A DNA stretch of 64,000 nt from Dehalococcoidia bacterium (lineage in GTDB: Bacteria; Chloroflexota; Dehalococcoidia; Lucifugimonadales; Australimonadaceae), in contig DAOUJA010000042.1 of assembly GCA_034423175.1 (NCBI GenBank), positions 16,610 to 80,609 on the forward strand, given 5' to 3'. Positions 1 to 64,000 of this stretch are shown one piece after another. The translations under genes were made by a program, and so were the position numbers. How positions within the stretch are numbered: position 1 is the first letter of the stretch; each line of letters opens with the position of its first letter. The notes below the pieces were generated by a model, which was given only the letters and a program-made list of their open reading frames with translations, searched no databases and was not told where the DNA came from.

Positions 1-38
1 GGCCGCCCCAGACTTCGCGTAGGTCAAGGGACCCCAGT

Positions 39-1199
39 CTAGTCAAGTCCAAAGAATCTAACGGCGTTACCGGCTGCCAGCAGGTATTTTTCGTCCTCTG
101 GCACGCCCTCGGTCTGTATCTCGAAATACTCGCGGGAATGCGGCCAGCGAGTGACCAAGTGCGGGAAATCGGTAGACCAGAGCATGCGGTCTATACCAAC
201 CTCGTACCGCTGCTTGATACCCGCACGGTCTTCGAAGAAGCCCCAGTACGCATGCTCTCGCAGGTACTCGCTCGGCCTGTACTTCAATGGCTTGAGGCCA
301 AGGTACCGCTCTGCCCAGAACCGGTTGACCTCGTATTCGTGGTCAATCTGTTCATAGTAATAGGGGAGCCAACCCACGTTATTCTCCGCCCAGTAGATCT
401 GCAGTGTCGGAAACCGGTCAAACAGGCCGGATATAACCATCTGGGCGGCTTCCAAGGACCCGGAGTGGTATGGACCCTGTCGCGCCAGCCGTTGCACGAG
501 GTCCGTCGGAGGCTTGTCCTCGCCCTCCGGCTCGCGTGGGTACTTGAGCAAGGCAACATCGCGCGCTCCCACCTTGGCAGGAAAGGCCGTGTGCACTATG
601 ACCGGTACGCCCATTTCAACCGCAGCCGCCCAGAATCGGTCGTCTTCCTCGCTGGGGTAACTCTTGCCGCTCGGGTAGGTGGAGAGCCACACAGCTTTCA
701 GGCCCATACGGGTGCACCGCTCCATCTCCGCGATGTCTTCGTTCGCACCGGCGTTGGGGAGCACCGCGACGCCGATGAGCCGCTCCCGGTCTACCGCGCA
801 GTACTCCTCGGCGAAGTAGTCGTTGAATCCCTTGACGACGGCAAGAAAGGCCCTTTTATCCCGTATGGACCTGTTCCGGACCCCGAGGGCAAACAGCACT
901 TCGGCATCTATGCCGTCTTCATCCAACTCGCGCAACCGCTGCTCCGGTCCGCCCGTTCCTGGGGTGGTGTCGTAATGAACGCGGGTCGGATCGAATCTCT
1001 CCGGGGGCCCACCGGCGTACCAACTCGTACCGCCATACGTCAGGGCGTGGCCTTCGTTGATGATGGCGTCACGTCCGTCAGCCAACTTGATGCGTCGAGG
1101 GGCGCGATCCCTGTACTCGGCCGGCACTCGGTGAGTCCACATCTCCGGTGGTGATTCAAAGTGTCCATCCGCTGAAATGAATCGATATGACCTGGCCAT
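39..1199 (-). CDS. amidohydrolase-2 family protein (ACMSD / hydroxybenzoate decarboxylase-like metal-dependent hydrolase)
   Basis: 386-aa ORF. N-terminal FISADGHFESP (metal-binding D/HxH start) and C-terminal LWSTDFPH motif. Clear paralogue of the ORFs at 4631-5797 and 42585-43700. Confidence 0.8.
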   Translation of the reverse strand: MARSYRFISADGHFESPPEMWTHRVPAEYRDRAPRRIKLADGRDAIINEGHALTYGGTSWYAGGPPERFDPTRVHYDTTPGTGGPEQRLRELDEDGIDAEVLFALGVRNRSIRDKRAFLAVVKGFNDYFAEEYCAVDRERLIGVAVLPNAGANEDIAEMERCTRMGLKAVWLSTYPSGKSYPSEEDDRFWAAAVEMGVPVIVHTAFPAKVGARDVALLKYPREPEGEDKPPTDLVQRLARQGPYHSGSLEAAQMVISGLFDRFPTLQIYWAENNVGWLPYYYEQIDHEYEVNRFWAERYLGLKPLKYRPSEYLREHAYWGFFEDRAGIKQRYEVGIDRMLWSTDFPHLVTRWPHSREYFEIQTEGVPEDEKYLLAAGNAVRFFGLD

Positions 1200-1518
1200 G
1201 CTTCACCTCTCCCAGGGGCTCTAGCCATGCCCTGCAGCAGGCCGGCGCGTCTACCAAACCTGACGCTGGTGACCCAGAGGTCAACGGACGATGCGACTGT
1301 ATGCGCGCCTCCATCATCTGTCAAGACGTGATTCGTTGAGGAGACGACGCTCGTTGTTGACTTTCGTTGCCGCTTGTGCTAGTGATAGGTTTGCTTTCGG
1401 CGCTCGAGGGCCAGGCAACGACGGTTTTCTCCTCTCCCCAGTCCAGTTGCGGACTCTTCGCGCAAGGGTACGATTGGCAGGGCAACGATTCGATGGCTGC
1501 ACAGAAAGGAGACTCAGC

Positions 1519-2478
1519 ATGCTAACCTCTCAAGACCTGCACGGTGTTATGGGCATGATGCCCTCGTTCGCTACGCCGGATGCCGGTGACCTCAGGGCGA
1601 CGTCAACCGTTGACGTGGACAACCTGCAGGCTGGCATAGACAAGATCATCAGAGACGGTGTCGATGTCATCACGACGACTGGTAGCTTCGGCGAGTGCTA
1701 CAACCTCTTCTTCGATGAATGGAAGACACTTGCGGTTGCGGCATTCGAGGTGACCAACAAGCGCGTCCCGCTCTTCATCGGCACCACCAGCACCAATCCC
1801 AGGGAGGTTGTCCAGAAGCTGAACTTCCTGCGGGACCTGGGTGCAGATGGCACACTGCTGGGTGTGCCCTACTACAGCGAGCACAGCCAGGAATACATCG
1901 CTGATTTCTACACCCAGATTGCAGACATGTTCCCGGAAATCGGGTTCATGATTTACCACAATCCCGTTAACCATAAGGTGCATATCCGCGTTCCCACGTT
2001 CCAGAAGATCGTCAACAGCCCCAATATCATCGGGATGAAGGACAGCCACCACGAAACGCGGCAGTTCATTCAGTTGATGAAAATCATCAGAGGAAAGATC
2101 AGCGTCTTTGTGAACCAGGCGCAGCTCTTCCCCTTCGCCCGGCTTGGGGCCTCAGGGTGCTGGTCCATCGACGCGTGGCTCGGCCCGTGGCCGGTCCTGC
2201 ACCTGCGGAACCTGATCGAGCGGGGTGACGACGAGGCCGCTCAGGCACTGATCGGCGAACTCATGGGCGACGGGGCCGGAGGGAGAGAGGACGGCGAGGG
2301 ATCGGGCTTCCTGGCTCATGAGCTTGCGGGCTACGTGAACCCGGGGCCGACCCGGACGCCGATCCTCCAGCCCAGCGAGGCGGTCGTTCGAAGCACGCAG
2401 GCGCGTGTCGACCGCTGGAAGGAGTTCTGCGAGAAGTACCAGCCGCTGGTGGAAACCGCAGCGCCGGTAGCCGTCTAG
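1519..2478 (+). CDS. DapA/N-acetylneuraminate-lyase family aldolase (dihydrodipicolinate synthase-like)
   Basis: ORF 1291-2478 trimmed to the ATG at 1519, which follows AAAGGAGA. Motifs TTTGSFGECYNL, FIGTTS, GVPYY and IIGMKDS (Schiff-base Lys context) are typical of the DHDPS/NAL class I aldolase family. Confidence 0.75.
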   Translation: MLTSQDLHGVMGMMPSFATPDAGDLRATSTVDVDNLQAGIDKIIRDGVDVITTTGSFGECYNLFFDEWKTLAVAAFEVTNKRVPLFIGTTSTNPREVVQKLNFLRDLGADGTLLGVPYYSEHSQEYIADFYTQIADMFPEIGFMIYHNPVNHKVHIRVPTFQKIVNSPNIIGMKDSHHETRQFIQLMKIIRGKISVFVNQAQLFPFARLGASGCWSIDAWLGPWPVLHLRNLIERGDDEAAQALIGELMGDGAGGREDGEGSGFLAHELAGYVNPGPTRTPILQPSEAVVRSTQARVDRWKEFCEKYQPLVETAAPVAV

Positions 2479-2524
2479 TTGGTCGTCACTTCTCCCGGCT
2501 GACCAGAGCCCCTGAGGAGGGATC

Positions 2525-3520
2525 ATGGCAACGTCAACAGAGCGAACGAAGGAGCAACGCTTGGAGTACCTGAACCAACAGCTCCTGCAGAGGGGCCTGC
2601 GGGGCTACTGGATGATGGACCTCACTCCTCCTCCTGAGGAGCAGCCCAAGCTGCTGAAATGGACCGATATCTATCCCCTCTTGGTCGAGGCTGGGGAAGT
2701 CGTGACACTCGGTCCAGAAGCCGAGCGCCGTAATCTCGCGGGGTATCAGGTCGTGATGCCCGGCGAAACCGCGATCGCGCACCGGCACACCCAGTCTGCC
2801 ATGCGTTTCGTGATGCAGGGTACCGGTCAGGCCTACACCGTAACCAATGGTGAACAGATGTTCATGAACCCGGGCGACCTGCTCGTTCAGCCGAGTTGGG
2901 GCTGGCACGATCACACCAACCCGGGAACCGAACCGGTCATCTGGATGGATATTCTGGACCTGGACATGGTGCGCGTACTCGGACCGCGACTCAGAGAGTA
3001 CTGGGCCGAAGGAGAATCTCAACCGATCACTCGTCCCCAAGGGTACAACGGCAAACGATACGGCACGCTACGGAGTCCGAGCGCAACTCCAACCCCCACC
3101 CCGGCTCCCATGGCCTACAAGTGGGAGGACACGTACCCGGCCTTGCTGGAAGCCGCCGAATTCGAAGAAGCTGATCCGTACGACGGCGTGGTCCTCGAGT
3201 ACACCAATCCTGCCAATGGGGGACCTGTACTTCCCACTTCGACCGCCACGATACAGATGCTGCGGCCCGGAGAAGAGACGGGCATGCACCGGCACATGGG
3301 GCACTTCCGGTACAGCGTCGTTCAAGGGCACGGTGAGATCATCGTGGACCAGAGCGACCCCCAAACAATCGAGTGGGAAGAGAAGGACTCGTTTACCCTG
3401 CCGTCGTGGCGCTGGCATCGCATCAGAAACATGTCGAAGTCGGACCCTGCGATCCTGTTCAGTGTGAGTGATGTAGCGGCGTACAAGGCGTTCGGCTTCT
3501 ACCGGGAGGAGCGCCGCTGA
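2525..3520 (+). CDS. gentisate 1,2-dioxygenase-like bicupin ring-cleavage dioxygenase
   Basis: 331 aa with RBS GAGGAGGG. First cupin AHRHTQSAMRFVMQGTGQAYTVTNGEQMFMNPGDLLVQPSWGWHDH, second cupin MHRHMGHFRYSVVQGHGEI...LPSWRWHRIRN. This is the motif pattern of gentisate / 1-hydroxy-2-naphthoate dioxygenases. Confidence 0.75.
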   Translation: MATSTERTKEQRLEYLNQQLLQRGLRGYWMMDLTPPPEEQPKLLKWTDIYPLLVEAGEVVTLGPEAERRNLAGYQVVMPGETAIAHRHTQSAMRFVMQGTGQAYTVTNGEQMFMNPGDLLVQPSWGWHDHTNPGTEPVIWMDILDLDMVRVLGPRLREYWAEGESQPITRPQGYNGKRYGTLRSPSATPTPTPAPMAYKWEDTYPALLEAAEFEEADPYDGVVLEYTNPANGGPVLPTSTATIQMLRPGEETGMHRHMGHFRYSVVQGHGEIIVDQSDPQTIEWEEKDSFTLPSWRWHRIRNMSKSDPAILFSVSDVAAYKAFGFYREERR

Positions 3521-3555
3521 CAGGCGGAACCGGACGATAAGGATGGCGTGGCAGC

Positions 3556-4587
3556 ATGACTGACGAATCGCCGACTGCGCACCTGGACGCGCTCCACGAC
3601 ACATTCGCGCGCCTCAATCTGAGCGGGATGTGGCAACGGGGAGGCGCGTCTGCTCCGGATGTCCATGCCTCGATCTGGCGATGGGCCGACATCCACGAGA
3701 CGCTTGAAGAGGCGCGCCGGATGGTGCGTCTGCCCGAGGATACGGACCAACGGGTGGTAGGCCTGATCAACCCAACTCCGGGAGCTGTGAACCGGACCAT
3801 CTCATTTGCATTTCAGATGCTGAACCACGGGGAGTCGGTGGACTCACACAGACACACCGCCACCCAGATGAGGTTCATGGTGGATGGTCACGGGGCACAT
3901 ACGATTTCGGATGGCGAAGCATTGCCGATGCACCCGGGAGACCTGCTGGTCCAGCCAAACTGGAGCTGGCACGGGACCACGAATCTCAGCGGTGAGCCCT
4001 CCGTCTGGCTCGATGCCCAGGACCGTAACCTCGTAGCGTACCTCGGCTCGTTCCTGCGGGACTTGTGGGCTGAGGGCGGTGTTCAGCCGGTCACGCAGCC
4101 CACCGGCTATTACGGTCGACGCTTCGGCGTCGTCCGCCCCAGCGCAGCAGTGAATACCGATCGCTTCTATCCGGACCCGCAACCGCCGGCTCGTTATCCC
4201 TGGGCCGACACCATGGACGCCTTGCATGCACTGGTGGATGCAGGCGAGCACAATCCCTTCGAGGGCGTCATCCTCGAATACACGAACCCCCTGACTGGCG
4301 GGCACACGGTCCCGACGATGAGCGCCTGCGTTCAGTTGCTGAAACCGGGAGAGGAGACTCGTTCCCACCGGCACACGGGTACCTCGATGTACCACGTGGT
4401 CGAAGGGCGAGGAACGAGTTCGATCAGAGGAGAGGATATCGACTGGGACGTCAGGGACTGCTTCACCGTGCCTCCGCTCCAGTGGCACCAACATCGGAAT
4501 ACGTCCAGAGCGCCTGCGATCCTCTTCTCCGTCAGTGACCGTCCGGCCCTGGAGGCACTTCACCTGTACCGAGAAGAGGTCCGTTAG
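3556..4587 (+). CDS. gentisate 1,2-dioxygenase-like bicupin (tandem paralogue)
   Basis: 343 aa with the same bicupin motif layout (SHRHTATQMRFMVDGHGAHTISDGE...PGDLLVQPNWSWHG; SHRHTGTSMYHVVEGRGTS...PPLQWHQHRN). Sits directly downstream of its paralogue. Confidence 0.75.
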   Translation: MTDESPTAHLDALHDTFARLNLSGMWQRGGASAPDVHASIWRWADIHETLEEARRMVRLPEDTDQRVVGLINPTPGAVNRTISFAFQMLNHGESVDSHRHTATQMRFMVDGHGAHTISDGEALPMHPGDLLVQPNWSWHGTTNLSGEPSVWLDAQDRNLVAYLGSFLRDLWAEGGVQPVTQPTGYYGRRFGVVRPSAAVNTDRFYPDPQPPARYPWADTMDALHALVDAGEHNPFEGVILEYTNPLTGGHTVPTMSACVQLLKPGEETRSHRHTGTSMYHVVEGRGTSSIRGEDIDWDVRDCFTVPPLQWHQHRNTSRAPAILFSVSDRPALEALHLYREEVR

Positions 4588-4630
4588 CCAGAAACCCGGG
4601 AGACGGGAGAAGAGGAAAGGAGGGGCGACG

Positions 4631-5797
4631 ATGGCACGTCAATACACAATGATCTCGGGTGACTCACACCTGGATATCGTCCCAGAGCGATGGACTCACC
4701 GCGTTCCCGAACGATGGCGCGACCGTGCTCCCAGGCTCATCAAGCTACCGAACGGGAACGATGCCTTCATCATAGAGGGACGTCCACCTCACAGTCCTGG
4801 CTTGCAAATCACCGGCACAGGAACCGAGTACGACAAGCACGACATCAGCGGGATCACTTACGTGGGACCGGGCACAGGTACTCCAGAGAAGCGCCTGACG
4901 GAACAGGACCAGGACCACGTTGATGCGGAGGTCCTCTACACGCACCCGTCGTATCTCAATTCGTGGCGCGGGATAAAGGACAACGAACCCTACCTGGCCA
5001 TGATCCGGGCATACAACGGGTGGGTCGCAGAGGAGTACTGCAGCGTGGCTCCTGACCGCCTCATAGGAACGGGGATGATTCCGGATACGGGGATCGACGA
5101 CGCGGTCGCTGAGTTGGAGTACTGCGCCAGTGTCGGCTTCAAGGGCGTCTGCATCTATCGCTTCCCCAATGGCAAGGGCTATCCGACGCCTGAGGATGAC
5201 CGGTTCTGGGCTGCCGCACTGGACCACAACATGCCCATCACGGCACACACGAACGGAGGAACGACGCGGTTCCTCCGCGACGGGCCGGTATTCGAGTACA
5301 GCAATATCACCATCGACGCAGTGCCCGGCAGAGACCCCGTCAACCTGCTTTGCCGCTTCTCGGGTGATATGCCGATGGCGCCGCTCCAGCTTGCCTATGC
5401 CGGCGTATTCGACCGCTTCCCGAACCTCAGGATTTACTGGGCAGAGGCGCAAGCCGGTTGGCTTCCGTTCAGCTTTGCCCAAGTGGACGACAACTACAAC
5501 CGGAACCGGTATTGGGCTGAGCGGCTGTATGGACTGAAGCCGATGCAGCAGAAGCCGAGCGAGTACCTCAAGGAGCGGAACCTCTGGGGTTTCATGAGAG
5601 ACCCATTCGGCGTCAGTATGCGTCATGCCATCGGCGTCGACTCTCTCATCTGGGGAAGCGACTTCGCGCACGCTACCGGCGACTGGCCGGAATCGCTGAA
5701 GACCGTCAACGAGACATTCGTTGGCGTCCCGGAGGACGAACGCTACAAGATGCTTGCTGGCAACGCCGTCGCGTTCTTCCATCTCGACGCCGACTAG
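4631..5797 (+). CDS. amidohydrolase-2 family protein (decarboxylase/hydrolase)
   Basis: ORF 4535-5797 trimmed to the ATG at 4631 after GGAAAGGAGG. MISGDSHLD N-terminus and WGSDFAH near the C-terminus. Collinear with the ORF at 39-1199. Confidence 0.8.
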   Translation: MARQYTMISGDSHLDIVPERWTHRVPERWRDRAPRLIKLPNGNDAFIIEGRPPHSPGLQITGTGTEYDKHDISGITYVGPGTGTPEKRLTEQDQDHVDAEVLYTHPSYLNSWRGIKDNEPYLAMIRAYNGWVAEEYCSVAPDRLIGTGMIPDTGIDDAVAELEYCASVGFKGVCIYRFPNGKGYPTPEDDRFWAAALDHNMPITAHTNGGTTRFLRDGPVFEYSNITIDAVPGRDPVNLLCRFSGDMPMAPLQLAYAGVFDRFPNLRIYWAEAQAGWLPFSFAQVDDNYNRNRYWAERLYGLKPMQQKPSEYLKERNLWGFMRDPFGVSMRHAIGVDSLIWGSDFAHATGDWPESLKTVNETFVGVPEDERYKMLAGNAVAFFHLDAD

Positions 5798-5860
5798 CCG
5801 ACCACCCAACCCGTAACCGATTCAGCACTGGCTTGCGCAATGCCAAGAGGGAGGCCACCG

Positions 5861-7084
5861 ATGATCCGCTTCAGTCAGTCCGAAAAGGCAGGGGCCCCGA
5901 CTTCCGGGCGGCGTCACGTCTGGGCAGCGTTCCTTCTAGTGGTCGTCTTGGCGCTGCTGGTTGGGGCATGCGGAGCTGACCCGACCCCGACTCCTACCGC
6001 TACGGCAGTCCCTACCGCAGAACCGGAACCGGAAGTAAGTGGCGCCGAGGCCGAATGGGAAGCAGTCATTGAGGCAGCACAGGAAGAGGGCAGGCTGGAC
6101 ATATTCGCGTGCTGCAACGTATCTGTCCAGATCGAAGCGATCAACGATGCGTTTGAAGCAAAGTATGGCGTTGAGGTGGTTGCCAGCGGAGGGTCGCCTT
6201 CTCAGAGTGTTACCCGGTTGCTCGCGGAGCGAGAGGCGGGCCAGCGGACACTCGACCTCTGGATCAATGGCCCCGTCTCCGGGAGCAGACTGATACAGGG
6301 CAATGCCCTGGACCCGATTCCTCCCTTGCTGCTGCTCCCCGATGTCACGGACACCTCAGACCTGCTGGAAGGCGAGTGGCTCTACTCCGATCCGGATCGG
6401 AGAGAGTTGCTCATCGCATTCGGAGTGAACGCCCGGACTGCGGACATCGTATACAACACGGACAATTTCGATCCCGCAGATGTCGAGTCGTATTGGGACC
6501 TGTTGGACCCGAAGTACAAGGGCAAGATCCTCATCAACGACCCGCGCCAGGGCCAGGGCGGAACCCCACTCACCTTCATGTACACCAACTCCGAGATCGG
6601 CCCTGACTTCCTGACCCGTTTGTTCACCGAGATGGATGTTGTCGTAACGTCAGACCTCCGGCAGGCCGCCGAGTTCCTCGCGAGGGGCGATTTTGCCGTT
6701 TGTCTGTTCGGCTGCTCCACTGAAGTGACAGCCTTGAAGGAACAGGGGTTGCCGGTGGAGGACATATTCCCAACCGTTCCCTCCGAAGGGACCTGGGGTA
6801 GCGCCAGTCCTTACTTCATAGGAGCGGTTGAAGGAGCTCCGCACCCTGCGGCCCGGCAGTTGTACATCAACTGGTTCCTCTCCAGGGAGGGCCAGGCAGT
6901 CGTGCAGGATCTGGTCCGCATGGACTCAGTGCGCCTCGATATTCCGAAAGACAATGTTCTCCCGAGCAGCCGTCGTATGGAAGGAGTGGACTACTTCCTG
7001 TTCCAGTTCTCGCCCACGTATAACACCGACCTGGCTGAAGCTCAGGAGTTCGTCAAGGAGTTAATCGCGAAACTGGAGGGATAG
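5861..7084 (+). CDS. ABC transporter substrate-binding lipoprotein (family-1 / Fe3+-type extracellular solute-binding protein)
   Basis: Start moved to the ATG at 5861 (GGGAGG 7 nt upstream). Signal peptide ends LLVGAC (lipobox) and is followed by a Pro/Thr-rich linker. The body resembles periplasmic-binding-protein family-1 proteins, and a cognate permease lies downstream. Confidence 0.7.
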   Translation: MIRFSQSEKAGAPTSGRRHVWAAFLLVVVLALLVGACGADPTPTPTATAVPTAEPEPEVSGAEAEWEAVIEAAQEEGRLDIFACCNVSVQIEAINDAFEAKYGVEVVASGGSPSQSVTRLLAEREAGQRTLDLWINGPVSGSRLIQGNALDPIPPLLLLPDVTDTSDLLEGEWLYSDPDRRELLIAFGVNARTADIVYNTDNFDPADVESYWDLLDPKYKGKILINDPRQGQGGTPLTFMYTNSEIGPDFLTRLFTEMDVVVTSDLRQAAEFLARGDFAVCLFGCSTEVTALKEQGLPVEDIFPTVPSEGTWGSASPYFIGAVEGAPHPAARQLYINWFLSREGQAVVQDLVRMDSVRLDIPKDNVLPSSRRMEGVDYFLFQFSPTYNTDLAEAQEFVKELIAKLEG

Positions 7085-7255
7085 TCGGTCTTTCGATGCT
7101 CAACAGCAGGGACGGAGGTGGCGCTGTGTGTGACCTGACCGGAACGCGCAGCGCCCCTTCGTCCGGTGGACCTGGCTGCAGCGCCCAATGGATAGGGCGT
7201 CGCGGGGATGTCGTGCCGTCGAAACCGGGCAACCTGCCTGCTCCGGAGCCTGTCT

Positions 7256-8992
7256 ATGCGAACTGAAGCCGCGCAGAGAGTCCCATCCACGCCGAAATGG
7301 ATGCCGGAAAGAGGGACTTTCATCGTAGTCGTGCTGATTATTGCGTTCGGTTTCTACATACTCTATCCAATAGTGCTGATATTCGTGAATAGTTTCAATA
7401 TTGCCAGTGTTGCCCAGGAGCCGATCTATTCTCTCCAGAATTGGCGTGATGCATTCCTGGAACCAGGAATCTGGAAGGCACTCAGGAATACTGTTATGGT
7501 ATTTGTTTCTTACACGGTGATTGCATTTCCCGTCGCTGTACTCATTGCATGGGTGCTCGCAAGGACGGACATCCCCTTCAGTCATGCGCTGGAGTTCTTG
7601 TTCTGGGTTTCGTTCATGCTTCCCCCATTATCTACCGCGATCGGATGGACCTTCCTACTGGATCCTTGGAATGGACTCATCAACAGAGGGCTCGAATACC
7701 TTCCATTTATCAGCGATTCTATTTTCAACATTTACAGCTTTGAGGGCATAGTTTTTGCCCATCTCATGGCGAACAACATCTCGATCAAGGTAATGCTGCT
7801 TACACCCGCTTTCAGGAGCATGGACATGGCCCTGGAGGAAGCGGGACGAGTCTCAGGAGCTTCGAACCTCCGAACCTTGTTGCGGGTCACTCTTCCGGTT
7901 ATGGCTCCGCCCATGGTTATCGTGTTTATGCTGGGTACGCTCCGGCTCTTTCAATCTTTCGAGATCGAGCAGATCCTTGGCGCTCCTGCACGCTTCTTCG
8001 TCTATTCCACCCAGATCTACGGCATGGTCAATGCTGAGCCGCCCGAGACCGGCCAGGCGACAGCTTTGGCGAGCCTCACGCTGATCCTGATCGCCGTCTT
8101 GGTACCCTTCCAGCATTGGTTGACAACTCGGCGACGCTACACAACGCTGACGAGCAACTTCAGGCCGGGCCTCATAAGACTGGGGAAATGGAAAACTCCG
8201 ACGATCACCCTAGTGGCTGGTATCGCCGCTATGCTGACCGTCGTACCCGTCCTGACCCTGGTTGGTGGAAGCTTTATGACGAGGGTTGGCTTCTTTGAGA
8301 TCACTCCGATGTTCACACTGAAGCACTGGCAGGTGGTGCTGGACAATCGTTTCTTCCTCGAGGCACTGAGAACGACCTTGATCCTGAGCACCATTACGGC
8401 CGTGGTCTCTCCATTGCTGTTCTCAGTCGTTGGCTACGTGATTGCCCGCACACGCTGGAGGGGCAGAGGGGCGCTCGACGCGTTGCTATGGAGCTCTTCA
8501 GCCATTCCCGGCATCCTGGCGAGTCTGGGCCTGATGTGGGCATTCCTCAGGACGCCTGGCCTGGAGTGGCTGTTCGGGACGATATGGGCGCTCCTAATCG
8601 TTACAGTATTGCAGGGCCAGTTGCTCGGCACGCAACTCGCCAAGGGTGCCTACCTCCAGGTAGGCGCAGACATGGAAGAGGCCGCTCGCGTTGCTGGTGC
8701 AGGATGGGTGAGGACCTACTTCAAGATATGGCTGCCTTTGATCATGCCGACCATAGTGCTTATGAGCGTCCTGAACTTCGTGATGGCCGCTCAGGCGACC
8801 TCGAATATCATCCTCATCGCTGACCGCGACACGACGACGCTGTCGATACTGGCGCTTCAACTAATGACTGCAGACGACGTTAAACACCTCGAGCAGGCTG
8901 GGATCATCAGTATCTTTCTCATAGGCATCACGCTGATAGTGGCAGTTGTCGCCCGGAGGTTTGGACTTCCCATGGGAGTCCAGCATCGGTGA
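7256..8992 (+). CDS. ABC transporter permease, fused double MalFG-type domain (FbpB/SfuB-like)
   Basis: Polytopic membrane protein with two EAA loops (MALEEAGRVSGASNLRTLLRVTLP and ADMEEAARVAGAGWVRTYFKIWLP). Start at 7256 chosen for the GGAG 7 nt upstream. Markedly lower GC (25/60 G+C at 7321-7380). Confidence 0.8.
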   Translation: MRTEAAQRVPSTPKWMPERGTFIVVVLIIAFGFYILYPIVLIFVNSFNIASVAQEPIYSLQNWRDAFLEPGIWKALRNTVMVFVSYTVIAFPVAVLIAWVLARTDIPFSHALEFLFWVSFMLPPLSTAIGWTFLLDPWNGLINRGLEYLPFISDSIFNIYSFEGIVFAHLMANNISIKVMLLTPAFRSMDMALEEAGRVSGASNLRTLLRVTLPVMAPPMVIVFMLGTLRLFQSFEIEQILGAPARFFVYSTQIYGMVNAEPPETGQATALASLTLILIAVLVPFQHWLTTRRRYTTLTSNFRPGLIRLGKWKTPTITLVAGIAAMLTVVPVLTLVGGSFMTRVGFFEITPMFTLKHWQVVLDNRFFLEALRTTLILSTITAVVSPLLFSVVGYVIARTRWRGRGALDALLWSSSAIPGILASLGLMWAFLRTPGLEWLFGTIWALLIVTVLQGQLLGTQLAKGAYLQVGADMEEAARVAGAGWVRTYFKIWLPLIMPTIVLMSVLNFVMAAQATSNIILIADRDTTTLSILALQLMTADDVKHLEQAGIISIFLIGITLIVAVVARRFGLPMGVQHR

Positions 8993-9052
8993 ATACGCTT
9001 GTCCATGCTGGTCGAAGTAACAGGTCCTCAAACTCCACTGGAGGTGTACATC

Positions 9053-9589
9053 ATGGAATCCCCGGCTTTCTGGTCCGTGGTCATGCGCCGAGGCGATGGG
9101 GTATTGATTCCCGCTGTCGAAGATCTGACCCGTGACGAACTGCGGAGTCAACCCGCCGGTCCCGCTACCAACCCTATCGGTTGGCTGGTGTGGCATTCGG
9201 CCAAGGTGCAGGATGACTACATCGCTCTCATCGGCGGTAGTAAGACAGTATGGGACGAGCAGGGCTGGAATGCCCGCTTCCCCAACGCTGAACACGCGCT
9301 GCACGTAGAGCCCAAACAAGTCGGCGAGTTCGACCCAGTCGATGCCGCTACGTTGCTTGGTTACTACAATGCAGTTCGAGTAAGGGCTAAGGCCATACTT
9401 GACGCCCTGTCCCCGGAGGACTTCGATCGCGTCCTGGAACCAATATATCCTGGCGGAAGAGCGATGCCTCTTTCCGACGTCCTGGCGATGGTTGCCAGCG
9501 ACAACATCCAACACATAGGTCAGATAGCCTACCTACGGGGCATGCTCCGCGAGCAAGGCTGGTATCAGAACAGGCGGGCACTTGCCTAG
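9053..9589 (+). CDS. DinB-superfamily protein (DinB_2 / putative thiol-dependent transferase fold)
   Basis: ATG at 9053 follows GGAGGTG. Has a DinB-like four-helix pattern: TRDELRSQPAGPATNPIGWLVWH...DNIQHIGQIAYLRG (conserved His residues). Confidence 0.6.
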   Translation: MESPAFWSVVMRRGDGVLIPAVEDLTRDELRSQPAGPATNPIGWLVWHSAKVQDDYIALIGGSKTVWDEQGWNARFPNAEHALHVEPKQVGEFDPVDAATLLGYYNAVRVRAKAILDALSPEDFDRVLEPIYPGGRAMPLSDVLAMVASDNIQHIGQIAYLRGMLREQGWYQNRRALA

Positions 9590-9659
9590 CCTCTTGACCT
9601 TGTACACGATGCAGTGCTTCTGGAGTCAGGCCGTCGGGCAACGCTGCCGCTCGCCCCTT

Positions 9660-9830
9660 ATGAGCAACCCGCAGGAGCGGCTGATCAAGGAGACCCGGCG
9701 CCGGATCGACGTTGGGGCATCTTCCCGAATGGACCGCGGTCCTTCTGCGAATCGGGACTCCAGAAGCCCCACGACGTCCTAGCCAAGACCGTCGAGCGCC
9801 TTGTCGGCATCGGCTCCGCCGAGCCCGTTC
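9660..9830 (+). pseudogene. frameshifted C-terminal remnant of an IS256/Mutator-family transposase
   Basis: Translation across three frames reads SNPQERLIKETRRRIDV / GIFPNGP / AVLLRIG. This matches the conserved IS256-family C-terminal block TNPLERLNKEIKRRTxVVGIFPNxxAxxRLVGA. No N-terminal catalytic part is present. Confidence 0.45.
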
Positions 9831-9955
9831 GTCCCAGCTTCCTCCACGTTTCAGGGCGGCTGCAGATCGAGGCGGCGGGGGACAGATGCCAGGATCACAA
9901 TCTTACTGAGGAAGCTGGGACCCTCAGCAGCCAAAGTTATGAAATCAGTACACGT

Positions 9956-10031
9956 TGGTGGAGCCGAGGGGACTCGAACCCCTGACCCCCTGCTTGCAAA
10001 GCAGGTGCTCTCCCAACTGAGCTACGGCCCC
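9956..10031 (-). tRNA. tRNA-Ala (anticodon TGC)
   Basis: The reverse complement GGGGCCGTAGCTCAGTTGGGAGAGCACCTGCTTTGCAAGCAGGGGGTCAGGGGTTCGAGTCCCCTCGGCTCCACCA folds as a cloverleaf. It has the G3:U70 Ala identity pair, anticodon loop TTTGCAA and an encoded CCA. Confidence 0.92.
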
Positions 10032-10074
10032 ACGCGCGCCCGGAACGGCGCTGGTTCAGGATACCATTCCGCCC

Positions 10075-11931
10075 TTACCGGGCGGGGGCTCCGGGCAGAG
10101 ACAGCCCTTCCATCGTCTCCGGCACTACGCTGAAACGCTCGAACGGCGGCATGAAGTACGCACCCGAGATCCTCCCGGCGAGCTCGGACAGCAGCTCACG
10201 GCTGAGCGCGATGCCTTCCTTGCCGCCTGCGTCTCCCCGGTACTCGGCCAGGTCGATGCGGCGCATCACGTCTTCCGGCACCACGATGCCCGGCACTTCG
10301 TTGTGCAGGAACCGCGCGTGCCGGGCGTTGCGCAGCGGCAGCACGCCCATGATCACGGGCAGCGGGAATCCCCCCAGCAGCGACCACACGCGCTCCACGT
10401 GCTCCGCGGCGTAGACCGGCTGCGTGAGCAGGAAGTGCGCCCCCGCTTTCACCTTGCGCTCCAGCACGCGGAGCTCGTTGTCCAGGTCCGGCGCATTGAA
10501 GTTCAGCGCCGCACCGATGAAGAACGACGTCGGCTGCCCGATCTCCCGTCCGTTGGCGTCGACGCCCTCGTTGAACCCCGCCATCAGCCGGATCAGGCCG
10601 GACGCCGTCACGTCGCTCACTGCGGTCGCATACGGATAGTCGCCCGTCAGTGGCACGTCGCCCATCACGGTGAACACGTTCCGCAGTCCCAGCGCGTGCG
10701 CGCCGAGCAGGTCCGAGTGCAGCGCCAGCAGGTTGCGGTGGCGGATCGCCATGTGCATCACCGTCTCTACTCCCAGCCGCGACTGCACGAGGCTTCCCGT
10801 GGCGAGGGCGCTCATCCTCCCCTGCGCGCGCGGGCTGTCCGCTACGTTCACCGCATCGACGGTCCCCGCGATGCCGCGAAGTTTGTCCAGCGTCCCGCTG
10901 ACGTCGAATCCCCGCGGCGGCGCAAGCTCCACCGTCACGACGAACTCGCCGTGGGCGATGCGCTCGGCCAGCCCCGTCGGAGGAGCGGCCGGGGTCTCAG
11001 CGCGCTGCGCCGGCGTACGGACTGGGGCGGCCGGGCGGCGTATCGAGGACTGCAAGACGCCGCGCACCGCGTCGCGGACCGCGGCCATGTGGGCAGGGGA
11101 CGTTCCGCAGCAACCCCCGATGGCCGACGCCCCAGCGCGTGCGATCTCACGCGCCGTCTCCGCGAAGTACTCCGGGGACGCCGCGTACTGCAGCCGTCCG
11201 CCAACGTAGGCGGGCAGGCCGGCGTTTGGTTGAACGATGAGTGGCACGGTTGCTGTAGCTGACATGCGCTCTACTACGCTCAGCAGCAGGTCAGGCCCCA
11301 CGCTGCAGTTGGCGCCCAGCGCGGCCAGTCCCGCGTCGTTCAACGCCGCGACGACGTCTTCCGGCGAGTCTCCGCCGGGTGTCAGGCCGTCGCCCGTGAA
11401 CGTCATCTGGGCGATGACCGGAAGCTCGGAAACGGACTGCACCGCCTCGATCGCCTGCCTGAGCTGTGTCAGCGAGGTGAACGTCTCGAGCAGGATCAGG
11501 TCCGCTCCGGCGTCCGAGAGCGCTGCGGCCTGCTCAGCGAAGACGTTCCAGGCCGACGCCGGAGAGAAGAGACCAGCCCCGGTCGCGTCGGGCGGCAGCG
11601 GGCCCATTGCCCCCGCCACCCACACATTCTGGCCGTGCAGCCGCACTGCCTCTTTCGCGATCGCAACTCCGCCGCGGTTCAGCTCTTCGACGCGCGAAGC
11701 CATCCCGTGCGCGCCGAGTTTGGCCGCGTTCGCACCGAACGTGTTCGTCTCGATGAGTTCCGCCCCCGCCTGAAGATAGGAGAGGTGCACTCCCTTTACG
11801 ACATCCGGCTGGGCGATGTTCGCCGGTTCCGGCAGGGCGGCAGTCATGCCGTGTTCGTATAACTGCGTGCCGGTGGCGCCGTCGCAGAGAAGCAGACCAC
11901 GGGATAGACGTTCGGAGAGCGATAGAACCAT
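10075..11931 (-). CDS. yitJ: bifunctional homocysteine S-methyltransferase / 5,10-methylenetetrahydrofolate reductase (YitJ-like)
   Basis: ORF trimmed to the ATG at 11931 (MVLSLSERL). N-terminal S-methyltransferase domain (LLCDGATGTQL, zinc motif GGCCGTSPAH) is followed by an MTHFR domain of about 290 aa. Same architecture as B. subtilis YitJ. Confidence 0.85.
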   Translation of the reverse strand: MVLSLSERLSRGLLLCDGATGTQLYEHGMTAALPEPANIAQPDVVKGVHLSYLQAGAELIETNTFGANAAKLGAHGMASRVEELNRGGVAIAKEAVRLHGQNVWVAGAMGPLPPDATGAGLFSPASAWNVFAEQAAALSDAGADLILLETFTSLTQLRQAIEAVQSVSELPVIAQMTFTGDGLTPGGDSPEDVVAALNDAGLAALGANCSVGPDLLLSVVERMSATATVPLIVQPNAGLPAYVGGRLQYAASPEYFAETAREIARAGASAIGGCCGTSPAHMAAVRDAVRGVLQSSIRRPAAPVRTPAQRAETPAAPPTGLAERIAHGEFVVTVELAPPRGFDVSGTLDKLRGIAGTVDAVNVADSPRAQGRMSALATGSLVQSRLGVETVMHMAIRHRNLLALHSDLLGAHALGLRNVFTVMGDVPLTGDYPYATAVSDVTASGLIRLMAGFNEGVDANGREIGQPTSFFIGAALNFNAPDLDNELRVLERKVKAGAHFLLTQPVYAAEHVERVWSLLGGFPLPVIMGVLPLRNARHARFLHNEVPGIVVPEDVMRRIDLAEYRGDAGGKEGIALSRELLSELAGRISGAYFMPPFERFSVVPETMEGLSLPGAPAR

Positions 11932-11949
11932 GGGCGGGATCCTGTCTGG

Positions 11950-11958
11950 ATTGTACCA
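11950..11958 (-). promoter_or_regulatory. candidate extended -10 promoter element (TGgTACAAT) for the yitJ-like gene
   Basis: Minus-strand TGGTACAAT lies about 20 nt upstream of the ATG at 11931 in an 82-bp divergent spacer. Sequence match only. Confidence 0.3.
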
Positions 11959-12013
11959 GTGCCCTTCTCCGCCGTTGTGCAGAGCAGGCTGGGCGGCTAT
12001 CCTGCGCCTCTCT

Positions 12014-13624
12014 ATGGCGGGCCCGGAACTCACGCTCATCAACTGGCTGCTGGCGGCATCCCCGGTAGTTCTCCTTGTCGTCGCCATCCTCTGGCTCGAT
12101 TGGAGCGCGCCGCGCGCAGGAGCCGCTGCCTGGCTGCTGGCGCTCGCGTTGGCGCTGCTCGTCTTTGGCGCGGCGCGGGACCACACGGCCATCGCAAGTG
12201 CCAAGGGACTGAGCCTCGCCGTATTCGTTCTCACCATCGTCTGGACGTCCGTCTACCTCTTTAACATGGTGGACCGCTTGAAAGGCATCGACGCCATCGG
12301 GCGCACGATGGCCGCGCTCGCCAGCGACCGCCTCGTACAGGCATTGCTGATCGGCTGGGGCTTCTCCAGCTTCATCCAGGGCATAACGGGGTTCGGCGTG
12401 CCCGTGGCCGTCTCCGCTCCGCTGCTCATCATGCTCGGCTTCCCCCCTGCCCGTGCCGCTGCGATGGCGCTTGTCGGCCACGGCTGGGCCGTGACGTTCG
12501 GCTCGATGGGGTCCTCCTACTACACCATTCAATTGGTAACCGGGATCGAGGGCGAGGTCATCGCGCCGCACATGGCGCTGCTCTTCGGGCCCATCATCGT
12601 CGCGAGCGGCATGCTGGTGGCCCACATCCAGGGCGGCCTGGGTGCGGTGCGCCGCAGCCTGCCGCTCGTGGTTGTCACCGGCGTGCTCATGGCTGTGGCG
12701 ATGTACGCCCTGGCCCGGAGTGGGGCGCCGCAGATAGCCTCCACCGTTCCGGGTGTGCTCGGCATGGTGGCGCTCGCCCTGCTCTCCCGCACGCCGCTCC
12801 TGCGGAGCGCGCCGCAAACGGAGGCCGCGCCCGAAGCCCCGCCCGCCGGAGCGTCGGACGGGCCGACCGCTCCGCCGATGCCGTTCCTCCTCGCCTTCAT
12901 GCCCTACCTCCTGCTCATCACCCTGAGCGTCATTTCCCAGATCGGCCCGGTGAAGGAGGCGGTGCGCGGCATACACTGGTCGCTCGACTACCCCGCCTTC
13001 ACAACCGCCCAGGGGTTCGCCGTTGCCGCCGCGAACGATTACGCGCCCATACGCATCCTGAACCACCCTGCCCCGCTCATCTTCTTCAGCATCGTCATCA
13101 GCGCGGTTGTCTACGTTCTCGCGAAGCGATGGCGCAGGGGCGTCGCGTGGGAAGCGATGAAGCTTACCTATGCGCAGAGCCTCAGCTCCTCCATCGGCGT
13201 GACGACCATGGTGATGATGGCCGTCGTCATGGCGGACACCGGCATGACCGTGCTCCTCGCGCAAGGCATTGCCAACGCTTCCGGCCCCATCTTCCCGTTC
13301 GTCTCCCCGTTCATCGGCCTGCTCGGCTCCTTCATGAGCGGCAGCAACACCAACTCCAACGTGATGTTCGGCCTCCTGCAACTTGAAACAGCGAAGGAAC
13401 TGGGTATCGGCACTGTCACCATCTCCAGCATCCAGTCGATCGGCGCCTCCGTCGGCAGCCCCATGGCTCCGGCCAAGGTGCTCGTGGGGGCCGCGGTCGT
13501 CGGACTCGCGGGTAAAGAGCGCGACATCTTCCGCATCGTCATCCCCTACATCCTCGGGCTCGTCGTTCTCGCCGGCATCGAGGCCATCATCATCATCGAA
13601 CTGCTGCCTGCGCTTTCGAGGTAA
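12014..13624 (+). CDS. lctP: L-lactate/glycolate permease (LctP family)
   Basis: About 536-aa polytopic membrane protein starting MAGPELTLINWLLAASPVVLL. The GFSSFIQGITGFGVPVAV and SFMSGSNTNSNVMFG blocks are typical of LctP-family permeases. Confidence 0.85.
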   Translation: MAGPELTLINWLLAASPVVLLVVAILWLDWSAPRAGAAAWLLALALALLVFGAARDHTAIASAKGLSLAVFVLTIVWTSVYLFNMVDRLKGIDAIGRTMAALASDRLVQALLIGWGFSSFIQGITGFGVPVAVSAPLLIMLGFPPARAAAMALVGHGWAVTFGSMGSSYYTIQLVTGIEGEVIAPHMALLFGPIIVASGMLVAHIQGGLGAVRRSLPLVVVTGVLMAVAMYALARSGAPQIASTVPGVLGMVALALLSRTPLLRSAPQTEAAPEAPPAGASDGPTAPPMPFLLAFMPYLLLITLSVISQIGPVKEAVRGIHWSLDYPAFTTAQGFAVAAANDYAPIRILNHPAPLIFFSIVISAVVYVLAKRWRRGVAWEAMKLTYAQSLSSSIGVTTMVMMAVVMADTGMTVLLAQGIANASGPIFPFVSPFIGLLGSFMSGSNTNSNVMFGLLQLETAKELGIGTVTISSIQSIGASVGSPMAPAKVLVGAAVVGLAGKERDIFRIVIPYILGLVVLAGIEAIIIIELLPALSR

Positions 13625-13627
13625 GCC

Positions 13628-13798
13628 ATGCTCTCAGCCGCAACCAAACGCAAACTCCGCCACGTCGTCCTTGCGGGGACCGTCGTCACCTTTCCACTGC
13701 TCTACCTTGGCCCCGTAACGCTGCAGGAACCGGCGGTAACCGTCGCCGGACTTGCGGTGGGGATCGTAACCGCCGTGCTCGCCTGGCTCGCGTTCTAG
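13628..13798 (+). CDS. small hypothetical membrane protein (56 aa, two hydrophobic segments)
   Basis: ATG lies 3 nt after the lctP stop. Translation is MLSAATKRKLRHVVLAGTVVTFPLLYLGP...GLAVGIVTAVLAWLAF. Below the 60-aa cutoff of the ORF track, and no homology was recognised. Confidence 0.3.
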   Translation: MLSAATKRKLRHVVLAGTVVTFPLLYLGPVTLQEPAVTVAGLAVGIVTAVLAWLAF

Positions 13799-13808
13799 GA
13801 AGACTTCC

Positions 13809-14588
13809 ATGACGAACCAACAACCGGGCAGAAGCGCTCAGAGCCAGTTCGGTCGACTCGCCGGGGCCTACGGCGCGAGCAGGACGCACGCCCAGGCGGG
13901 CGCGCTCGCGTCCGCCGAGTCCATGCTGGGCGACCGCCGGTACGGGACCGCCATGGACATCGGCGCGGGGCCGGGGTTCACCGCGTTCGCCGTTGCCGAC
14001 CGGTGTGACCGCGTCATCGCGACCGACGTCACCCCCGAGATGCTGGAGCAGGCACGCACCCTCCGGGGAGAGCGTGGTGCCCCGCAGACCCAACTCGTGC
14101 TCGCCGCAGCCGAGTCCCTTCCCTGCCGGGACGACAGCCTGGACCTCATCACGTGCCGCACCGCAGCGCACCACTTCCTGAACGTCGACGCGTGGTTGAG
14201 CGAGGTCTACCGCGCGCTGGCGCCCGGCGGCGAACTCATCCTCATCGACACCATCTCCCCGGACGACGCGGAAGCGACTGCCTGGATGCACGATATCGAG
14301 GTATGGCGAGACCCCTCGCACGCCCGGAACCTCACCGAGGCCGAATGGCTGGGCGCCATCGAGCGCGCAGGGCTGCGCGTCGTCGAGACCGACCTGTCTC
14401 GTGTAGACCTGGAGTACCCGGACTGGACGGAGCGCGCAGGGATGGCGGGACAAGAGGCCGCCCGGCTGGGGCAAGCGCTGCGCGACGCTCCCGGGGCCGC
14501 AGCGGAGGCGTTCGGCATCGCGCCTGACGCGGACGGGCGGATCGAGTTCTACTGGCCGGTACTGAGTGTCAAGGCCGCCAAGCCGTAG
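13809..14588 (+). CDS. class I SAM-dependent methyltransferase (Methyltransf_11-like)
   Basis: Motif I MDIGAGPGF, post-I ATDV, and a C-terminal region typical of UbiE/SmtA-like methyltransferases. Confidence 0.8.
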   Translation: MTNQQPGRSAQSQFGRLAGAYGASRTHAQAGALASAESMLGDRRYGTAMDIGAGPGFTAFAVADRCDRVIATDVTPEMLEQARTLRGERGAPQTQLVLAAAESLPCRDDSLDLITCRTAAHHFLNVDAWLSEVYRALAPGGELILIDTISPDDAEATAWMHDIEVWRDPSHARNLTEAEWLGAIERAGLRVVETDLSRVDLEYPDWTERAGMAGQEAARLGQALRDAPGAAAEAFGIAPDADGRIEFYWPVLSVKAAKP

Positions 14589-14591
14589 CTG

Positions 14592-15776
14592 CTAGTCCAC
14601 TCCGCGCAAGGCCCGCTGCGCTGCGGATACACCCGCTCCTGCCTGCGTCTCGTACCCTTGGTCGCTCATCGCCTCTTCCAGCGCGCCCAGCACCGTCAGC
14701 ACGTTGGGGACCGTGCTGTTGTGCCCCATCAGACCGATGCGCCACGCCTTGCCGGCGAGCGATCCCAGTCCGCCGCTCAACTCGATGTTGTGCCGGTCCA
14801 GCAGGAAGCGGCGCGCCTGCGCCTCGTCGACCTCCTCAGGAGATCGGACCGCGGTGAGGCTCGGCAACTGCACCTCCGGGTCTGCCACCAGGTCCAGCCC
14901 CATCGCGTACAGTCCGGCACGGAGGGCTGCCCCGTTCCTGGAATGGCGCTCCCATCGCGCCTCGATTCCCTCCTCAGCGATCAGCCGAAGCGCCTCGCGC
15001 AGCGCGTAGATCATGGAGATGGGTGCTGTGTGGTGGTACGCGCGACGGTCCCAGTAGCTGCTCAACTCGGTCAGGTCCAGATAGAAGCTCCGCACCTTGT
15101 TCGTCCGGCTCTGCAGTGTTTCCACCGCTCGCGGGCTCAACGTCAGCGGCGCAAGCCCCGGAGGCGCGCCGACGCACTTCTGCGTACAGCTGTAGCAGAC
15201 GTCCACGCCCCACTCGTCCACTCGCATCTCCACTCCGCCGAGGGAGGTCACCGCGTCCACAACCAGCAGCGCGTCCGCCTCGTGCGCGACGTCCGCGATC
15301 TCCTTGATCGACGTGGACGCACCGGTGGATGTCTCGGCGTGCACCACTCCCACTGCCTTCACCTTCCCCGCCGCCTTCATGGCCTCGCGCAGGCGGTCCG
15401 CGTCTACGGCCCCCCCCAACTCGTGCTCAACCCTGATGACGTTTGCGCCGCTGCGCTCCGCGATCTCTCCCAGCCGTTGCCCGAAGTAGCCGTTGATTCC
15501 TACCACGAACGTATCCCCCGGCTCGATGATGTTCACCATGGAGGCTTCCATCCCTGCCGTGCCGGTGCCGGAGATCGGCAGTGTCACCGGGTTCTCTGTC
15601 TGGAAGACGTACCGAAGCAGCGAGCGCACGTCGTCCATCACTGCCAGGAAGTTCGGGTCCAGATGCCCGAGGAGCGACGAGCTCATCGCCTGCAGCACTC
15701 GAGGGTGCACGTTGGACGGTCCCGCTCCCATGAGCAGCCGGTTTGGAGGCGTGAAGGCAGTGGTCACTTGCGTCAT
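14592..15776 (-). CDS. class V aminotransferase (alanine-glyoxylate / serine-pyruvate aminotransferase-like)
   Basis: Trimmed to the ATG at 15776 (MTQVTTAFTPPNRLLMGAGPSNV). PLP-Lys context YSCTQKCVGAPPG and overall AGXT-family layout. Confidence 0.85.
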   Translation of the reverse strand: MTQVTTAFTPPNRLLMGAGPSNVHPRVLQAMSSSLLGHLDPNFLAVMDDVRSLLRYVFQTENPVTLPISGTGTAGMEASMVNIIEPGDTFVVGINGYFGQRLGEIAERSGANVIRVEHELGGAVDADRLREAMKAAGKVKAVGVVHAETSTGASTSIKEIADVAHEADALLVVDAVTSLGGVEMRVDEWGVDVCYSCTQKCVGAPPGLAPLTLSPRAVETLQSRTNKVRSFYLDLTELSSYWDRRAYHHTAPISMIYALREALRLIAEEGIEARWERHSRNGAALRAGLYAMGLDLVADPEVQLPSLTAVRSPEEVDEAQARRFLLDRHNIELSGGLGSLAGKAWRIGLMGHNSTVPNVLTVLGALEEAMSDQGYETQAGAGVSAAQRALRGVD

Positions 15777-16039
15777 TGCGGCTCTCTCGACAACTGTGGA
15801 GTACGCCCGCGCAGTCCGGTTCGGGCGCGGGGCGCAGTGCATTATAGCAACAGCTTCCCCGCCGGAGTAGATTCCGGCAGCACTGCTAGCCACAGTTTGA
15901 AACTAACCTACAACATGTTGTGGCTGGTTTCGTCGTGTGTTCCCTCTCTTGAGCAACGATTGCACGCATTGCGTCGCGATGGGCTTGCGCATGGGCCCGG
16001 CCGGGCTGCATAAAGCCGATTGAATGCTAGACAAACGCA

Positions 16040-16068
16040 TTGATTGAGTCTTAGACAACGTCTAACGT
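16040..16068 (+). promoter_or_regulatory. candidate sigma-70-type promoter (TTGATT-N17-TAACGT) with embedded palindrome TTAGAC-AAC-GTCTAA upstream of rsmH
   Basis: Located in a 342-bp lower-GC spacer. Palindrome at 16051-16065. TAGACAA direct repeat at 16028-16034 and 16052-16058. Confidence 0.3.
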
Positions 16069-16118
16069 TTTCCTGCAAGTTCTCACGGAGCGGACACCCG
16101 CCGGAGCAGCATAGTGCG

Positions 16119-16991
16119 ATGCCAGCGAACGAAGGCATATACCACCAGCCCGTGATGGCCGCCCAGGTCGTCAACTGGCTCGGCGTGCGCCCTGGCGGAG
16201 CATACGTCGACTGTACGCTCGGCGACGCCGGACACGCCACCGCCATTCTGGAAGCATCCGCGCCGGATGGCCGCGTCCTCGGCCTCGACGCCGACCCGGA
16301 GGCCCTCCCGCCTGCAACCGAGCGGCTGCGCCGCTTCGGCGGACGCGCCATCCTCGTGAATGCCAACTTCGGTACTGTGGCGTCGCAGGCGCACGCCCAC
16401 GGCTTCGTACCCGCGGACGGCGTGCTGTTCGACCTCGGACTCTCCTCCCGCCAGCTCGATGCTGAAGAACGCGGCTTCAGCTTCCGGCGTTCAGCCCCGC
16501 TGGACATGCGGTTCACGCCGGAGGGACCCTCCGCGGCGGACCTCGTCAACGGACTGCCGGAGCAGGAGCTCGCCGATCTGATCTACGCCCTCGGCGAGGA
16601 GCCGCGCTCGCGACGCATAGCCCGCGCTATCGTCGCCTCCCGCCCACTGACCGACGCAACGGAGCTCGCAGATGTGGTCGCTCGCGCTTCCGGGTACCAC
16701 GGAGGCCGCACGCACCCCGCGACACGCACCTTCCAGGCGCTCCGCATGGCCACGAACGACGAGCTCGGCAACCTCCGGCGCGGTCTCAGCCAGGCCGCGT
16801 CCGTCCTGAACACCGGGGGGCGCCTCGTAACCATCGCCTACCACTCCGTCGAAGACCGGGAGGTCAAGCGCTTCGTCAATAGCGGCGAGGTCCGCCCCGT
16901 CGTGAAGCGCGTCGTCAAACCGGAAGCCCGGGAGATTGCCCGGAACAGGCGCAGCCGCAGCGCGCGGATGCGCGTGGCCGAACATACGTGA
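16119..16991 (+). CDS. rsmH: 16S rRNA (cytosine1402-N4)-methyltransferase RsmH (MraW)
   Basis: YHQPVM..., GGAYVDCTLGDAGH (SAM motif), FDLGLSSRQLD, and C-terminal NRRSRSARMR. Start chosen at the ATG at 16119. Confidence 0.88.
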   Translation: MPANEGIYHQPVMAAQVVNWLGVRPGGAYVDCTLGDAGHATAILEASAPDGRVLGLDADPEALPPATERLRRFGGRAILVNANFGTVASQAHAHGFVPADGVLFDLGLSSRQLDAEERGFSFRRSAPLDMRFTPEGPSAADLVNGLPEQELADLIYALGEEPRSRRIARAIVASRPLTDATELADVVARASGYHGGRTHPATRTFQALRMATNDELGNLRRGLSQAASVLNTGGRLVTIAYHSVEDREVKRFVNSGEVRPVVKRVVKPEAREIARNRRSRSARMRVAEHT

Positions 16992-17006
16992 GGTTAGAGA
17001 GGTCAG

Positions 17007-18209
17007 ATGACTAATACACGTGAACAACTCTATGCCGCCATCGATGTCGGTACGACCAAGGTGGTCACGCTCGTTGCGAGGGCCGGCGCCGACGGCGGTG
17101 TGGAAGTCCTGGCCAAGGGCTACGCGGCTTCCGCCGGTATGCGGAAGGGCATGGTAGTCACCCCGGATGCCATGACGGAGTGCATCCGCTTCTCCGTGCG
17201 CGAGGCAGAGAAGGCGCTCGGACGGGGACTGCCGCCGGCGATAGCCGGGGTCACCGGCAGTCACCTCCAGTCCCGGAATGTCCGCCACGGGGGCTCGGAA
17301 GAGGGCATCGTCGGCAGTGACGGTTACTTCACCCAGTCGAATATGGAAGGGATCGTGCAATCGACCACGCAGGACCACATCGGTATGCGGGTGGTCCAGA
17401 CGGTCCCGCGGTCTTCGGAAGAGTCCCACGTCGTCATGGGCGACATGGTGCCCGTGGACACGCTCCGCTCCACCCTGTCCGCAGCTGGAGTCACCATCTG
17501 CGGGATCGTGCCGGAGCACCTCGCCAGCGGCGAGGCCGTCCTCAACCCGGAAGAACGCGTGCTGGGCGTTGTCCTGGTGGACCTCGGCGGCGGCTCCACG
17601 GACGTGGTCGTCTACCGTGAAGGCTCCCCCTGGTACTCCACCAGCATCCCCATCGCGGGGCAACACTTCACGACCGACGTCGCAACAGGACTCGGCCTGC
17701 TCCCCATCGCAGCCGAACGCGCCAAGCTCGCGAACGGCTCCGTCTGGTTCGAGCATCTCTCCGAGCGGGATACCGCCCAGGTGAAGCCTGGGTTGGGCAG
17801 CAACGCCTCCTCGGTCCCTCTCAAGAAACTCAACCGGCTGCTGCATGACCGCGCCGTGGAACTCGTACGTCTCATCATGCAGCGCCTCGCCTCCAGTGGG
17901 CTCACGCACCTCCCGTCTGCCGGGATCGTACTCACGGGCGGCGGGTCAGCCCTCCCCGGGATCGAGGAGATCGTGGCGGACTACGGCAAGAGGCCCGTAC
18001 GCATAGGCACTCCCTCGCCAACGCTGGGGCTCCCGGATGACCTGATGGACCCCGCCTACTCCACCGCCGTCGGCCTGTTGCTCTGGGCGATACGTCAGCG
18101 GCACGTAGAGACGCTCGCTGAACTGAAGCAGGCACGCACACCCGGTGGTCGGTCGGGAGGATGGCTCTCGCGCTTCAAGTCGAGAGAACCGACGGGAGCG
18201 GGCGTATGA
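17007..18209 (+). CDS. ftsA: cell division protein FtsA
   Basis: Actin-fold motifs AIDVGTTKVV, VDLGGGSTDV and LTGGGSALPGI. Lies between rsmH and ftsZ. Confidence 0.9.
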   Translation: MTNTREQLYAAIDVGTTKVVTLVARAGADGGVEVLAKGYAASAGMRKGMVVTPDAMTECIRFSVREAEKALGRGLPPAIAGVTGSHLQSRNVRHGGSEEGIVGSDGYFTQSNMEGIVQSTTQDHIGMRVVQTVPRSSEESHVVMGDMVPVDTLRSTLSAAGVTICGIVPEHLASGEAVLNPEERVLGVVLVDLGGGSTDVVVYREGSPWYSTSIPIAGQHFTTDVATGLGLLPIAAERAKLANGSVWFEHLSERDTAQVKPGLGSNASSVPLKKLNRLLHDRAVELVRLIMQRLASSGLTHLPSAGIVLTGGGSALPGIEEIVADYGKRPVRIGTPSPTLGLPDDLMDPAYSTAVGLLLWAIRQRHVETLAELKQARTPGGRSGGWLSRFKSREPTGAGV

Positions 18210-18325
18210 GGCGGCCACACAGGGCATTCCCGCAGCGGGAGTAAAAGGGCAAACAAGCGGACGAGGGATCTCAGGGGAAGACAACACCAACAGTCCAACC
18301 AGGACCAGGCAAAGGGGTAACGGTT

Positions 18326-19417
18326 ATGACAATGGAGCTTTTCGGCAACGAGCACAAGGCGGATATCGACGGCATCGCGCGCGTCAAGGTCATCGGCGTC
18401 GGCGGCGGGGGGTGCAACGCCGTTAACCGGATGTACCGCGAGCGTGTCCCGCACGTCGAGTACCTCGCCGTCAACACGGACGCCCAGCACCTTCTGCGGC
18501 TCGACGTCCCGGTCAAGATTCGCATCGGCGACACGATCACGCGCGGACTCGGCGTCGGTGGCGACCCCGAGATCGGGCGCACCGCGGCCGAAGAGTCCCG
18601 CGAGGAGATCTACGAATCGGTCCGTGGCGCGGACATGCTCTTCATCGCCAGCGGCATGGGCGGCGGCACCGGCACGGGCGCGGCGCCCGTCGTTGCAGAG
18701 GTCGCGCGGGAGACCGGCGCGCTCACCATCGCCGTCGTAACCAAGCCCTTCCGCTTCGAGGGCCGCAGGCGCGGCAAGAACGCCGACGACGGACTGGCGC
18801 GTCTCCGGGAGGCCGTCGATACCCTCATCGTCGTTCCGAACGATCGCCTCGGCGCCATGTGCGACGACGACCTCTCCGCTGAAGACGCCTTCAAGCTCGC
18901 CGACGACGTGCTGCGGCTCGGCGTCAAGTCCATCGCAGAGCTCGTGACGGTCCCCGGCGAGATCAACCTGGACTTCGCCGACGTCAAGACCATCATGAGC
19001 GGCGCGGGCCCGGCATGGATGTCCATCGGTTCCGCTCATGGCGACAACCGGTCCGTCGAAGCCGCCAAGAGCGCTATCCACAGCCCCATGCTGGACGTCA
19101 ACATCGAGGGCGCGCGGGGCGTGCTCCTCAACATCACCGGCGGCCCCAACATGACCCTCAAGGAAGTGCAGCGGGCAGCCGACGTTATCGCCAACTCCGT
19201 GGACCCTGACGCCAACATCATCTTCGGCATGGTCACGGACCCCAAGATGGAGGACGAGATGTGCGTGACCATCATCGCCACCGGCCTCCCCAGCATCGAG
19301 CAGATGAGCCTCAACGACGACGGCATCGCCGAGTTCCTCCGCCGCGCCATCAGCGACGAGACCGACTTCGACCTGCCGCCGTTCCTCCGCCCCAGCAACC
19401 GTCAGGCGACGGCGTAA
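18326..19417 (+). CDS. ftsZ: cell division GTPase FtsZ
   Basis: VIGVGGGGCNAVN, NTDAQHL and the tubulin signature GMGGGTGTGAAPVVAE. Has a C-terminal conserved peptide DLPPFLR. Confidence 0.95.
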   Translation: MTMELFGNEHKADIDGIARVKVIGVGGGGCNAVNRMYRERVPHVEYLAVNTDAQHLLRLDVPVKIRIGDTITRGLGVGGDPEIGRTAAEESREEIYESVRGADMLFIASGMGGGTGTGAAPVVAEVARETGALTIAVVTKPFRFEGRRRGKNADDGLARLREAVDTLIVVPNDRLGAMCDDDLSAEDAFKLADDVLRLGVKSIAELVTVPGEINLDFADVKTIMSGAGPAWMSIGSAHGDNRSVEAAKSAIHSPMLDVNIEGARGVLLNITGGPNMTLKEVQRAADVIANSVDPDANIIFGMVTDPKMEDEMCVTIIATGLPSIEQMSLNDDGIAEFLRRAISDETDFDLPPFLRPSNRQATA

Positions 19418-19440
19418 GGGACGCATACACAACAACCGAA

Positions 19441-19544
19441 CTCCGCCGCCTGTCCCCCACGGCGGCGGAGCGCGGAGCAGGTTCCCCAGGCCCGCTCCGC
19501 AGGTTTGGCGATCAAGCCCCCCGTGAGGCTCTCCTCCGGGGGGC
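19441..19544 (+). other. three consecutive GC-rich stem-loops downstream of ftsZ
   Basis: CTCCGCCGCC/GGCGGCGGAG (19441-19470, 10 bp), GCGGAGC/GCTCCGC (19472-19500) and GCCCCCCG/CGGGGGGC (19516-19544). None is followed by a T-tract. Confidence 0.4.
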
Positions 19545-19611
19545 CTTCGCTTGGGCGCAGCGGCGGCTCATTAGCACAACATATCGCGCCGGCCTGCTCG
19601 TATTCCACTGT

Positions 19612-19667
19612 CGCTGGTAGAATCCCCGAAATTGCCTATTGACTTTCTGTGCGCGTTGCAAAACAAT
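19612..19667 (+). promoter_or_regulatory. candidate nrdR promoters (extended -10 TGgTAGAAT at 19615-19623; TTGACT-N17-AACAAT at 19639-19667)
   Basis: AT-richer stretch 130-185 nt upstream of the nrdR ATG. Sequence match only. Confidence 0.3.
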
Positions 19668-19798
19668 ACCTGCCGTCAGTCAAAAGGGCTTTATCTGGTA
19701 GCCCGCGCACCTTAAAATCCCCTATATTGTTGCCCAGGGCATGGGTGGAGTCCTCGCCACTGCGAGACTCGCACACGGTGCCGGTTGCGGAGCCCAGG

Positions 19799-20383
19799 AT
19801 GCACTGTCCTAACTGCGGAGACCTCAACACACGGGTCACTGATTCCCGGGACACCGGTCAGGACATCCGCCGGCGCAGGGAATGCGTCAGGTGTGGCGTG
19901 CGGTTCACCACGTACGAACGCATCCAGCACGCCACGTTGCAGGTCATCAAGCGCGATGGCCGGCGTGACGAGTTTGACAAGCAGAAGCTCCTCCGCAGCG
20001 TCCGCCTCGCCTGCACCAAGCGGCCTCTCCCCAGCGGTGCCCTCGAGAAGCTCGTCGATGAGATAGAGAGCGATCTTCAGGACCTCGGCAAAGCTGAGGT
20101 CCCCGCCTCGGTTATAGGCGACCGGACACTCGAGAAGCTGCGCCTGATCGACCCCGTGGCCTACATCCGCTATGCCAGCGTCTACCGCGACTACAACTCG
20201 CTGGACGGCTTCGTCGAAGAGATTCGCCAGTTGCAGGTCGCCGATGCATCCTCCGGCGACGCGGGCGTGAGCCAACTCTCCCTCATCCCCAACGAGTTCG
20301 CTGTGCCCGTCAAGCGCACCGGACGCCGGGGCCGCAGGCCGAGCATGACACAACCGCTCGACGGCAGCCCTGCATCCAACTGA
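19799..20383 (+). CDS. nrdR: transcriptional repressor NrdR with C-terminal extension
   Basis: MHCPNCG...CVRCGVRFTTYE zinc ribbon followed by an ATP-cone (VIKRDGRRDEFDKQKLLRSV...YIRYASVYRDY). About 45 extra C-terminal residues include KRTGRRGRRP. Confidence 0.9.
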   Translation: MHCPNCGDLNTRVTDSRDTGQDIRRRRECVRCGVRFTTYERIQHATLQVIKRDGRRDEFDKQKLLRSVRLACTKRPLPSGALEKLVDEIESDLQDLGKAEVPASVIGDRTLEKLRLIDPVAYIRYASVYRDYNSLDGFVEEIRQLQVADASSGDAGVSQLSLIPNEFAVPVKRTGRRGRRPSMTQPLDGSPASN

Positions 20384-20611
20384 ACCGCCCTCCCCTTGAA
20401 CGGCATATCCACGCTTTTGTGCTCCGGCCTTCGGGCCGGGGTGACCGGAAGTGCGCTCTCCCCTGCGCTCTTCCACGTCTCCCTCCTCCGCAGGCCCCTC
20501 TCGACGCGCCACGGGAGTGGGCCATCGGGCCCCGTTGGGTAGAACCCGCGGGGCCCGCCCTGTTTAAGCCGCTATAATCCATGCCGTACCTCCCGCAGAC
20601 GGACACACAGC

Positions 20612-21631
20612 ATGAACGCACGCCCTCGAATCGCGATAACCCTCGGCGACCCCACCGGCATCGGCCCGGAGGTCGTCGCCAAAGCGCTCTCCCAACCCGG
20701 CATGGACGAGGACGCCGCCCTGTTCGTGGTCGGCTCGCCCGACGTGCTGGACCGGGCGCTCGACCTCGTCGGCAGCAGCCTGCGCGCCCGGAGTGTCGAC
20801 GACACAGAGGACGCCCCGGCGCCGGGACTCGTGAACGTCATATCCCCGCACGACGACGACGGACTGCCAACCCTGCCCTACGGCCGGACCTCCCCCCGCG
20901 CTGGAGCTGCGGCGGTCGAGTGGGCCTCTACCGCCGCCCGCCTTGCGATGGAAGGCGCGGTGGACGCCATCGCCACGGCCCCCATCAGCAAGGAGGCTGC
21001 CCGGCTCGCCGGCCATGAGGACTTCGGTCACCAGGAGATCTACCAGCACCTCGCCGGGGTGCCCCGGGTCCTCACCATGCTCCTGACGAACGGCCTCAAC
21101 GTCGTGCATCTCACCACGCACCACCCGGTCCGCAACGCCGCGCTCTTCGTGACCCGCGACCGTGTGCTCGAAGCCCTGCGCCTCACGCACGGATTCTTCA
21201 CCGCGCATGGCGTCCCGGACCCGCGCATCGGCGTCGCCGCGCTGAACCCCCATGGCGGTGAAGCAGGGCTCATCGGCACGGAGGAGATCGAGGAGATACG
21301 CCCCGCCGTCGAGGACGCCAACGCTGAAGGCATCGGCGCGGCAGGCCCCATCCCGGCCGACTCCATCTTCGGCCAGGCCATCGAGGGCAGGTTCGATGCC
21401 GTCCTCGCCATGTACCACGACCAGGGGCACATTGCCGTCAAGGTGCACGGCTGGGCAGCGAGCATCACCCTCAACATCGGCCTGCCGTTCCTGCGAACCT
21501 CCGTCGACCACGGCACCGCGTTCGACATCGCCGGCAAGGGCATAGCGGACGCAACGGGCATGATTGAGGCCATCCGCTACGCCGCGGAGGTCTCCCGTAC
21601 CGGACGCCTCCCTTCCCCTCGCAACGCGTGA
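20612..21631 (+). CDS. pdxA: 4-hydroxythreonine-4-phosphate dehydrogenase family protein (PdxA)
   Basis: ITLGDPTGIGPE, NPHGGEAGLIGTEE, AMYHDQGHIAVK and VDHGTAFDIAGKG motifs. Confidence 0.85.
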   Translation: MNARPRIAITLGDPTGIGPEVVAKALSQPGMDEDAALFVVGSPDVLDRALDLVGSSLRARSVDDTEDAPAPGLVNVISPHDDDGLPTLPYGRTSPRAGAAAVEWASTAARLAMEGAVDAIATAPISKEAARLAGHEDFGHQEIYQHLAGVPRVLTMLLTNGLNVVHLTTHHPVRNAALFVTRDRVLEALRLTHGFFTAHGVPDPRIGVAALNPHGGEAGLIGTEEIEEIRPAVEDANAEGIGAAGPIPADSIFGQAIEGRFDAVLAMYHDQGHIAVKVHGWAASITLNIGLPFLRTSVDHGTAFDIAGKGIADATGMIEAIRYAAEVSRTGRLPSPRNA

Positions 21632-21839
21632 CGCACCCGTCGTTCCTGCGGAGGCAGGGACCTCGCCTCTTGCCCCTCCGTAGGGGCGTCTCTGTGAGGC
21701 GCCCTGTCTGGTCCCCTCGCCCTGCAATGGGAGAGGGCGAGGGAGAGGGTGCTCCGGGGTGGCGCTCTCCGGTGCTATACTCTCCGCACGCGCCGGCACG
21801 AATACCGCTGGCGCTTCGTTGTACGGAGGGAAAGGCCTC

Positions 21840-22646
21840 ATGCGAGTCGGGTTCGCGGGCGGCGGCGTCATGGCCGAGGCGATGTTCAGCAGAGCGATCG
21901 CCTCGGGGCTCTGTGCCGTGAACGACGTCAGCGTCGGCGAGCCGGTACTCGCCCGCCGTGACGACCTCGCGGAGCGCTATGGCATCGCCGTCCACCCGGA
22001 CAACGCACCTGCGGTCAGGGGTGCTGAGGTCGTCGTCATCGCGGTCAAGCCCCAGCACGTCGGCCACGTCTACCACGACCTCCACGGCGAGCTCGACGCG
22101 GACCAGACCGTGCTCTCCATCGCCGCGGGAGTGACCATAGGGTCGCTCTCTGAGGGACTGGGGCACGAGCGCATCGTCCGCGTGATGCCCAACACACCCG
22201 CCCAGATCGGCGCGGGCATCTCCGTCTGGACGGCGACCCCCGCGGTGCCGGATGACGCGCGGGACGCTGCCGCATCGCTCCTCGCAACGCTTGGGCGTGA
22301 GTGGCGCGTCGACAGCGAGGACTACCTGGACATGGCGACCGCCGTCTCCGGCAGCGGCCCCGCCTACGTCTTCGCGTTCATCGAGGCGCTCACTGAGGCC
22401 GGCGTGTTCGTCGGCATGCCGCGCGACATGGCCCAGGCCCTTGCCATAGAGACTGCGCTCGGCTCGGCCCGGCTCGCCAGCGAGTCCGGTGAATCGCCGG
22501 CCATCCTCCGGGAACGCGTCACGTCGCCCGGCGGCACGACGGCGGCGGCGCTGCGCGAGATGGAGAGCAAGGGCTTCAAGAGCGCTCTCATTGAGGGCGT
22601 CTCCGCTGCCTTCCGCCGTTCGCAGGAGCTCGGAGGAAAGCGGTGA
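21840..22646 (+). CDS. proC: pyrroline-5-carboxylate reductase
   Basis: Trimmed to the ATG at 21840 after GGAGGGAAAGG. GFAGGGVMAEA Rossmann motif and SPGGTTAAAL signature. Confidence 0.85.
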   Translation: MRVGFAGGGVMAEAMFSRAIASGLCAVNDVSVGEPVLARRDDLAERYGIAVHPDNAPAVRGAEVVVIAVKPQHVGHVYHDLHGELDADQTVLSIAAGVTIGSLSEGLGHERIVRVMPNTPAQIGAGISVWTATPAVPDDARDAAASLLATLGREWRVDSEDYLDMATAVSGSGPAYVFAFIEALTEAGVFVGMPRDMAQALAIETALGSARLASESGESPAILRERVTSPGGTTAAALREMESKGFKSALIEGVSAAFRRSQELGGKR

Positions 22647-22900
22647 AATCCCTCTCCCTCTTCATCGTGCAGATCCTCCTGCTGACGATCCTCGCCCATG
22701 CGCTCCTCTCCTGGCTGGTGATCGCGGGCATTCGGAACGAGACCATTCTGCGCCTGTACCAGAGCATCGGCATGATGCTCGATCCGCTCTACCGCCCTCT
22801 GCGGCGGGTCATCCCCGCTGTCGGGATGCTCGACCTCACCCCCCTCGCGGCCATCATCCTGCTCGTCGTTCTCCGCGAACTCATCATCAGCCTCGGCTGA
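22643..22900 (+). CDS. yggT: YggT family membrane protein
   Basis: 85 aa, two TM segments, YggT-like LSWLV...DPLYRPLRRVIP block. GTG start overlaps the proC stop (GTGA). Confidence 0.75.
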   Translation: MKSLSLFIVQILLLTILAHALLSWLVIAGIRNETILRLYQSIGMMLDPLYRPLRRVIPAVGMLDLTPLAAIILLVVLRELIISLG

Positions 22901-22919
22901 ACGTCCGGTCCGTCCGCTC

Positions 22920-23774
22920 ATGCCCACAGCCGTCGTCTCCGATTCCAACGTATCCCTGCCTGCGGACATCACGCGCGGGCTGCCCCTCTTCTTCGCACCG
23001 CTGGAGGTCCGCATCGGTGGGCGCGTCTATGCGGACGGCGTGGACATCGCCCCCGCGGCCTTCTACGAGATTCTGAGGTCGAGCGCCGAACTCCCGACCA
23101 CTGCCGCTCCCTCGCCTGGTGCGTTCCTGGACGCGATCCACCAGGCGGGCGAAGCCGCCGACGAGGTCGTCTGCATAACGCTCTCCGCCGACTTGAGCGC
23201 CGCGCACAGCGCCGCGGCGGAGGCTGTCCGGCTGGCGGAAAAGCAGCTCCCCCACCTGCGCGTCTCGCTCGTGGACTCCCGGAGCGCGGGGGCGGCGCAG
23301 GGCCTCATCGCGCTCGATGCAGCCCGGCTCGCAGCCTCCGGCGCATCGACGAGCGACGTGCTCGCCCGCATGGAGCAGCGTATCGGCGACACCCACTTCA
23401 TCGGCTACCTGGACACGCTCTACTATCTCTGGAGGGGCGGGCGCGTCCCACGCCTCTTCATGTGGATGGGGAGCATCCTCAAGATGAAGCCCATCCTCCA
23501 GCTCTCCGCCGGGCGCATCGGCATGGTGGAGCGGCCCCGTACGGAAGCCCGGGCGCTGGCGCGTCTCACCGCCATCGCCGCCGAGCGCACCGCCGGACGC
23601 CCCACCCGCGCCGCCGTCATGCACGCCTCCGAACCGGGGAAGGCGGAGATGCTCGCGGAGCGGCTCCACTCCCGCCTGCGCATCGAGGAGCTCTTCATCA
23701 CGGAGTTCACGCCTGCCATCGGCGCGCACACCGGCCCCGGCCTCGTCGGCTGCGCCTTCCACCCCGTCGATTGA
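22920..23774 (+). CDS. DegV family fatty-acid-binding protein
   Basis: AVVSDSNVSLP start, TTAAPSPGAF, and a C-terminal GAHTGPGLVG block characteristic of DegV/EDD-fold proteins. Confidence 0.85.
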   Translation: MPTAVVSDSNVSLPADITRGLPLFFAPLEVRIGGRVYADGVDIAPAAFYEILRSSAELPTTAAPSPGAFLDAIHQAGEAADEVVCITLSADLSAAHSAAAEAVRLAEKQLPHLRVSLVDSRSAGAAQGLIALDAARLAASGASTSDVLARMEQRIGDTHFIGYLDTLYYLWRGGRVPRLFMWMGSILKMKPILQLSAGRIGMVERPRTEARALARLTAIAAERTAGRPTRAAVMHASEPGKAEMLAERLHSRLRIEELFITEFTPAIGAHTGPGLVGCAFHPVD

Positions 23775-24036
23775 GCGTTCGAAGTAGCGCCCGTCGTTCT
23801 CAAGAGAACGGCGTTACGCTGCCACGCTACCGTCATCCCGGCACCGGCTGGGATCCAGGGTGCGCGGGCAGCGCACGCGGTGGGGTGGCGGGGGAGGGGG
23901 AGCGTCATGCTGGGCAGAGAGCAGCCGACTGGCGTACAAGGGTGCCTTATCGGGAGGGGAACCGCACCTCAGCGCGGTGAAGGTCCCCTCCCCTGTGATA
24001 CGCTAACCCCACTCCCGGCAAGTGAGGCAGCGAGAC

Positions 24037-25566
24037 ATGACCACTGTGCGAGTTGCGGAAGGCTCCATCACGCAGTACGAGGCGGACGCCATCGTCGTCA
24101 ACCTGTTCGAGGGGGTGACGTCGCCCGGCGGCGGCACCGGCGCCGTGGACCAGGCGCTGGACGGCGCAATCTCCGCGCTCATCGCTGACAAGGAGATCAG
24201 CGGCAGGCAGGGCGAGGCCGTCACCATCCACACGTTCGGCAAACTGCCCGCCAAGCGCGTCGTCGTGGCCGGCCTCGGCAAGCGCGAGAAGTTCGACACG
24301 GACGTCGTGCGCGCCGTCTCCGGCGGCGTTGCGCGGCGGCTGCGCCAGATGAACGTAAAACGGGCTGCCACCATCGCTCACGGCGCGGGGATCGGCGGGC
24401 TGGACGCGGGCGATTCCGCGCAGGCGACGGCGGAGGGCGCCCTCCTCGGCCTCTACGAGTTCAAGCGCTACCGCTCGAAGTCCAACGGCAGCGGCGGCGA
24501 CGACGGCAAGTCGCTCGACGAGTTAGTCATCGTGGAGCGGGACGCGGGACGCGTGCAGGCGCTCGCCGCCGGCGCCGCGAAGGGCACGCTCCTCGCCGAG
24601 TGCGCCATCATCGCGCGCGACCTCGTCAACGAGCCCGCGAACGTCGTCAACCCCGCGCGCATGGCCGAGGTCGCGACCGAAGTGGCCAACGACGCCGGGC
24701 TGCCCATCACCGTGCTGGGACGGGAGGACATGATCGAGCGCGGGATGGGTGCGATGCTCGCCGTAACCCAGGGCAGCGCCAACGAGCCGCGACTCATCAT
24801 CATGGAGTACGCAGGCGACCCGGAGGACCCGGACAACAACGTCGCCATCGTCGGTAAGGGCATAACGTTCGACTCCGGCGGCATCTCCATCAAGCCCGCG
24901 GCCAGCATGTGGGAGATGAAGGGCGACATGAGCGGCGGCGCGTCCGTCATCGGCGCCATGAAGGGCATCGCCGCGCTCAAACCGAAGATCAACGTCTTCG
25001 GCGTCGTCCCAGCCGTCGAGAACATGCCGTCCGGCACCGCCCAGCGCCCCGGCGACATCATCCGCGCGATGAACGGCAAGACGATCGAGGTCGACAACAC
25101 GGACGCTGAGGGACGGCTCATCCTCGCCGACGCCATCTGCTACATCAAGGAGGTCAGGAAGGCGCGCCGCGTCGTGGACATCGCCACGCTCACCGGTGCC
25201 GTCGTCGTCGCGCTGGGGCACGTCGCAAGCGGCGTCATGGGCACCTCGCAGGAGCTCGTGGACTCCGTGCTCGCCGCGTCGAAGTCCACGGGCGAAAAGA
25301 TGTGGCAGCTCCCGCTGTTCGAGGAGTACAAGCGCCAGAACCGCTCGGACTACGCGGACGTGAAGAATACCGGCGGACGTCCGGCGGGCAGCATCACCGC
25401 GGCGCTCTTCATCGGCGAGTTCACGGAAGACGTGGAGTGGGCGCACCTGGACATCGCCGGGACGTTCATGTCGGAGCGCGCAAGCGGCCACGTCGTCAAG
25501 GGCGCGACCGGCGTCCCGACCCGCACCCTCGTGCGCCTCGTCGAGGACCTGGCAGAGGCCTCGTAG
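24037..25566 (+). CDS. pepA: leucyl aminopeptidase (M17)
   Basis: VGKGITFDSGGISIKP and NTDAEGRLILADA signature. About 509 aa. Confidence 0.9.
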   Translation: MTTVRVAEGSITQYEADAIVVNLFEGVTSPGGGTGAVDQALDGAISALIADKEISGRQGEAVTIHTFGKLPAKRVVVAGLGKREKFDTDVVRAVSGGVARRLRQMNVKRAATIAHGAGIGGLDAGDSAQATAEGALLGLYEFKRYRSKSNGSGGDDGKSLDELVIVERDAGRVQALAAGAAKGTLLAECAIIARDLVNEPANVVNPARMAEVATEVANDAGLPITVLGREDMIERGMGAMLAVTQGSANEPRLIIMEYAGDPEDPDNNVAIVGKGITFDSGGISIKPAASMWEMKGDMSGGASVIGAMKGIAALKPKINVFGVVPAVENMPSGTAQRPGDIIRAMNGKTIEVDNTDAEGRLILADAICYIKEVRKARRVVDIATLTGAVVVALGHVASGVMGTSQELVDSVLAASKSTGEKMWQLPLFEEYKRQNRSDYADVKNTGGRPAGSITAALFIGEFTEDVEWAHLDIAGTFMSERASGHVVKGATGVPTRTLVRLVEDLAEAS

Positions 25567-25575
25567 CCGGGCAGC

Positions 25576-26364
25576 CTACGTAACCGCGATCCCCGGCGAC
25601 CCCCGCCGCCCTCGCGGACGCGGCTTCCCCTCCACGGGACGAAGCTGGCTCACGCGCAGGATCTGTAGCGGCTCGTCGCTGGTGCACTCGAACCCGTAGC
25701 GGGTGTAGCGCGGCGTGTAGATGCCCTCCGCCTGGCTGAGGTCCCCGAAGTGCGTGTCCCCTTCGCCGAAGTAGCGCGCCTTCCCGGCGAGCACCATCCA
25801 GTAGCCGTCCTGGTCGTTGTGGTAGTGGAGCGCGTTGCCCTGCCCCTTCTGCATGATCTGAACGGTGCTGACCATGCTGTCGTTGTAGAGCAGGTCGTAC
25901 GAGCGGCCCTTGTCGGGACCTCTGTCCCGCGCGCCGGGGTCTTCGGCGCCAGGGTAGCTGAATCGCTTCACCTCGTTCCCTGTATCTTTTTCTCTCGCCT
26001 GGGACTTCCCTTCCACCGGGCGCAGCTGGCTGATGCGGAGTATCTGCAGCGGCTCGTCCTCGACGCTCTCGAACGAGTAGCGGGTGTAGCGGGGCATGAA
26101 GATGCCCTCCATCGGGCCGAGGTCGCCATAGTGCGTTTCGCCCTCGCCGGTGAAGCGCGCCTTCCCCGCGAGCACCATCCAGTAGCCGTCCTGGTCGTTA
26201 TGGTGATGGAGGCCCGTGGTCTGCCCCTTCTCCATGACCTGGATGGTGCTGATGACGAGGTGATTGGAGATGAGGTCGTAGGACCGGCCTCGCGTGGGGC
26301 CGCGGTCGCGCGCACCGGGGTCCGCAGGGCCGGGATACCTGAACCGCCTGACTTCTTCTTCCAT
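25576..26364 (-). CDS. tandem-duplicated cupin protein (two near-identical monocupin halves)
   Basis: Trimmed to the ATG at 26364 after GAGGAGG. The two halves each carry HHHNDQDGYWMVLAGKAR / HYHNDQDGYWMVLAGKAR. They match at about 83 of 118 positions by manual alignment. Confidence 0.7.
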   Translation of the reverse strand: MEEEVRRFRYPGPADPGARDRGPTRGRSYDLISNHLVISTIQVMEKGQTTGLHHHNDQDGYWMVLAGKARFTGEGETHYGDLGPMEGIFMPRYTRYSFESVEDEPLQILRISQLRPVEGKSQAREKDTGNEVKRFSYPGAEDPGARDRGPDKGRSYDLLYNDSMVSTVQIMQKGQGNALHYHNDQDGYWMVLAGKARYFGEGDTHFGDLSQAEGIYTPRYTRYGFECTSDEPLQILRVSQLRPVEGKPRPRGRRGSPGIAVT

Positions 26365-26525
26365 GGCCTGACCTCCTCGCGCGTGCTGCTCTGTTGGGTA
26401 CACCAGGACTATACCCCTCTGCCGGGCGCGCCGCACACGCGCGGCGAGGCTGCGGGAGAAGACGGCAACACCGGTCCGCAGAGGGAGCGGAAGGGGAACT
26501 CACGCGCACGGCGGGAAGCCTCCTG

Positions 26526-26753
26526 CTACTCGGGCGGGTCGGTGTCGAAGGAAGGCGGCAGCGACCGCACGCGCTGCAGGGTCAGTCTCCGGTAGTAGGC
26601 GAGGACAGAGAACGAGAGCCAGATAGCGGCGAACGCCGTCACCCCCACGACGCGCAGGTCCTGCACGCCGTTGTACGTGAGCAGCACGCCCGGAACGAGT
26701 ATCACCAAGGAGAAAACCGTCAACCAACGGCCCATCCCTGCCGCCTTCACCAT
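26526..26753 (-). CDS. small hypothetical membrane protein (75 aa, 2 TM)
   Basis: ORF with two hydrophobic spans (WLTVFSLVILVPGVLL; VTAFAAIWLSFSVLAYY), upstream and co-directional with the cupin gene. No homology recognised. Confidence 0.4.
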   Translation of the reverse strand: MVKAAGMGRWLTVFSLVILVPGVLLTYNGVQDLRVVGVTAFAAIWLSFSVLAYYRRLTLQRVRSLPPSFDTDPPE

Positions 26754-26916
26754 ACCCTCTTCTCCCTCTCCGTATGGACCGCGAGGCCCCGCGCCACGGG
26801 GAGAAGAAGCGTACCCGGAATGGAGGGGTGTCGTGAACGGGACAACGTTGCGGAATGACGTCGCTTTGGCTCCGGGGTCACGGCTCTACGCCCCTCTGCT
26901 ACAATGAGGCTTCCGT

Positions 26917-26993
26917 GGTGGGCGTGGTCGAGGGGTTAAGACGCCAGGTTGTGGCCCTGGAGATCGAGGGTTCGATTCCCTCCGCTCACCCCA
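26917..26993 (+). tRNA. tRNA-His (anticodon GTG) with encoded G-1
   Basis: GGTGGGCGTGGTCGAGGGGTTAAGACGCCAGGTTGTGGCCCTGGAGATCGAGGGTTCGATTCCCTCCGCTCACCCCA. It has an 8-bp acceptor including G-1:C73, anticodon loop TTGTGGC, T-loop TTCGATT and an encoded CCA. Confidence 0.9.
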
Positions 26994-27032
26994 GTTCCCC
27001 ATCGGTCCGATACTTCAGGCAACCGCACCCGA

Positions 27033-28313
27033 TCAGCCGTCGGCGGGCCGGGGCCTCCGCGCGAGGAGGAGCAGCGTGCCGCCGGCCGCGCTCAGCACCG
27101 CACTGGCGGTGAAGATGTGCGCATAGCTCCCCGTGATGTCGAACGACAGCGCCGCCGCCAGCGGGCCCAGCGAGTTGCTCAACATCTGCACGGGCGAGAC
27201 CATCCCCCGTATCCCGCCTATGGAGTCCCGCCCGAAGTAGTCCGCCCACACCACGTTCATCACCGTGAACAGGATGCCCGTCGCTGTCCCGAACAGCAGC
27301 CCGAACACGAACGACAGCACCGCGTTGTCCGCGAACAGGAACAGCACGATGCTCACCGCCATGAAGTAGTAGCTCCCCGCCATCATCCGCTGAACGGGCA
27401 TCCGCTCGATGGCGAACCCTGCCGCGATGGAGACCGGCATCGATATCAGCGGCGACAGCGACAGCGAGATCACCGCCGCCTCGCTGGAGACGCCAACGTC
27501 CGTCAGGTAGGAGAACCAGTGGAAGTGGATGCTCGTCGTCACGAAACTCTGGATGCTCACTGCGCCCGCGATCAGGTAGAACGCGGGCGCCCGCAGCGCC
27601 ATCCGCCGGTTGAACGACACTTCCCCACGCACGGCCGTGGCGCGTCTCTGCTGCGATGCGTCCCGGATGTCCACGCCGTCCGGCAGCAGTCCGTAGTCTT
27701 CCGGCCGGCGCCGCAGGAAGAGGAGCGCGGGCAGCAGTGACGACGCCCATACGGTGATGCCCATGGCCACCCATGCCGTCCGCCACGTGCCCACCGTGAG
27801 GATGCGCTCCACCATCACCGGGAACGCGATCTGCCCCAGCCGCTGGCCGATGTTCGCGAACGCGCTCGCCCTGCCGCGCATCACGATGAACCACTTGGGG
27901 ATGACGACGCCGATCACCATGAAGAACGTGGACGCGATGACGGTGCGCCCCAGTATCTGGAGCGCGAAGTGGTGCCACAGCTCCTGCACCGCGCCCATCA
28001 GCACGAACGTCAGCCCCATGATGGCGATGGCGACCGACATGACGATGCGCGAGCCGTACCGGTCCATCAGCGGCCCCACGACAAGCGACGCAAGCCCGCC
28101 CATGAACGAACCGATCGACATCGGCAGCGTGTACAGGAACCGGCTCCAGCCGAACTCCTCGGTCATCGGCCCCTGGAACACGCCGAGCACAGGGTTCGTC
28201 TCCACGCCCCCCGCGAACGATATGACCGAGAGCACGGCCACGATGGTCCAGCCGTAGAACCACCGCCCCTTCCGCCGCGTCCCCGTCGCCGGACCGCTCT
28301 CAGTCTCCCGCAT
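27033..28313 (-). CDS. MFS transporter
   Basis: 426 aa, about 12 TM. The GPLMDRYGSR motif between TM2 and TM3 is typical of MFS (oxalate/formate-antiporter-like). The overlapping ORF 26986-28263 is a shadow frame. Confidence 0.8.
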   Translation of the reverse strand: MRETESGPATGTRRKGRWFYGWTIVAVLSVISFAGGVETNPVLGVFQGPMTEEFGWSRFLYTLPMSIGSFMGGLASLVVGPLMDRYGSRIVMSVAIAIMGLTFVLMGAVQELWHHFALQILGRTVIASTFFMVIGVVIPKWFIVMRGRASAFANIGQRLGQIAFPVMVERILTVGTWRTAWVAMGITVWASSLLPALLFLRRRPEDYGLLPDGVDIRDASQQRRATAVRGEVSFNRRMALRAPAFYLIAGAVSIQSFVTTSIHFHWFSYLTDVGVSSEAAVISLSLSPLISMPVSIAAGFAIERMPVQRMMAGSYYFMAVSIVLFLFADNAVLSFVFGLLFGTATGILFTVMNVVWADYFGRDSIGGIRGMVSPVQMLSNSLGPLAAALSFDITGSYAHIFTASAVLSAAGGTLLLLARRPRPADG

Positions 28314-28325
28314 GGCCCTGCCCCA

Positions 28326-29327
28326 TCAGGGCACGGCGATGATGAACTTGCCGAAGTGCTCCGACTTCTCCATCTCGTCGTGCGCGGTGGCGGTCTCGGA
28401 CAGCGGCACCGTCGCGTGGATGGCTGAGCTGATCTGTCCCTTGCCCGCGGCGTCGACGATGCGCCGCAGCTCGTCCGTCGAGCCCATGAACGTGCCGAAC
28501 ACGCGCAGCTCCTTGCTGAAGAGCTGCCCCAGGTGGATCTGTGCCTGGAACCCCGCCGTGACGCCGCAGATGCCGTACCGGCCCCCGCGCGCCAGGGCGC
28601 CGTAGGCGTCCTCGAAGAACGCAGCGCCGGTGCTGTCCACCACCAGGTCCACGCCGCGCCCGCCGGTTAGCTCCTTCATGCGCTGGCCCAGGTCCTCCAC
28701 CTTGTAGTTGATGGCATAGTCCGCGCCCAGCTCCTTGGACTTCCGTACCTTCTCGCCCGTGCTCGTCGCCGCGATGCACGTCGCGCCGACGACTCCCTTG
28801 ATGAGCTGGATGGCCGCGGTGCCGACGCCGCTGGACGAAGAGAGCACGATTGCGGTCTCGTTCGGCTGCAGCCTCCCCTCCCGCACGACGATGCCCCACG
28901 TCGGCAGGTAGATGGTGGGCAGCGCCGCAGCCTGCTCGAAGGAGAGCGAGTCGGGTATCGGCACCACGTTCTCGGCCGGAACGGCCACGAACTCCGCGTT
29001 GGACCCCTGCCGGTTCGTGCCGAGCATCTGCGGAGGGTTCGAGCCGCAGAGCGGGTTGATGACCACGCGCTGACCCTCGCTCAGATCGGTTACGTCTCCG
29101 CCCACCGCTGCGATCTCTCCGGCGCAGTCCCCGCCGAGGATGCGCGGCATGTCCTCCGGCGCAACCTTCGTGCCTCGCAGGCCCGCTCGCGTGTACAGGT
29201 CCAGCCGGTTCAGCGACGCCGCGCGCACGCGGACGAGCACCTCGCCCGGCCCGGCCTCCGGCTCCGGCATGTCGCCGTACTGGATGACGGAGGGCCCTCC
29301 GTGGTTCCGTATGAATGCTGCCTTCAC
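28326..29327 (-). CDS. zinc-type alcohol dehydrogenase / quinone oxidoreductase (MDR superfamily)
   Basis: Start set to the GTG at 29327 (AGGAGA upstream; VKAAFIRNHGGPSV). GPGEVLVRVRAASLNRLD and the nucleotide-binding SSSSGVGTAAIQL are typical of the QOR/MDR family. Confidence 0.8.
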   Translation of the reverse strand: MKAAFIRNHGGPSVIQYGDMPEPEAGPGEVLVRVRAASLNRLDLYTRAGLRGTKVAPEDMPRILGGDCAGEIAAVGGDVTDLSEGQRVVINPLCGSNPPQMLGTNRQGSNAEFVAVPAENVVPIPDSLSFEQAAALPTIYLPTWGIVVREGRLQPNETAIVLSSSSGVGTAAIQLIKGVVGATCIAATSTGEKVRKSKELGADYAINYKVEDLGQRMKELTGGRGVDLVVDSTGAAFFEDAYGALARGGRYGICGVTAGFQAQIHLGQLFSKELRVFGTFMGSTDELRRIVDAAGKGQISSAIHATVPLSETATAHDEMEKSEHFGKFIIAVP

Positions 29328-29389
29328 CGCTCGCTCTCCTGTCTCGATTCCTGCCCGCCCCTCGTGCGATGCGGGGCGCACACCCTTTC

Positions 29390-29413
29390 CCCTCTCCCTA
29401 CCAGGGGAGAGGG
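29390..29413. repeat. palindromic intergenic element CCCTCTCCC-N6-GGGAGAGGG followed by TGAGAGTGAGGG
   Basis: Perfect 9-bp inverted repeat between the DLH and QOR genes. A related element lies at 21714-21743. Confidence 0.6.
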
Positions 29414-29457
29414 TGAGAGTGAGGGTACTGCAGGGGCTGGGATGCTCGGGGTCCCCG

Positions 29458-30213
29458 CTAGCTCAGGTGCTTCGCGTAGAACGCGAACACCTTCTCCCAG
29501 CCGTCCTTGGCCTGCTCCGGACGGTGCGACGTGCCCGCCCAGTTGAAGAACGCGTGCCCCGCGCCGTCGTAGCGGTGGAACTCGTACTCCTTCCCGTGCT
29601 TCTGCAGCTCCGCCTCTATGGCGTTCACCTGCTCGATGTCCGGGTTGCCGTCGTCGTTCCCGAACAACCCCAGGACAGGGCACCCCATACTCGGGGTCAT
29701 GTCGATGACCGGCGTCGGCTGGTTCTCGTTGATGCGGTCCGGCGTGGGGATCACGTTGCCGCCCCAGCAGTCCACCGCCGCGTCCAGCTCAAGGTTGCAG
29801 CCCGCCATGTAGGCGACCCGCCCGCCGGAGCAGAAGCCGATGATGCCGACCTTGCCCGTCGCGTCGTCGCGTGAGCGGATGTAGTCCAGCGCGCCCTGCA
29901 GGTCGCCGAGGACGAACGCGTCGCGCTGTCCGCCGTCGTCGCGGATGCGGGCCGACATCTCAGAGGGCGTGCCTGGGCCCATGCGGTGGTGCAGGTTCGG
30001 GCAGACCGCCAGGTAGCCGTGGTGGGCGAACCGGCGCGTCACCTCTATGCACCACTCGTCCCATCCCGGCATGTGATGCGCCACGAGCACCGTTCCGAAG
30101 GGGCCGGGGCCTTCCGGCCTCGCCACGTACGCGTCAATCTCGTCGCCGTTGTGTCCGGTGATCTGGACCGTCTGAGTCGTCATTCCCGGGTGCAGGACCG
30201 TTACTGCTGCCAT
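29458..30213 (-). CDS. dienelactone hydrolase family protein
   Basis: 251 aa alpha/beta hydrolase. Cys nucleophile elbow IIGFCSGGR and DLH-type VAHHMPGWDEW / YDGAGHAF blocks. Confidence 0.8.
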   Translation of the reverse strand: MAAVTVLHPGMTTQTVQITGHNGDEIDAYVARPEGPGPFGTVLVAHHMPGWDEWCIEVTRRFAHHGYLAVCPNLHHRMGPGTPSEMSARIRDDGGQRDAFVLGDLQGALDYIRSRDDATGKVGIIGFCSGGRVAYMAGCNLELDAAVDCWGGNVIPTPDRINENQPTPVIDMTPSMGCPVLGLFGNDDGNPDIEQVNAIEAELQKHGKEYEFHRYDGAGHAFFNWAGTSHRPEQAKDGWEKVFAFYAKHLS

Positions 30214-30259
30214 GTGCTTCCCTCCTCTGTCTTGCTGCTGCGTATCCTACGCCAAGCGC

Positions 30260-30649
30260 CTACTCCACGTAGGCGACCGCCTCTATCTCAAGGATGAACT
30301 CGGGCCTCGCGAGGCGCGAGACCACCAGGAGCGTACTCGTCGGCGGCTTCTCCGGCCGGTACCGCGACCTCGCCTCGCGCACCGCCTCCAGGTGCTCCTC
30401 CCCCACGACGTACACCGTCGTCTTGACGATGTCCTCGAACCTCCCGCCGACCGACTCGACCGCGAGGCGCAGGTTCTTCATCACCTGCCCCACCTGCGCG
30501 GCGGGGTCGTCGATGCCGACTACGTCGCCGTTCTCGTCGGAGGCGGTCTGTCCCGCGATGAAGACCCACGGCCCGACCTTCACGACGTGCGTGTAGCGGC
30601 CTCCGTTGGGGGACATGCCTTCCGGTTGCAGATGCTCTACGTTCGCCAT
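30260..30649 (-). CDS. ridA: RidA family (YjgF/UK114) enamine/imine deaminase
   Basis: 129 aa. GQTASDENGDVVG..., TTVYV and C-terminal ILEIEAVA are typical of the RidA family. Confidence 0.85.
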   Translation of the reverse strand: MANVEHLQPEGMSPNGGRYTHVVKVGPWVFIAGQTASDENGDVVGIDDPAAQVGQVMKNLRLAVESVGGRFEDIVKTTVYVVGEEHLEAVREARSRYRPEKPPTSTLLVVSRLARPEFILEIEAVAYVE

Positions 30650-30714
30650 TCCTACCCTCCTCTGCGTTGGTGTCGGCCGCGCTCACCCGGGCCGGGAGGA
30701 GCAACCCCTGCCCG

Positions 30715-32979
30715 TTACATCCGGATACCGAGTTCCCGCAGCGCGGCATCCGTGCCGGAGGACAACGCCAGGCCTTCAGTCACGCCCCGCGCGAGTGCAT
30801 AGCTCAGCGCACTGAGCATCTCGGCAGACGGCGCTTCGCCCTCCGCGCGGTGCGCGGCAGCCTCGGTGAGTGTCTCGTAGGAGCGTTCGAGGCTCCAGCA
30901 GAAGGAGAGCAGGCGCGCTGCTTCCCACTCGGACCGCGGGGGTGGAATGTCGGTCAGGTCGATGAGGTCGTTGACGACCTTCGTATAGCGCAGGATGCCG
31001 GTGCGCTCGTTCTCGGGCGAGCCGTAGAAGCGGCGGTAGCGCAGCGCGTCGATCCGGCGCACGTACTCTTCCTCGCCGTAGACGTTGCGCGGCAGCCATT
31101 CGGCGCGCAGGTCGAGCACCTCGTTTCCCGATGCGTCCGTCACGGCGGCGGCGACCTCGGAGCCGATGTAGGGGTCATACTCGTACTTCGCGGCATTGCG
31201 GAGTACGGCCTCCTGCAGCGCCAGCGTCACCTCGCGCGGGATCTTCCGGTACAGCCGGCCCTCCGCCGCGTCGTTGGTGTCCGCGCCGAGGCCGCCGGTG
31301 TTGAAGGCGTAGAACTCCTGCCGCACGCCGTCCGCCTGCATCCGCCGGAGGATGTCGTACAGCAGGTTCGCGTTGTCGTCCTCCAGCCCGATGATGAACG
31401 GGTCCGAGAAGTACTCCACGTACGGCCTGCCGATCGCGCCGGCGGCGGCGCCCATCTGCACGGCCTCGCCGTACATCAGGACGCGCACGTACTGCTCCAG
31501 GCTGAGCCTGCGCAGCGGCGGGATGACGGTGTTCTCCCGCATCACTGCCTGCCAGATGATGCGGTGCATGTGCTGCATCGGAACGTGCGCCGCCTCCGTG
31601 AGCGACCCGCCCGTCACGCGGCTGATGACTTCCGCAACGCCCTTCCGCTGCAGCAGTCGGCGCCGAGACAGCACCATGCGCATGTTCCGCGTGGGGTTCT
31701 GCGAGAAGTCCGGCTCGCCGCTCCCGGGGTCGGCGACGACGTTCTCCAGCGTTTCCTGCGGGTTCGGTTCGCCGGGCGCGCCCCGCACGACGTCGTACGT
31801 CACGGGGTCGTCCTCCCGGGTGAGGCCGGACGGGACGGCGTAGAAGTTGTTCTCCGTGCCGTCTATGCCGTAGGCGTAGGTGACGCGCTGCCCGCCCAGG
31901 TCCGCCTCTACCGGCTCGGCCAGCGGCTGGAGCAGGATGATGTCGTCGTTCATGGGGTAGACCCCTTCCTCGGGGTCCGGTGAGAGCGACAGGCGGGAGG
32001 CCAGTTCGCTGTTCGCAAGCTCGATCATGATGGTGAGCGTGCTCTTGCCGTGGAGCGACGGCCCCGTCGTGACGACGGCGGCGTTGTTCATGCTGCCGTC
32101 CAGGGCGCGGATCCGGGCGACGCTCAGCGCCGCCTGCAGTGCGAGCCCCCCGTTCGTCTTCGTCTGGTGCATGGCGATGCTGAGCGGGCCCATCTTGTGC
32201 TCGCCCACGTAGTCGAAACCGAGGTGCAGCGACAGCCCGCGCGTCGGCGCCTTGAATACGAGCCGCGTGAGGCCCTGTGCCCTCACCTCGTCCCGCACGT
32301 CCGCGGGCAGGTCGAGCACCTCCAGCCACTCCGGGATGGAGAACTCCACGATCTGCGGGGCGCCCGTACGCTCTTCCTCCGGCAGCTCGAACGTGAGCTG
32401 CCGCCACATGTACGGCAATTGCGGGTAGCGCGCGCCCACGACCAGCTGCCGCGCGTGGAACGAGCGCCCCGGCGCGTCGCATATCCGGCGGTCGGACTGC
32501 ACGACGGTCTCGCCCGCGTCGAGCCATGCGCCGAGCTTCGCGGTGATGACCGGCAGGATGCGGCAGAAGAGCCGCTGGTCGTCGTGCCCGAACTCGAGGG
32601 AATCGCGGTTCGGCGTGAAGCCGTCCATCAGGTAGCGCGTGAGGTGGGGCTGCCGCGCGACCCCGCGCTGGCTGTAGAAAGCGAAACCGCCGGAGTTCAG
32701 CCGGACGACCGCCTCCGGGCCTGCGCGTCCTGCCGCCCTGCCCTCCGCGTTCGCGGCGGCGGCCTCCTCCGCGATGCTCCGCCACTCGTCGAGCGCTGCG
32801 CCGCGGTCGGCGTCCGGCAACGTCCCCAGCTCCCGCATGCGGGAGACGAGCCAGTCGTCGCTGGGGTTGAACAGTTCGCTGCCCGAGGAGTGGCCGCGTT
32901 TCGCGAGGTCGATGAGTTCGTCGAGCGCGGCACTGAACTCGGGCAGCACCTGGGGTGGGGCTTGGTCTGTCTGGCTCAC
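30715..32979 (-). CDS. divergent PEPCK(ATP)-fold P-loop protein with long N- and C-terminal extensions (function unknown)
   Basis: GTG start at 32979 overlaps the stop of the upstream Rieske gene (GTGA). The central region aligns by eye to ATP-dependent PEP carboxykinase blocks. TGPSLHGKSTLT matches GLSGTGKTT. YPMNDDIILL matches LIGDDEHGW. TENNFYAV matches FEGGCYAK. TLENVVAD...TRNMRMV matches LENV...TENTR. VIPPLRRLSLEQYVRVLMYG matches VLPPVSRLTxxQxxYHFLSG. YAFNTGGLG matches YLVNTGWNG. At 754 aa it is about 200 aa longer than PckA. Confidence 0.6.
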   Translation of the reverse strand: MSQTDQAPPQVLPEFSAALDELIDLAKRGHSSGSELFNPSDDWLVSRMRELGTLPDADRGAALDEWRSIAEEAAAANAEGRAAGRAGPEAVVRLNSGGFAFYSQRGVARQPHLTRYLMDGFTPNRDSLEFGHDDQRLFCRILPVITAKLGAWLDAGETVVQSDRRICDAPGRSFHARQLVVGARYPQLPYMWRQLTFELPEEERTGAPQIVEFSIPEWLEVLDLPADVRDEVRAQGLTRLVFKAPTRGLSLHLGFDYVGEHKMGPLSIAMHQTKTNGGLALQAALSVARIRALDGSMNNAAVVTTGPSLHGKSTLTIMIELANSELASRLSLSPDPEEGVYPMNDDIILLQPLAEPVEADLGGQRVTYAYGIDGTENNFYAVPSGLTREDDPVTYDVVRGAPGEPNPQETLENVVADPGSGEPDFSQNPTRNMRMVLSRRRLLQRKGVAEVISRVTGGSLTEAAHVPMQHMHRIIWQAVMRENTVIPPLRRLSLEQYVRVLMYGEAVQMGAAAGAIGRPYVEYFSDPFIIGLEDDNANLLYDILRRMQADGVRQEFYAFNTGGLGADTNDAAEGRLYRKIPREVTLALQEAVLRNAAKYEYDPYIGSEVAAAVTDASGNEVLDLRAEWLPRNVYGEEEYVRRIDALRYRRFYGSPENERTGILRYTKVVNDLIDLTDIPPPRSEWEAARLLSFCWSLERSYETLTEAAAHRAEGEAPSAEMLSALSYALARGVTEGLALSSGTDAALRELGIRM

Positions 32980-34349
32980 GTGGCCTGCGCCTGCTCCACC
33001 GCCTCTTCCATCCGGCGGTGAAGTTCGCCCACCAGCGGGATGGCCGGGCCGTAGCGGTCGGACTCCCAGACGGCGCCGCCCTTGTGGTACTGCGCGCGGG
33101 TGTTGCGCGTCAGCTCGGGGACGTCCTTCGCCCAGTCGGGGTTCAGCCACGCGTCCGCGGGCCTGCCGCCTCCGTACAGGATGGCTATCTCTCCGCCGTC
33201 GTGCGGGAGAGCGTCGATGTCGGCCTCGTCGCGGAAGACGTTCATCGGGTCGCCGCCCTCCTCAACGACGCGCATCTGCTCGTCCAGCTGGCGGCGGAGG
33301 AAGACGACCGGGATGTCGGTGCGCCCGAGGTTCTCCGCGGTGCGGTCGGTGAGCGGTCCCTGCGCCCACCAGCCGATGAAGTCCTGGTTGAGGATGCAGT
33401 CCAGGACGGGCTTGCCGTCCTCGTCGTAGATCGGCACCTCGTAGTAGGGCACCTTGTCCTGTTTCGGGGCTTCGACGCCGGGCGGCGCCGCGTAGGTGTT
33501 GTAGGAGATGTGGTAGGTGTGCTCGTCGTCTATGGGCACGCGGATCTGGAACTCGCTCCAGGGCGCGCCCGCGGCGTTCTGCTCGGTGTAGAACGGGAAG
33601 ATGACGGTGGAGTGGCGGGACTTCTTGTCCGCCGGAGCGCCGAGCTCCTTGGAGAAGATGACGCCCTTCTCCATGCCGTACTGCGTGGGGTGGACGTACA
33701 GGTCCTTGATGCCCACGCCCTGCTCCATGAACGACTTGCTCATCCGCGCGAGGCGGTCGTGGTCGCCCATCTTCTCCAGGATGTACTGGAACTGGTAGCC
33801 GTGGAGCCAGACGCCGTGCGTGGGGTCGCCGGTGTTCTCCTGGCACTGGAGCCAGTTGGCGTTGAGGACGGCGATGCCCATCTGCCGGACGGAGTTGGGC
33901 CAGACGAAGAGGTCCCACGGCGGCAGCAGCGGCGCGGGCTGCGGGCCCATGTAGGCGAAGAGCAGGCCGCCCATCTCCCTCACCGGGTAGCCGGGGAGCT
34001 TCAGCCTGTCCTTGAACATGTCGCGCCGGGCCTCGAGCGGAGCGTCGACGCATGCGCCGGTCTCGTCATACATCCAGCCGTGGTACGGGCAGCGGAGCCC
34101 GTTCTCATCCGGGATACCCCATCGCAGGTCGACGGCGCGGTGCATGCACCGCTGGCCGATCAGGCCGATGTTGCCGGACCTGTCGCGGTAGCAGGTGAGG
34201 TCCTCGCCCAGCAGGCGGACGGCCTGCACGGGGTCCTCGTCGAGCTTCGCGCTGGGCAGGAAAGGCACCCAGTAGCGGCGCAGCAACTCGCCACCCGGCG
34301 TGCCGGGGCCGACACGAGCCAACCGATCGTTCTGTTCCGCAGTCAGCAT
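32976..34349 (-). CDS. Rieske [2Fe-2S] non-heme-iron oxygenase, alpha-subunit type (phthalate-family / class IA-like)
   Basis: Trimmed to the ATG at 34349 (GGGAGGG RBS). Rieske motif CMHR-x16-CPYHGW and mononuclear iron motif DPTHGVWLH (D-x2-H-x4-H). No beta subunit, ferredoxin or reductase gene is nearby. Confidence 0.85.
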   Translation of the reverse strand: MLTAEQNDRLARVGPGTPGGELLRRYWVPFLPSAKLDEDPVQAVRLLGEDLTCYRDRSGNIGLIGQRCMHRAVDLRWGIPDENGLRCPYHGWMYDETGACVDAPLEARRDMFKDRLKLPGYPVREMGGLLFAYMGPQPAPLLPPWDLFVWPNSVRQMGIAVLNANWLQCQENTGDPTHGVWLHGYQFQYILEKMGDHDRLARMSKSFMEQGVGIKDLYVHPTQYGMEKGVIFSKELGAPADKKSRHSTVIFPFYTEQNAAGAPWSEFQIRVPIDDEHTYHISYNTYAAPPGVEAPKQDKVPYYEVPIYDEDGKPVLDCILNQDFIGWWAQGPLTDRTAENLGRTDIPVVFLRRQLDEQMRVVEEGGDPMNVFRDEADIDALPHDGGEIAILYGGGRPADAWLNPDWAKDVPELTRNTRAQYHKGGAVWESDRYGPAIPLVGELHRRMEEAVEQAQAT

Positions 34350-34428
34350 GTTCACACCCTCCCTGGCGGGCTTTCGGCGCAAGCATACCACTCCGCGCGC
34401 GGCGCGCGCGAGGCTCCTGAGCAGGCAC

Positions 34429-35835
34429 TCATACCCAGATGTCCAGCGACGGCGGTTCCATGAAGGCGAGCGCGAGTGCATCCGCGCGGTCGGGGGAGGC
34501 GATGCCGCGCTTGCGGAGCTTCGCCTTGCTCTCCAACCGGATGCGCCCGGTGGAGGAGACGTCGTAGCGAAGGGCGAGGAGCTGGCCCACGAGAACGGAG
34601 TCGTTGGGGATGGCGGCGGCATCCTCGCGGAGGAGGCGGGCGACCTCCCAGAAGATCTCGGCGCGGAGGTCGGCGAACTGGGAGGGACGCCGGGCCTTGC
34701 CGCCCACGTCCACGCCGATGACGGGGACGCCGAGCTGGGAGAGCCGGTCGACGACGCCGGCGCCGACGCCCGTACCGTCCACGAAGACGGCGGGGACTTC
34801 GAGGGCGTCGGACCAGCCCTTCACCTCGTCGGCGACCTGCATGTTGTCGAGGCCGCGCTTGAGGGGGATGAGGCGCTCGACGCGGTAGCCGCGCCGGATG
34901 CAGATGACGGACTCGTCGGCGCCGAAGCGCGCGACGTCCACGCCCATGCGGTAGGGGAGGCGCTCCGAGCCCTCACCCGCCGCGCTGTCGCGCAGCGACC
35001 TCTCCCCGGGGGAGAGGCTGGAAGGCGACGTTCCTGCCTCCGCAGGAACGACGGCAGTGGCTTCGTGGCGGGCGATGGCGCGGTCGACGTGGTTGCGGGT
35101 GGTGAGGGAGTCCTCGAGGGCGTCGGGGAACTGTCCGAGGACGGACGCGATGTAGAGCGGGGAGTCGTCTCCCCAGTCGCGCCGGTGGTGCTCGACGTCC
35201 GCGGGGGTGACGAGGCCGGGGACGCGGAAGCGCTTGCGTCGGAAGTTGGGGGAGTCGAACGCGGAGATGGTGATCTGGTGGTAGAGGGCGGACTTGGCGT
35301 GGTGGGACTCGTAGAGCTCGCCCTCGTGGGAGAGGGGGTTGCCGATGAGGAGCACCTTGGCGGGGTTGAGGCGCTTGAGGGCCTCCATGTAGGCCTGCTT
35401 GACGCCCTGGGCCTCCGTGACGACGACGAGGAGGTTGGGGGAGTGGAAGCCCTGGATGTTGTGGTGGGAGTTGGAGGAGAAGGCGATGGCGAAGCGGTCG
35501 TCGTCGATGACGTACTTGTTCTCGGTGACCTTGCCGGGGAGCGCGTCGCCGGCGGCGGCGACCGCGAGCCGGAGCTCGTGCCAGAGGATGTCCTTGATCT
35601 GACGGAGCGTGGGGCCGGTGACGACGACCTTGGCGTGGGGACGCGTGTGGAGCCACCAGACGATGGCGCGCGCGGCTGCCCAGTCCTTGCCGGACGAGTT
35701 GCACGCGGCGACGGAGACGCGGGGGTGCTTTGCGAGGGCTTTCAAGATCTCCTCCTGCTTGTCGTAGGGTTTGCCCGCTGCGCCGAGGATGTCCTTGACG
35801 AAGCCGACGGGGTTGTTCCAGTAACGAGCAAACAT
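34429..35835 (-). CDS. phage terminase large-subunit homologue (ATPase + RNaseH-like nuclease domains), solitary
   Basis: 468 aa. Walker A-like AACNSSGKDW, Walker B-like LLVVVTEAQG, nuclease-domain blocks MGVDVARFGADESV and SPDRADALALAF. No other phage genes are in the window, and GC and GC3 look host-like. Confidence 0.75.
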   Translation of the reverse strand: MFARYWNNPVGFVKDILGAAGKPYDKQEEILKALAKHPRVSVAACNSSGKDWAAARAIVWWLHTRPHAKVVVTGPTLRQIKDILWHELRLAVAAAGDALPGKVTENKYVIDDDRFAIAFSSNSHHNIQGFHSPNLLVVVTEAQGVKQAYMEALKRLNPAKVLLIGNPLSHEGELYESHHAKSALYHQITISAFDSPNFRRKRFRVPGLVTPADVEHHRRDWGDDSPLYIASVLGQFPDALEDSLTTRNHVDRAIARHEATAVVPAEAGTSPSSLSPGERSLRDSAAGEGSERLPYRMGVDVARFGADESVICIRRGYRVERLIPLKRGLDNMQVADEVKGWSDALEVPAVFVDGTGVGAGVVDRLSQLGVPVIGVDVGGKARRPSQFADLRAEIFWEVARLLREDAAAIPNDSVLVGQLLALRYDVSSTGRIRLESKAKLRKRGIASPDRADALALAFMEPPSLDIWV

Positions 35836-35867
35836 GGCCTTCCTCGACCCGATACGCCTTCTCGACC

Positions 35868-35902
35868 CCGTTAACGCAAAAAAGCCGCCTGGCCTTGTGC
35901 TG
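35868..35902 (-). terminator. intrinsic (rho-independent) terminator on the minus strand
   Basis: Minus strand reads AGCCGCTTGG-CAGCACAAGG-CCAGGCGGCT followed by TTTTTT. The stem is 10 bp with one G:U pair. It lies 33 nt upstream of the terminase-like start codon. Confidence 0.5.
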
Positions 35903-36097
35903 CCAAGCGGCTCGTCCGCTCTGCCCGGGGTCCGTGGGGGTTGTGGGACCTATGACGTTAGTATGACATATGCGCGTCGTCTACGCAATAGGGCGGGTGG
36001 CGTGTACTCGGCAGGAGCGGGCTGCCCACGGCCTCATGCTATCCTCTACAACCCGAGGATGGGCGGTTGGACAGAGTTTAGAGGAGGAGAGATCGAT

Positions 36098-36787
36098 ATG
36101 AGCACAACCCATCCCCAGCACGGCAGTGGCGGCGCCATCTACACCGACGCGCTGGGCACTACACACGCATGGCCAAGTTCGCGAACTTGTCCAATCTGCA
36201 ATCACCTTGCACAAGTTGAATGGCGAGTGGTTCTGCGTATCGAACACCAGGACGGAGTGGAATGGCGTATTATGACTTGGGAGGCCATTGGGCAGAGCAT
36301 TCTAGGGTTCAACGCAAAAACAGTCTTAGGTCATTGCTTTGCATGCAACCTGCAATCTCTCCATGAGCCCGACGGGGCCTTGCTCTGGCCTAAAGAATCA
36401 AGTCTCCCACTCGCTAACGAAGACATGCCGTCAGATGTCAAAGAGTTCTATGACGATGCTCGTCAGACAGCAGTGAATTCAAAGCGGGGTGCACTAGTAC
36501 TACTTCGATTTTGTATGGAAGCATTGCTCTCGCTCCAAGGATATAGCGACGGCACTTTGTACAATAGAATCGAACAACTATACGTCAGCCAACGCGGAGG
36601 TAAACGGCTAAGGGACGCACTGAGTGCAGTTCGATTAGTGGGCAACTCTGCTGCGCATGACAATGAAATCGTTTGGGACAGGGAAGACCTTTCTCCTCTA
36701 TTCACGCTGGTAAACCTCATCGTAGATGAGTTCTATACCAAAGATGATTCAATTGCCGACATACTCAGCAGTGTAAAGCAGGAGTGA
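36098..36787 (+). CDS. Zn-ribbon + DUF4145 (HEPN-like) domain protein
   Basis: ATG at 36098 follows AGAGGAGGAGA. N-terminal CPICNH...(about 45 aa)...CFACN four-Cys pattern. The C-terminal half has the DUF4145 hallmarks (FYDDARQTAVNSKRGALVLLRFCMEALL...SAVRLVGNSAAHD). About 48% G+C on a sampled line (36481-36540: 29/60). Confidence 0.6.
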   Translation: MSTTHPQHGSGGAIYTDALGTTHAWPSSRTCPICNHLAQVEWRVVLRIEHQDGVEWRIMTWEAIGQSILGFNAKTVLGHCFACNLQSLHEPDGALLWPKESSLPLANEDMPSDVKEFYDDARQTAVNSKRGALVLLRFCMEALLSLQGYSDGTLYNRIEQLYVSQRGGKRLRDALSAVRLVGNSAAHDNEIVWDREDLSPLFTLVNLIVDEFYTKDDSIADILSSVKQE

Positions 36788-36828
36788 AGGCATGCATAGC
36801 GCTACCGTTGGACGAGGGCGCGTTGAGT

Positions 36829-36855
36829 GGGCTGAAGCTCGCTAGCCTTCAGCCC
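36829..36855. terminator. perfect 9-bp hairpin (GGGCTGAAG-N9-CTTCAGCCC) between convergent genes
   Basis: Lies in the 119-bp gap between the DUF4145 gene (+) and the DUF5615 gene (-). No T-tract on either side. Confidence 0.35.
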
Positions 36856-36906
36856 ATCTCATCACACTGCTTGGGCGGCCTCCTCAACGTCGGATTCGGA
36901 GAGTGG

Positions 36907-37269
36907 TCATGGGGCAGTCTCTCTGACACGGATGCGCGAGTCCTCCACGATCCACAATTGACCTTGCAGAGACACCCCGGACAGCACACTGAGCAGCCTC
37001 GCGCCAACCTCCATCAGGTAGTCCCGTTCTTGTTTACTCAGCCGGAAGACCACCAGTCCGGGATAGTGCTGTGGCGGGTACACCCTTATGTCCGCAAAGT
37101 CGAGGTCCAAGGTCACCAGCGCACGATCTTCACTCTGGCAAACGGACGCAATGCGTCGGTCGCTTGCGCCGACCATCCCTTGCTCAGGGACGGTAACCGC
37201 GTCATGGCCTCCCTCAACGAAAAGCCGCGCAAGCTCTCTGGGAAGATTCTCGTCCAGCTTGAAACGCAC
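36907..37269 (-). CDS. DUF5615 family PIN-like toxin (partner of DUF433)
   Basis: GTG at 37269 lies 8 nt downstream of the DUF433 stop. The N-terminus VRFKLDENLPRELARLF matches the typical MKFLLDENL start of DUF5615/Mut7-C-like proteins. Confidence 0.65.
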   Translation of the reverse strand: MRFKLDENLPRELARLFVEGGHDAVTVPEQGMVGASDRRIASVCQSEDRALVTLDLDFADIRVYPPQHYPGLVVFRLSKQERDYLMEVGARLLSVLSGVSLQGQLWIVEDSRIRVRETAP

Positions 37270-37276
37270 GGATGTC

Positions 37277-37591
<315 letters not shown>

Positions 37592-37754
37592 CTACGACAC
37601 CCGCATCCGCGAGCTTACGGCGCAGATACGGGAGAACCAGGCCCGCGTCAGTGAGATCATCGGTGTGCTCGCCGGGATGCAGTCGGACATCGCCCGCCTC
37701 GACGCCGCTTCGTGAGCGCGCATCTCTCGGGGACACGTTGGTGTTGGCGGGGCG

Positions 37755-37818
37755 TCTCCCCGAGAGATTCCTCGGCTTCGCTCGGAATGACAAGGTGGGT
37801 GCGCTCGCGATGGCAGGG
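37755..37818. repeat. intergenic repeat family 1, copy A (CCCCGAGAGAT...CTTCGCTCGGAATGACAAGG...TGCGCTCGCGATGGCAGG)
   Basis: Shares the CCCCGAGAGAT head, a CCGAG/CTCGG hairpin and two GCTCnnnATGrCAAG sub-motifs with copies at 37974-38030 and 38781-38875. Confidence 0.7.
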
Positions 37819-37831
37819 AGGAAGAGAGAAC

Positions 37832-37908
37832 TGGTCGGGGAGCCGGGATTTGAACCCGGGGCCTCTACGTCCCGAACGTAGCGCGCTACCGGACTGCGCT
37901 ACTCCCCG
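37832..37908 (-). tRNA. tRNA-Pro (anticodon CGG)
   Basis: The reverse complement CGGGGAGTAGCGCAGTCCGGTAGCGCGCTACGTTCGGGACGTAGAGGCCCCGGGTTCAAATCCCGGCTCCCCGACCA folds as a cloverleaf with anticodon loop TTCGGGA and an encoded CCA. Confidence 0.9.
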
Positions 37909-37973
37909 ACGCGGGAAGCGGCCCCACGGAAGGCCGCTTCGTCGATTCTAGCACAGGGAGGCGCTCCCGCCTC

Positions 37974-38030
37974 CTCCCCGAGAGATGTTTCGGCTCCGCT
38001 CAACATGACAAGCCGCCAGACCTGAACAGC
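37974..38030. repeat. intergenic repeat family 1, copy B
   Basis: CTCCCCGAGAGATGTTTCGGCTCCGCTCAACATGACAAGCCGCCAGACCTGAACAGCGG. Near-identical head and tail to copy C, including the CTGAACAG tail. Confidence 0.7.
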
Positions 38031-38034
38031 GGGG

Positions 38035-38742
38035 CTAGGAGCGCTGCGCCAGGCGCTCTCCGGCCTCGCGGAGGTCTTTCGGGGACTCGACGGACTTCCA
38101 GTAGGCCCGGCTCTCGAATGCCGCCAGGCGGCGCTCCGAGGCGAGCGCGGGGAACGTCTCGGTCTCGTGGTCGCCCACGTCCGGGAAGCGTTCGATGGCC
38201 TCCCGCGTGAGGACGTACACGCCGGCGTTGATCCAGTACGGCAGGGGCGGCTTCTCCGTGAAGCCGGTCACCAGCGCGCCGTCCGTCTCGACAATGCCGA
38301 ACGGGCTGATCATGGAGGTGAGCAAGACAGTCGCCAGGGCGCCCGACCGCTCGTGCGCCTCCACCATGGGAGCGAGCGGCTGGTCCGTGAGCACGTCGCC
38401 GTTCGTGGCAATGACGGCGGGGTCCGACAGGCCCGCCTCACGGTAGCCGTTCTTGTACGCGCCGCCCCGTCCGAGCGGGGACGCCTCCGCGATGCAACGC
38501 ACCTCCAGCCCCTCGATGCGCGGCGACGCGAAGTGCCCGGCGATGACCTCGTGCATGTAGCCGGTGAGCAGGAACGCGCGCTCGATGCCGTTGGCGCGCA
38601 GCCACGCGAGGTGGTGCTCGACGATGGGCCTGCCGTTGACTTCGACCATGGGCTTCGGCCTGTCCTGCGTGAGGGGCCAGAGGCGCTCGCCCTTGCCTCC
38701 GGCCAGCACGAGCGCAGTGTTCGGTTGGGCTTTCGCACTCAC
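38035..38742 (-). CDS. sugar-phosphate nucleotidyltransferase (NTP_transferase family)
   Basis: LVLAGGKGERLWPLTQDRPKPMVEV signature (G-x-G-x-R-L) and a GlmU/RmlA-like fold pattern. 235 aa. Confidence 0.8.
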   Translation of the reverse strand: MSAKAQPNTALVLAGGKGERLWPLTQDRPKPMVEVNGRPIVEHHLAWLRANGIERAFLLTGYMHEVIAGHFASPRIEGLEVRCIAEASPLGRGGAYKNGYREAGLSDPAVIATNGDVLTDQPLAPMVEAHERSGALATVLLTSMISPFGIVETDGALVTGFTEKPPLPYWINAGVYVLTREAIERFPDVGDHETETFPALASERRLAAFESRAYWKSVESPKDLREAGERLAQRS

Positions 38743-38780
38743 ACGGCCAGTCTACCGGGCAGGCGAATGGCGGGTAAACG

Positions 38781-38875
38781 CCCCCCCGAGAGATGTTTCG
38801 ACTCCGCCTCCGGCTTCGCTCAACATGACAAGGGGGGCTGCGCTCAACATGGCAAGCCCCCGGCTCTGAACAGTT
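38781..38875. repeat. intergenic repeat family 1, copy C (full bipartite copy)
   Basis: CCCCCCGAGAGATGTTTCGACTCCGCCTCCGGCTTCGCTCAACATGACAAGGGGGGCTGCGCTCAACATGGCAAGCCCCCGGCTCTGAACAG. Confidence 0.7.
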
Positions 38876-39677
38876 GCCGAGATGCCTTGTTTCCGATGGC
38901 CGCGCGCTCCTATACTCCGCGCCGGAACCTGCCGTGGCCGCCGCACCCGAACCCCTGCTGTCAGTCATCCTGCCGACGTACAACGAGCGCGAGAACGTGG
39001 CCGTGCTCGTTCCGAAGCTCCTCGACGTCCTCTCCGACGTCCCCTGCGAGGTGATCGCGGTAGACGACGGCAGCCCGGACGGCACGGCAGACGCCGTGCG
39101 GGAGATGGCGGCTGTCGACGCGCGCGTGCGGCTCGTCGAGCGCCCCGGAAAGGCGGGGCTCGCGAGCGCGGTGTTCGCGGGGGCGGCGGAGGCCAGGGGC
39201 CGGTTCGTGGCCGTCATGGACGCCGACCTCTCGCACGAGCCCGAGGTCCTGCCGGAGATGCTCGAACGCGCCAGGCAGGGCTGTGACGTGGTCATCGGCT
39301 CGCGCTACGTCCCCGGCGGGGCGTTCGCCCACCAGCCGCTGGCGCGGCGCTTCATCAGCCGGGTGCTCAACACGGCCGTCCGCGTGTTGCTCATGCTGCC
39401 CCAGCGGGACGTGCTGACCGGCTACGCGCTCTGCCGGCGGGAGCTGCTCACCCGGATGCCGACGCGCTACTCGTCGCGGGGCTTCAAGTGGCTGCTCGAA
39501 CTGCTGGCGGTGTACAGTGGGCTCCGGGTGCACGAGTCCCCCATCGTCTTCCAGAGCCGGTACGCCGGGGTGTCAAAGGCGGACGCGCGGGAAGCTCTGT
39601 GGCTCGCGATGCTGTGCCTGCGGCTCGCGCCGCGACGGGTGCGCCGGGCCCCGGCTACTTCCGCATCCGCGACCTGA
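38874..39677 (+). CDS. family-2 glycosyltransferase, polyprenol-phosphate mannose/glucose synthase-like
   Basis: SVILPTYNERENV, VDDGSPDGT and MDADLSHEP (DXD) blocks as in Ppm1/DPM1-type GT2 enzymes. Start uncertain (TTG at 38874 or GTG at 38934). Confidence 0.8.
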   Translation: MPRCLVSDGRALLYSAPEPAVAAAPEPLLSVILPTYNERENVAVLVPKLLDVLSDVPCEVIAVDDGSPDGTADAVREMAAVDARVRLVERPGKAGLASAVFAGAAEARGRFVAVMDADLSHEPEVLPEMLERARQGCDVVIGSRYVPGGAFAHQPLARRFISRVLNTAVRVLLMLPQRDVLTGYALCRRELLTRMPTRYSSRGFKWLLELLAVYSGLRVHESPIVFQSRYAGVSKADAREALWLAMLCLRLAPRRVRRAPATSASAT

Positions 39678-40368
39678 TACGGAACGTAGCGACGAACGTG
39701 GCGGGGGCGTCCTTCCAGGGCTGCACCTTGGAGCCTTCCGCGACGTGGCGCCAGCGCACCGGCACGTCCACGATGGAGCAGCCCAGCCGCTGCGCGTGGC
39801 CGAGCAGGTCGAGGTCGAACGCCCATCCGTTCTCGCGGATGTGAGGAGCGATGGTGCGCCATGCCTCGGCGCGCAGCGCCTTCGCCCCGCACTGGGTGTC
39901 CGGGTTCGGCAGTCCGAGGAAGCGCCGCACCCAGAGCCGCGACGCACCGCTGACGAACCGGCGGGAGCGGGACTTGCCCCCCTCCTCGTCCTCGCCGCCG
40001 AACCTGTCGCCGATGGCGATGTCGTGAGTCTCCAGCGCCTCCACCAGCTTCGCCGCCTCCGGAGCGCGCACCATGTTGTCCGCGTCCACGAACATGAGCA
40101 GCGAGCCTTCCGCGAGCGCCAGTCCCTCCCGGAGCGCGCCGCCCTTCCCCAGGGGAGTCGTGAACTCGGCGAGCCGCACCTCCGGCGCCGACGCCGCGAC
40201 CTCCTCGACGACTCCCCGCGTGTCGTCGCGGCAGCCGTTCAGCACGACGACGATCTCGAATTCGCCCTCGTACGAGCCGCGGAAGTGCGCGACGTACTCC
40301 TCGAGCGTGGGGCGGATGCGCTCCTGCTCGTTGTAGGCGGGGATGACGATGGAGAGCAGCGCCGTCAC
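39655..40368 (-). CDS. family-2 glycosyltransferase
   Basis: LSIVIPAYNEQERI, VLNGCRDDT, FVDADN. GTG start overlaps the pcrA stop (GTGA). The 3' end overlaps the convergent GT2 gene by 23 nt. Confidence 0.75.
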   Translation of the reverse strand: MTALLSIVIPAYNEQERIRPTLEEYVAHFRGSYEGEFEIVVVLNGCRDDTRGVVEEVAASAPEVRLAEFTTPLGKGGALREGLALAEGSLLMFVDADNMVRAPEAAKLVEALETHDIAIGDRFGGEDEEGGKSRSRRFVSGASRLWVRRFLGLPNPDTQCGAKALRAEAWRTIAPHIRENGWAFDLDLLGHAQRLGCSIVDVPVRWRHVAEGSKVQPWKDAPATFVATFRIRSRMRK

Positions 40369-42581
40369 GACCGTTGCACCTGCTCGAGTTTGCCGTAGCT
40401 GTGCAGGATGCGCTTCACACCCTGGTTGCCGGGGAACGCGACCGTCACCTCGTAGTCTCCGGGGCGCGGGCTGCAGTCGACGACGATGCCGAGCCCGAAG
40501 ACCGGGTGCGTCACCTTCTCGCCCGCCTTGAACGGCGGCGCCTGCGGCCTCCCCCCGCTGTCGGCTCCGACGGGCACGGGCCCCCGTTCCATCCCGCCCA
40601 TCGCCCCGTTCCCGTAGCGCTGCCCTCGTTCCGGGGCCTCGATCAAGTCGAACGGGATGTCCTTGAGGAAGCGGGACCTTCGGGACGCTCCGAACGAGCC
40701 GAACATGCGGCGCCGCAGCGAGCGGAAGAGGTAGAGGCGGTCGCGCGCCCGCGTCATGCCCACGTAGGCGATGCGCCGCTCCTCCTCCAACTGCTCGGGG
40801 TCGTCGATGGAGCGCATGTGGGGCAATACGCCTTCTTCCATGCCGGTGATGAACACGACCGGGTACTCCAGCCCCTTGATCTGGTGCAGCGTGATGAGCG
40901 TGAGGTACTGCTCCTCGTCCTCTTCCAGCGAGTCCTGGTCGGACACGAGCGCGATGCGCTCCAGGAAGGCCGGCAGGCTCTCCTCCGCCGGGGCGCCGGC
41001 GAACTCAGCGCTCAGCCCGCGCATCTCGCGCAGGTTCTCCAGGCGGTCCTCCGCGTCCGGGTCGTCGGAGTCGCGGATGGCCTGCCGCAGGCCGGACTGC
41101 TCCAGGACTTCGTCGACGAGCTGCGGCAGCTCCATCTCCGGTTTCAGGGTGTTCAGGCCATTCAGCAGCGTCAGGAAGCCGGTGAGCTGCCGCCGCTGGC
41201 GCGCGTCGAACGGCGACGGGTACTCGGGGTCGTCCGACAGCATCTGGAGCACGGTGTAGGCGGGTATCTCCCTTCCGTTCGCCAGCGCGAGCAGCTCGTC
41301 CACCGTGCGCTTGCCGATGCCCCTCGCCGGTACGTTGATAACGCGGGTGAGGCTCACCTCGTCGTAGGGGTTCTCCAGGAGGCGGAGGTAGCAGATGAGG
41401 TCTTTCACCTCGCGGCGCTGGTAGAAGCGCACGCCGCCCACGATCTTGTAGGGCAGTCCGTGGCGCAGACACGCCTCTTCCAGCGCGCGGGACTGCGCGT
41501 TCACGCGGTACGTCACGACGCAGTCGCGCATGGCCACGCCCTCTTCGCTGACGAGCCGCTGCACCTCCCGGACCACCTGCTGCGCCTCTTCCTCCTCCGA
41601 GTAGGTGTCGGCGATGCGGATGGGGACGCCGTCGCCGTTCTTCGTGAAGAGCTCCTGGTCGATGCGCTGGCTGTTGGCGCGTATGACGTGCTGCGCCGCC
41701 TGCAGGATGGTGCGCGTGGAGCGGTAGTTCTCCGAGAGCGCGACGACCGTGGCGTCCGGGTAGTCCTTCTTGAAGGAGAGGATGTTGCGGATATCGGCGT
41801 TGCGCCAGGAGTAGATGGCCTGGTCGGGGTCGCCCACGACGGCGAGGTTGCGGTGCTTGCCCGCCAGCAGGCGCGCTATCTCGTACTGTGCGGTGTTCGT
41901 GTCCTGGAACTCGTCCACCATGAAGTGGATGAAGCGTTCCCGCCACTTGTCGTGCACCTCCGGCGCACGCTTGAAGAGTTCGACCACTTTGCCGAGCAGA
42001 TCGTCGAAATCGACCCCGTGGCTGCGGGCGAGCGACGCCTGGTACGCCGTGAAGACCTGGGCGACTACCCTCTCGTACGGGCCGTCCGCCTTCACGGCGA
42101 CGGCGTCCGGTCCGAGGAGCTGGGACTTGGCCCTGCTGATCGCGGAGAGCAGGGAGCGCGGAGGGAAGCGCTTGGGGTCCAACTGCAGCTGCTCCATGCA
42201 CTGCTTGATCAGGTTCATCTGATCGTCGTCGTCCATGATGACGTAGTCGGAGGGGATGCCGATGGCCTCGCCGTCGCGCCGCAGGACGGACGCGCAGAGC
42301 GCGTGGAACGTCCCGGCGGTGATGCGCTGGGCGCCGTCGCCCATCAGCACGGCGAGCCTGTTGCGCATCTCCCTCGCGGCGCGGTTCGTGAACGTCACCG
42401 CCGCGATGCGTCCCGGGCCGATGCCGACGTGCCGGTTGAGGTAGGCGATACGGTGCGTGATGACGCGCGTCTTGCCGGAGCCGGGCCCCGCCACGATGAG
42501 CAGCGGCCCGTCCACGCATCGGACGGCCTGGCGTTGAGGCGGGTTCAGCCCTTCCAGCAGTGCGTCGGCGCGACCGGTCAT
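40365..42581 (-). CDS. pcrA: ATP-dependent DNA helicase PcrA/UvrD (SF1)
   Basis: GPGSGKTRVITHR (Walker A), DEFQDTN, VGDPDQAIYSWRNA, TLHQIKGLEYPVVF, YVGMTRA. 738 aa. Confidence 0.9.
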   Translation of the reverse strand: MTGRADALLEGLNPPQRQAVRCVDGPLLIVAGPGSGKTRVITHRIAYLNRHVGIGPGRIAAVTFTNRAAREMRNRLAVLMGDGAQRITAGTFHALCASVLRRDGEAIGIPSDYVIMDDDDQMNLIKQCMEQLQLDPKRFPPRSLLSAISRAKSQLLGPDAVAVKADGPYERVVAQVFTAYQASLARSHGVDFDDLLGKVVELFKRAPEVHDKWRERFIHFMVDEFQDTNTAQYEIARLLAGKHRNLAVVGDPDQAIYSWRNADIRNILSFKKDYPDATVVALSENYRSTRTILQAAQHVIRANSQRIDQELFTKNGDGVPIRIADTYSEEEEAQQVVREVQRLVSEEGVAMRDCVVTYRVNAQSRALEEACLRHGLPYKIVGGVRFYQRREVKDLICYLRLLENPYDEVSLTRVINVPARGIGKRTVDELLALANGREIPAYTVLQMLSDDPEYPSPFDARQRRQLTGFLTLLNGLNTLKPEMELPQLVDEVLEQSGLRQAIRDSDDPDAEDRLENLREMRGLSAEFAGAPAEESLPAFLERIALVSDQDSLEEDEEQYLTLITLHQIKGLEYPVVFITGMEEGVLPHMRSIDDPEQLEEERRIAYVGMTRARDRLYLFRSLRRRMFGSFGASRRSRFLKDIPFDLIEAPERGQRYGNGAMGGMERGPVPVGADSGGRPQAPPFKAGEKVTHPVFGLGIVVDCSPRPGDYEVTVAFPGNQGVKRILHSYGKLEQVQRS

Positions 42582-42584
42582 GGA

Positions 42585-43700
42585 CTATGAGACGCCGTAG
42601 AGCGCGTTGGGGTTGTCGCTCAGTATCTTGTCGGTCGTCCGGGCCGGGACGTTGGTGCGGGAGCGCAGCACTTCCACCATGTGCGTCTGCGCGGAGGGGT
42701 CGGTCTTCAGCCGGTCGGTCGTGCCGGAAGCGTGATGCCCGTAGTCGGTGCCGACGACGATGTGGTCCTCGCCTATCCTGTCCATGAGGTACGGCAGGTC
42801 CTCGCCCACCTCGTACGAGATCCAGATGTTGTACTCGTCGAAGAGGCGCGGGCCGAAGAAGTCCGCGTCCTGTTTCATGGTGCCCGTGAGCTGGTAGAGC
42901 GCGTAGGGCACCCAGGACGCGCCGGTCTCGATGAAGCCGAAACGCAGTCCCTTGAACTGCTCCGGTATGCGGTTGTGCACGATGTTGCGAAACGCGGCGA
43001 TCGGGGGGAACCTGCCATGCGTGAACGAGTGGCTCCGCTCCGGGTCGACCAGGTTGTTGAGGGCCGGCGCGCCCTGCCCCTGGTGGACGCAGATGGCGAG
43101 GTCCAGGGCCTGCGCCTCCTCGTACACCGGGAAGAAGTAGGGGTCGTCCAGCATCCTGTCCTTCTCGATGCCGCGGAAGAAGACGCCGCACGCGCCGTTC
43201 TCCTTCCCGAACCGCATCTCGCGTATCGTCGCGTCGATGTCGCGCAGCGGGGGAACGACCACCCACCGGATGCGGTCCTCCGAACGGGCCCACACGTCCG
43301 CGAGGTAGCGGTTATACGCGCGGGAGAGGGCGACCTCATAGGCCGGGTCTTCCGTGAGAAAGGTGAGGAAGAGCGTGGGGTAGACGACGTGGGCGTCGAC
43401 GTTCGTGGCCTTCATTCCCTCGAACCGCATCGGGATGTCGGTGAGGTCGCGGGCCGGTATGTCGGTGTTGCGACTCATCCGCGCCTGCGCCGTGGGGGTT
43501 GCGAGCGAACTGCCACCGCGCCCGATGGGCTTCGGAACGATGCGCCCGTCGATCAGCCACATGTGGTCCCTGTCGCCGTACAGCGTGTCTTCCGGCAAGC
43601 TGACGATGACCGGGCGGCGGGGGCGCCACTCGGGGTCGAGGTGGTCCCACATCCGCACGGGTTCGGCGATGTGGGTGTCTGCGTCGAGTATCCCTGCCAT
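42585..43700 (-). CDS. amidohydrolase-2 family protein
   Basis: Trimmed to the ATG at 43700 (GGAAGGAGG RBS). ILDADTHIAEP N-terminus and VVGTDYGH near the C-terminus. Stop lies 3 nt before the pcrA start. Confidence 0.75.
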   Translation of the reverse strand: MAGILDADTHIAEPVRMWDHLDPEWRPRRPVIVSLPEDTLYGDRDHMWLIDGRIVPKPIGRGGSSLATPTAQARMSRNTDIPARDLTDIPMRFEGMKATNVDAHVVYPTLFLTFLTEDPAYEVALSRAYNRYLADVWARSEDRIRWVVVPPLRDIDATIREMRFGKENGACGVFFRGIEKDRMLDDPYFFPVYEEAQALDLAICVHQGQGAPALNNLVDPERSHSFTHGRFPPIAAFRNIVHNRIPEQFKGLRFGFIETGASWVPYALYQLTGTMKQDADFFGPRLFDEYNIWISYEVGEDLPYLMDRIGEDHIVVGTDYGHHASGTTDRLKTDPSAQTHMVEVLRSRTNVPARTTDKILSDNPNALYGVS

Positions 43701-43876
43701 GACGCTCCTCCTTCCGCTCATGTCCGGACTTCCGTAATGGCGGCATTGTAAGGCAGGGACTGCCGGGATGCGCTCCCCCCCGTGACAGGCAGTACGCGTG
43801 CGTCATCCGCCTATTGCGTTGTCATTGTTCTTTTCGGAGGACAGGTGTGCTAGACTGATACATACGGAGTGATCCT

Positions 43877-44089
43877 GTGACCTCGCAAGCACAACCAACG
43901 ACAGAAGAACGGCTCAGCAGACTCGAAGGCGCCTACGAGCAGGTCAACGAGCGGCTGAACGATCTGACGCAGGCCGTCAACAGCCTACGGTCGGAGACCA
44001 ACAGCCGCTTCAACAACCTGTACGTCATCATGGGCGGCTCCTGGGTGTCGCTCATGGCGGCGATCATCGCCTCCAACTTCCTGGACTGA
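43877..44089 (+). CDS. small coiled-coil, C-terminally membrane-anchored protein (70 aa, XhlA-like architecture)
   Basis: GTG start. MTSQAQPTTEERLSRLEGAYEQVNERLNDLTQAVNSLRSE then a hydrophobic tail WVSLMAAIIASNFL. Architecture only; no homology verified. Confidence 0.45.
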   Translation: MTSQAQPTTEERLSRLEGAYEQVNERLNDLTQAVNSLRSETNSRFNNLYVIMGGSWVSLMAAIIASNFLD

Positions 44090-44187
44090 TTTCCGCGCCT
44101 GCCCCTGCGACCCACTCCGCTTGACGCACCCTCCCTCTCTCCCTACGATAGTTCGACACACGGGATGCCGGAGCCGAGGAAACAGGT

Positions 44188-44535
44188 ATGACCACAACGC
44201 AAGAGCCCCTGACCATCACCATCACCGAGAACGGCGCGAAGCACGTGCAGCAGTTCATGGCCGCCGAGGGCGTCGCGCAGGGCATCCTGCGCGTTGCGGT
44301 GAAGGGCGGCGGCTGCTCCGGTCTCACGTACGTGCTCGACCTCACGAACGAGGCGCAGGAAGGCGACAAGGTCATCGAGCAGAACGGCATCAGGCTCGCC
44401 GTTGACCGGAAGAGCTACGTCTTCCTCGCCGGTACCGAGCTGGACTACTCCGGCGGCCTGAACGGCAAGGGCTTCGTCTTCAACAACCCGAACGCCAAGA
44501 AGGCATGCGGGTGCGGCACCTCGTTCTCCGTCTAG
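44188..44535 (+). CDS. erpA: iron-sulfur cluster insertion protein (IscA/ErpA/HesB family)
   Basis: 115 aa. LRVAVKGGGCSGLTY and C-terminal CGCGTSFSV motifs. Confidence 0.85.
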   Translation: MTTTQEPLTITITENGAKHVQQFMAAEGVAQGILRVAVKGGGCSGLTYVLDLTNEAQEGDKVIEQNGIRLAVDRKSYVFLAGTELDYSGGLNGKGFVFNNPNAKKACGCGTSFSV

Positions 44536-44578
44536 CCCCGGCGATACCACACTTGCCCCACCCTGCTATGCTCATTCC

Positions 44579-45541
44579 ATGAGCATCGACGCCGCTGGAC
44601 TCGCCATGCTGACAGAGCGCGCCGGTTTCACCGACCGCGGCGACTGCGGACGGCTCCGGACCACGGGCGCGGACGCGCTCGACCTCCTCAACCGTCTCAC
44701 CACCAACAAGCTCGAAACGCTGCCGGACGGCGAAGCGCGCTCGACCGTGCTCACGAACGGCGACGCCCGCGTGCTGGACCTCCTGCGCCTCGCGACGGTC
44801 GGCGACGGCATCTGGTGCCTCACCAGCCCCGGCAGGGCGGAGGACGTGGCGGACTGGATCGACCTGTACACGTTCGGCGAGGACATCACGGTCGCCGATG
44901 AGAGCGCAGGGTCCACGCAGCTCACCGTCGTTGGGCCACTCGCACAGGACGCGCTCGCCAGCGCAGGCTTTCCCGTACCACCGCTCGACGGCGTGCTCGC
45001 GCAGGACGGCGTCGTGGTCGTTGCCTCGCCGTTCGGGATGTACGCGGCCTACGACGTGCTGGTCCCGCTCGCCGATGCGGAGGCCGTCAGGGAGTCCCTG
45101 CAGGCCGCTGTGCAGGAGGTCGACGCCGACACGTTCGACGCTTACCGCATCCTGCAGGGCGTGCCCGCCTACGGCTCGGAGTTCGGCGCGTTCAACAACC
45201 CGCTGGAGGCGCGGCTGCTCGGCTCCATCAGCGAGGACAAAGGTTGCTACACGGGGCAGGAGGTCATCGCCCGGCTCCAGACGTACCGGAAGGTGCAGAA
45301 GCTGCTCATGTCGTTCACGTCCGGCGCCCCCGCCGCGCCAGGCGACGCGCTGGAAGCGGAGGACGGTTCGCCCGCGGGGGCCGTCACGTCGGCCTTCGAC
45401 GCCGGCAGCGGCCGCACGGTCGGGCTGGCGCTCGTCGCAGGGAAGCACGCCGTCGCGGGGGCGTCGTTACGCCTCGCGGGCGGTGCGGCGACGCTGTCGG
45501 AGCCCGCGTACGCGGTAGCGACGGAGCCGGTGGAGGCGTAA
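44579..45541 (+). CDS. ygfZ: folate-binding YgfZ/GcvT-like protein (Fe-S cluster repair / tRNA modification)
   Basis: GcvT-like N-terminal domain and the YgfZ signature KGCYTGQEVIAR. Adjacent to the iscA-like gene. Confidence 0.75.
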   Translation: MSIDAAGLAMLTERAGFTDRGDCGRLRTTGADALDLLNRLTTNKLETLPDGEARSTVLTNGDARVLDLLRLATVGDGIWCLTSPGRAEDVADWIDLYTFGEDITVADESAGSTQLTVVGPLAQDALASAGFPVPPLDGVLAQDGVVVVASPFGMYAAYDVLVPLADAEAVRESLQAAVQEVDADTFDAYRILQGVPAYGSEFGAFNNPLEARLLGSISEDKGCYTGQEVIARLQTYRKVQKLLMSFTSGAPAAPGDALEAEDGSPAGAVTSAFDAGSGRTVGLALVAGKHAVAGASLRLAGGAATLSEPAYAVATEPVEA

Positions 45542-45596
45542 GGGCGCATACGTGCTATCATCAGTGCTACGCGGAACCCTCGGGAAGAAGAACACG

Positions 45597-45884
45597 ATGA
45601 GCACTCAACCGACTGAGCCAAGAGTCCAAGTCCTCGAAGACGATATGGCCGAGGCGAAACGCATCCTGCGCGAGAACGCACAGCAGACCGCCAGGAACTC
45701 GGAGGCTATCGCCAGAAACGAAGCGCAGATCGCCAAGAACTCGGAGGCGATTGCCAGGAACGACGCGCGGATTGCCGCCCTGACCGAGCGTGTCGACAGA
45801 GTTACGGCTGCCATGGAGGGGGTCCCAGAGCAGCTCGCGTTGCTGACCAAGGCCGTCGTCTCTCTCCACGGGCCTATCGACTAA
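45597..45884 (+). CDS. small coiled-coil protein with 14-aa tandem repeat (95 aa)
   Basis: ATG at 45597. RNSEAIARNEAQIA / KNSEAIARNDARIA is encoded by two 42-nt tandem units (45693-45734, 45735-45776). No TM segment. Confidence 0.4.
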   Translation: MSTQPTEPRVQVLEDDMAEAKRILRENAQQTARNSEAIARNEAQIAKNSEAIARNDARIAALTERVDRVTAAMEGVPEQLALLTKAVVSLHGPID

Positions 45885-45992
45885 AGAGTACGAGGAAGGC
45901 CCTTCGGGCCGCCCCGACGACTGGCCGAAGTAGGTTGCCTCAGCCTGTTCCGTGCGGACCGCCCTTGCTCACCTGGTAGCGGAGGCTGCTCC

Positions 45993-46757
45993 CTATCCCA
46001 GGTAGGCGTACTTGAACGACTCCGCGTAGGGGATGCCTTTCGGTTCGCCGCGGTTCCTGAGCCACCCCATGAGGCGCTCCTCGAATGCCCGCTCCTCTTC
46101 GGACGGCTCCTCGCCGTCGTTGGCCGGGGTGAACCGCATCTGGCTGGCATGCGCCTTGAGCGCACGAATCTTCGTCTCCGCCGTGGCCGAAACGTCGAAG
46201 TACACGTCCGCGACGTCGTCGTGCGCGCCGAGGTAGACGTGCTCGACGATGTGCGCCTCCAGTCCCTCATTCAGCGCGAGTTCCGGGAACATGTGCACGT
46301 CCCGGGCCGACGGGAACACGGCATCCAGCGTCGCGTCGCCCGTGTTCCGGTGGTCCGGGTGGTTGATGTAGCGGCCGGACCACCGGACCATGGGGTTCTG
46401 CGTGATCACCGCGCTCGGCTTGTGCCTGCGGATCAGGCGGACGATGTCCTTCCGCAACTCCAGCGTGTTCTGGACCATGCCGTCCTCGTAGCGCAGGAAC
46501 TCCACCGTGTTCACGCCGAGGATGCGGCAGACCTCCCGCTGCTCCTTCTCCCGCAGCTTCGCGAGCTTCGACGGCATGATGGCCGGGTCGGGGGTGCCCT
46601 TGTCGCCCGACGTCACGAGCGCGTAGACGACCTCCTTACCCTCGGACGTCCACCGCGCAACGCTCGCGGCGCACATGAATTCGGCGTCGTCCGGGTGCGC
46701 GACGATGACGAGTATCTTGTGTCCCGGTCCTGCGTGGTCTTCCGGCCAATCCGTCAT
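45993..46757 (-). CDS. PIG-L/LmbE family N-acetylglucosaminyl deacetylase
   Basis: ILVIVAHPDDAEF metal motif and HPDH block. ATG at 46757 overlaps the fabG stop (TAATG). The longer ORF 45993-47183 is a read-through artefact. Confidence 0.8.
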   Translation of the reverse strand: MTDWPEDHAGPGHKILVIVAHPDDAEFMCAASVARWTSEGKEVVYALVTSGDKGTPDPAIMPSKLAKLREKEQREVCRILGVNTVEFLRYEDGMVQNTLELRKDIVRLIRRHKPSAVITQNPMVRWSGRYINHPDHRNTGDATLDAVFPSARDVHMFPELALNEGLEAHIVEHVYLGAHDDVADVYFDVSATAETKIRALKAHASQMRFTPANDGEEPSEEERAFEERLMGWLRNRGEPKGIPYAESFKYAYLG

Positions 46758-47503
46758 TACAGTCCCAGACCTCCGTCTATGCTGAGCACCTGGCCCGTGA
46801 TGTATGCCGCGTCCGCGCTCACCAGGAACGCGACGCAGCCCGCAACGTCCTCCGGGGTACCGAACGTTCCCAGCGGTATGCGCTCGCGTATCTGCGCCTG
46901 CAGGTCCTCCGGTATCGCGTCGACCATCTGCGTCGCGATGAAGCCCGGCGCTATCGCGTTCACCGTGATGCCGCGCGACGCCACCTCCCGGGCGACCGTC
47001 CGCGTGAAACCGATGAGCCCCGCTTTCGCCGCGGTGTAGTTCGCCTGCCCGGGGTTGCCCGTGATCGCTACGACCGACGACATGTTGACGATCCGCCCGG
47101 AGCGCTGCCGCAGCATCGGGCGGATGGCTGCTTTCGTGCAGAGGAACGCGCCCTTCAGGTTCGTGTCGATCACGGCGTCCCAATCGTCCTCGGAGAGGCG
47201 CATGAGCAGGTTGTCACGGGTGATGCCCGCGTTGTTCACGAGGATGTCCAGCCCGCCGAGCGCCCCTGCCGCCGCATCCACCAGCGCCTCGGCCTGCCCC
47301 GCGTCGGCCACGTTGCCCTGCAGCGTCACCGCGCTGCCGCCCGCCGCGGCGATCTCCGCCGCGACGGCCTCAGCCTCCTCCCGACCGGAGTTGTAGTTCA
47401 GGGCAACGCTCGCCCCCTCCGAGGCGAGCCGCAGCGCGACGGCGCGACCGATGCCCCTGCTTGCGCCCGTCACCAGCGCGCGCCAGCCGCTAAGCCTGCT
47501 CAC
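46757..47503 (-). CDS. fabG: 3-oxoacyl-[ACP] reductase (SDR)
   Basis: GTG at 47503 follows GGAGGT. ALVTGASRGIGRA, NNAG and NYTAAKAG (YxxxK) motifs. Lies downstream of plsX. Confidence 0.85.
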   Translation of the reverse strand: MSRLSGWRALVTGASRGIGRAVALRLASEGASVALNYNSGREEAEAVAAEIAAAGGSAVTLQGNVADAGQAEALVDAAAGALGGLDILVNNAGITRDNLLMRLSEDDWDAVIDTNLKGAFLCTKAAIRPMLRQRSGRIVNMSSVVAITGNPGQANYTAAKAGLIGFTRTVAREVASRGITVNAIAPGFIATQMVDAIPEDLQAQIRERIPLGTFGTPEDVAGCVAFLVSADAAYITGQVLSIDGGLGL

Positions 47504-48491
47504 TGCCGACCTCCGCGCGGACGAGCGCCTGCGCGAGGTCGTCACGCAAGGTCTCTATCAGATTGCGGTCGAGCGCGAAACACGCCAGCCCCACGGAGCG
47601 CGCGATGCTCTGTGCAGTCGAGCGCCCATGCCCTGCGATGACAACCCCATTCACGCCGAACAATGGCCCGCCCCCGCCTTCCGCCGCAGACGCCAGTCCT
47701 GCTATCGCCTGCACCGCAGGGCTGTCCGGCCCCAACCGTGAAGCGAGATAGCGCCCCGCGGCGGCGGCAAGCCCTTCCGTGTATTTCAGCAGCACGTTGC
47801 CCACGAAGCCGTCGCAAACGAGCACATCCGCCTTGTTCGCGAATATCTCGTGGCCCTCGACGTTCCCCACGAAGTTGAGCCCGCTCGCCTTGAAGAGCGG
47901 GAACGCCTCCTGCACCTGCTTGTTCCCTTTCCCATCCTCCGAGCCCACACTCAGCAGCCCAACGCGAGGCGACTCCTTGCCGTGGTAGATGCGTTCGAAC
48001 GAGGCCCCCAGGGCTCCGAAACTGAGCATCTGCGCCGGCTTGCAATCCACGTTTGCGCCCAGGTCGATGATCGTCGTCTCAGGCGCAAGCCCGATGAACG
48101 GCCCGCCCAGCGTCGGACGCTCCAGCCCCGGAAACATCCCCAGCGCAAGGACGGCGGCAGCCATCGTCCCGCCCGTCGAGCCCATGCTTACCACGGCGTG
48201 CGCCTGTCCGCCCTTGACCATCCCTACGGCCACTGCGATGGACGCGCGCGGATTCCTCAGCAGCGCGCGCGCCGGCGCCTCTTCCTCCGAGACGGCCCCC
48301 TCGGACGGCACGACCTGCACCGGCAGGCCGCTCGTATCGTGCTTCGCGAGTTCAGCCGACACGGCCGCTTCGTCTCCCACGAGCGCGAGCGCCACGTCGT
48401 ACTCGCGCGCAGCGATCACCGCGGCCTCCACCGGGACCGCGGGGGCAAGGTCGCCGCCCATCGCGTCCAATGCGATCGTGTACTTCGCCAA
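47490..48491 (-). CDS. plsX: phosphate acyltransferase PlsX
   Basis: IALDAMGGDLAP start and overall PlsX layout. 333 aa. Confidence 0.9.
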   Translation of the reverse strand: MAKYTIALDAMGGDLAPAVPVEAAVIAAREYDVALALVGDEAAVSAELAKHDTSGLPVQVVPSEGAVSEEEAPARALLRNPRASIAVAVGMVKGGQAHAVVSMGSTGGTMAAAVLALGMFPGLERPTLGGPFIGLAPETTIIDLGANVDCKPAQMLSFGALGASFERIYHGKESPRVGLLSVGSEDGKGNKQVQEAFPLFKASGLNFVGNVEGHEIFANKADVLVCDGFVGNVLLKYTEGLAAAAGRYLASRLGPDSPAVQAIAGLASAAEGGGGPLFGVNGVVIAGHGRSTAQSIARSVGLACFALDRNLIETLRDDLAQALVRAEVGSEQA

Positions 48492-48509
48492 CTCCTGCTC
48501 CTTCGCCGG

Positions 48510-48902
48510 TCAGGCGTCCAGCGCCACCGACGCGTCGCCCGTTATCACGTTCTCGCCGTCCTGGTTCGTCACCGCCACATCGTAGGTGGCCGTACTCCCG
48601 TCCGACGCCTTCAGCGTCCCGGCCGCCCTGACGGTATCGCCCGGAAAGACCGGGGCGCGGAACCGCGTCTTGAGCCTTCCGCCGCGCAGCCACGCTTCAC
48701 CGAACGAGCGCGTCATCAGCTCCGACACCAGCGCTAGCACGAGCATACCGTGCGCGATGGTCCGGCCGTACGGCGTGCCCCGCGCGAACTCTTCGTCCAG
48801 GTGCAGCGGGTTGTGGTCGCCGCTGGCGTCCGCATACTGTACCAACTGCTCCTGCGTTATGCGGCGTTCCACCGGCTGCAGGTCCTCCGGCGCCCCGCTC
48901 AC
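48510..48902 (-). CDS. MaoC-like (R)-specific hydratase/dehydratase, hotdog fold (catalytic subunit-like)
   Basis: GTG at 48902 overlaps the upstream stop (GTGA). YADASGDHNPLHLDEEFA hydratase motif. 130 aa. Confidence 0.75.
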   Translation of the reverse strand: MSGAPEDLQPVERRITQEQLVQYADASGDHNPLHLDEEFARGTPYGRTIAHGMLVLALVSELMTRSFGEAWLRGGRLKTRFRAPVFPGDTVRAAGTLKASDGSTATYDVAVTNQDGENVITGDASVALDA

Positions 48903-49294
48903 TCCCCGTCCTCCGGGACGGCGAGCGCCGCCCTGCCCTGCACCGCGGCCCCGCCGTCCACCTCGCCGCGCAGGTCCAGCGTCAGGAAGCGTGTCCCGCG
49001 CCGCACGCTGTTCGCCGCGACCGTCGCCGAGCAGCGCACCGCCGAGTCCACCGCCACGGTCCGGGAGAACGTCAACTCCTGCCCGGTGTGCACCGTTCCC
49101 GCGGGCAGGCTCACCGCTTCCATCGCCTCGGCCATCACCAGCGCGGCGACCGCCATCGACGGCACGAGTCCCTCGTCGGCGTACAGCGAGCACTCGTCGC
49201 CGACGGCCCGCACGTAGGCGTCGGCCATCGACGCGGTGACGACGATCTCGCGTTCGGCCAGTGTATGGCCGGGTTCCAGCGTGTTGAGGTCCAT
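48899..49294 (-). CDS. MaoC_N-like hotdog protein (non-catalytic partner subunit-like)
   Basis: 131 aa from the ATG at 49294 (MDLNTLEPGHTLAEREIVV...). Hotdog-fold length and pattern without the D-x4-H hydratase motif. The rest of ORF 48899-50200 is antisense to the lipoprotein gene. Confidence 0.6.
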   Translation of the reverse strand: MDLNTLEPGHTLAEREIVVTASMADAYVRAVGDECSLYADEGLVPSMAVAALVMAEAMEAVSLPAGTVHTGQELTFSRTVAVDSAVRCSATVAANSVRRGTRFLTLDLRGEVDGGAAVQGRAALAVPEDGE

Positions 49295-49424
49295 GCGTTC
49301 GTGGTCCCTGCGCCGGAGCCTGTGGCGCCCGGCAGATTCGCGGATTATAGAACGCCCCGCAAGCCCGCGTTCCCGACCGCGGCCGAGGGGTAGCCCATGA
49401 TAAGGTTGAAGGCAAGGACCCATC

Positions 49425-51365
49425 TTGCGACGCACTCCTCCCTCCTCCAGGCGGACTACCGCCGCCCTTCTGACATTCCTCGTGGCCGTGGGTCTCTTCA
49501 TCGCGTGCAGCGAGGAACCGACGCCGACCCCGGCGCCGACCGCTACGCCCACACCTACTGCCGCACCCACGCCGACGGCCAGCCCAACGGCAACGCCTCC
49601 CCCGACCGCAACCCCGACACCAACGGCAGAGCCCACTCCGACTCCCACTCCTGTTGTGAACGAGTCTGCCTTTGGCAAGGATGCCCCTCTGGAGGGCGCG
49701 CAGGAGATGACGCGACTGTACATGGAGGCACTATTCGCAACGCCTCCCGATTTCGAAGCGGCACAGGTCCTGTTCGCCGAGGTCTGCAGACCCAGCAGAG
49801 AAGAGTTTCTCGAACAGGTGGAAGGACTGGCTTCCCTGCCGGAGGGAACCGAGTTCTCCATGCAGGTGCTCGGGACCGGCACGATACCAGGGCGCGATGA
49901 CGCGATCATGGTCCAGTCTCTTCCACGGATCGATGGCGTGCCAATCGCGGTGCCGGAGTCCCTGATGATCTTCGAGAACGGGCGCTGGGTCGATGCCGAC
50001 TGCGAAGCGGGAAGGAAGTTGGTCTTCGACACGCACACGTTCGACCCTGCAGAGGTATTCGCTCCCCATTCTCCCATGTTGCCTTCACCGGAAGACGGCC
50101 CTGCCGAACAGACCGAAGAGGACATCGCACGCAGCTTCGAATGGGTGACTGCCGAGGGTTGGCGGGCGGCCTTTGCAGTAGAACCGGACCTCCATCGCAT
50201 CCGTGGACAAACGATCGGAGCGTGCCAGACCGAGACCGATCAGGAACTCGTTGAACTGTTCACGCAGGGCCGGGGGGCATTCGCCGGCGTCGAGACGATA
50301 GAGATTCAAGTACTCGGCGTTGAGCGGGTCGATGAGGGGCAGGCATGGGTCAACGTCCTGTTCACTCTCGACGGTGTGCCGGACGTCCCGAGCCTCTCGC
50401 TGGCGGTCTTCGAAGATGGGCAGTGGCGTCTGGGCGACTGCCTGGCGGATGCCGATCCGAGCATCCAACGTCCGACCAGCATCGAGGACGACCCGCGTAT
50501 CGCCTACGTCGGGGAGCCCGTTCGCGTGCAGTTCGACTATGAGGAACAGCCCTACGATCTGACGGTACTGGCGCCACCGGAGCAGGCTGACGACACGACG
50601 GTCCGCTTGCCAGTGCGCGTGACAGCCATCACGGACATCCTGGATTTCGCCTACGTGACCTACTTCGCTCATCTCGAAACCGAGGCCGATGCGGAGGGCA
50701 ATCGCACTCAGTGGTGGGGTGAACCCTGCGAACCAGGCGTCACAACGAACCTGACCCTGGTACGGGGCGGCTCTATCGAAGACTCCATCTGCTTCAGCGC
50801 GGACCCTTACGCGGCAGAGGAACAACCCATCCCGGACGAGCCGTTCGTGCGCTTCACTTCATTCGAAGGAGAAGAATCCGTACGAGTAGTCGATCTGACT
50901 CGAAGCACGCCTGCAGCGGAGCGACGGACATTCGAGCCGGGGTCCGTGCTGGCGGAGGGGGCTGCGGGTGTCGGCGACGAGATCACGGCGTTGGCCTGCT
51001 GGCTATTCACCCCGTACATGGGATTGACCGTGCTTCACCCCGGGGAGGTGCTCAACGAGGCCACCGTCCGGGTACGCGTCCGGGTCATGTCCCTTCAGTC
51101 TGAACCGCTGGACCTGGCTTACCTCTTCGAAGTCGCCGTGCGCCTGGAGCGCTACGGCAGGATCCACCGGTGGACGCCCGTCATGGATGCGGATGGTCCT
51201 CTCGCAACCCCGGACAACATAGCAGGCGTAACCCTGATGGAAGGCGAAACTGCCGAGGGGTACATCTACTTCGAGGCACCACCGTCACAACCCACCAGGC
51301 TGACAGCCCCGCCGAACGCACTGCTGTATTGGTCGGAGTGCTGGCTGAAACCGGTACACCTCTGA
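49425..51365 (+). CDS. large secreted lipoprotein with Pro/Thr-rich linker, function unknown
   Basis: TTG start. Signal plus lipobox LFIAC, then about 55 aa of PT repeats. Next come two modules ending FENGRWVDADC / FEDGQWRLGDC, then two modules ending in beta-sandwich-like GGSIEDSICFSADP / GETAEGYIYFEAPP (DUF4352-like by eye). Confidence 0.55.
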   Translation: MRRTPPSSRRTTAALLTFLVAVGLFIACSEEPTPTPAPTATPTPTAAPTPTASPTATPPPTATPTPTAEPTPTPTPVVNESAFGKDAPLEGAQEMTRLYMEALFATPPDFEAAQVLFAEVCRPSREEFLEQVEGLASLPEGTEFSMQVLGTGTIPGRDDAIMVQSLPRIDGVPIAVPESLMIFENGRWVDADCEAGRKLVFDTHTFDPAEVFAPHSPMLPSPEDGPAEQTEEDIARSFEWVTAEGWRAAFAVEPDLHRIRGQTIGACQTETDQELVELFTQGRGAFAGVETIEIQVLGVERVDEGQAWVNVLFTLDGVPDVPSLSLAVFEDGQWRLGDCLADADPSIQRPTSIEDDPRIAYVGEPVRVQFDYEEQPYDLTVLAPPEQADDTTVRLPVRVTAITDILDFAYVTYFAHLETEADAEGNRTQWWGEPCEPGVTTNLTLVRGGSIEDSICFSADPYAAEEQPIPDEPFVRFTSFEGEESVRVVDLTRSTPAAERRTFEPGSVLAEGAAGVGDEITALACWLFTPYMGLTVLHPGEVLNEATVRVRVRVMSLQSEPLDLAYLFEVAVRLERYGRIHRWTPVMDADGPLATPDNIAGVTLMEGETAEGYIYFEAPPSQPTRLTAPPNALLYWSECWLKPVHL

Positions 51366-51459
51366 CAACCACTTCATGCGCCCGGCTCTCGTACTACGTC
51401 CCCCTGCACCACTGTCGCGTTGACGCGCGGCGGCTGCGTCCCCTACCCTTGAATTGCGT

Positions 51460-51536
<77 letters not shown>

Positions 51537-51596
51537 GTACACCATCCCAGAGACTCTCCCGAAGGGACCGGGCATTGCTGCCGCCAGGAGAAAGTC

Positions 51597-52145
51597 ATGC
51601 CTCGCATCGAGATGATCACCGACAAGGCCCAGATCCCCGAGGAACGGCACGCCGAGTTCGACGCGATCGTCGAGACGCTTCACGGGGTGCGCGGGCCTTT
51701 CGCCGTCCTCATGCACAGCCCCGGCCTCGCCCGGAAGGTCATGGAGGCCGGTGCGCAGGTCAGGCTGGGCTCGACCCTCAGCCCGGTCGAGCGCGAACTG
51801 GCCATCATCGCCGTCGCCAGGGAGAAGGACGCGACCTACGAGTGGGCCGCGCACGTGCGGGCCGGACGCGCCGCCGGTATGCGCGAAGAGGCCATCGAGG
51901 CCGTCAGGCACAGGCAGGACACCAGCGGCCTCGAAGAGGACGAGCGCGACATCATCGAGTTCGTACGGCAACTCCTTCAGAACAACAAGGTGGAGCAGGA
52001 CCTCTTCGACACGCTGGAGGGCCGGAAGGGCGTCCGATGGCTCGTGGAGCTCGCCGCAACCACCGGCCAGTACCAGTACATCTCCGCGATCAACACCACG
52101 TTCGGCGTCGTTGCAGCCCCGGACGCCGACCAACTCCCCGTCTGA
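51597..52145 (+). CDS. carboxymuconolactone decarboxylase (AhpD-like) family protein
   Basis: ATG at 51597 after CAGGAGAAAG. 182 aa all-helical protein with ELAIIAVAREKDATYEWAAH, reminiscent of the CMD-family motif. Confidence 0.65.
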   Translation: MPRIEMITDKAQIPEERHAEFDAIVETLHGVRGPFAVLMHSPGLARKVMEAGAQVRLGSTLSPVERELAIIAVAREKDATYEWAAHVRAGRAAGMREEAIEAVRHRQDTSGLEEDERDIIEFVRQLLQNNKVEQDLFDTLEGRKGVRWLVELAATTGQYQYISAINTTFGVVAAPDADQLPV

Positions 52146-52153
52146 GAAGGGCC

Positions 52154-53305
52154 GTGGACAGCCGGCCCTATACCATCCACGTCACGGACGGCGTACTGGA
52201 CGACCTGCGTGAGCGGATCGCCAGGACGCGGTGGCCGGACGCGGTCGATGGCGCCGGCTGGGACTACGGGGCCAGCCTCGACTACGTCCGCGAGCTGGCG
52301 GAGTACTGGCGTACGGGTTTCGACTGGCGCGCGCAGGAAGCGCGGCTGAACGCACTGCCCAACTATTCGGCAGAGGTCGGCGGACTGGGCATCCACTTCA
52401 TTCACGTCCGGGGCAACGGCCCCCGTCCCCTGCCGATCGTGCTGACCCACGGGTGGCCGAGCACGTTCCTGGAAGAGCTGGAGATGCTCCCGCTGCTTGC
52501 CGACCCCGCAGGACATGGCGGCGACGCTGCCGACGCGTTCGACGTCGTCATCCCATCGCTGCCGGGCTACGGCTTCTCCGACCGGCCGAGAGAGAAGGGC
52601 ATGAGCGCAAAGCGTACGGCCGCGCTGTGGTCGGAGCTCATGCAGGGACTTGGCTACCCCCGGTTCGCGGCCCACGGGGGCGACTGGGGCGCTGCCGTCA
52701 CCACGCAGCTCGGCCTTGCGCACTCCGATCATGTCACCGCTATCCACCTGACTTCCGCGACCATCGTCGGACCGCATCTCGGCGAAGGCGCTGCGCCTCT
52801 CAGCGCAGCCGAACAGGCACTCGTCAAGCACAGGGACTGGTGGCAGGCCACCGAACATGGGTACTCGCACGAACAGCGCACGAAGCCGCTGACGCTCGCC
52901 TACGGGCTCAGCGACTCACCCGTCGGGATGCTGGCCTGGATCGTCGAGAAGTTCTGGAAGTGGAGCGACAATCAGGGCGACGTGGAGAGCCGGTTCACCA
53001 GGGACGAGCTGCTCACGAACGCGACGATCTACTGGGCGACGCAGACGATCTCGTCGTCCGTCCGGTTCTACAAGGAGTCGGCGGAGGACCCGGTGCGCGT
53101 TGGACCGGGCGAGCGGGTCGAGGCGCCCACCGGCTTCGCGATATTCCCCGGCGACTCGAGCCAGCCGCCACGCGAATGGGCCGAGCGCTCCTACAACGTC
53201 CAGCGCTACACGCTGATGCCGAGCGGCGGACACTTCGGCGCATGGGAAGAGCCGGAACTGCTGGCGGGTGAGCTGCGGGACTTCTTCCGGCCGTTCAGGA
53301 CCTAG
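52154..53305 (+). CDS. epoxide hydrolase (EHN N-terminal domain + alpha/beta hydrolase)
   Basis: GTG at 52154, 6 nt after the CMD stop. PYTIHVTDGVLDDLRERIARTRWPD (EHN domain), HGWPSTF oxyanion motif, GGDWGA nucleophile region, C-terminal GGHFGAWEEPE. Confidence 0.8.
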   Translation: MDSRPYTIHVTDGVLDDLRERIARTRWPDAVDGAGWDYGASLDYVRELAEYWRTGFDWRAQEARLNALPNYSAEVGGLGIHFIHVRGNGPRPLPIVLTHGWPSTFLEELEMLPLLADPAGHGGDAADAFDVVIPSLPGYGFSDRPREKGMSAKRTAALWSELMQGLGYPRFAAHGGDWGAAVTTQLGLAHSDHVTAIHLTSATIVGPHLGEGAAPLSAAEQALVKHRDWWQATEHGYSHEQRTKPLTLAYGLSDSPVGMLAWIVEKFWKWSDNQGDVESRFTRDELLTNATIYWATQTISSSVRFYKESAEDPVRVGPGERVEAPTGFAIFPGDSSQPPREWAERSYNVQRYTLMPSGGHFGAWEEPELLAGELRDFFRPFRT

Positions 53306-53431
53306 CGCGCCGCCCTCAACTCTCCTCCAGTTCCCGCGCACGGGCGAGTCCCTAGCCAGTGCACGTCCGCCGGTGCTACGCTGCCCCGGTATCCCCCTGG
53401 TTCGACGCCAGCCCACGCAACGAGGCATAAC

Positions 53432-54172
53432 GTGGCCACCGCAAGACTCGGATTCCTCAGCGCGAACTCGCGGGGCCACGGCGCCCACTACGACGACTTC
53501 CTCCGCCTGCTGCCGGAGGAGGCCGACGTCCAGATCGTCCCGCTGGGCCTCTGGCAGAACTCGCTCTACGACCTCGAGGGCAAGGCGCGGGAGCACACCG
53601 AGCGCACCACCTCCCTCGTCGCGGAGCACGGCTGGGACGGCATCGCGCTCATGGGCGCGCCCATGCAGGTGCAGAACCCCGGACACGTCGAGCACCTGCG
53701 CTCCCTGTTGAGCATCCCGGCCACGACAGCGCTGGAGTCCGGCGCGGCGGCGGTCAGGGCGTTCGGCGCCAGCCGCATCCTGCTGCTCACACCGTTCGAC
53801 GACGGCCTGAACGCCATGCTGCGCGAGTTCCTCACCGCCCAGGGGTTGGATGTCACCGTGCCCCAGACGGACCGCACCGACACCAGCCGCGAGGACGTGA
53901 CCTCCACCGAGCAGAAGAGCGCCGAGGAGGTGTACCGGCTCGCCGCCGACGCATTCGCGAAGTCGCCGGACGTGGACGCGGTCTACTTCCAGGGCGCGCC
54001 GCTCAACCCGCTGCACGTGCTGGAGCGGCTGGAGGCCGACCTCGGCGTGCCGGTCGTGGCCAGCAACCCCGCGATGTTCTGGCACATCACGTCCCTGCTC
54101 GGCCACCGCCTGCCGTCCAACGTCGAAGGCTGCGGCGCCCTCCTCCGCGACTGGCCTCAACGCGCCTCGTGA
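53432..54172 (+). CDS. Asp/Glu/hydantoin racemase superfamily protein (maleate isomerase / arylmalonate decarboxylase-like)
   Basis: 246 aa, GTG start. Two-lobed pattern with LLLTPF and AVYFQGAPL blocks resembling maleate cis-trans isomerase-type proteins. Assignment by eye only. Confidence 0.5.
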   Translation: MATARLGFLSANSRGHGAHYDDFLRLLPEEADVQIVPLGLWQNSLYDLEGKAREHTERTTSLVAEHGWDGIALMGAPMQVQNPGHVEHLRSLLSIPATTALESGAAAVRAFGASRILLLTPFDDGLNAMLREFLTAQGLDVTVPQTDRTDTSREDVTSTEQKSAEEVYRLAADAFAKSPDVDAVYFQGAPLNPLHVLERLEADLGVPVVASNPAMFWHITSLLGHRLPSNVEGCGALLRDWPQRAS

Positions 54173-54382
54173 GGTGAAGAGGTCCCTCGTCGTTCCCGCG
54201 CTTCAGCCGCGGCGAGTGAGTGCCGTCCCCGGGGCGGACGGGTGGGAACAACCGCCCTTCGCTGAAGATGCGGGGCCTCACCCGCATACAAGACCGCCCG
54301 CGCAAGCGTACAATGAAAGTGAACGAGTAAGAGAAAGGGTGAAATCATTCTGCATAAACACTCCTACGGTTCAGAGTTCGAG

Positions 54383-54703
54383 TTGAAACAACTCCCGGAT
54401 GGCTGCGAGGAGACCTCCGTCGGCTGGCTGTTCGGGGCATCCCGACAGTGGCGCGGACCGGACGGCCTGCACGTCCGCCAGTATGGAGGACGCCTCCTCG
54501 CTCACCATGACCGCGTGGACCCCCGCCGCAACCTCGTCGGCCACTGGATAGCCGACGCCCCGTTCGAGTTGGCGCTTGGAAGCAGCGGCGTCGTTGGCAT
54601 GATCGCCAGCATCACGGTAAGCGCCGCTTCCACACTGGCGTGGATCGTTGCGGCGCTCGTCACAACCGTCTCGGCCAGCATCTTCGCGCGCACGCGCTAC
54701 TAG
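54383..54703 (+). CDS. hypothetical protein with C-terminal hydrophobic segment
   Basis: 106-aa ORF (TTG start) preceded by a 40% G+C patch (54301-54360: 24/60). No recognisable family. Confidence 0.3.
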   Translation: MKQLPDGCEETSVGWLFGASRQWRGPDGLHVRQYGGRLLAHHDRVDPRRNLVGHWIADAPFELALGSSGVVGMIASITVSAASTLAWIVAALVTTVSASIFARTRY

Positions 54704-54715
54704 CCCCGGCCTCCC

Positions 54716-56806
54716 CTACCGGCTGTAGCCTGAGTCGTTGGAGGGCGGGGGCGGAACGCTCCTGAGCAGCGATTCCAGCACGTAGGCGAAGTCCCTGAAC
54801 GCCGCCAAGCCCCCCAGGTCATCCTGCAGGCCGTCCACTAGTCCCTGCAGCGTCCACAGGTCGCGCCCGGCGTCGTACGGGTGCCCGGAGCCGTCCAGCG
54901 CGCCGTAGCGGTCCGCCGTCAGCGCAACGTACGCGCCGAACGCCAGCATCTGGTCCTGGTACACCGAGGCCACGCTTCCGCCGCTGACGATATCCGCGCC
55001 CTGACTCCAGCCCCGGCCGCTCCCAGGCTCCACCCACCGCAGCTCCACCTGCCCCAGCGCGCCCTCGCGTTGGAATTCGTCGTGCAGCTCCAGCTCGTAG
55101 AAGACGGTCGTGGCTGCCCCCGAGTAGACCTCGGCGAACTCCTTCCGGTCCTGCGTGAACGACTGCGCGGACGTGACGCGGTTCTCATAGCCGACGATGC
55201 GCCACGCCTTCACGGCTTCCCTGTTCCACACCACCTGCGCACGGGTCTGGTCGGCGACCGGCGAGGCGAGCGCCAGCCAGTTGTCGCGCCGGAACGTCGC
55301 GCGCGCCTGCTCCTCATCGAACAGGTAGCGGTACCAGCCGTTGCCGTGCTGCGCCAGCTGCTCCAGCAAGTGGTCGTTGTAGTTGGCGATGCCGACGCCC
55401 ACGGTGACAAGCCGCAGCGGGTTGGCGCCGTCCGGTGCGGAGGCGGCCTCCAGGATCCCGAACGGGTCGGTGGCGTCCACGTTCGCCACGCCGTCCGACA
55501 TGAGGATGACGTAGTTGAGGGCCTCGGGACGCTCCCGCCTCATGTAGTCGGCGTACTGCACGCCCAGGTCCAGCCCCGCCTGCACGTTGGTGCTGTTGTG
55601 CGGCGTGAGCGCGGCGATAGAGTCGACGACCGCGCGGTGGTCCGGCGACGCGTACTTCACCGTGTACTGGTGGAGCACGTCCGTGCTGAAGTGCACCACC
55701 GACATCAGGTCATCCGCATCGAGGCTGCGCCGGATCGCCTCTGCGGCCTCGCGGGCGATGGCTACGCGGTTGCCCTCGTTCATCGATCCGGACGCGTCCA
55801 GTACCAGCGTGACGTTGAGGGGGCCGTCCGTCACCACGTCCGGCGCCTTGAACGCCACGCGCGCCATGTACCTGCCGTCCTCCAGCGGATGGGCGATCAG
55901 GTCGGACGTGATGGCGAACCGGTCGCTGGCGGCGGGCGGCGCGTAGTTGTAGTCGAACGCATTCACCCACTCTTCCGCCCGCACCGACGCCGGGGCGACC
56001 GCGTAGCCTGCACGCGCCCAGTTCAGCGCGAGCTGGAACGACGTGCGGTCCGTGTCCAGGCTGAACGTGGACACGTTGTCCTCCCGCGCATCGGTCAGGG
56101 GTTGCCGTTCGTAGTCCTGGAACGTCGTCGCCCCCGGGTGATCGGATGCGCTCTCCTGCTTCCTCAGTCCCATTCCGCTCTCCGCTACCCATTGCACCCA
56201 TTGCGGCGTCGGTGCAGGCGTGCCATTCCCATCAGGGAGTTCAAGGAGTGTCCACCCCCCCTCCGGCGCCGGCGTTGCCGCGGGGCGCTCCTCCATCATC
56301 GCCTCCGGGGTCGGCGTCGGCGCCGCGCGGTATCGGTCGCCATCAACGCCGGCGGTGCCCGGTATGCCCAGGGCGCCCGGAGCACCGGGTGCGCCGTCCT
56401 GTTCCTCCTGCTCTTCCGAAGCCCGAGGCCCGGCGGAGTTTGCCATCATGGCCTCAGGCGTGGGTGTCGCTACTATGGGTACAACCGCAGTTCCCGGCTC
56501 TGCTTCCGCCATCCCAAGCACACCCCCGTTGCCGCCGGCGCCCACCGCGAACCACACCGAGCCGCCCGCGACCGCCACGACCGCTACCGCCGCCGTCGCG
56601 GCGAGCGCGGGCGCAAAGCGGAAGCCGTCCACGGGCGTGCCGACGTCGCGGAGCACCGCCCAGAGCGGCTTCGGGTCCTGGTCGCCAAGGCGGCTCTCCA
56701 TCTGCCCCCAGAGGTCGGGCGTGGGGGGAACGTTGGCCGCGCCGGAGGCGAAATGCTCCTCCAGCAGACGCTCCATGTCCCTTTCGTTCGCGTCGTTCCT
56801 GTTCAT
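54716..56806 (-). CDS. membrane-anchored anti-sigma-like protein fused to a von Willebrand factor A domain (YfbK-like VWA + C-terminal domain)
   Basis: ATG at 56806 overlaps the ECF sigma stop (ATGA). Short cytoplasmic N-terminus, one TM (AATAAVAVVAVAGGSVWFAV), PT-rich spacer with a repeated PTPEAMM. Then STFSLDTDRTSF..., the VWA MIDAS motif VLDASGSM, and a long YfbK-like C-terminal region. Confidence 0.7.
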   Translation of the reverse strand: MNRNDANERDMERLLEEHFASGAANVPPTPDLWGQMESRLGDQDPKPLWAVLRDVGTPVDGFRFAPALAATAAVAVVAVAGGSVWFAVGAGGNGGVLGMAEAEPGTAVVPIVATPTPEAMMANSAGPRASEEQEEQDGAPGAPGALGIPGTAGVDGDRYRAAPTPTPEAMMEERPAATPAPEGGWTLLELPDGNGTPAPTPQWVQWVAESGMGLRKQESASDHPGATTFQDYERQPLTDAREDNVSTFSLDTDRTSFQLALNWARAGYAVAPASVRAEEWVNAFDYNYAPPAASDRFAITSDLIAHPLEDGRYMARVAFKAPDVVTDGPLNVTLVLDASGSMNEGNRVAIAREAAEAIRRSLDADDLMSVVHFSTDVLHQYTVKYASPDHRAVVDSIAALTPHNSTNVQAGLDLGVQYADYMRRERPEALNYVILMSDGVANVDATDPFGILEAASAPDGANPLRLVTVGVGIANYNDHLLEQLAQHGNGWYRYLFDEEQARATFRRDNWLALASPVADQTRAQVVWNREAVKAWRIVGYENRVTSAQSFTQDRKEFAEVYSGAATTVFYELELHDEFQREGALGQVELRWVEPGSGRGWSQGADIVSGGSVASVYQDQMLAFGAYVALTADRYGALDGSGHPYDAGRDLWTLQGLVDGLQDDLGGLAAFRDFAYVLESLLRSVPPPPSNDSGYSR

Positions 56807-57354
56807 CGCTGTCCACCTGCCACTTCCTGCTCGTTGCTCAACCGCTGCCGCAACGCCTGGTGCGCCCGGAACAGGCGGGACTTCACCGTGCCCTCGTTCA
56901 GCCCTGCCGCCCGCGCCACCTCCTGCACCGACATCTCCGCGAAGTAGCGCAGCACAACGACCTGCCGGTGCTCCGGGCTGAGACCTTCGATAGCCTGCTG
57001 CAGCGTCTGCCGCTCCAGCCGGGACTCCAGCGCGTCCGCGGGGTCTTCCGCGTCGCCAGGCCAGTCGCCGCCCTCGATGGGCGTCGTGACGACGGCCCGT
57101 CTGCGCCGCTGGCTCATCACCGCGTTCACGACGATGCGCATGAGCCACGGCTTGAACGGGCGTCCCTTCCTGAAAGTGCGTATCCCCTTCCAGGCCGAGA
57201 GGAACGCCTCCTGCGCCAGCTCTTCTGCGATGGCGCGATTGCCCGTCATGTTGTAGGCCGTGCCGAAGACGACGCCCTGGTAGCGCTCCACGAGGTAGCG
57301 GAATGCGTCGCGGTCGCCGCCCTGGCAACGCTGAACGGCCTCGTTCTCGGTCAT
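56803..57354 (-). CDS. ECF (group IV) RNA polymerase sigma-70 factor
   Basis: Region 2 (FRYLVERYQGVVFGTAYNMTGN..AEELAQEAFLSAWK) and region 4 (VVVLRYFAEMSVQEVARAAGLNEGTVKSRLFRA). ATG at 57354. Confidence 0.85.
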   Translation of the reverse strand: MTENEAVQRCQGGDRDAFRYLVERYQGVVFGTAYNMTGNRAIAEELAQEAFLSAWKGIRTFRKGRPFKPWLMRIVVNAVMSQRRRRAVVTTPIEGGDWPGDAEDPADALESRLERQTLQQAIEGLSPEHRQVVVLRYFAEMSVQEVARAAGLNEGTVKSRLFRAHQALRQRLSNEQEVAGGQR

Positions 57355-57448
57355 GCCTGCTCCCTGGGTGCGGCTCATGGATCCCCTGTTGCGAGCGCGC
57401 TCTACCGGATACTATGCGCCGTCAGCCGAGAACGTTCCCTTGCGCCCG

Positions 57449-57988
57449 TCAGGGTGCGACATGGGGAGCGGCGAGCAGGAGCGAGGCGAGCGTCTTCGCG
57501 TCGTTCAGTTCGCCTGCGCGTGCCAGGCGCACCGCCTCGTCGAACGGCACGCGCTCGAGCGTGATGCGCTCGTCGTCGTCCGGCGCGAGCGGGTTGGGGA
57601 ACAGGCCCCGCGCAAGGAAGGAGTGCAGCCGCTCCGTCATGGAGCCCGGCGAGGCGAAGAAGCTGCCGAGCTCGATCAGTTCAGCGGCATCGAACCCGGT
57701 CTCCTCCCGCAACTCCCGCCGCGCGGCGTCCAGGGGCGGCTCGTCGCCCTCGATAACGCCTGCCGGCAGCTCCAGCAGCTCCCGGCCGGCGGCGTTCCGG
57801 TACTGGCGCACCAGCACCACGTCGCCGTTCTCGTCCAGCGGGAGGATGGCGACCGAGTCCGGGTGATAGAGCGTGTCGCGCACCGTCTCCGTGCCGTCCG
57901 GCAGGACCAACCGCTCGACGCGCAACGTCGAGCGGCGGCCAACCAGCTGACCGTTCACCGCAAGCACGCGCACCGCGTCATCAGCCAA
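57449..57988 (-). CDS. NUDIX hydrolase (ADP-ribose pyrophosphatase-like)
   Basis: Nudix box GVIEGDEPPLDAARRELREETGF. Start uncertain: the TTG at 57988 overlaps the nadK stop, and the upstream part of ORF 57449-58096 overlaps nadK. Confidence 0.75.
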   Translation of the reverse strand: MADDAVRVLAVNGQLVGRRSTLRVERLVLPDGTETVRDTLYHPDSVAILPLDENGDVVLVRQYRNAAGRELLELPAGVIEGDEPPLDAARRELREETGFDAAELIELGSFFASPGSMTERLHSFLARGLFPNPLAPDDDERITLERVPFDEAVRLARAGELNDAKTLASLLLAAPHVAP

Positions 57989-58868
57989 GGCGCGCCTCGT
58001 CCGCCGCCAGCCGCCGCGCGATGTGCACGGACTGCTCCGCGCCGCGCCGCAGCCGGTACACCAGTGTCTCGTAGAAGCGGTCCGGCGAGCCCGCACGCAG
58101 GAACCGCGCCCGGTAGGGGCTGCGCGTCACCGTCACCGTGTCGTCCTTGCTCATCGGCACGTCCACGAACCCGTCCGCCGTCATGATGGCGTCGTGGTCG
58201 CTCTTGATGGTCAGCTCCACCGAGGAGTCCTCCGGCACGACGACCGGCGCGTCGAGGTCGCCGTGCGTCGCAACGGGCACGATCACCATGTCGCCGGACG
58301 CGGGGTAGAGGATCGGCCCGCCTGCCGCCAGCGCGTACGCCGTGCTGCCGGTCGCGGTGGAGACGATGACGGCGTCGGCCTGGTACGTGGTGAGGTCGAC
58401 GCCGTTGACGGCGACGCCGATCTGCGTAAGGTGCGCGATACGCCCCCTGCCGACGACCACGTCGTTCAGTACGACGACCGGGGCAGTGAGGCCGTCCTCG
58501 GCGCTTGCGACCGCCTGCACCATGCGCCGCTCGTCCGTCCACGTGAAGCCGCCCTCCAGGTACTCCGGCACGAGCTCCAGCGCGTCCGCCGCCTCGATCT
58601 CGGTGAGGAAGCCGAGACGGCCCAGGTTGACGCCCAGCAGCGGAACGTCGGCCTCGGCGGCCATGCGGGCGGCCCGCAGCAGCGTGCCGTCGCCCCCGAC
58701 GGTGATGAGCGCGGTGGGCGCCAGCTCCGCCAGAGCGGCCTCGCCTCCGGCGGTGGAGAGCAGCGGCTGGCGCGTGCCGAGCGTTCTCGCCAACTCCTCG
58801 GCGAGCGGCTGCGCGCGCTCCGAGGCGATGTTATAGAGGATCGCTGTCCTGCTCGGGTCTATCTTCAC
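57981..58868 (-). CDS. nadK: NAD(+) kinase
   Basis: GGDGTLL motif, NLGRLGFL and overall PpnK layout. 295 aa. Confidence 0.9.
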   Translation of the reverse strand: MKIDPSRTAILYNIASERAQPLAEELARTLGTRQPLLSTAGGEAALAELAPTALITVGGDGTLLRAARMAAEADVPLLGVNLGRLGFLTEIEAADALELVPEYLEGGFTWTDERRMVQAVASAEDGLTAPVVVLNDVVVGRGRIAHLTQIGVAVNGVDLTTYQADAVIVSTATGSTAYALAAGGPILYPASGDMVIVPVATHGDLDAPVVVPEDSSVELTIKSDHDAIMTADGFVDVPMSKDDTVTVTRSPYRARFLRAGSPDRFYETLVYRLRRGAEQSVHIARRLAADEARLG

Positions 58869-59011
58869 GACGTACCTCGCCGGCCATTATACGGTGTGGT
58901 CCGCGGCTGCCCACATGGCCCGCGGGTTGTGTAGAATCGGCAATGCGCCCCCGTGCGGCTGCGCACCCCGTCCACCGAAGCGAAGAACCCTTGTACGTCC
59001 GGAGCGAAGAG

Positions 59012-59974
59012 ATGCGCCTCTACGAAGAGTTGAAGATTTTCAGCGGCAACTCCAACCCCGCTCTTGCAAATGAGATCGCCGACTACCTCGGGATGCCGCT
59101 CAGCGAACTGGAGGCGTTCAAGTTCAGTAACGACAACACGTTCGTCCGCATCAACGAGAACGTGCGTCAGCGCGACGTCTTCCTCGTGCAGTCGTTCTCC
59201 GTCCCGGTCAACGACCACGTGGTGGAGATGCTGATCATGATCGACGCCGCCAAGCGCGCGTCGGCCGGACGCATCACGGCCGTCATCCCCTACTACGGCT
59301 ATGGCCGGACCGACAAGAAAGACCAACCGCGGGTCCCCATCACGGCGCGGCTCATCGCCGACCTGCTCACCACTGCCGGGGCCGACCGCGTTCTCACGAT
59401 GGACCTGCACGCCGGGCAGATCCAGGGCTTCTTCAACATCCCCGTGGACGAGCTGACCGCGATGCCCATCATCGTCGACGAGTTCGAGGCGATGGGACTC
59501 GAGGACCCGGTCGTCGTGGCCGTGGACATCGGCATTTCGAAGCGGGCACGAGACATGGCGGAGGAGCTCGGCGCACCGCTCGCCATCATCGAGAAGCGCC
59601 GGATGGGGAACGAGGACAAGAGCGAGCTACTCAACATCATAGGCGACGTGGAAGGCAAGACCGCCATCCTCATGGACGACGAGGTCGACACGGGCGGCAC
59701 GATGGTAAATGCCGCGGTGGCCTTGGAGAACGCCGGGGTGCGGGCAGTCTACGCATCGTCAACCCACGCCGTGCTCTCCGGCGGCGCGGCGGGGCGACTG
59801 GACGGCAGCCCCATACGGCAATACGTCTGCACCAACAGCATCCCCATGCCTCCGGACAAGATGACCAACCACGTCAAGATCGTGTCCATCGCCCCGCTGC
59901 TCGGTGAAGCCATCCACCGCATCCACACCGGTACTTCCGTCGGCGCGATGTTCCAGAAACGGACCCATGCCTGA
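59012..59974 (+). CDS. prs: ribose-phosphate pyrophosphokinase
   Basis: LKIFSGNSNPALA start, DLHAGQIQGFF, and PRPP-binding DDEVDTGGT. Confidence 0.9.
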   Translation: MRLYEELKIFSGNSNPALANEIADYLGMPLSELEAFKFSNDNTFVRINENVRQRDVFLVQSFSVPVNDHVVEMLIMIDAAKRASAGRITAVIPYYGYGRTDKKDQPRVPITARLIADLLTTAGADRVLTMDLHAGQIQGFFNIPVDELTAMPIIVDEFEAMGLEDPVVVAVDIGISKRARDMAEELGAPLAIIEKRRMGNEDKSELLNIIGDVEGKTAILMDDEVDTGGTMVNAAVALENAGVRAVYASSTHAVLSGGAAGRLDGSPIRQYVCTNSIPMPPDKMTNHVKIVSIAPLLGEAIHRIHTGTSVGAMFQKRTHA

Positions 59975-60455
59975 CGACCGGGCATACGTACGCCACGACC
60001 TGGGCGTCTGTGCCTTCGTCGAGCCGGAGTCGGTCGGCCCGCCGGGGCGGCGCTTCTTCCGCCTGCGCGCCTCCGCCGAGAACGGCTCGGTCCTCCTCTG
60101 GATGGAGAAGGAGGAACTCCACGAGTTGGCCCTGACCATCAAGCGCCTCCTCCGCACCGCCGTCCGCTTGACCGGCGAGCCGGTCACCTCCGCGAGCGCC
60201 GACGCCCGCACCGACTTCGACCAGAAGGTCTTCGCACTCTCGCTCGGCCACGACCGCTCGACCGGCCGCTACATGCTCCTGGCGCAGTGCTCCGAGCAGG
60301 AGGACGACGCCATCGCCCTCTGGATCGACCACGACGCGCTCGACTGGCTTGCCGACCGCGCCTTCGAGGTCTGCGACGCGGGGCGCCCGCGCTGCGCGCT
60401 CTGCGGCGGCGCGGCCCCGGACGGCGAGACCCACGCGTGCCCGCGCGCGAACTGA
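59967..60455 (+). CDS. DUF3090 family protein
   Basis: ATG at 59967 overlaps the prs stop by 8 nt. PGRRFFRLRA...LWMEKEEL and the C-terminal CALCGG...HACPRAN Cys/His cluster are typical of the DUF3090 (TIGR03847) family as I recall it. Confidence 0.65.
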   Translation: MPDDRAYVRHDLGVCAFVEPESVGPPGRRFFRLRASAENGSVLLWMEKEELHELALTIKRLLRTAVRLTGEPVTSASADARTDFDQKVFALSLGHDRSTGRYMLLAQCSEQEDDAIALWIDHDALDWLADRAFEVCDAGRPRCALCGGAAPDGETHACPRAN

Positions 60456-60458
60456 CCC

Positions 60459-61232
60459 ATGCCCCTGTACTCCCACTACCCCCACGCCGAGATAACGGCG
60501 GGGCGGCACGACGTGACCCCTTCTTCCCCGGACGCCGAGCGCTTCGTCCGTGAGGCAGTTGTCGGCGACGGCTGGCTTCACCCCTATGCGTCCAACTACA
60601 CGTTCGTGGTACAGCTCGCGCTCGACGAGCAGGAGGGCTTCGGCGTCTACAAGCCGCAGGCGGGCGAGCGCCCCCTGTGGGACTTCCCCACCGGCACGCT
60701 CGGCAATCGCGAGTGCGCGACGTATGAGTTCGCGCAGGCGCTCGGCTGGGGACTGACGCCCCCGACGGTGCTCCGCGACGGCGAGGCGGGCGAGGGCTCT
60801 CTCCAACTCTTCGTCCCGCACGACACCGAGTCCAACTTCTTCACCCTGCGCGACGACCACCCGGAGGAGTCGTTCCGCCTCGCCGTGTTCGACGTGCTCG
60901 CGAATAACGCGGACCGCAAGGGCGGGCACTGCTTCGTAGGGCCGGACGGACGCGTCTGGGCCGTCGACAACGGCCTGACGTTCCACGAGGAGCGCAAGCT
61001 CCGCACCGTGATCTGGGACTACTCCGGCGACCCGATACCGGACGCGCTGCTGGCCGACGTTGCCCGGGTCGGGGACGACCTCGACTCGGAGGGCCCCTGC
61101 ACCAGGGTGCTTGCCGCGCTGCTGGACGGCTCGGAGGTGGAGGCGCTGCGGGAGCGGATCCGGCGCCTGCTCGCTGACCCGGTCATGCCGTCCCCCCGCC
61201 ACCGCCGCGACCTTCCCTGGCCGTGGCTGTAA
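60459..61232 (+). CDS. SCO1664-family protein (PI3/PI4-kinase-like fold)
   Basis: Starts 3 nt after the DUF3090 stop. Kinase-like catalytic loop NNADRKGGH and VDNGLTF (DxG). The canonical partner of DUF3090 proteins, from memory of the TIGR03843/TIGR03847 descriptions. Confidence 0.65.
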   Translation: MPLYSHYPHAEITAGRHDVTPSSPDAERFVREAVVGDGWLHPYASNYTFVVQLALDEQEGFGVYKPQAGERPLWDFPTGTLGNRECATYEFAQALGWGLTPPTVLRDGEAGEGSLQLFVPHDTESNFFTLRDDHPEESFRLAVFDVLANNADRKGGHCFVGPDGRVWAVDNGLTFHEERKLRTVIWDYSGDPIPDALLADVARVGDDLDSEGPCTRVLAALLDGSEVEALRERIRRLLADPVMPSPRHRRDLPWPWL

Positions 61233-61257
61233 GGGGGGAGACCGAGGAACGGAGGTA

Positions 61258-61488
61258 TCAGGCGGGCAGGAACCTGGCGGCGGCGACTGCAAGCGAAGCG
61301 ATGACGGCCAGCCCCCCAAGGCCGCGCCAGATCAGGCGAGCCTCCATCTGTGCGATGCGGACAGTGAGCTCGGCGTGCTGGCGGGCGTTCTCTTCCTTGA
61401 ACGCGTCGAACTCCTTGCGGAACTCGGAGAAGTAGCGGGGTATCCACTCCCCGTCCTGCGGGGGCTGCGCGTCGGTTGACATGGCCAT
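61258..61488 (-). CDS. small coiled-coil, C-terminally membrane-anchored protein (76 aa)
   Basis: ATG at 61488 follows AGGAG. MAMSTDAQPPQ...EFRKEFDAFKEENARQHAELTVRIAQMEARL then LGGLAVIASLAVAAARFL. Same architecture as the 43877-44089 product. Confidence 0.4.
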   Translation of the reverse strand: MAMSTDAQPPQDGEWIPRYFSEFRKEFDAFKEENARQHAELTVRIAQMEARLIWRGLGGLAVIASLAVAAARFLPA

Positions 61489-61576
61489 CGCTCCTGTGTC
61501 AGCAGCATAGCACATCTGCACATGACTCGCGCAAGCACTTACTGCCCGCAATGTGCCACGTCTGCGGTTGGAGGGG

Positions 61577-62524
61577 CTACCCTCTCGGTGGGGCGGCGGG
61601 CGCCACGTCCGGCGGCGGGCCTTTGCCGAACGCGCGGGCGACGCGCTGCCGCAGCTGGCGGATGGGGTACGTCTTCGGCGAGACGCCGGACGTGATGATC
61701 TCCACCGTCTCCGGCCTCCCCAGCACGAGCGAGCCGCGCCAGCGGCGCAGTTCGCTCGGGCGCGGGCTCACCCCCGGCGAGACCGCGAACGTCTCGAAGG
61801 GCGCCCACTCCTTCCTGCGCGCGTTGCGCAGCATCACCGCGCCCCCGGCTTCCCGCACCGCGAGGCATCCTGTCGCGAGGTCCCACACCCACGGGCCGCT
61901 GAATACGGTGTAGTCGAACACGCCGCGAGCGGTCATCGCCATCTCGTAGCCCGCGCTGCCGGTGTTCCGCAGGTCGCCCATGCGGCGGCGCATGTTCCGG
62001 CGGGGCGTGAACATCCGCAGGAAGTAGCCGGGAACGGACGCCATGCGCCGGGGCGGGTCGGACGTCTCTATCATGAGGGGCTCGTCGTCCTGAAACGCCC
62101 CGCCCCCGCGCCGCGTGTGGATGACGCGTCCTTCCGTGCTGCCGATATGCGGGATGTAGATGGCTCCCGCAACCGGCACGCCGCGCTCCAGCGCGCACAC
62201 CATGCAGGCGAACATCGGCAGGCCGTGCAGGAAGTTCGTCGTCCCGTCGAGCGGGTCGACCACCCAGATGACCTCTTTGGGGTCGTCGCTCTCCGACTCC
62301 GTCTCCTCGGTGACCAGGCCGTGCTCCGGGAAGCGCCGGGACAGCTCTCCGCGGAGGTATTCGTCCGCGGCGTGGTCGGCGTCGGTGACGGGGTTGCGAT
62401 TGTTCGCGGACTTGTAGTCGATGCTCAGGGGTTGGTCGAAGTAACGGAGGAGGATGGCGCCTGCCCCGTGCACGATGTCGCACGCCTGCTGTTCCATCTC
62501 CTTGAGTTGAGCGTCGTCGAGCAT
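61577..62524 (-). CDS. inositol monophosphatase family protein
   Basis: VTDADHAADEYL, LVTEE and WVVDPLDGTTNF motifs. Confidence 0.8.
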   Translation of the reverse strand: MLDDAQLKEMEQQACDIVHGAGAILLRYFDQPLSIDYKSANNRNPVTDADHAADEYLRGELSRRFPEHGLVTEETESESDDPKEVIWVVDPLDGTTNFLHGLPMFACMVCALERGVPVAGAIYIPHIGSTEGRVIHTRRGGGAFQDDEPLMIETSDPPRRMASVPGYFLRMFTPRRNMRRRMGDLRNTGSAGYEMAMTARGVFDYTVFSGPWVWDLATGCLAVREAGGAVMLRNARRKEWAPFETFAVSPGVSPRPSELRRWRGSLVLGRPETVEIITSGVSPKTYPIRQLRQRVARAFGKGPPPDVAPAAPPRG

Positions 62525-62647
62525 GCCGCCTGCGCGCGCCCGGAGAGAGGCGCGGATGAGATTGTCCCCACGGCGTCTGCACCGCCCGGGGAGCGGTTAT
62601 TGTACACGCGCCCTGCCGGCCCGGCTGCGTTGGTATACTCAGGCGGC

Positions 62648-63745
62648 ATGGCAGACCCAACCGGCAAGCGCGAACACAACGTCGTCATCATCCCCGGCGA
62701 CGGCATAGGCCCCGAATTGACGGACGCGGCCCTGACCGTGCTCCGGGCGGTGGAGGAGACGGCGGGCGGCTTCCACCTGCGGTTGGACATCCATCGAGGC
62801 GGCGCGGCCCTCTACCGCGAGACGGGCGCGAACCTCTCCGCAGAGTCGATCGCAGCCGTCCGGGCGGCTGACGCGACGATGAAAGGGCCTGTCGGGTTGC
62901 CGGAGGTCCGCCTCCCTGACGGCACGGAGGCCGGCGTACTCGGCGGCGTGCTCCGCACCGGGCTGGACGTCTACGCGAACGTGCGGCCCATACGCCTGCT
63001 CCCCGGAGCTGAGGCGCCCATCAAGGCGGAGCCGGGCGAGGTGGACTACGTGATCGTCCGGGAGAACACGGAGGGCCTCTACCTCTCGCGCGGCAAAGGC
63101 GTCCAGACCAACGATGCCGCCGCGGACACGCTCCTGATCACGCGCAAGGGAACGGAGCGCGTCGTCCGCCGGGCGTTCGAGATCGCGCGGCAGCGGAACG
63201 GCGCACCGTCGGACGGCGTCCGGCGCGTGACGTGTGTGGACAAGGCCAACGTGTTGCCGTCCATGGCATTCTTCCGGCGGGTATTCGACGAGGTGGCGGA
63301 GGAGTTCCCGGACGTAGGCAGCGAGCACGTATACGCCGACGCCGCGGCGCAGGCGCTGGTCGTGCGCCCGCAGCACTTCGACGTGCTGGTCATGGAGAAC
63401 TTCCTGGGCGACATCCTCAGCGACCTCGGCGGCGGCACGGTCGGGGGCATCGGCCTCTGCCCGTCCGGCAACATCGGCGACGAGCACGCGTACTTCGAAC
63501 CCATCCACGGCTCCGCACCCGACATCGCGGGGCAGGACAAGGCGAACCCCGTATCCCAGGTGCTCACGCTCGCGATGATGTTCGACTATCTCGGCGAGAG
63601 CGCTGCAGCCGGGCTGACGCGGCGCGCAGTGGAAGAGGCGCTGAAGAGCGGTTCCCTCGCCATTGGAAACTACGGCCAGCCCGTGGGCGGCACGCGCGCG
63701 GCGGGCGAGACGGTTGCGAAGGCTGCGCGAGCGCTCCATGTCTGA
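62648..63745 (+). CDS. isocitrate/isopropylmalate dehydrogenase family enzyme (LeuB / tartrate / homoisocitrate dehydrogenase-like)
   Basis: ATG at 62648. VVIIPGDGIGPE, VIVRENTEGLY, MENFLGDILSDL and HGSAPDIAGQ motifs. The long ORF 61553-63745 upstream part is antisense to the IMPase gene. Confidence 0.8.
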   Translation: MADPTGKREHNVVIIPGDGIGPELTDAALTVLRAVEETAGGFHLRLDIHRGGAALYRETGANLSAESIAAVRAADATMKGPVGLPEVRLPDGTEAGVLGGVLRTGLDVYANVRPIRLLPGAEAPIKAEPGEVDYVIVRENTEGLYLSRGKGVQTNDAAADTLLITRKGTERVVRRAFEIARQRNGAPSDGVRRVTCVDKANVLPSMAFFRRVFDEVAEEFPDVGSEHVYADAAAQALVVRPQHFDVLVMENFLGDILSDLGGGTVGGIGLCPSGNIGDEHAYFEPIHGSAPDIAGQDKANPVSQVLTLAMMFDYLGESAAAGLTRRAVEEALKSGSLAIGNYGQPVGGTRAAGETVAKAARALHV

Positions 63746-64000
63746 CGGCGCCCCCGAGCAGCAGACCTACGCGTCCTCCGGCGTCGACACTGACGAGGCA
63801 GCCAGGGGACTCTCCGGCCTGCTGCGGTGGGTGGCGGAGACGTCCGCGTTCGCGGACGGCATGGGCGCATCGCCGGTCCCCGGCGGCTTCTTCGCCGCCG
63901 TCCTTCCGTTGAACGACCGGCTCTCGCTCGCCATCTCTACGGACGGTGTCGGCTCCAAGAGCGTGCTCGCGCAGCTGACCGGGGACTTCGAGTCGATAGG
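63738..64000 (+). CDS. purM: phosphoribosylformylglycinamidine cyclo-ligase (AIR synthase), 5' partial
   Basis: ATG at 63738 overlaps the preceding stop (ATGTCTGA). YASSGVDTDEA... and ISTDGVGSK motifs. Runs off the window end. Confidence 0.75.
   Translation, partial: MSDGAPEQQTYASSGVDTDEAARGLSGLLRWVAETSAFADGMGASPVPGGFFAAVLPLNDRLSLAISTDGVGSKSVLAQLTGDFESI

Follow-up and report, generated by a model that had tools for sequence, protein, structure and literature searches.

A host-resident terminase cassette in SAR202-type Dehalococcoidia shares its leader with a capsid operon

Here we report that a gene encoding a phage-type terminase large subunit (TerL), found in a 64-kb stretch of Dehalococcoidia DNA (hereafter referred to as the window), is intact, conserved among related species and under selection, that it has moved between chromosomal sites, and that in related genomes its non-coding leader also precedes a protease–capsid operon located on the same chromosomes as TerL. 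The sharing of this leader suggests an undescribed, host-owned virus-like particle system. We give roughly even odds (a probability of about 0.5) to the reading that TerL serves as packaging motor in a GTA-like capsid system whose dispersed genes are gated by terminators; promoter and terminator activity, antitermination, cooperation between TerL and capsid, and particle production are what we infer for this system from sequence. A full-text literature search found no description of a SAR202 packaging motor, capsid or leader system of this kind, or of the exchange of Walker A and B residues described below. The features of the locus are listed in Table 1.

Table 1. Features of the TerL cassette and its surroundings (window coordinates)
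Feature	Position	Strand	Basis
3.4-kb block: REP, DUF433/DUF5615 pair, RAZR-like gene, TerL cassette	34410..37831	.	Empty site in close relative
Whole cassette (leader and ORF); DNA homology with other loci spans this unit	34429..35996	-	blastn
TerL-like ORF, ATPase and nuclease, 468 aa	34429..35835 (including stop codon)	-	ORF list, PHROG_2, Foldseek, dN/dS
N-terminal ASCE ATPase domain, about aa 1–255	35071..35835	-	Alignment, Sf6 gp2 P-loop
Interdomain linker, aa 262–289, two REP-like palindromes in frame	34969..35052	-	pLDDT <50, variable alignment
C-terminal RNase H-like nuclease domain, aa 290–468	34432..34968	-	Alignment, structure comparison
Promoter-like box: TTGCGT (35988–35983), 17 nt, CATACT (35965–35960), TG at −15/−14	35960..35988	-	Sequence
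Conserved leader box GCGGACGAGCCGC, possible 4-bp hairpin, loop ACGAG	35907..35919	-	Alignment
Intrinsic-terminator-like hairpin and T-run within 5′ leader	35876..35913	-	Terminator scan, RNA fold
Conserved GTTAAC (35875–35870) and putative ribosome-binding site GAGGAAGG (35845–35838) before ATG	35838..35875	-	Alignment of upstream regions
RAZR/PD-T7-4-like (DUF4145) defence gene, low-GC, divergent from TerL	36098..36787	+	PADLOC, Pfam
DUF433 (37277–37510) and DUF5615 PIN-like (36907–37269), toxin–antitoxin-type pair	36907..37510	-	Pfam
tRNA-Pro (CGG); block begins at tRNA 3′ end	37832..37908	-	ARAGORN; same tRNA in close relative L137

The TerL protein and its active sites

Profile and fold comparisons identify the 468-residue product as a full two-domain large terminase homologue over its entire length, in agreement with the first-pass annotation, which had assigned both terminase modules to the ORF. 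The PHROG_2 profile ('terminase large subunit') matches residues 8–460 (E 1.8e-40), a PDB profile search retrieved the E217 TerL nuclease (1.3e-5) and Sf6 gp2, and the top Foldseek matches of an AF2 model (pLDDT 77.7) are terminases only, the best being Sf6 gp2 (E 1.5e-19). A Pfam search of the protein returned no terminase family and nothing at E ≤ 0.01, and its identity to solved terminase structures is only ~17–20%. The protein has the same fold as Sf6 gp2 (PDB 4idh) and the E217 TerL nuclease (8dkr), with an ASCE ATPase followed by an RNase H-like nuclease, and keeps in common with them the P-loop lysine, the catalytic glutamate, the nuclease aspartates and the lysine equivalent to Sf6 K428.

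In the ATPase domain, for which Foldseek also gives the P74-26 and T4 ATPase domains as matches, the Walker A motif reads A-C-N-S-S-G-K50-D51-W and the Walker B-like motif V-V-V-T140-E141-A, and GK50 aligns with the P-loop GRGSGKSW of Sf6 gp2. The canonical Ser/Thr after the Walker A lysine and the canonical Asp before the catalytic glutamate are thus absent and replaced by D51 and T140. Across 105 representatives of the TerL family, GKD is paired with (T/S)E and GK(S/T) with DE without exception (56 swapped, 49 canonical and 0 mixed), and in real viruses the GKD-type TerL adjoins portal, protease and capsid genes, that is, bona fide viral head modules. Because the Mg ligands co-vary perfectly and the swapped type serves bona fide viruses, we interpret the exchange as a compensated active-site variant and not as decay. 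The nuclease domain has TM-scores to target of 0.69–0.72 for E217, Sf6 and G20c; its residues D300, D353, K437, D449 and D452 align with those of Sf6 gp2 and E217, K437 and D452 corresponding to the Sf6 gp2 lysine (mutated in the PDB entry, K428A) and the ADAL aspartate, respectively. These five residues and K50, D51, T140 and E141 are invariant among 22 homologues, as are the motifs quoted in the first-pass annotation. Mutated catalytic residues or truncation, which that annotation had named as things to look for, are not seen: the gene is full-length, the nuclease residues are intact and the ATPase swap is compensated.

The interdomain linker differs in length among orthologues. Its sequence (GTCGTTCCTGCGGAGGCAGGAAC...) corresponds to a REP that lies after the stop codon at other loci, with blastn matches to intergenic copies, and the ORF remains open through these in-frame REP insertions. 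Unlike a P22/Sf6-type TerL, the protein combines a Walker A Asp (normally Ser/Thr), a Walker B Thr (normally Asp) and linker REPs, and it is encoded by a lone gene on a bacterial chromosome, with its own promoter-like box and leader terminator and with no TerS or portal alongside.

Cassette location, distribution and selection

In a close relative (L137, whose Rieske protein is 95% identical), an NTP-transferase gene and tRNA-Pro are followed, after 46 bp, by the Rieske gene, and the block carrying TerL is missing; homology between L137 and the window resumes at 37831 and 34409. As L137 shows the empty site, the insertion here comprises 3.4 kb only. It was correctly noted at first pass that 79 bp separate the TerL stop codon from the Rieske gene (ATG at 34349) and that the composition of TerL is host-like and unlike that of its low-GC neighbours, as the GC3 values bear out (TerL, 0.932; Rieske gene, 0.941; NTP-transferase gene, 0.928; RAZR-like gene, 0.50; DUF5615 gene, 0.67). 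The long residence proposed at first pass does not hold for this site, as in L137 tRNA-Pro is directly followed by the Rieske gene, and the location beside a catabolic operon, which had also been noted, is incidental, because the site is empty in the relative and the ancestral site is upstream of trpS. The RAZR-like gene matches PADLOC PD-T7-4 (E 5.6e-28) and Pfam DUF4145.

TerL is conserved in at least 12 Dehalococcoidia/SAR202 species. In nine species the cassette lies upstream of trpS, where the trpS-side flank is shared at 80–95% nucleotide identity and the divergence of TerL is similar to that of its flanks. Comparison of the loci shows this position to be the ancestral site; the gene tree places the hrcA-site and Rieske-site copies within the group formed by those at the trpS site. 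Thus, of the synteny that the first-pass annotation had suggested examining, conservation in relatives was found, but mostly upstream of trpS rather than at the site in the window. The description of the gene as solitary needs revision: TerL is a multi-copy family with at least two (2–3) divergent paralogues per genome, ~50% identical and each conserved. Copies occupy at least five different sites. One genome carries two copies at dN 0 and dS 0.017, in another the cassette occurs at trpS as well as at hrcA, and two copies (L013 and L014) are frameshifted.

TerL is under purifying selection, with a dN/dS of 0.19–0.34 against orthologues, the measure proposed at first pass. Together with the intact ORF, the host-like GC3 and the distribution over at least 12 species, this agrees with the earlier view that the gene is no recent prophage scar.

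Homology by blastn with 12 loci begins at 35988–35999 and ends at 34419–34435 regardless of the flanks, so that the cassette has sharp ends at the promoter-like box and the stop codon. The region immediately upstream is a variable hotspot, and elsewhere the cassette stands beside other defence genes (LmuB of Lamassu in L025 and a type I restriction–modification system in L001). Promoter-only copies stand before neighbouring small genes. The differing flanks of L001–L004 and the identical proteins of L003 and L004 had pointed to an insertion sequence with a TerL-like transposase. This candidate was rejected because neither terminal inverted repeats nor target-site duplications were found at the homology ends, because these ends coincide with the promoter and the stop codon, and because the trpS flank is common to most species; a transposase or recombinase was likewise not found there. 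The HTH_38 insertion sequences next to L003 and L004 are distinct from the cassette. We also rejected a tRNA-integrating island with att repeats, as a search of the far junction of the block for a direct repeat of the tRNA-Pro 3′ end was negative.

Other phage genes were searched for in the window and at related loci. A tblastn search of all 64 kb with 1,493 ORFs from 80 related viral contigs and with host head genes matched only TerL, and Pfam annotation of positions 1–12 kb and 24.4–45.8 kb agrees with the earlier statement that the window holds no other phage gene. The 3.4-kb block yielded neither an integrase nor att repeats nor further phage genes, and neither TerS nor portal genes were found in the window or, at related loci, in the 10 kb on either side of TerL. 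Beside tRNA-Ala, the window opens with 10 kb of low GC that encode catabolic and transport functions, not phage genes.

The leader and its occurrence before a capsid operon

The TerL leader is a conserved unit that, by alignment, consists of the promoter-like box, the GGACGAGCC box and the terminator-like hairpin, and this non-coding unit is kept even between 50%-identical paralogues. The promoter-like box keeps its position and its sequence ahead of TerL at 17 loci, such paralogues included; a strict sigma-70 scan does not call it. In the leader box, the columns GG-ACGAGCC are invariant, and in 14 leaders the pairing of the possible hairpin is complete (100%), one pair showing a compensatory CG/GC exchange (7 versus 7). 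The terminator scan predicts a hairpin at 35913–35882 with 12 pairs and an 8-nt loop, followed by a T-run; its RNA fold has a predicted energy of −54.9 kcal/mol (z = −3.1), and compensatory CC/GG to TT/AA changes occur among orthologues. The first-pass annotation had placed a strong terminator 33 nt upstream of the gene: the hairpin is real, but its T-run ends ~42 nt before the ATG, and rather than being an element outside the gene it lies in TerL's own conserved leader, downstream of the promoter-like box, and ends no upstream gene. A further upstream element, TGTGACAC, is present in most TerL copies and lost from the window copy.

An nhmmer profile built from TerL leaders only matched just upstream of a Peptidase_S78/82-aa protein/Phage_capsid operon in related genomes (L017, 3.6e-8; L138, 4.6e-10; L150, 2.6e-11). 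The capsid operon shares the full leader, with the leader box (in L017, L138 and L150) and the terminator-like hairpin, and thus more than a promoter alone. The L138 operon and the TerL locus L025 lie 1.5 Mb apart on one 2.92-Mb contig, and the L150 operon is on the same chromosome as the TerL locus L014; the protease/82-aa/capsid operon is syntenic between L138 and L150. The capsid family (1,167 homologues, 56–81% identical, many on Mb-scale contigs) equals the TerL family in breadth of distribution, and one set of marine viral contigs (L039, L088 and L091) carries the nearest viral relatives of TerL, protease and capsid alike. In 551 kb of related host loci, the only homologues found were those of TerL, protease and capsid, with no portal, TerS, connector or tail gene.

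Rfam has no match for the leader, and the leader profile has none in the 80 related viral contigs. An IMG/VR scan for the GGGGACRAGCCCCGGYC box gave 11 chance matches and no leader. A metagenome scan for the leader pattern gave 27 matches, mostly chance; TerL follows each of the four genuine leaders for which enough downstream sequence exists, so that no new regulon member emerged. The only other GGACGAGCC match in the window (at 26049) is coding sequence and was rejected as a second leader, as were extra matches in L018–L020, likewise coding sequence.

A candidate packaging system and its alternatives

In the reading that we favour, the window TerL would be a working copy of a host-resident cassette consisting of the promoter-like box, a leader with the GGACGAGCC box and intrinsic terminator, and the terminase gene. 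SAR202-type Dehalococcoidia would inherit this cassette vertically, mostly upstream of trpS, with occasional duplication or relocation, and in the window lineage it would have been placed in the 3.4-kb variable block beside tRNA-Pro. Transcription would begin at the conserved promoter and normally end at the leader terminator, yielding an RNA of ~75 nt, unless RNA polymerase is carried past it by a trans-acting factor, which may bind the GGACGAGCC hairpin. The operon for prohead protease, small protein and HK97-type capsid elsewhere on the chromosome would be opened by this switch as well, and TerL, as ATP-driven motor and nuclease, would fill those capsids with DNA. Among the roles suggested at first pass (defence, DNA uptake or a GTA-like process), the GTA-like one gains evidence from the homology of the leader with that of the protease–capsid operon in related genomes.

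Such a system would resemble a GTA or a domesticated satellite that forms capsids. GTAs such as RcGTA of Rhodobacter capsulatus comprise phage-derived head and packaging genes that are vertically inherited, with host-like composition and under purifying selection, at several chromosomal loci under common control; the TerL and capsid genes resemble them, and the homologous leaders may provide common control here too. Unlike in RcGTA-type GTAs, the genes seen here are limited to those for TerL, prohead protease, a small protein and capsid, with no portal, TerS or tail gene found, TerL forms several divergent, relocating single-gene cassettes, and a promoter-proximal terminator appears to exert control. 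Capsid-forming phage-inducible chromosomal islands (cf-PICIs) are likewise chromosomal elements with their own capsid, protease and terminase that rely on other functions; they are compact islands with integrase, replication and regulatory genes, whereas the genes here are scattered but keep their synteny from species to species, and the loci examined have neither an integrase nor a replication module. At the level of sequence, the leader recalls lambda-type late control, with its PR′ promoter, tR′ terminator and Q antiterminator. In both, an intrinsic terminator follows the promoter within ~75 nt, before packaging and head genes, and the unit is repeated ahead of separate late units, but the units here are scattered on a bacterial chromosome and carry the small GGACGAGCC RNA box at the foot of the terminator.

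Several observations count against the favoured reading: the frameshifts in L013 and L014, the loss of TGTGACAC from the window copy, the defence-gene neighbours at several loci, and the lack of a portal, TerS, connector or tail gene among the loci examined. In addition, 2–3 divergent, conserved TerL paralogues per genome would be superfluous in a single particle system. A broader proposal, which we put forward tentatively and regard as possible rather than probable, is that SAR202-type Dehalococcoidia own an undescribed virus-derived particle system in which scattered TerL cassettes and the protease–capsid operon are jointly antiterminated through one private promoter–terminator–GGACGAGCC switch, the paralogues may represent packaging specificities, and promoter repeats may shuffle the cassettes with defence genes.

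The mobility of the cassette could instead mean that it is selfish, persisting by duplication and movement between variable islands through recombination at promoter copies and REPs, with no role for the cell and with a capsid operon that merely shares its promoter type. The copies at five or more sharply bounded sites, the near-identical pair in one genome, the trpS and hrcA copies in another, the insertion missing from L137, the two frameshifted copies and the promoter-only copies, which could drive recombination, all fit this view. It is nevertheless unlikely: against it stand the copy that nine species keep at one syntenic site with a divergence similar to that of the flanks, the dN/dS well below 1, the invariant catalytic residues and a capsid-operon leader that includes box and terminator, and the search for terminal inverted repeats, target duplications or a recombinase was negative. 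We also doubt that TerL is an anti-phage defence or decoy, a host terminase that competes with or sabotages phage packaging, or cuts concatemers, and is induced on infection by leader read-through. Its neighbours here (the RAZR/PD-T7-4-like gene and the toxin–antitoxin pair), in L025 and in L001, the hotspot directly upstream, the marine phages with the same TerL type and the several divergent paralogues per genome, which would suit specificity for different phages, favour this idea; however, no PADLOC defence family matches TerL at E ≤ 0.001, the copy at the trpS site resembles core genes and is adapted to the host, in contrast to the low-GC defence genes next to it, and a decoy does not explain a leader common to the protease–capsid operon.

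That shared leader also weighs against a capsid-independent role in another DNA transaction (chromosome processing, DNA uptake or export, or repair) for a host enzyme recruited from a phage terminase. Conservation, host adaptation, two intact active sites and the absence of a structural partner near most loci are compatible with such a role, but no conserved partner genes indicate a pathway of this kind, and the multi-copy, relocating behaviour is unlike that of a housekeeping enzyme; we consider it improbable. The notion that TerL is the last gene of a decaying prophage integrated at tRNA-Pro, open by chance, is largely refuted. It draws on the tRNA gene next to TerL and on the low-GC genes of the inserted block, against which stand the GC3 identical to that of host genes, the purifying selection, orthologues in at least 12 species that mostly occupy another, syntenic site, a block devoid of integrase, att repeat or other phage gene, and the retention of the non-coding leader between distant paralogues.

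SAR202 bacteria, which are uncultured, are among the most abundant bacterial groups of the dark ocean and of sponges, and to our knowledge no mechanism of gene exchange has been described for them. If the favoured reading is true, SAR202 would have, in a conserved packaging motor and capsid that belong to the host and obey one switch, a candidate vehicle for horizontal gene transfer; this would also be a new example of virus domestication that evolved independently. The TerL leader provides a concrete, searchable marker for the whole regulon, and the natural exchange of Walker A and B Mg ligands, present in thousands of terminases, offers a ready test case for metal coordination in ASCE motors.

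Fold, active sites and linker of TerL

Residues 8-460 of TerL match PHROG_2 ('terminase large subunit', E 1.8e-40), and the protein has no Pfam match at E<=0.01. A profile from 22 homologues matches the TerL nuclease of Pseudomonas phage E217 (1.3e-5) and Sf6 gp2 in the PDB, and the best 39 Foldseek matches of an AlphaFold2 model (mean pLDDT 77.7) are exclusively large terminases, with Sf6 gp2 first (E 1.5e-19), followed by E217, T4 gp17, HK97, G20c, D6E and P74-26. On the basis of these three kinds of match, both terminase modules, ATPase and nuclease, are present, as the first-pass annotation had proposed. Across the 22 homologues (52-94% identity), N46, S48, G49, K50, D51, W52, T140 and E141 are invariant, as are D300, D353, D363, K437, D449 and D452. 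The Sf6 gp2 motif GRGSGKSW aligns with the TerL P-loop, K437 with the Sf6 lysine that is mutated (K428A) in a PDB entry, and D452 with the aspartate of 'ADAL'.

The ATPase is non-canonical: an Asp occupies the usual Ser/Thr position of Walker A, and a Thr replaces the usual Asp preceding the catalytic Glu of Walker B. Of 105 representatives of 50%-identity clusters in which both motifs were readable, 56 pair GKD with (T/S)E, 49 pair GK(S/T) with DE and none is mixed, and all 118 of the 118 close TerL homologues carry the swapped form. The change, which resembles a naturally occurring swap of both Mg2+ ligands in an ASCE motor, is a compensated exchange and not a sign of decay. The swapped type is also used by real viruses, as bona fide marine phage terminases: it occurs in at least 80 IMG/VR contigs (37-42% identity), and at one viral locus (L055) it lies alongside portal, prohead protease and major head genes.

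The interdomain linker is made of two in-frame palindromes resembling the repeated palindromic element (REP), GTTCCTGC..GCAGGAAC and CCTCTCCCC..GGGGAGAGG. The linker REP is also found 3' of the TerL stop codon in other loci, linker length differs among orthologues, and different REP or MITE inserts occupy the same linker point in orthologues with the ORF still open. The frame has thus been preserved despite repeated insertions.

Features of the TerL cassette, its surroundings and related loci (window positions unless a locus is named)
Feature	Position	Strand	Remarks
TerL ORF	34429-35835	-	468 aa
Interdomain linker of TerL	34969-35052		aa 262-289; pLDDT <50
TEA (Walker B)	35413-35421		TerL ORF
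GKD (Walker A)	35683-35694		TerL ORF
GC-rich hairpin, 10-12 bp, then T-run	35913-35876		
Leader box G(C/G)GGACGAGCC(G/C)C	35919-35907		
Promoter-like box TTGCG(C/T), 17 nt, CA(T/C)ACT	35988-35960		extended -10 TG
DUF4145 gene, low GC (GC3 0.50)	36098-36787	+	PADLOC PD-T7-4 (RAZR), E 5.6e-28
DUF433/DUF5615 (PIN-like) toxin-antitoxin-type pair	36907-37510	-	inside the 3.4-kb block, which adjoins tRNA-Pro
REP hairpin following tRNA-Pro	37722-37790		
HTH_38 element copies	L003 8768-9840; L003 19625-20704; L004 11435-12508		
Promoter-only leader copies	L025 8808-8885 and 9180-9237; L011-L016 ~650-800 bp upstream of TerL		variable region

A host-resident cassette at several sites

TerL has more than 1,700 homologues in a 90%-clustered protein database, the closest (84-93% identical) on Mb-scale contigs of Chloroflexi/Dehalococcoidia MAGs; several contigs hold two copies, one ~85% and the other ~50% identical. 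An exhaustive search of 50% clusters recovered 13,548 that pass E<=1e-3, of which 2,179 also pass E<=1e-30. A scan of species-representative genomes yielded 19 TerL loci, every one in Dehalococcoidia or SAR202. Window DNA homology with 12 of these starts at 35988-35999 and ends at 34419-34435, covering the gene and ~160 bp upstream and nothing beyond.

Nine species share a downstream flank of trpS, inositol phosphatase, BrkB and DUF1015 (80-95% nucleotide identity), and the DNA that directly precedes the cassette forms a variable mosaic. The cassette otherwise precedes hrcA-dnaJ (host loci L001 and L007), an amidohydrolase gene (L003), a DEAD helicase gene (L004) or the Rieske gene (window and L015). 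Because the trpS-site copies are paraphyletic in the gene tree and those at the hrcA and Rieske sites branch from among them, the trpS site is ancestral and the window position derived. The dN/dS of TerL against orthologues is 0.19-0.34, and one 3.17-Mb genome holds two copies with dN 0 and dS 0.017. Of 14 copies, two are frameshifted (L013, with a frame of 287 aa, and L014, of 531 aa with a shifted end), which could reflect real decay or long-read homopolymer errors.

An IS30-like element of 1.07 kb, coding for an HTH_38 protein, occurs in three copies (95-99% identity); in one 3.17-Mb genome with two TerL cassettes, each cassette is abutted by one of these copies, the two lying on opposite sides. 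The ~50%-identity paralogue group shares a C-terminal extension that is conserved, GAEPFLRD...GY..PPP...NRLGVW, and in some of its members an HTH (PF01381) is fused N-terminally to TerL (homologue proteins listed for this group: P0052, P0057, P0077, P0082, P0090, P0117, P0120; P0053, P0056, P0059, P0068).

In L137, a MAG with a 95%-identical Rieske protein, an NTP-transferase gene, tRNA-Pro (CGG) and 46 bp precede the Rieske gene. Since the two sequences become homologous again at window positions 37831 and 34409, the intervening 3.4 kb is either an insertion or was lost by deletion in L137. This block contains a REP, the DUF433/DUF5615 pair, the PD-T7-4-like gene and the TerL cassette; it has no integrase, and the tRNA end is not repeated at its far junction. 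The position directly upstream of the catabolic operon, held notable in the first-pass annotation, proves incidental: the L137 Rieske site lacks the cassette, and that MAG carries its own copy on a different contig (L005). Elsewhere the upstream neighbours include a type I R-M system (L001) and a Lamassu LmuB-like gene (L025, E 6e-27), so the cassette borders a defence-type hotspot. L013 also has a copy of the DUF4145/RAZR-like gene, 83% identical and at a distance of 1.2 kb from its TerL cassette.

The host-like composition noted at first holds: GC3 is 0.932 in TerL, 0.941 in the Rieske gene and 0.928 in the NTP-transferase gene, against 0.50 in DUF4145 next door and 0.67 in DUF5615. The 79-bp gap between TerL and the Rieske ATG is likewise correct. 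As first stated, no further phage gene turned up, either in Pfam annotation covering 1-12 kb and 24-46 kb or when the whole window was searched by tblastn with the host head genes and the 1,493 ORFs of 80 related viral contigs. We regard it as settled (probability roughly 0.85-0.9) that TerL is an intact, selected, host-resident cassette and no prophage scar, in line with the earlier view, and that it came to this site either within a small variable block or by entering one.

A leader shared with a capsid operon

The 160 bp upstream of TerL are conserved in 17 loci, ~50%-identity paralogues included. In order, the leader contains a TGTGACAC element (usual among the copies, lost from that of the window), the promoter-like box, a CCCACAACCC stretch, the small leader box, the hairpin, GTTAAC and a ribosome-binding site; it has no Rfam match. 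The hairpin satisfies terminator criteria (fold z = -3.1) and shows compensatory changes (CC/GG to TT/AA). The small box could form a 4-bp stem, paired in 14 of 14 leaders, for which the one CG/GC exchange, probably a single evolutionary event, argues only weakly. A strong terminator upstream had been reported; the hairpin agrees with this, and because it sits within the conserved promoter-to-RBS leader it appears to belong to a promoter-proximal gate of TerL itself. All promoter, terminator and antitermination statements here are read from sequence.

Copies of the promoter part alone (TGTGACAC...TTGCGC...CATACTGA), without the terminator, stand before small genes of 57-89 aa. They may be a substrate for cassette-shuffling recombination, by which the RAZR-TerL junction of the window can be derived from an L013-like arrangement.

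An nhmmer profile made from TerL leaders alone found, among the loci first searched, a single full-length non-TerL match (L017 7574-7705, E 3.6e-8). Directly downstream of it lies a module of three genes, for a Peptidase_S78 prohead protease, a small protein and a Phage_capsid protein, bordered by housekeeping genes. The capsid protein has 1,167 homologues (56-81% identity), many on Mb-scale contigs. In two of these, the protease/82-aa/capsid operon is syntenic, following proB-proA, UDG and LigT: L138 lies on the 2.92-Mb contig ctg522378c, 1.5 Mb from TerL locus L025, and L150 shares a chromosome with TerL locus L014. Their capsid leaders match the TerL-leader profile (E 4.6e-10 and 2.6e-11, respectively) and contain TGTGACAC, CCCAACAACC, GGGGAC(G/A)AGCCCC and the terminator. 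The capsid operon too borders a variable spot, because a MazE-type toxin-antitoxin pair just downstream of the capsid gene in L150 (11518-12136) is absent in L138. TerL, protease and capsid have their nearest viral relatives (41-43%, 31-38% and 44-48% identity, respectively) together on three marine viral contigs (L039, L088 and L091), from which the leader-profile search found the TerL leader absent. In L017, a 66-aa double CxxC zinc-ribbon ORF (5749-5946) lies directly upstream of the TerL gene adjoining the capsid operon and may encode a small partner protein, perhaps one akin to TerS.

Possible functions

A simple GTA model is countered by the absence of portal, TerS and tail genes, none of which was found in the window and host loci examined, by the several divergent TerL paralogues per genome, by the defence-island neighbours of the cassette and by the frameshifting of some copies. 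A selfish cassette that relocates for its own sake is unlikely, and so is a defence or decoy role; TerL itself matches no PADLOC model. Participation in another DNA transaction is improbable, and a decaying remnant is very improbable.

The most likely function, at about even odds, is to act as packaging motor for a capsid system whose genes lie dispersed; the literature searched, whose coverage was incomplete, holds no account of one from SAR202, Dehalococcoidia or Chloroflexota. In this system, the leader terminator would gate both units, the TerL cassette and the capsid operon, and a common antiterminator would open them.

Follow-up and report, generated by a model that had tools for sequence, protein, structure and literature searches.

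A full-length RAZR (PD-T7-4) homologue in variable low-GC DNA of a Dehalococcoidia bacterium

Our analysis concerns one gene and its surroundings in a 64,000-nt stretch of DNA from a Dehalococcoidia bacterium (the window). The gene, which we assign to the RAZR (PD-T7-4) family, is an intact open reading frame that begins with the ATG at 36098 and ends with the TGA at 36785-36787 (Table 1). A first-pass annotation, made from the sequence alone, had described a 229-aa frame with a strong ribosome-binding site, and our reading of the sequence agrees on both points. Gene calling also gave a 274-aa version of the frame; we dropped this version and favour the 229-aa start because relatives begin at the same codon, which is a GTG in their case, and because conservation of the protein runs from residue 2 onward. 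A scan for the sigma-70 consensus detected no promoter for the gene, and this consensus may not suit the organism.

The same annotation had placed the gene between a terminase homologue and a toxin-antitoxin pair next to a tRNA, and the neighbouring genes are indeed of these kinds. On one side is a lone homologue of the phage terminase TerL, which has full-length tblastn matches in 505 phage records, with 97-99% coverage and 31-33% identity against phage TerLs; its Pfam terminase match is insignificant (E=0.13). On the other side, a putative toxin and antitoxin with DUF5615 and DUF433 domains, respectively, are followed by a tRNA gene, the only feature returned by an Rfam scan of positions 34000-39500. 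The spacer between TerL and RAZR contains a hairpin that resembles an intrinsic terminator. This hairpin lies inside a block of DNA common to the window and the related locus L001 (loci with homologues or shared flanks in other genomes carry L numbers). In L001 it comes after two genes on the minus strand that the window lacks. Within 10 kb on either side of RAZR there is no other phage gene, no integrase and no restriction-modification (R-M) subunit. A search for a tRNA-derived direct repeat or an integrase bounding an island found none, the only repeats being dispersed ones of ~40 nt.

Table 1. Features of the RAZR locus, with positions counted from the first letter of the window.
Feature	Position	Strand	Evidence or remark
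Lone TerL homologue	34429..35835	-	phrog_2, E=1.8e-40; divergent from RAZR
Intrinsic-terminator-like hairpin and T-run	35882..35913	-	12-bp stem, 8 GC pairs, then TTTTGCGTT
RAZR cassette shared with relatives	36029..36873	+	gene, 69 nt upstream and 86 nt downstream
Shine-Dalgarno-like GGAGGAG	36083..36089	+	8 nt 5' of ATG, read from sequence
RAZR/PD-T7-4 homologue	36098..36787	+	229 aa, intact ORF including stop
N-terminal extension, aa 1-29, GSGGA motif	36098..36184	+	subclade-specific
Putative Cys4 zinc-ribbon sensor domain (ZFD), aa 30-95	36185..36382	+	Cys conservation, RAZR-Ec alignment, AF2
CPIC, residues 31-34	36188-36199	+	first zinc knuckle
CFAC, residues 80-83	36335-36346	+	second zinc knuckle
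Inter-domain linker, aa 98-111, PKESSLPLANEDMP	36389..36430	+	equivalent to RAZR-Ec residues 66-79
DUF4145/divergent HEPN RNase domain, aa 112-229	36431..36784	+	Pfam, catalytic pair, AF2, Foldseek
Predicted catalytic R179...H187	36632-36658	+	within VRLVGNSAAHD
5' remnant of membrane-protein gene, ~30 codons, MKACIALPLDEGALSGLK...	36784..36875	+	match to L003/L004 gene
DUF5615 (PIN-like) putative toxin, 120 aa	36907..37269	-	Pfam PF18480, E=4.6e-21
DUF433 putative antitoxin, 77 aa	37277..37510	-	Pfam PF04255, E=3.1e-22
tRNA-Pro(CGG), right-hand islet border	37832..37908	-	ARAGORN; Rfam tRNA, 68.6 bits

The GC content of the RAZR frame is 0.504, compared with a mean of 0.663 (sd 0.043) for 690-nt segments of the window, and its GC3 is 0.50, compared with 0.93-0.94 in the TerL, Rieske, NTP-transferase and UvrD genes (0.93 in TerL). 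The first-pass annotation had given the gene the lowest GC in the core region. Its counts, 29/60 at 36481-36540 and 50/60 at 18661-18720, are correct to the letter and the gene is low in GC, but it is not the lowest in the window as a whole, since the 690-nt segment at 7291 has a GC content of 0.491. That segment belongs to an ABC-transporter operon at 6-9 kb, the only stretch of the window that is as AT-rich as the RAZR gene; we considered this stretch as a second defence islet and rejected it, as it is that operon and has no matches to defence models.

On sequence evidence, the gene product is a full-length homologue of RAZR and belongs to the RAZR (PD-T7-4) family. PD-T7-4 is a single-gene defence system that came from a functional selection in E. 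coli in 2022 (Vassallo et al., PMC9519451); it was renamed RAZR, for ring-activated zinc-finger RNase, in 2026, and joins a zinc-ribbon sensor to a DUF4145/HEPN RNase in one protein (Zhang et al., PMC13017515). In the PADLOC library, the protein matched the PD-T7-4 model (PDLC04109) with E=5.6e-28 and 95.9 bits, aligning residues 30-226 with profile positions 15-195 of 211. The sole sequence match of a phmmer search against the PDB was 9y9c (E=2.2e-14), an entry with 24 chains of a "DUF4145 domain-containing protein", i.e. RAZR in the RAZR-Gp77 ring. BLASTP against RAZR of E. coli UMB1727 (RAZR-Ec), using residues 4-207 taken from a second PDB search, gave an alignment of 205 aa with 28% identity (E=1e-19) that begins at the first CxxC and extends to the C-terminus, and hhalign of a 141-member family profile against RAZR-Ec aligned 202 columns across both domains (probability 100%, E=1.9e-65). 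The Pfam check for DUF4145 (PF13643) was likewise positive, with a match at residues 121-200 (E=2.9e-10, 40.5 bits, cut-off 23.1). The reading of the gene as a zinc-ribbon sensor joined to a HEPN-like nuclease, with a role in defence or abortive infection, is thereby supported, as the protein is a full-length homologue of the experimentally characterised RAZR. By the same token, the earlier view that no system with this two-domain architecture had been characterised does not hold, RAZR/PD-T7-4 being such a system (PMC9519451; PMC13017515).

An exhaustive HMMER search was needed to reveal the family, with 1800 representatives at E<=1e-3, of which 409 reach E<=1e-10, mostly of 200-280 aa among the matches listed; a word-indexed homologue search had given only four close relatives. 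Homologues are carried by eight Streptococcus temperate phages. Searches with the single protein gave no match among viral contigs and returned the Dehalococcoidia MAG alone among genome contigs, and NCBIfam has no model for the RAZR homologue. We set aside the PHROG label "DNA binding protein" (phrog_1305) as a statement of function; it is at odds with the RNase activity found by experiment and probably stems from the zinc ribbon.

Two motifs noted in the first pass are upheld by an alignment of 141 family representatives. The four cysteines of the CPIC...CFAC pattern are kept in 98-99% of representatives, and C31/C34 and C80/C83 align with C16/C19 and C49/C52 of RAZR-Ec; we infer that they form a zinc-binding Cys4 site. 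Within the DUF4145 signature, R179 and H187 align with R146 and H154 of RAZR-Ec at identical R-x7-H spacing, a spacing seen in 132/135 representatives, with R179 conserved at 96%, G182 and N183 at 96-98%, and H187 at 100%. Because the Cys, R179 and H187 motifs are conserved at 96-100% across the 141 representatives, they are not a product of chance. In RAZR-Ec, alanine substitutions of R146 and H154 abolish defence, and the inter-domain linker is functionally required (PMC13017515). The linker is 14 aa long in both proteins; its P98 is invariant across the 141 representatives, as are A121, S128, R137 and H187, and its P104, D109 and P111 are kept in 81-94%. The residues of the RAZR-Ec inter-dimer salt bridge, D179/D180/R184, correspond to D210/E211/K215 in the window protein, with the charges kept. 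The canonical HEPN motif, R-x4-6-H, is absent from the window protein; its R-x7-H spacing lies outside the canonical range, and we therefore place it in a divergent DUF4145 branch of HEPN, as the authors of the RAZR study likewise did for DUF4145 (PMC13017515).

Structure prediction with AF2 and the family alignment gave a confident two-domain fold (mean pLDDT 87.2), with a beta-rich N-domain that includes one predicted helix at residues 61-70, and a C-domain of five helices with pLDDT mostly >90. Residues 1-11 have pLDDT <50, and the rest of the N-terminal extension has values of 70-85. The best Foldseek matches in the PDB are HEPN proteins, namely 2hsb (probability 1.00) and 7ae6/7ae8, with weak E-values of 0.02-0.3; 9y9c was not returned by this search, and a structure search of BFVD gave one viral match (E=4.5e-8). 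As the fold evidence is consistent with membership of the RAZR family rather than decisive, the assignment is carried by the sequence comparisons.

The window protein and RAZR-Ec are similar in being single polypeptides of ~220 aa in which a Cys4 ribbon, the linker and a DUF4145/HEPN domain follow one another, in their R-x7-H catalytic pair and acidic-acidic-basic inter-dimer residues, in having the sensor as the fastest-evolving domain, and in their location in foreign, variable DNA. They differ in that overall identity is low and the sensor domains are very different. Thirty residues, including the GSGGA motif, precede the first Cys in the window protein, compared with 15 in RAZR-Ec and a family median of 15, and a G[ST]GGA motif is found in only 7/141 representatives. 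The CxxC knuckles are separated by 45 residues, including the predicted helix, compared with 29 in RAZR-Ec; a spacer of this length is not unusual in the family, where it ranges from 20 to 93 residues with a median of 40. Lastly, V21 of RAZR-Ec, a hydrophobic oligomerisation contact, is H36 in the window protein. The host is also different, an uncultured high-GC Chloroflexota-type organism, as is the locus, which has no integrase nearby and lies between the lone TerL and the remnant of a membrane-protein gene.

Two further comparisons are informative. HEPN RNase toxins, such as that of HEPN-MNT (7AE6/7AE8, the former used for structural comparison in PMC13017515) and AF_0298 (2HSB), have a similar helical-bundle fold with an Arg...His pair on one helix, and the window protein would likewise be expected to form a dimer with a composite active site. 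Unlike these toxins, which have R-x4-6-H, it has R-x7-H and no MNT antitoxin, and RAZR is controlled by oligomerisation templated on a phage ring, and not through AMPylation or the binding of an antitoxin. The antiviral STAND proteins (Avs) resemble RAZR in that direct sensing of a phage portal or terminase leads to oligomerisation and to action of a nuclease effector (PMC13017515), but the window protein is far smaller, has no STAND NTPase and shares no homology with Avs, such that this is an analogy only.

The RAZR gene is shared with close relatives as a cassette that, by blastn, is 82.7% identical to L001 (10075-10918), 85.6% to L004 and 86.5% to L003, with homology ending at 36873-36875. 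A second shared block, 34429-35996, comprises TerL plus 160 nt, and the outer flanks of the two blocks differ between genomes. TerL is 84-89% identical at the amino acid level in L001, L004, L011, L012 and L013, and it adjoins RAZR in the window, L001 and L004. In L003 (1237-1830) and L004 (2586-3197), RAZR is followed by a gene whose GTG start overlaps the stop codon of RAZR and which encodes a membrane protein of 197-203 aa with one TM helix, for which there is no Pfam or PADLOC family. This gene is frameshifted in L001, and only its first ~30 codons are matched in the window. The description of the window's gene as stand-alone therefore calls for a qualification: RAZR-Ec is a single-gene system, but in the three closest relatives RAZR is translationally coupled to a partner gene that has been cut short here. 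Both flanks of locus L013 match those of L001 at 95% identity, and the TerL and PaREP1 genes are there; RAZR is absent, and the slot holds another low-GC segment of 3.2 kb encoding a trypsin-like protease, a P-loop protein and one further protein. Because L013 carries a different low-GC segment in the same slot, the RAZR locus behaves as a hotspot for variable low-GC cargo in these relatives. Among distant homologues, L007 adjoins a SMODS and SLATT pair, L006 adjoins a DNA methyltransferase and a PIN toxin-antitoxin pair, and L010 lies inside cytochrome c maturation genes; TerL and the membrane partner are absent from the distant loci, which have no conserved neighbour.

Four orthologues with 83-88% amino acid identity (the window, L001, which is identical to L005, L003 and L004) were used to estimate selection; L001/L005 is the Dehalococcoidia MAG, OY764542.1. 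Across the whole gene dN/dS is 0.15-0.20, with values of 0.29-0.44 for residues 1-90 (the ZFD part) and 0.04-0.09 for residues 91-229 (the HEPN part). The sensor domain evolves ~6 times faster than the RNase domain, and a fast sensor joined to a slow nuclease has been reported for RAZR (PMC13017515). The branch leading to the window copy carries 5 non-synonymous and 15 synonymous changes. The RAZR gene is under purifying selection, and the window branch is consistent with continued constraint. GC3 stays at 0.49-0.57 in all four orthologues despite a dS of 0.39-0.52, and there is no trend towards higher GC on the window branch, with 6 AT-to-GC and 10 GC-to-AT changes.

We consider it likely, from homology and conserved residues, that the gene encodes a functional protein of the RAZR family, which works as a HEPN RNase triggered by phage. 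RAZR-Ec is not toxic alone and becomes toxic once assembled as a 24-mer around phage rings; the ring triggers are Gp77 of SECphi27 and the portals of T7, T3 and SECphi18. Activated RAZR cleaves single-stranded RNA non-specifically, such that translation is blocked and infection is aborted, and this ring-activated abortive defence has been demonstrated for RAZR-Ec and RAZR-Kv (PMC13017515). Through homology with these proteins we infer RNase activity, oligomerisation, ring-templated activation and defence of the native host for the window protein. By homology, its N-terminal Cys4 zinc ribbon would serve as a sensor that binds a large ring-shaped phage protein, a part played in E. coli by portal dodecamers or by a recombinase-like 24-mer ring. 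Oligomers of RAZR would then wrap round the ring and the dimeric DUF4145/HEPN domains would be repositioned, after which the composite R179/H187 active site could cut single-stranded RNA non-specifically; translation would halt and the infected cell would release no phage. As long as no such ring is present the protein would be inert, and hence would need no antitoxin. A portal, or some other large ring-forming protein of the phages that infect this host, is the probable trigger.

The overlap between RAZR and the single-TM gene in L003 and L004, the ~30 codons of that gene kept in the window up to the end of homology at 36875, and the adjacency of TerL and RAZR at three loci despite differing outer flanks would also fit a clade in which RAZR is part of a two-gene module, or a three-gene module with TerL, and in which the window copy, lacking its partner, is crippled or re-purposed. 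We regard this as unlikely. The partner is frameshifted in L001 too, indicating that it has been lost repeatedly while RAZR stayed intact, and the changes on the window branch are those expected under constraint. Moreover, the distant homologues P0005-P0008 have neither the membrane partner nor TerL, RAZR-Ec functions as a single gene (PMC9519451; PMC13017515), and L013 has TerL without RAZR. An elaboration of this idea, improbable to the same degree, is that RAZR was recruited in this lineage into a larger module made up of a variable low-GC cargo slot anchored by a long-resident TerL of host-like composition, a translationally coupled single-pass membrane effector or regulator with which RAZR would normally act, and a sensor adapted through GSGGA, with the window copy as a partner-less derivative. 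If so, the membrane protein would be a second effector or regulator not known from E. coli RAZR, and the GSGGA extension would fit the sensor to other phage rings or to TerL/portal complexes.

Alternatively, RAZR could be a passenger of a decayed prophage, as a moron or superinfection-exclusion gene that persists through hitch-hiking and is of no defence benefit to the present host, with TerL as the sole other remnant. The full-length TerL homologue next door, the foreign GC3 of RAZR, the family members in Streptococcus temperate phages and the frequent adjacency of E. coli PD-T7-4 homologues to an integrase (PMC9519451) are all in keeping with such an origin, which we nonetheless judge slightly less probable still than a module. 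The GC3 of TerL is host-like at 0.93 while that of RAZR is 0.50, so the two genes were not recently acquired together; in addition, no further phage gene or integrase lies within 10 kb, purifying selection acts on RAZR, and a prophage origin would leave its molecular function unchanged. The reading of RAZR as a decayed fragment of a type I R-M or Abi protein with a DUF4145 domain, which the first-pass annotation had named as the outcome that would overturn its own, is by far the least probable, and is effectively refuted. DUF4145 is also found in larger defence proteins, and PADLOC PDC-M16A, a 930-aa profile, has a weak match confined to the DUF4145 part (E=3e-4). Yet all 229 aa, zinc ribbon and linker included, align end to end with the RAZR family of ~211-219 aa, and most family members among the matches listed are 200-280 aa long. 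Furthermore, a type I R-M subunit is fused or adjacent to the DUF4145 gene at 0/8 distinct homologue loci (L001, L003, L004 and L006-L010), the nearest R-M-like gene being an ORF with an HsdR_N domain ~7 kb from the DUF4145 gene in L001.

We conclude that the window's gene is a new member of the known RAZR family and not a new class of defence, because PD-T7-4 is already included in PADLOC and the mechanism of RAZR was published in 2026. For the specialist, it is of interest that the sensor domain is extended, that a membrane partner occurs in some relatives, that a lone TerL is conserved alongside and that the base composition has not been ameliorated. As a likely functional RAZR homologue, the gene would extend ring-sensing RAZR immunity to an uncultured, high-GC lineage of the Chloroflexota type, and its variant sensor, with the N-terminal extension, together with the occasional membrane partner, could be used to probe the specificity and activation geometry of RAZR.

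The homologue of the phage terminase large subunit (TerL) that adjoins the RAZR gene in divergent orientation is full-length in the window, and copies from six contigs of this lineage (the window, L001, L004, L011, L012 and L013) share 84-89% amino acid identity. Its third-codon-position GC content (GC3) is 0.93, which is host-like, its dN/dS is 0.24-0.34, and within 10 kb of it we detected no further phage genes; the copy in L001, a Dehalococcoidia MAG contig, has a frameshift in its N-terminus. RAZR lies next to TerL in some contigs and is absent from its side in others. We suggest that the lone TerL may have been domesticated or, alternatively, may be a relic of great age.

Coordinates of features in the window and in related contigs (L-numbers)
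Feature	Location	Strand	Remark
TerL homologue	window 34429-35835	-	full-length
TerL homologues in relatives	L001 7288-8676; L004 127-1500; L011 152-1639; L012 131-1495; L013 6001-7365		
Intrinsic-terminator-like hairpin	window 35882-35913	-	strong; directly upstream of TerL start
PaREP1-family protein	L001 8896-9408	-	
PLD-family nuclease, DrmC/MkoB-like	L001 11458-12108	-	E=4.5e-10
Single-pass membrane-protein gene, 197-203 aa	L003 1237-1830; L004 2586-3197; L001 10828-11438 (frameshifted)		
Membrane-protein gene remnant	window 36784-36875		truncated
32-nt GC-rich dispersed repeat	window ~35000-35060 (within TerL), 21636-21668; L001 1131-1163, 7845-7874, 20271-20302		
~40-nt dispersed intergenic repeats	window 37756-37794, 37974-38012, 38781-38873; L011 1738-1870; L013 7421-7565		
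Second low-GC stretch	window 5840-8992		GC minimum 0.49 at ~7291

The hairpin beside TerL follows two minus-strand genes in L001 (a PaREP1-like gene of 170 aa and a second of 61 aa), both missing from the window. The window TerL also carries a 13-aa in-frame insertion, absent from the L001 and L004 copies, that contains the 32-nt repeat, itself with internal palindromes. The ~40-nt repeats, with the pattern CTCCCCGAGAGAT...TCGGCT.CGCTC...ATGACAAG, flank tRNA-Pro on either side in the window and are found again downstream of TerL in related contigs. They resemble REP or MITE elements.

In the closest relatives, RAZR is translationally coupled to a membrane-protein gene, reduced to a remnant in the window, whose product has a helical C-terminal part and matched no Pfam or PADLOC (defence-system model) family. 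The L001 islet also includes the PLD-family nuclease and the PaREP1-family protein. In L013, a close relative of L001, the RAZR slot holds different low-GC cargo (1940-5140): a trypsin-like peptidase gene with weak PADLOC matches to RT-Protease/LmuA protease parts, followed by an operon of two genes, one for a 249-aa AAA_28-like P-loop protein and one for an unknown protein of 217 aa. These genes might be candidates for a defence function that is as yet uncharacterised. The window's second low-GC stretch lies near tRNA-Ala (9956-10031); it codes for the solute-binding protein and a fused permease of an ABC transporter, and gave no defence-model matches.

RAZR has a GC3 of ~0.5 in all four genomes (window 36098-36787 and the L001, L003 and L004 orthologues), against 0.93 for the genomes' own genes, and the alternative L013 cargo is likewise ~50% GC. 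This low GC3 has been retained although dS among the orthologues is 0.39-0.52, with no net AT-to-GC drift of RAZR on the window branch. Selection acting on base composition or on expression could account for its retention, as could recurrent acquisition by exchange from a pool of low-GC genes.
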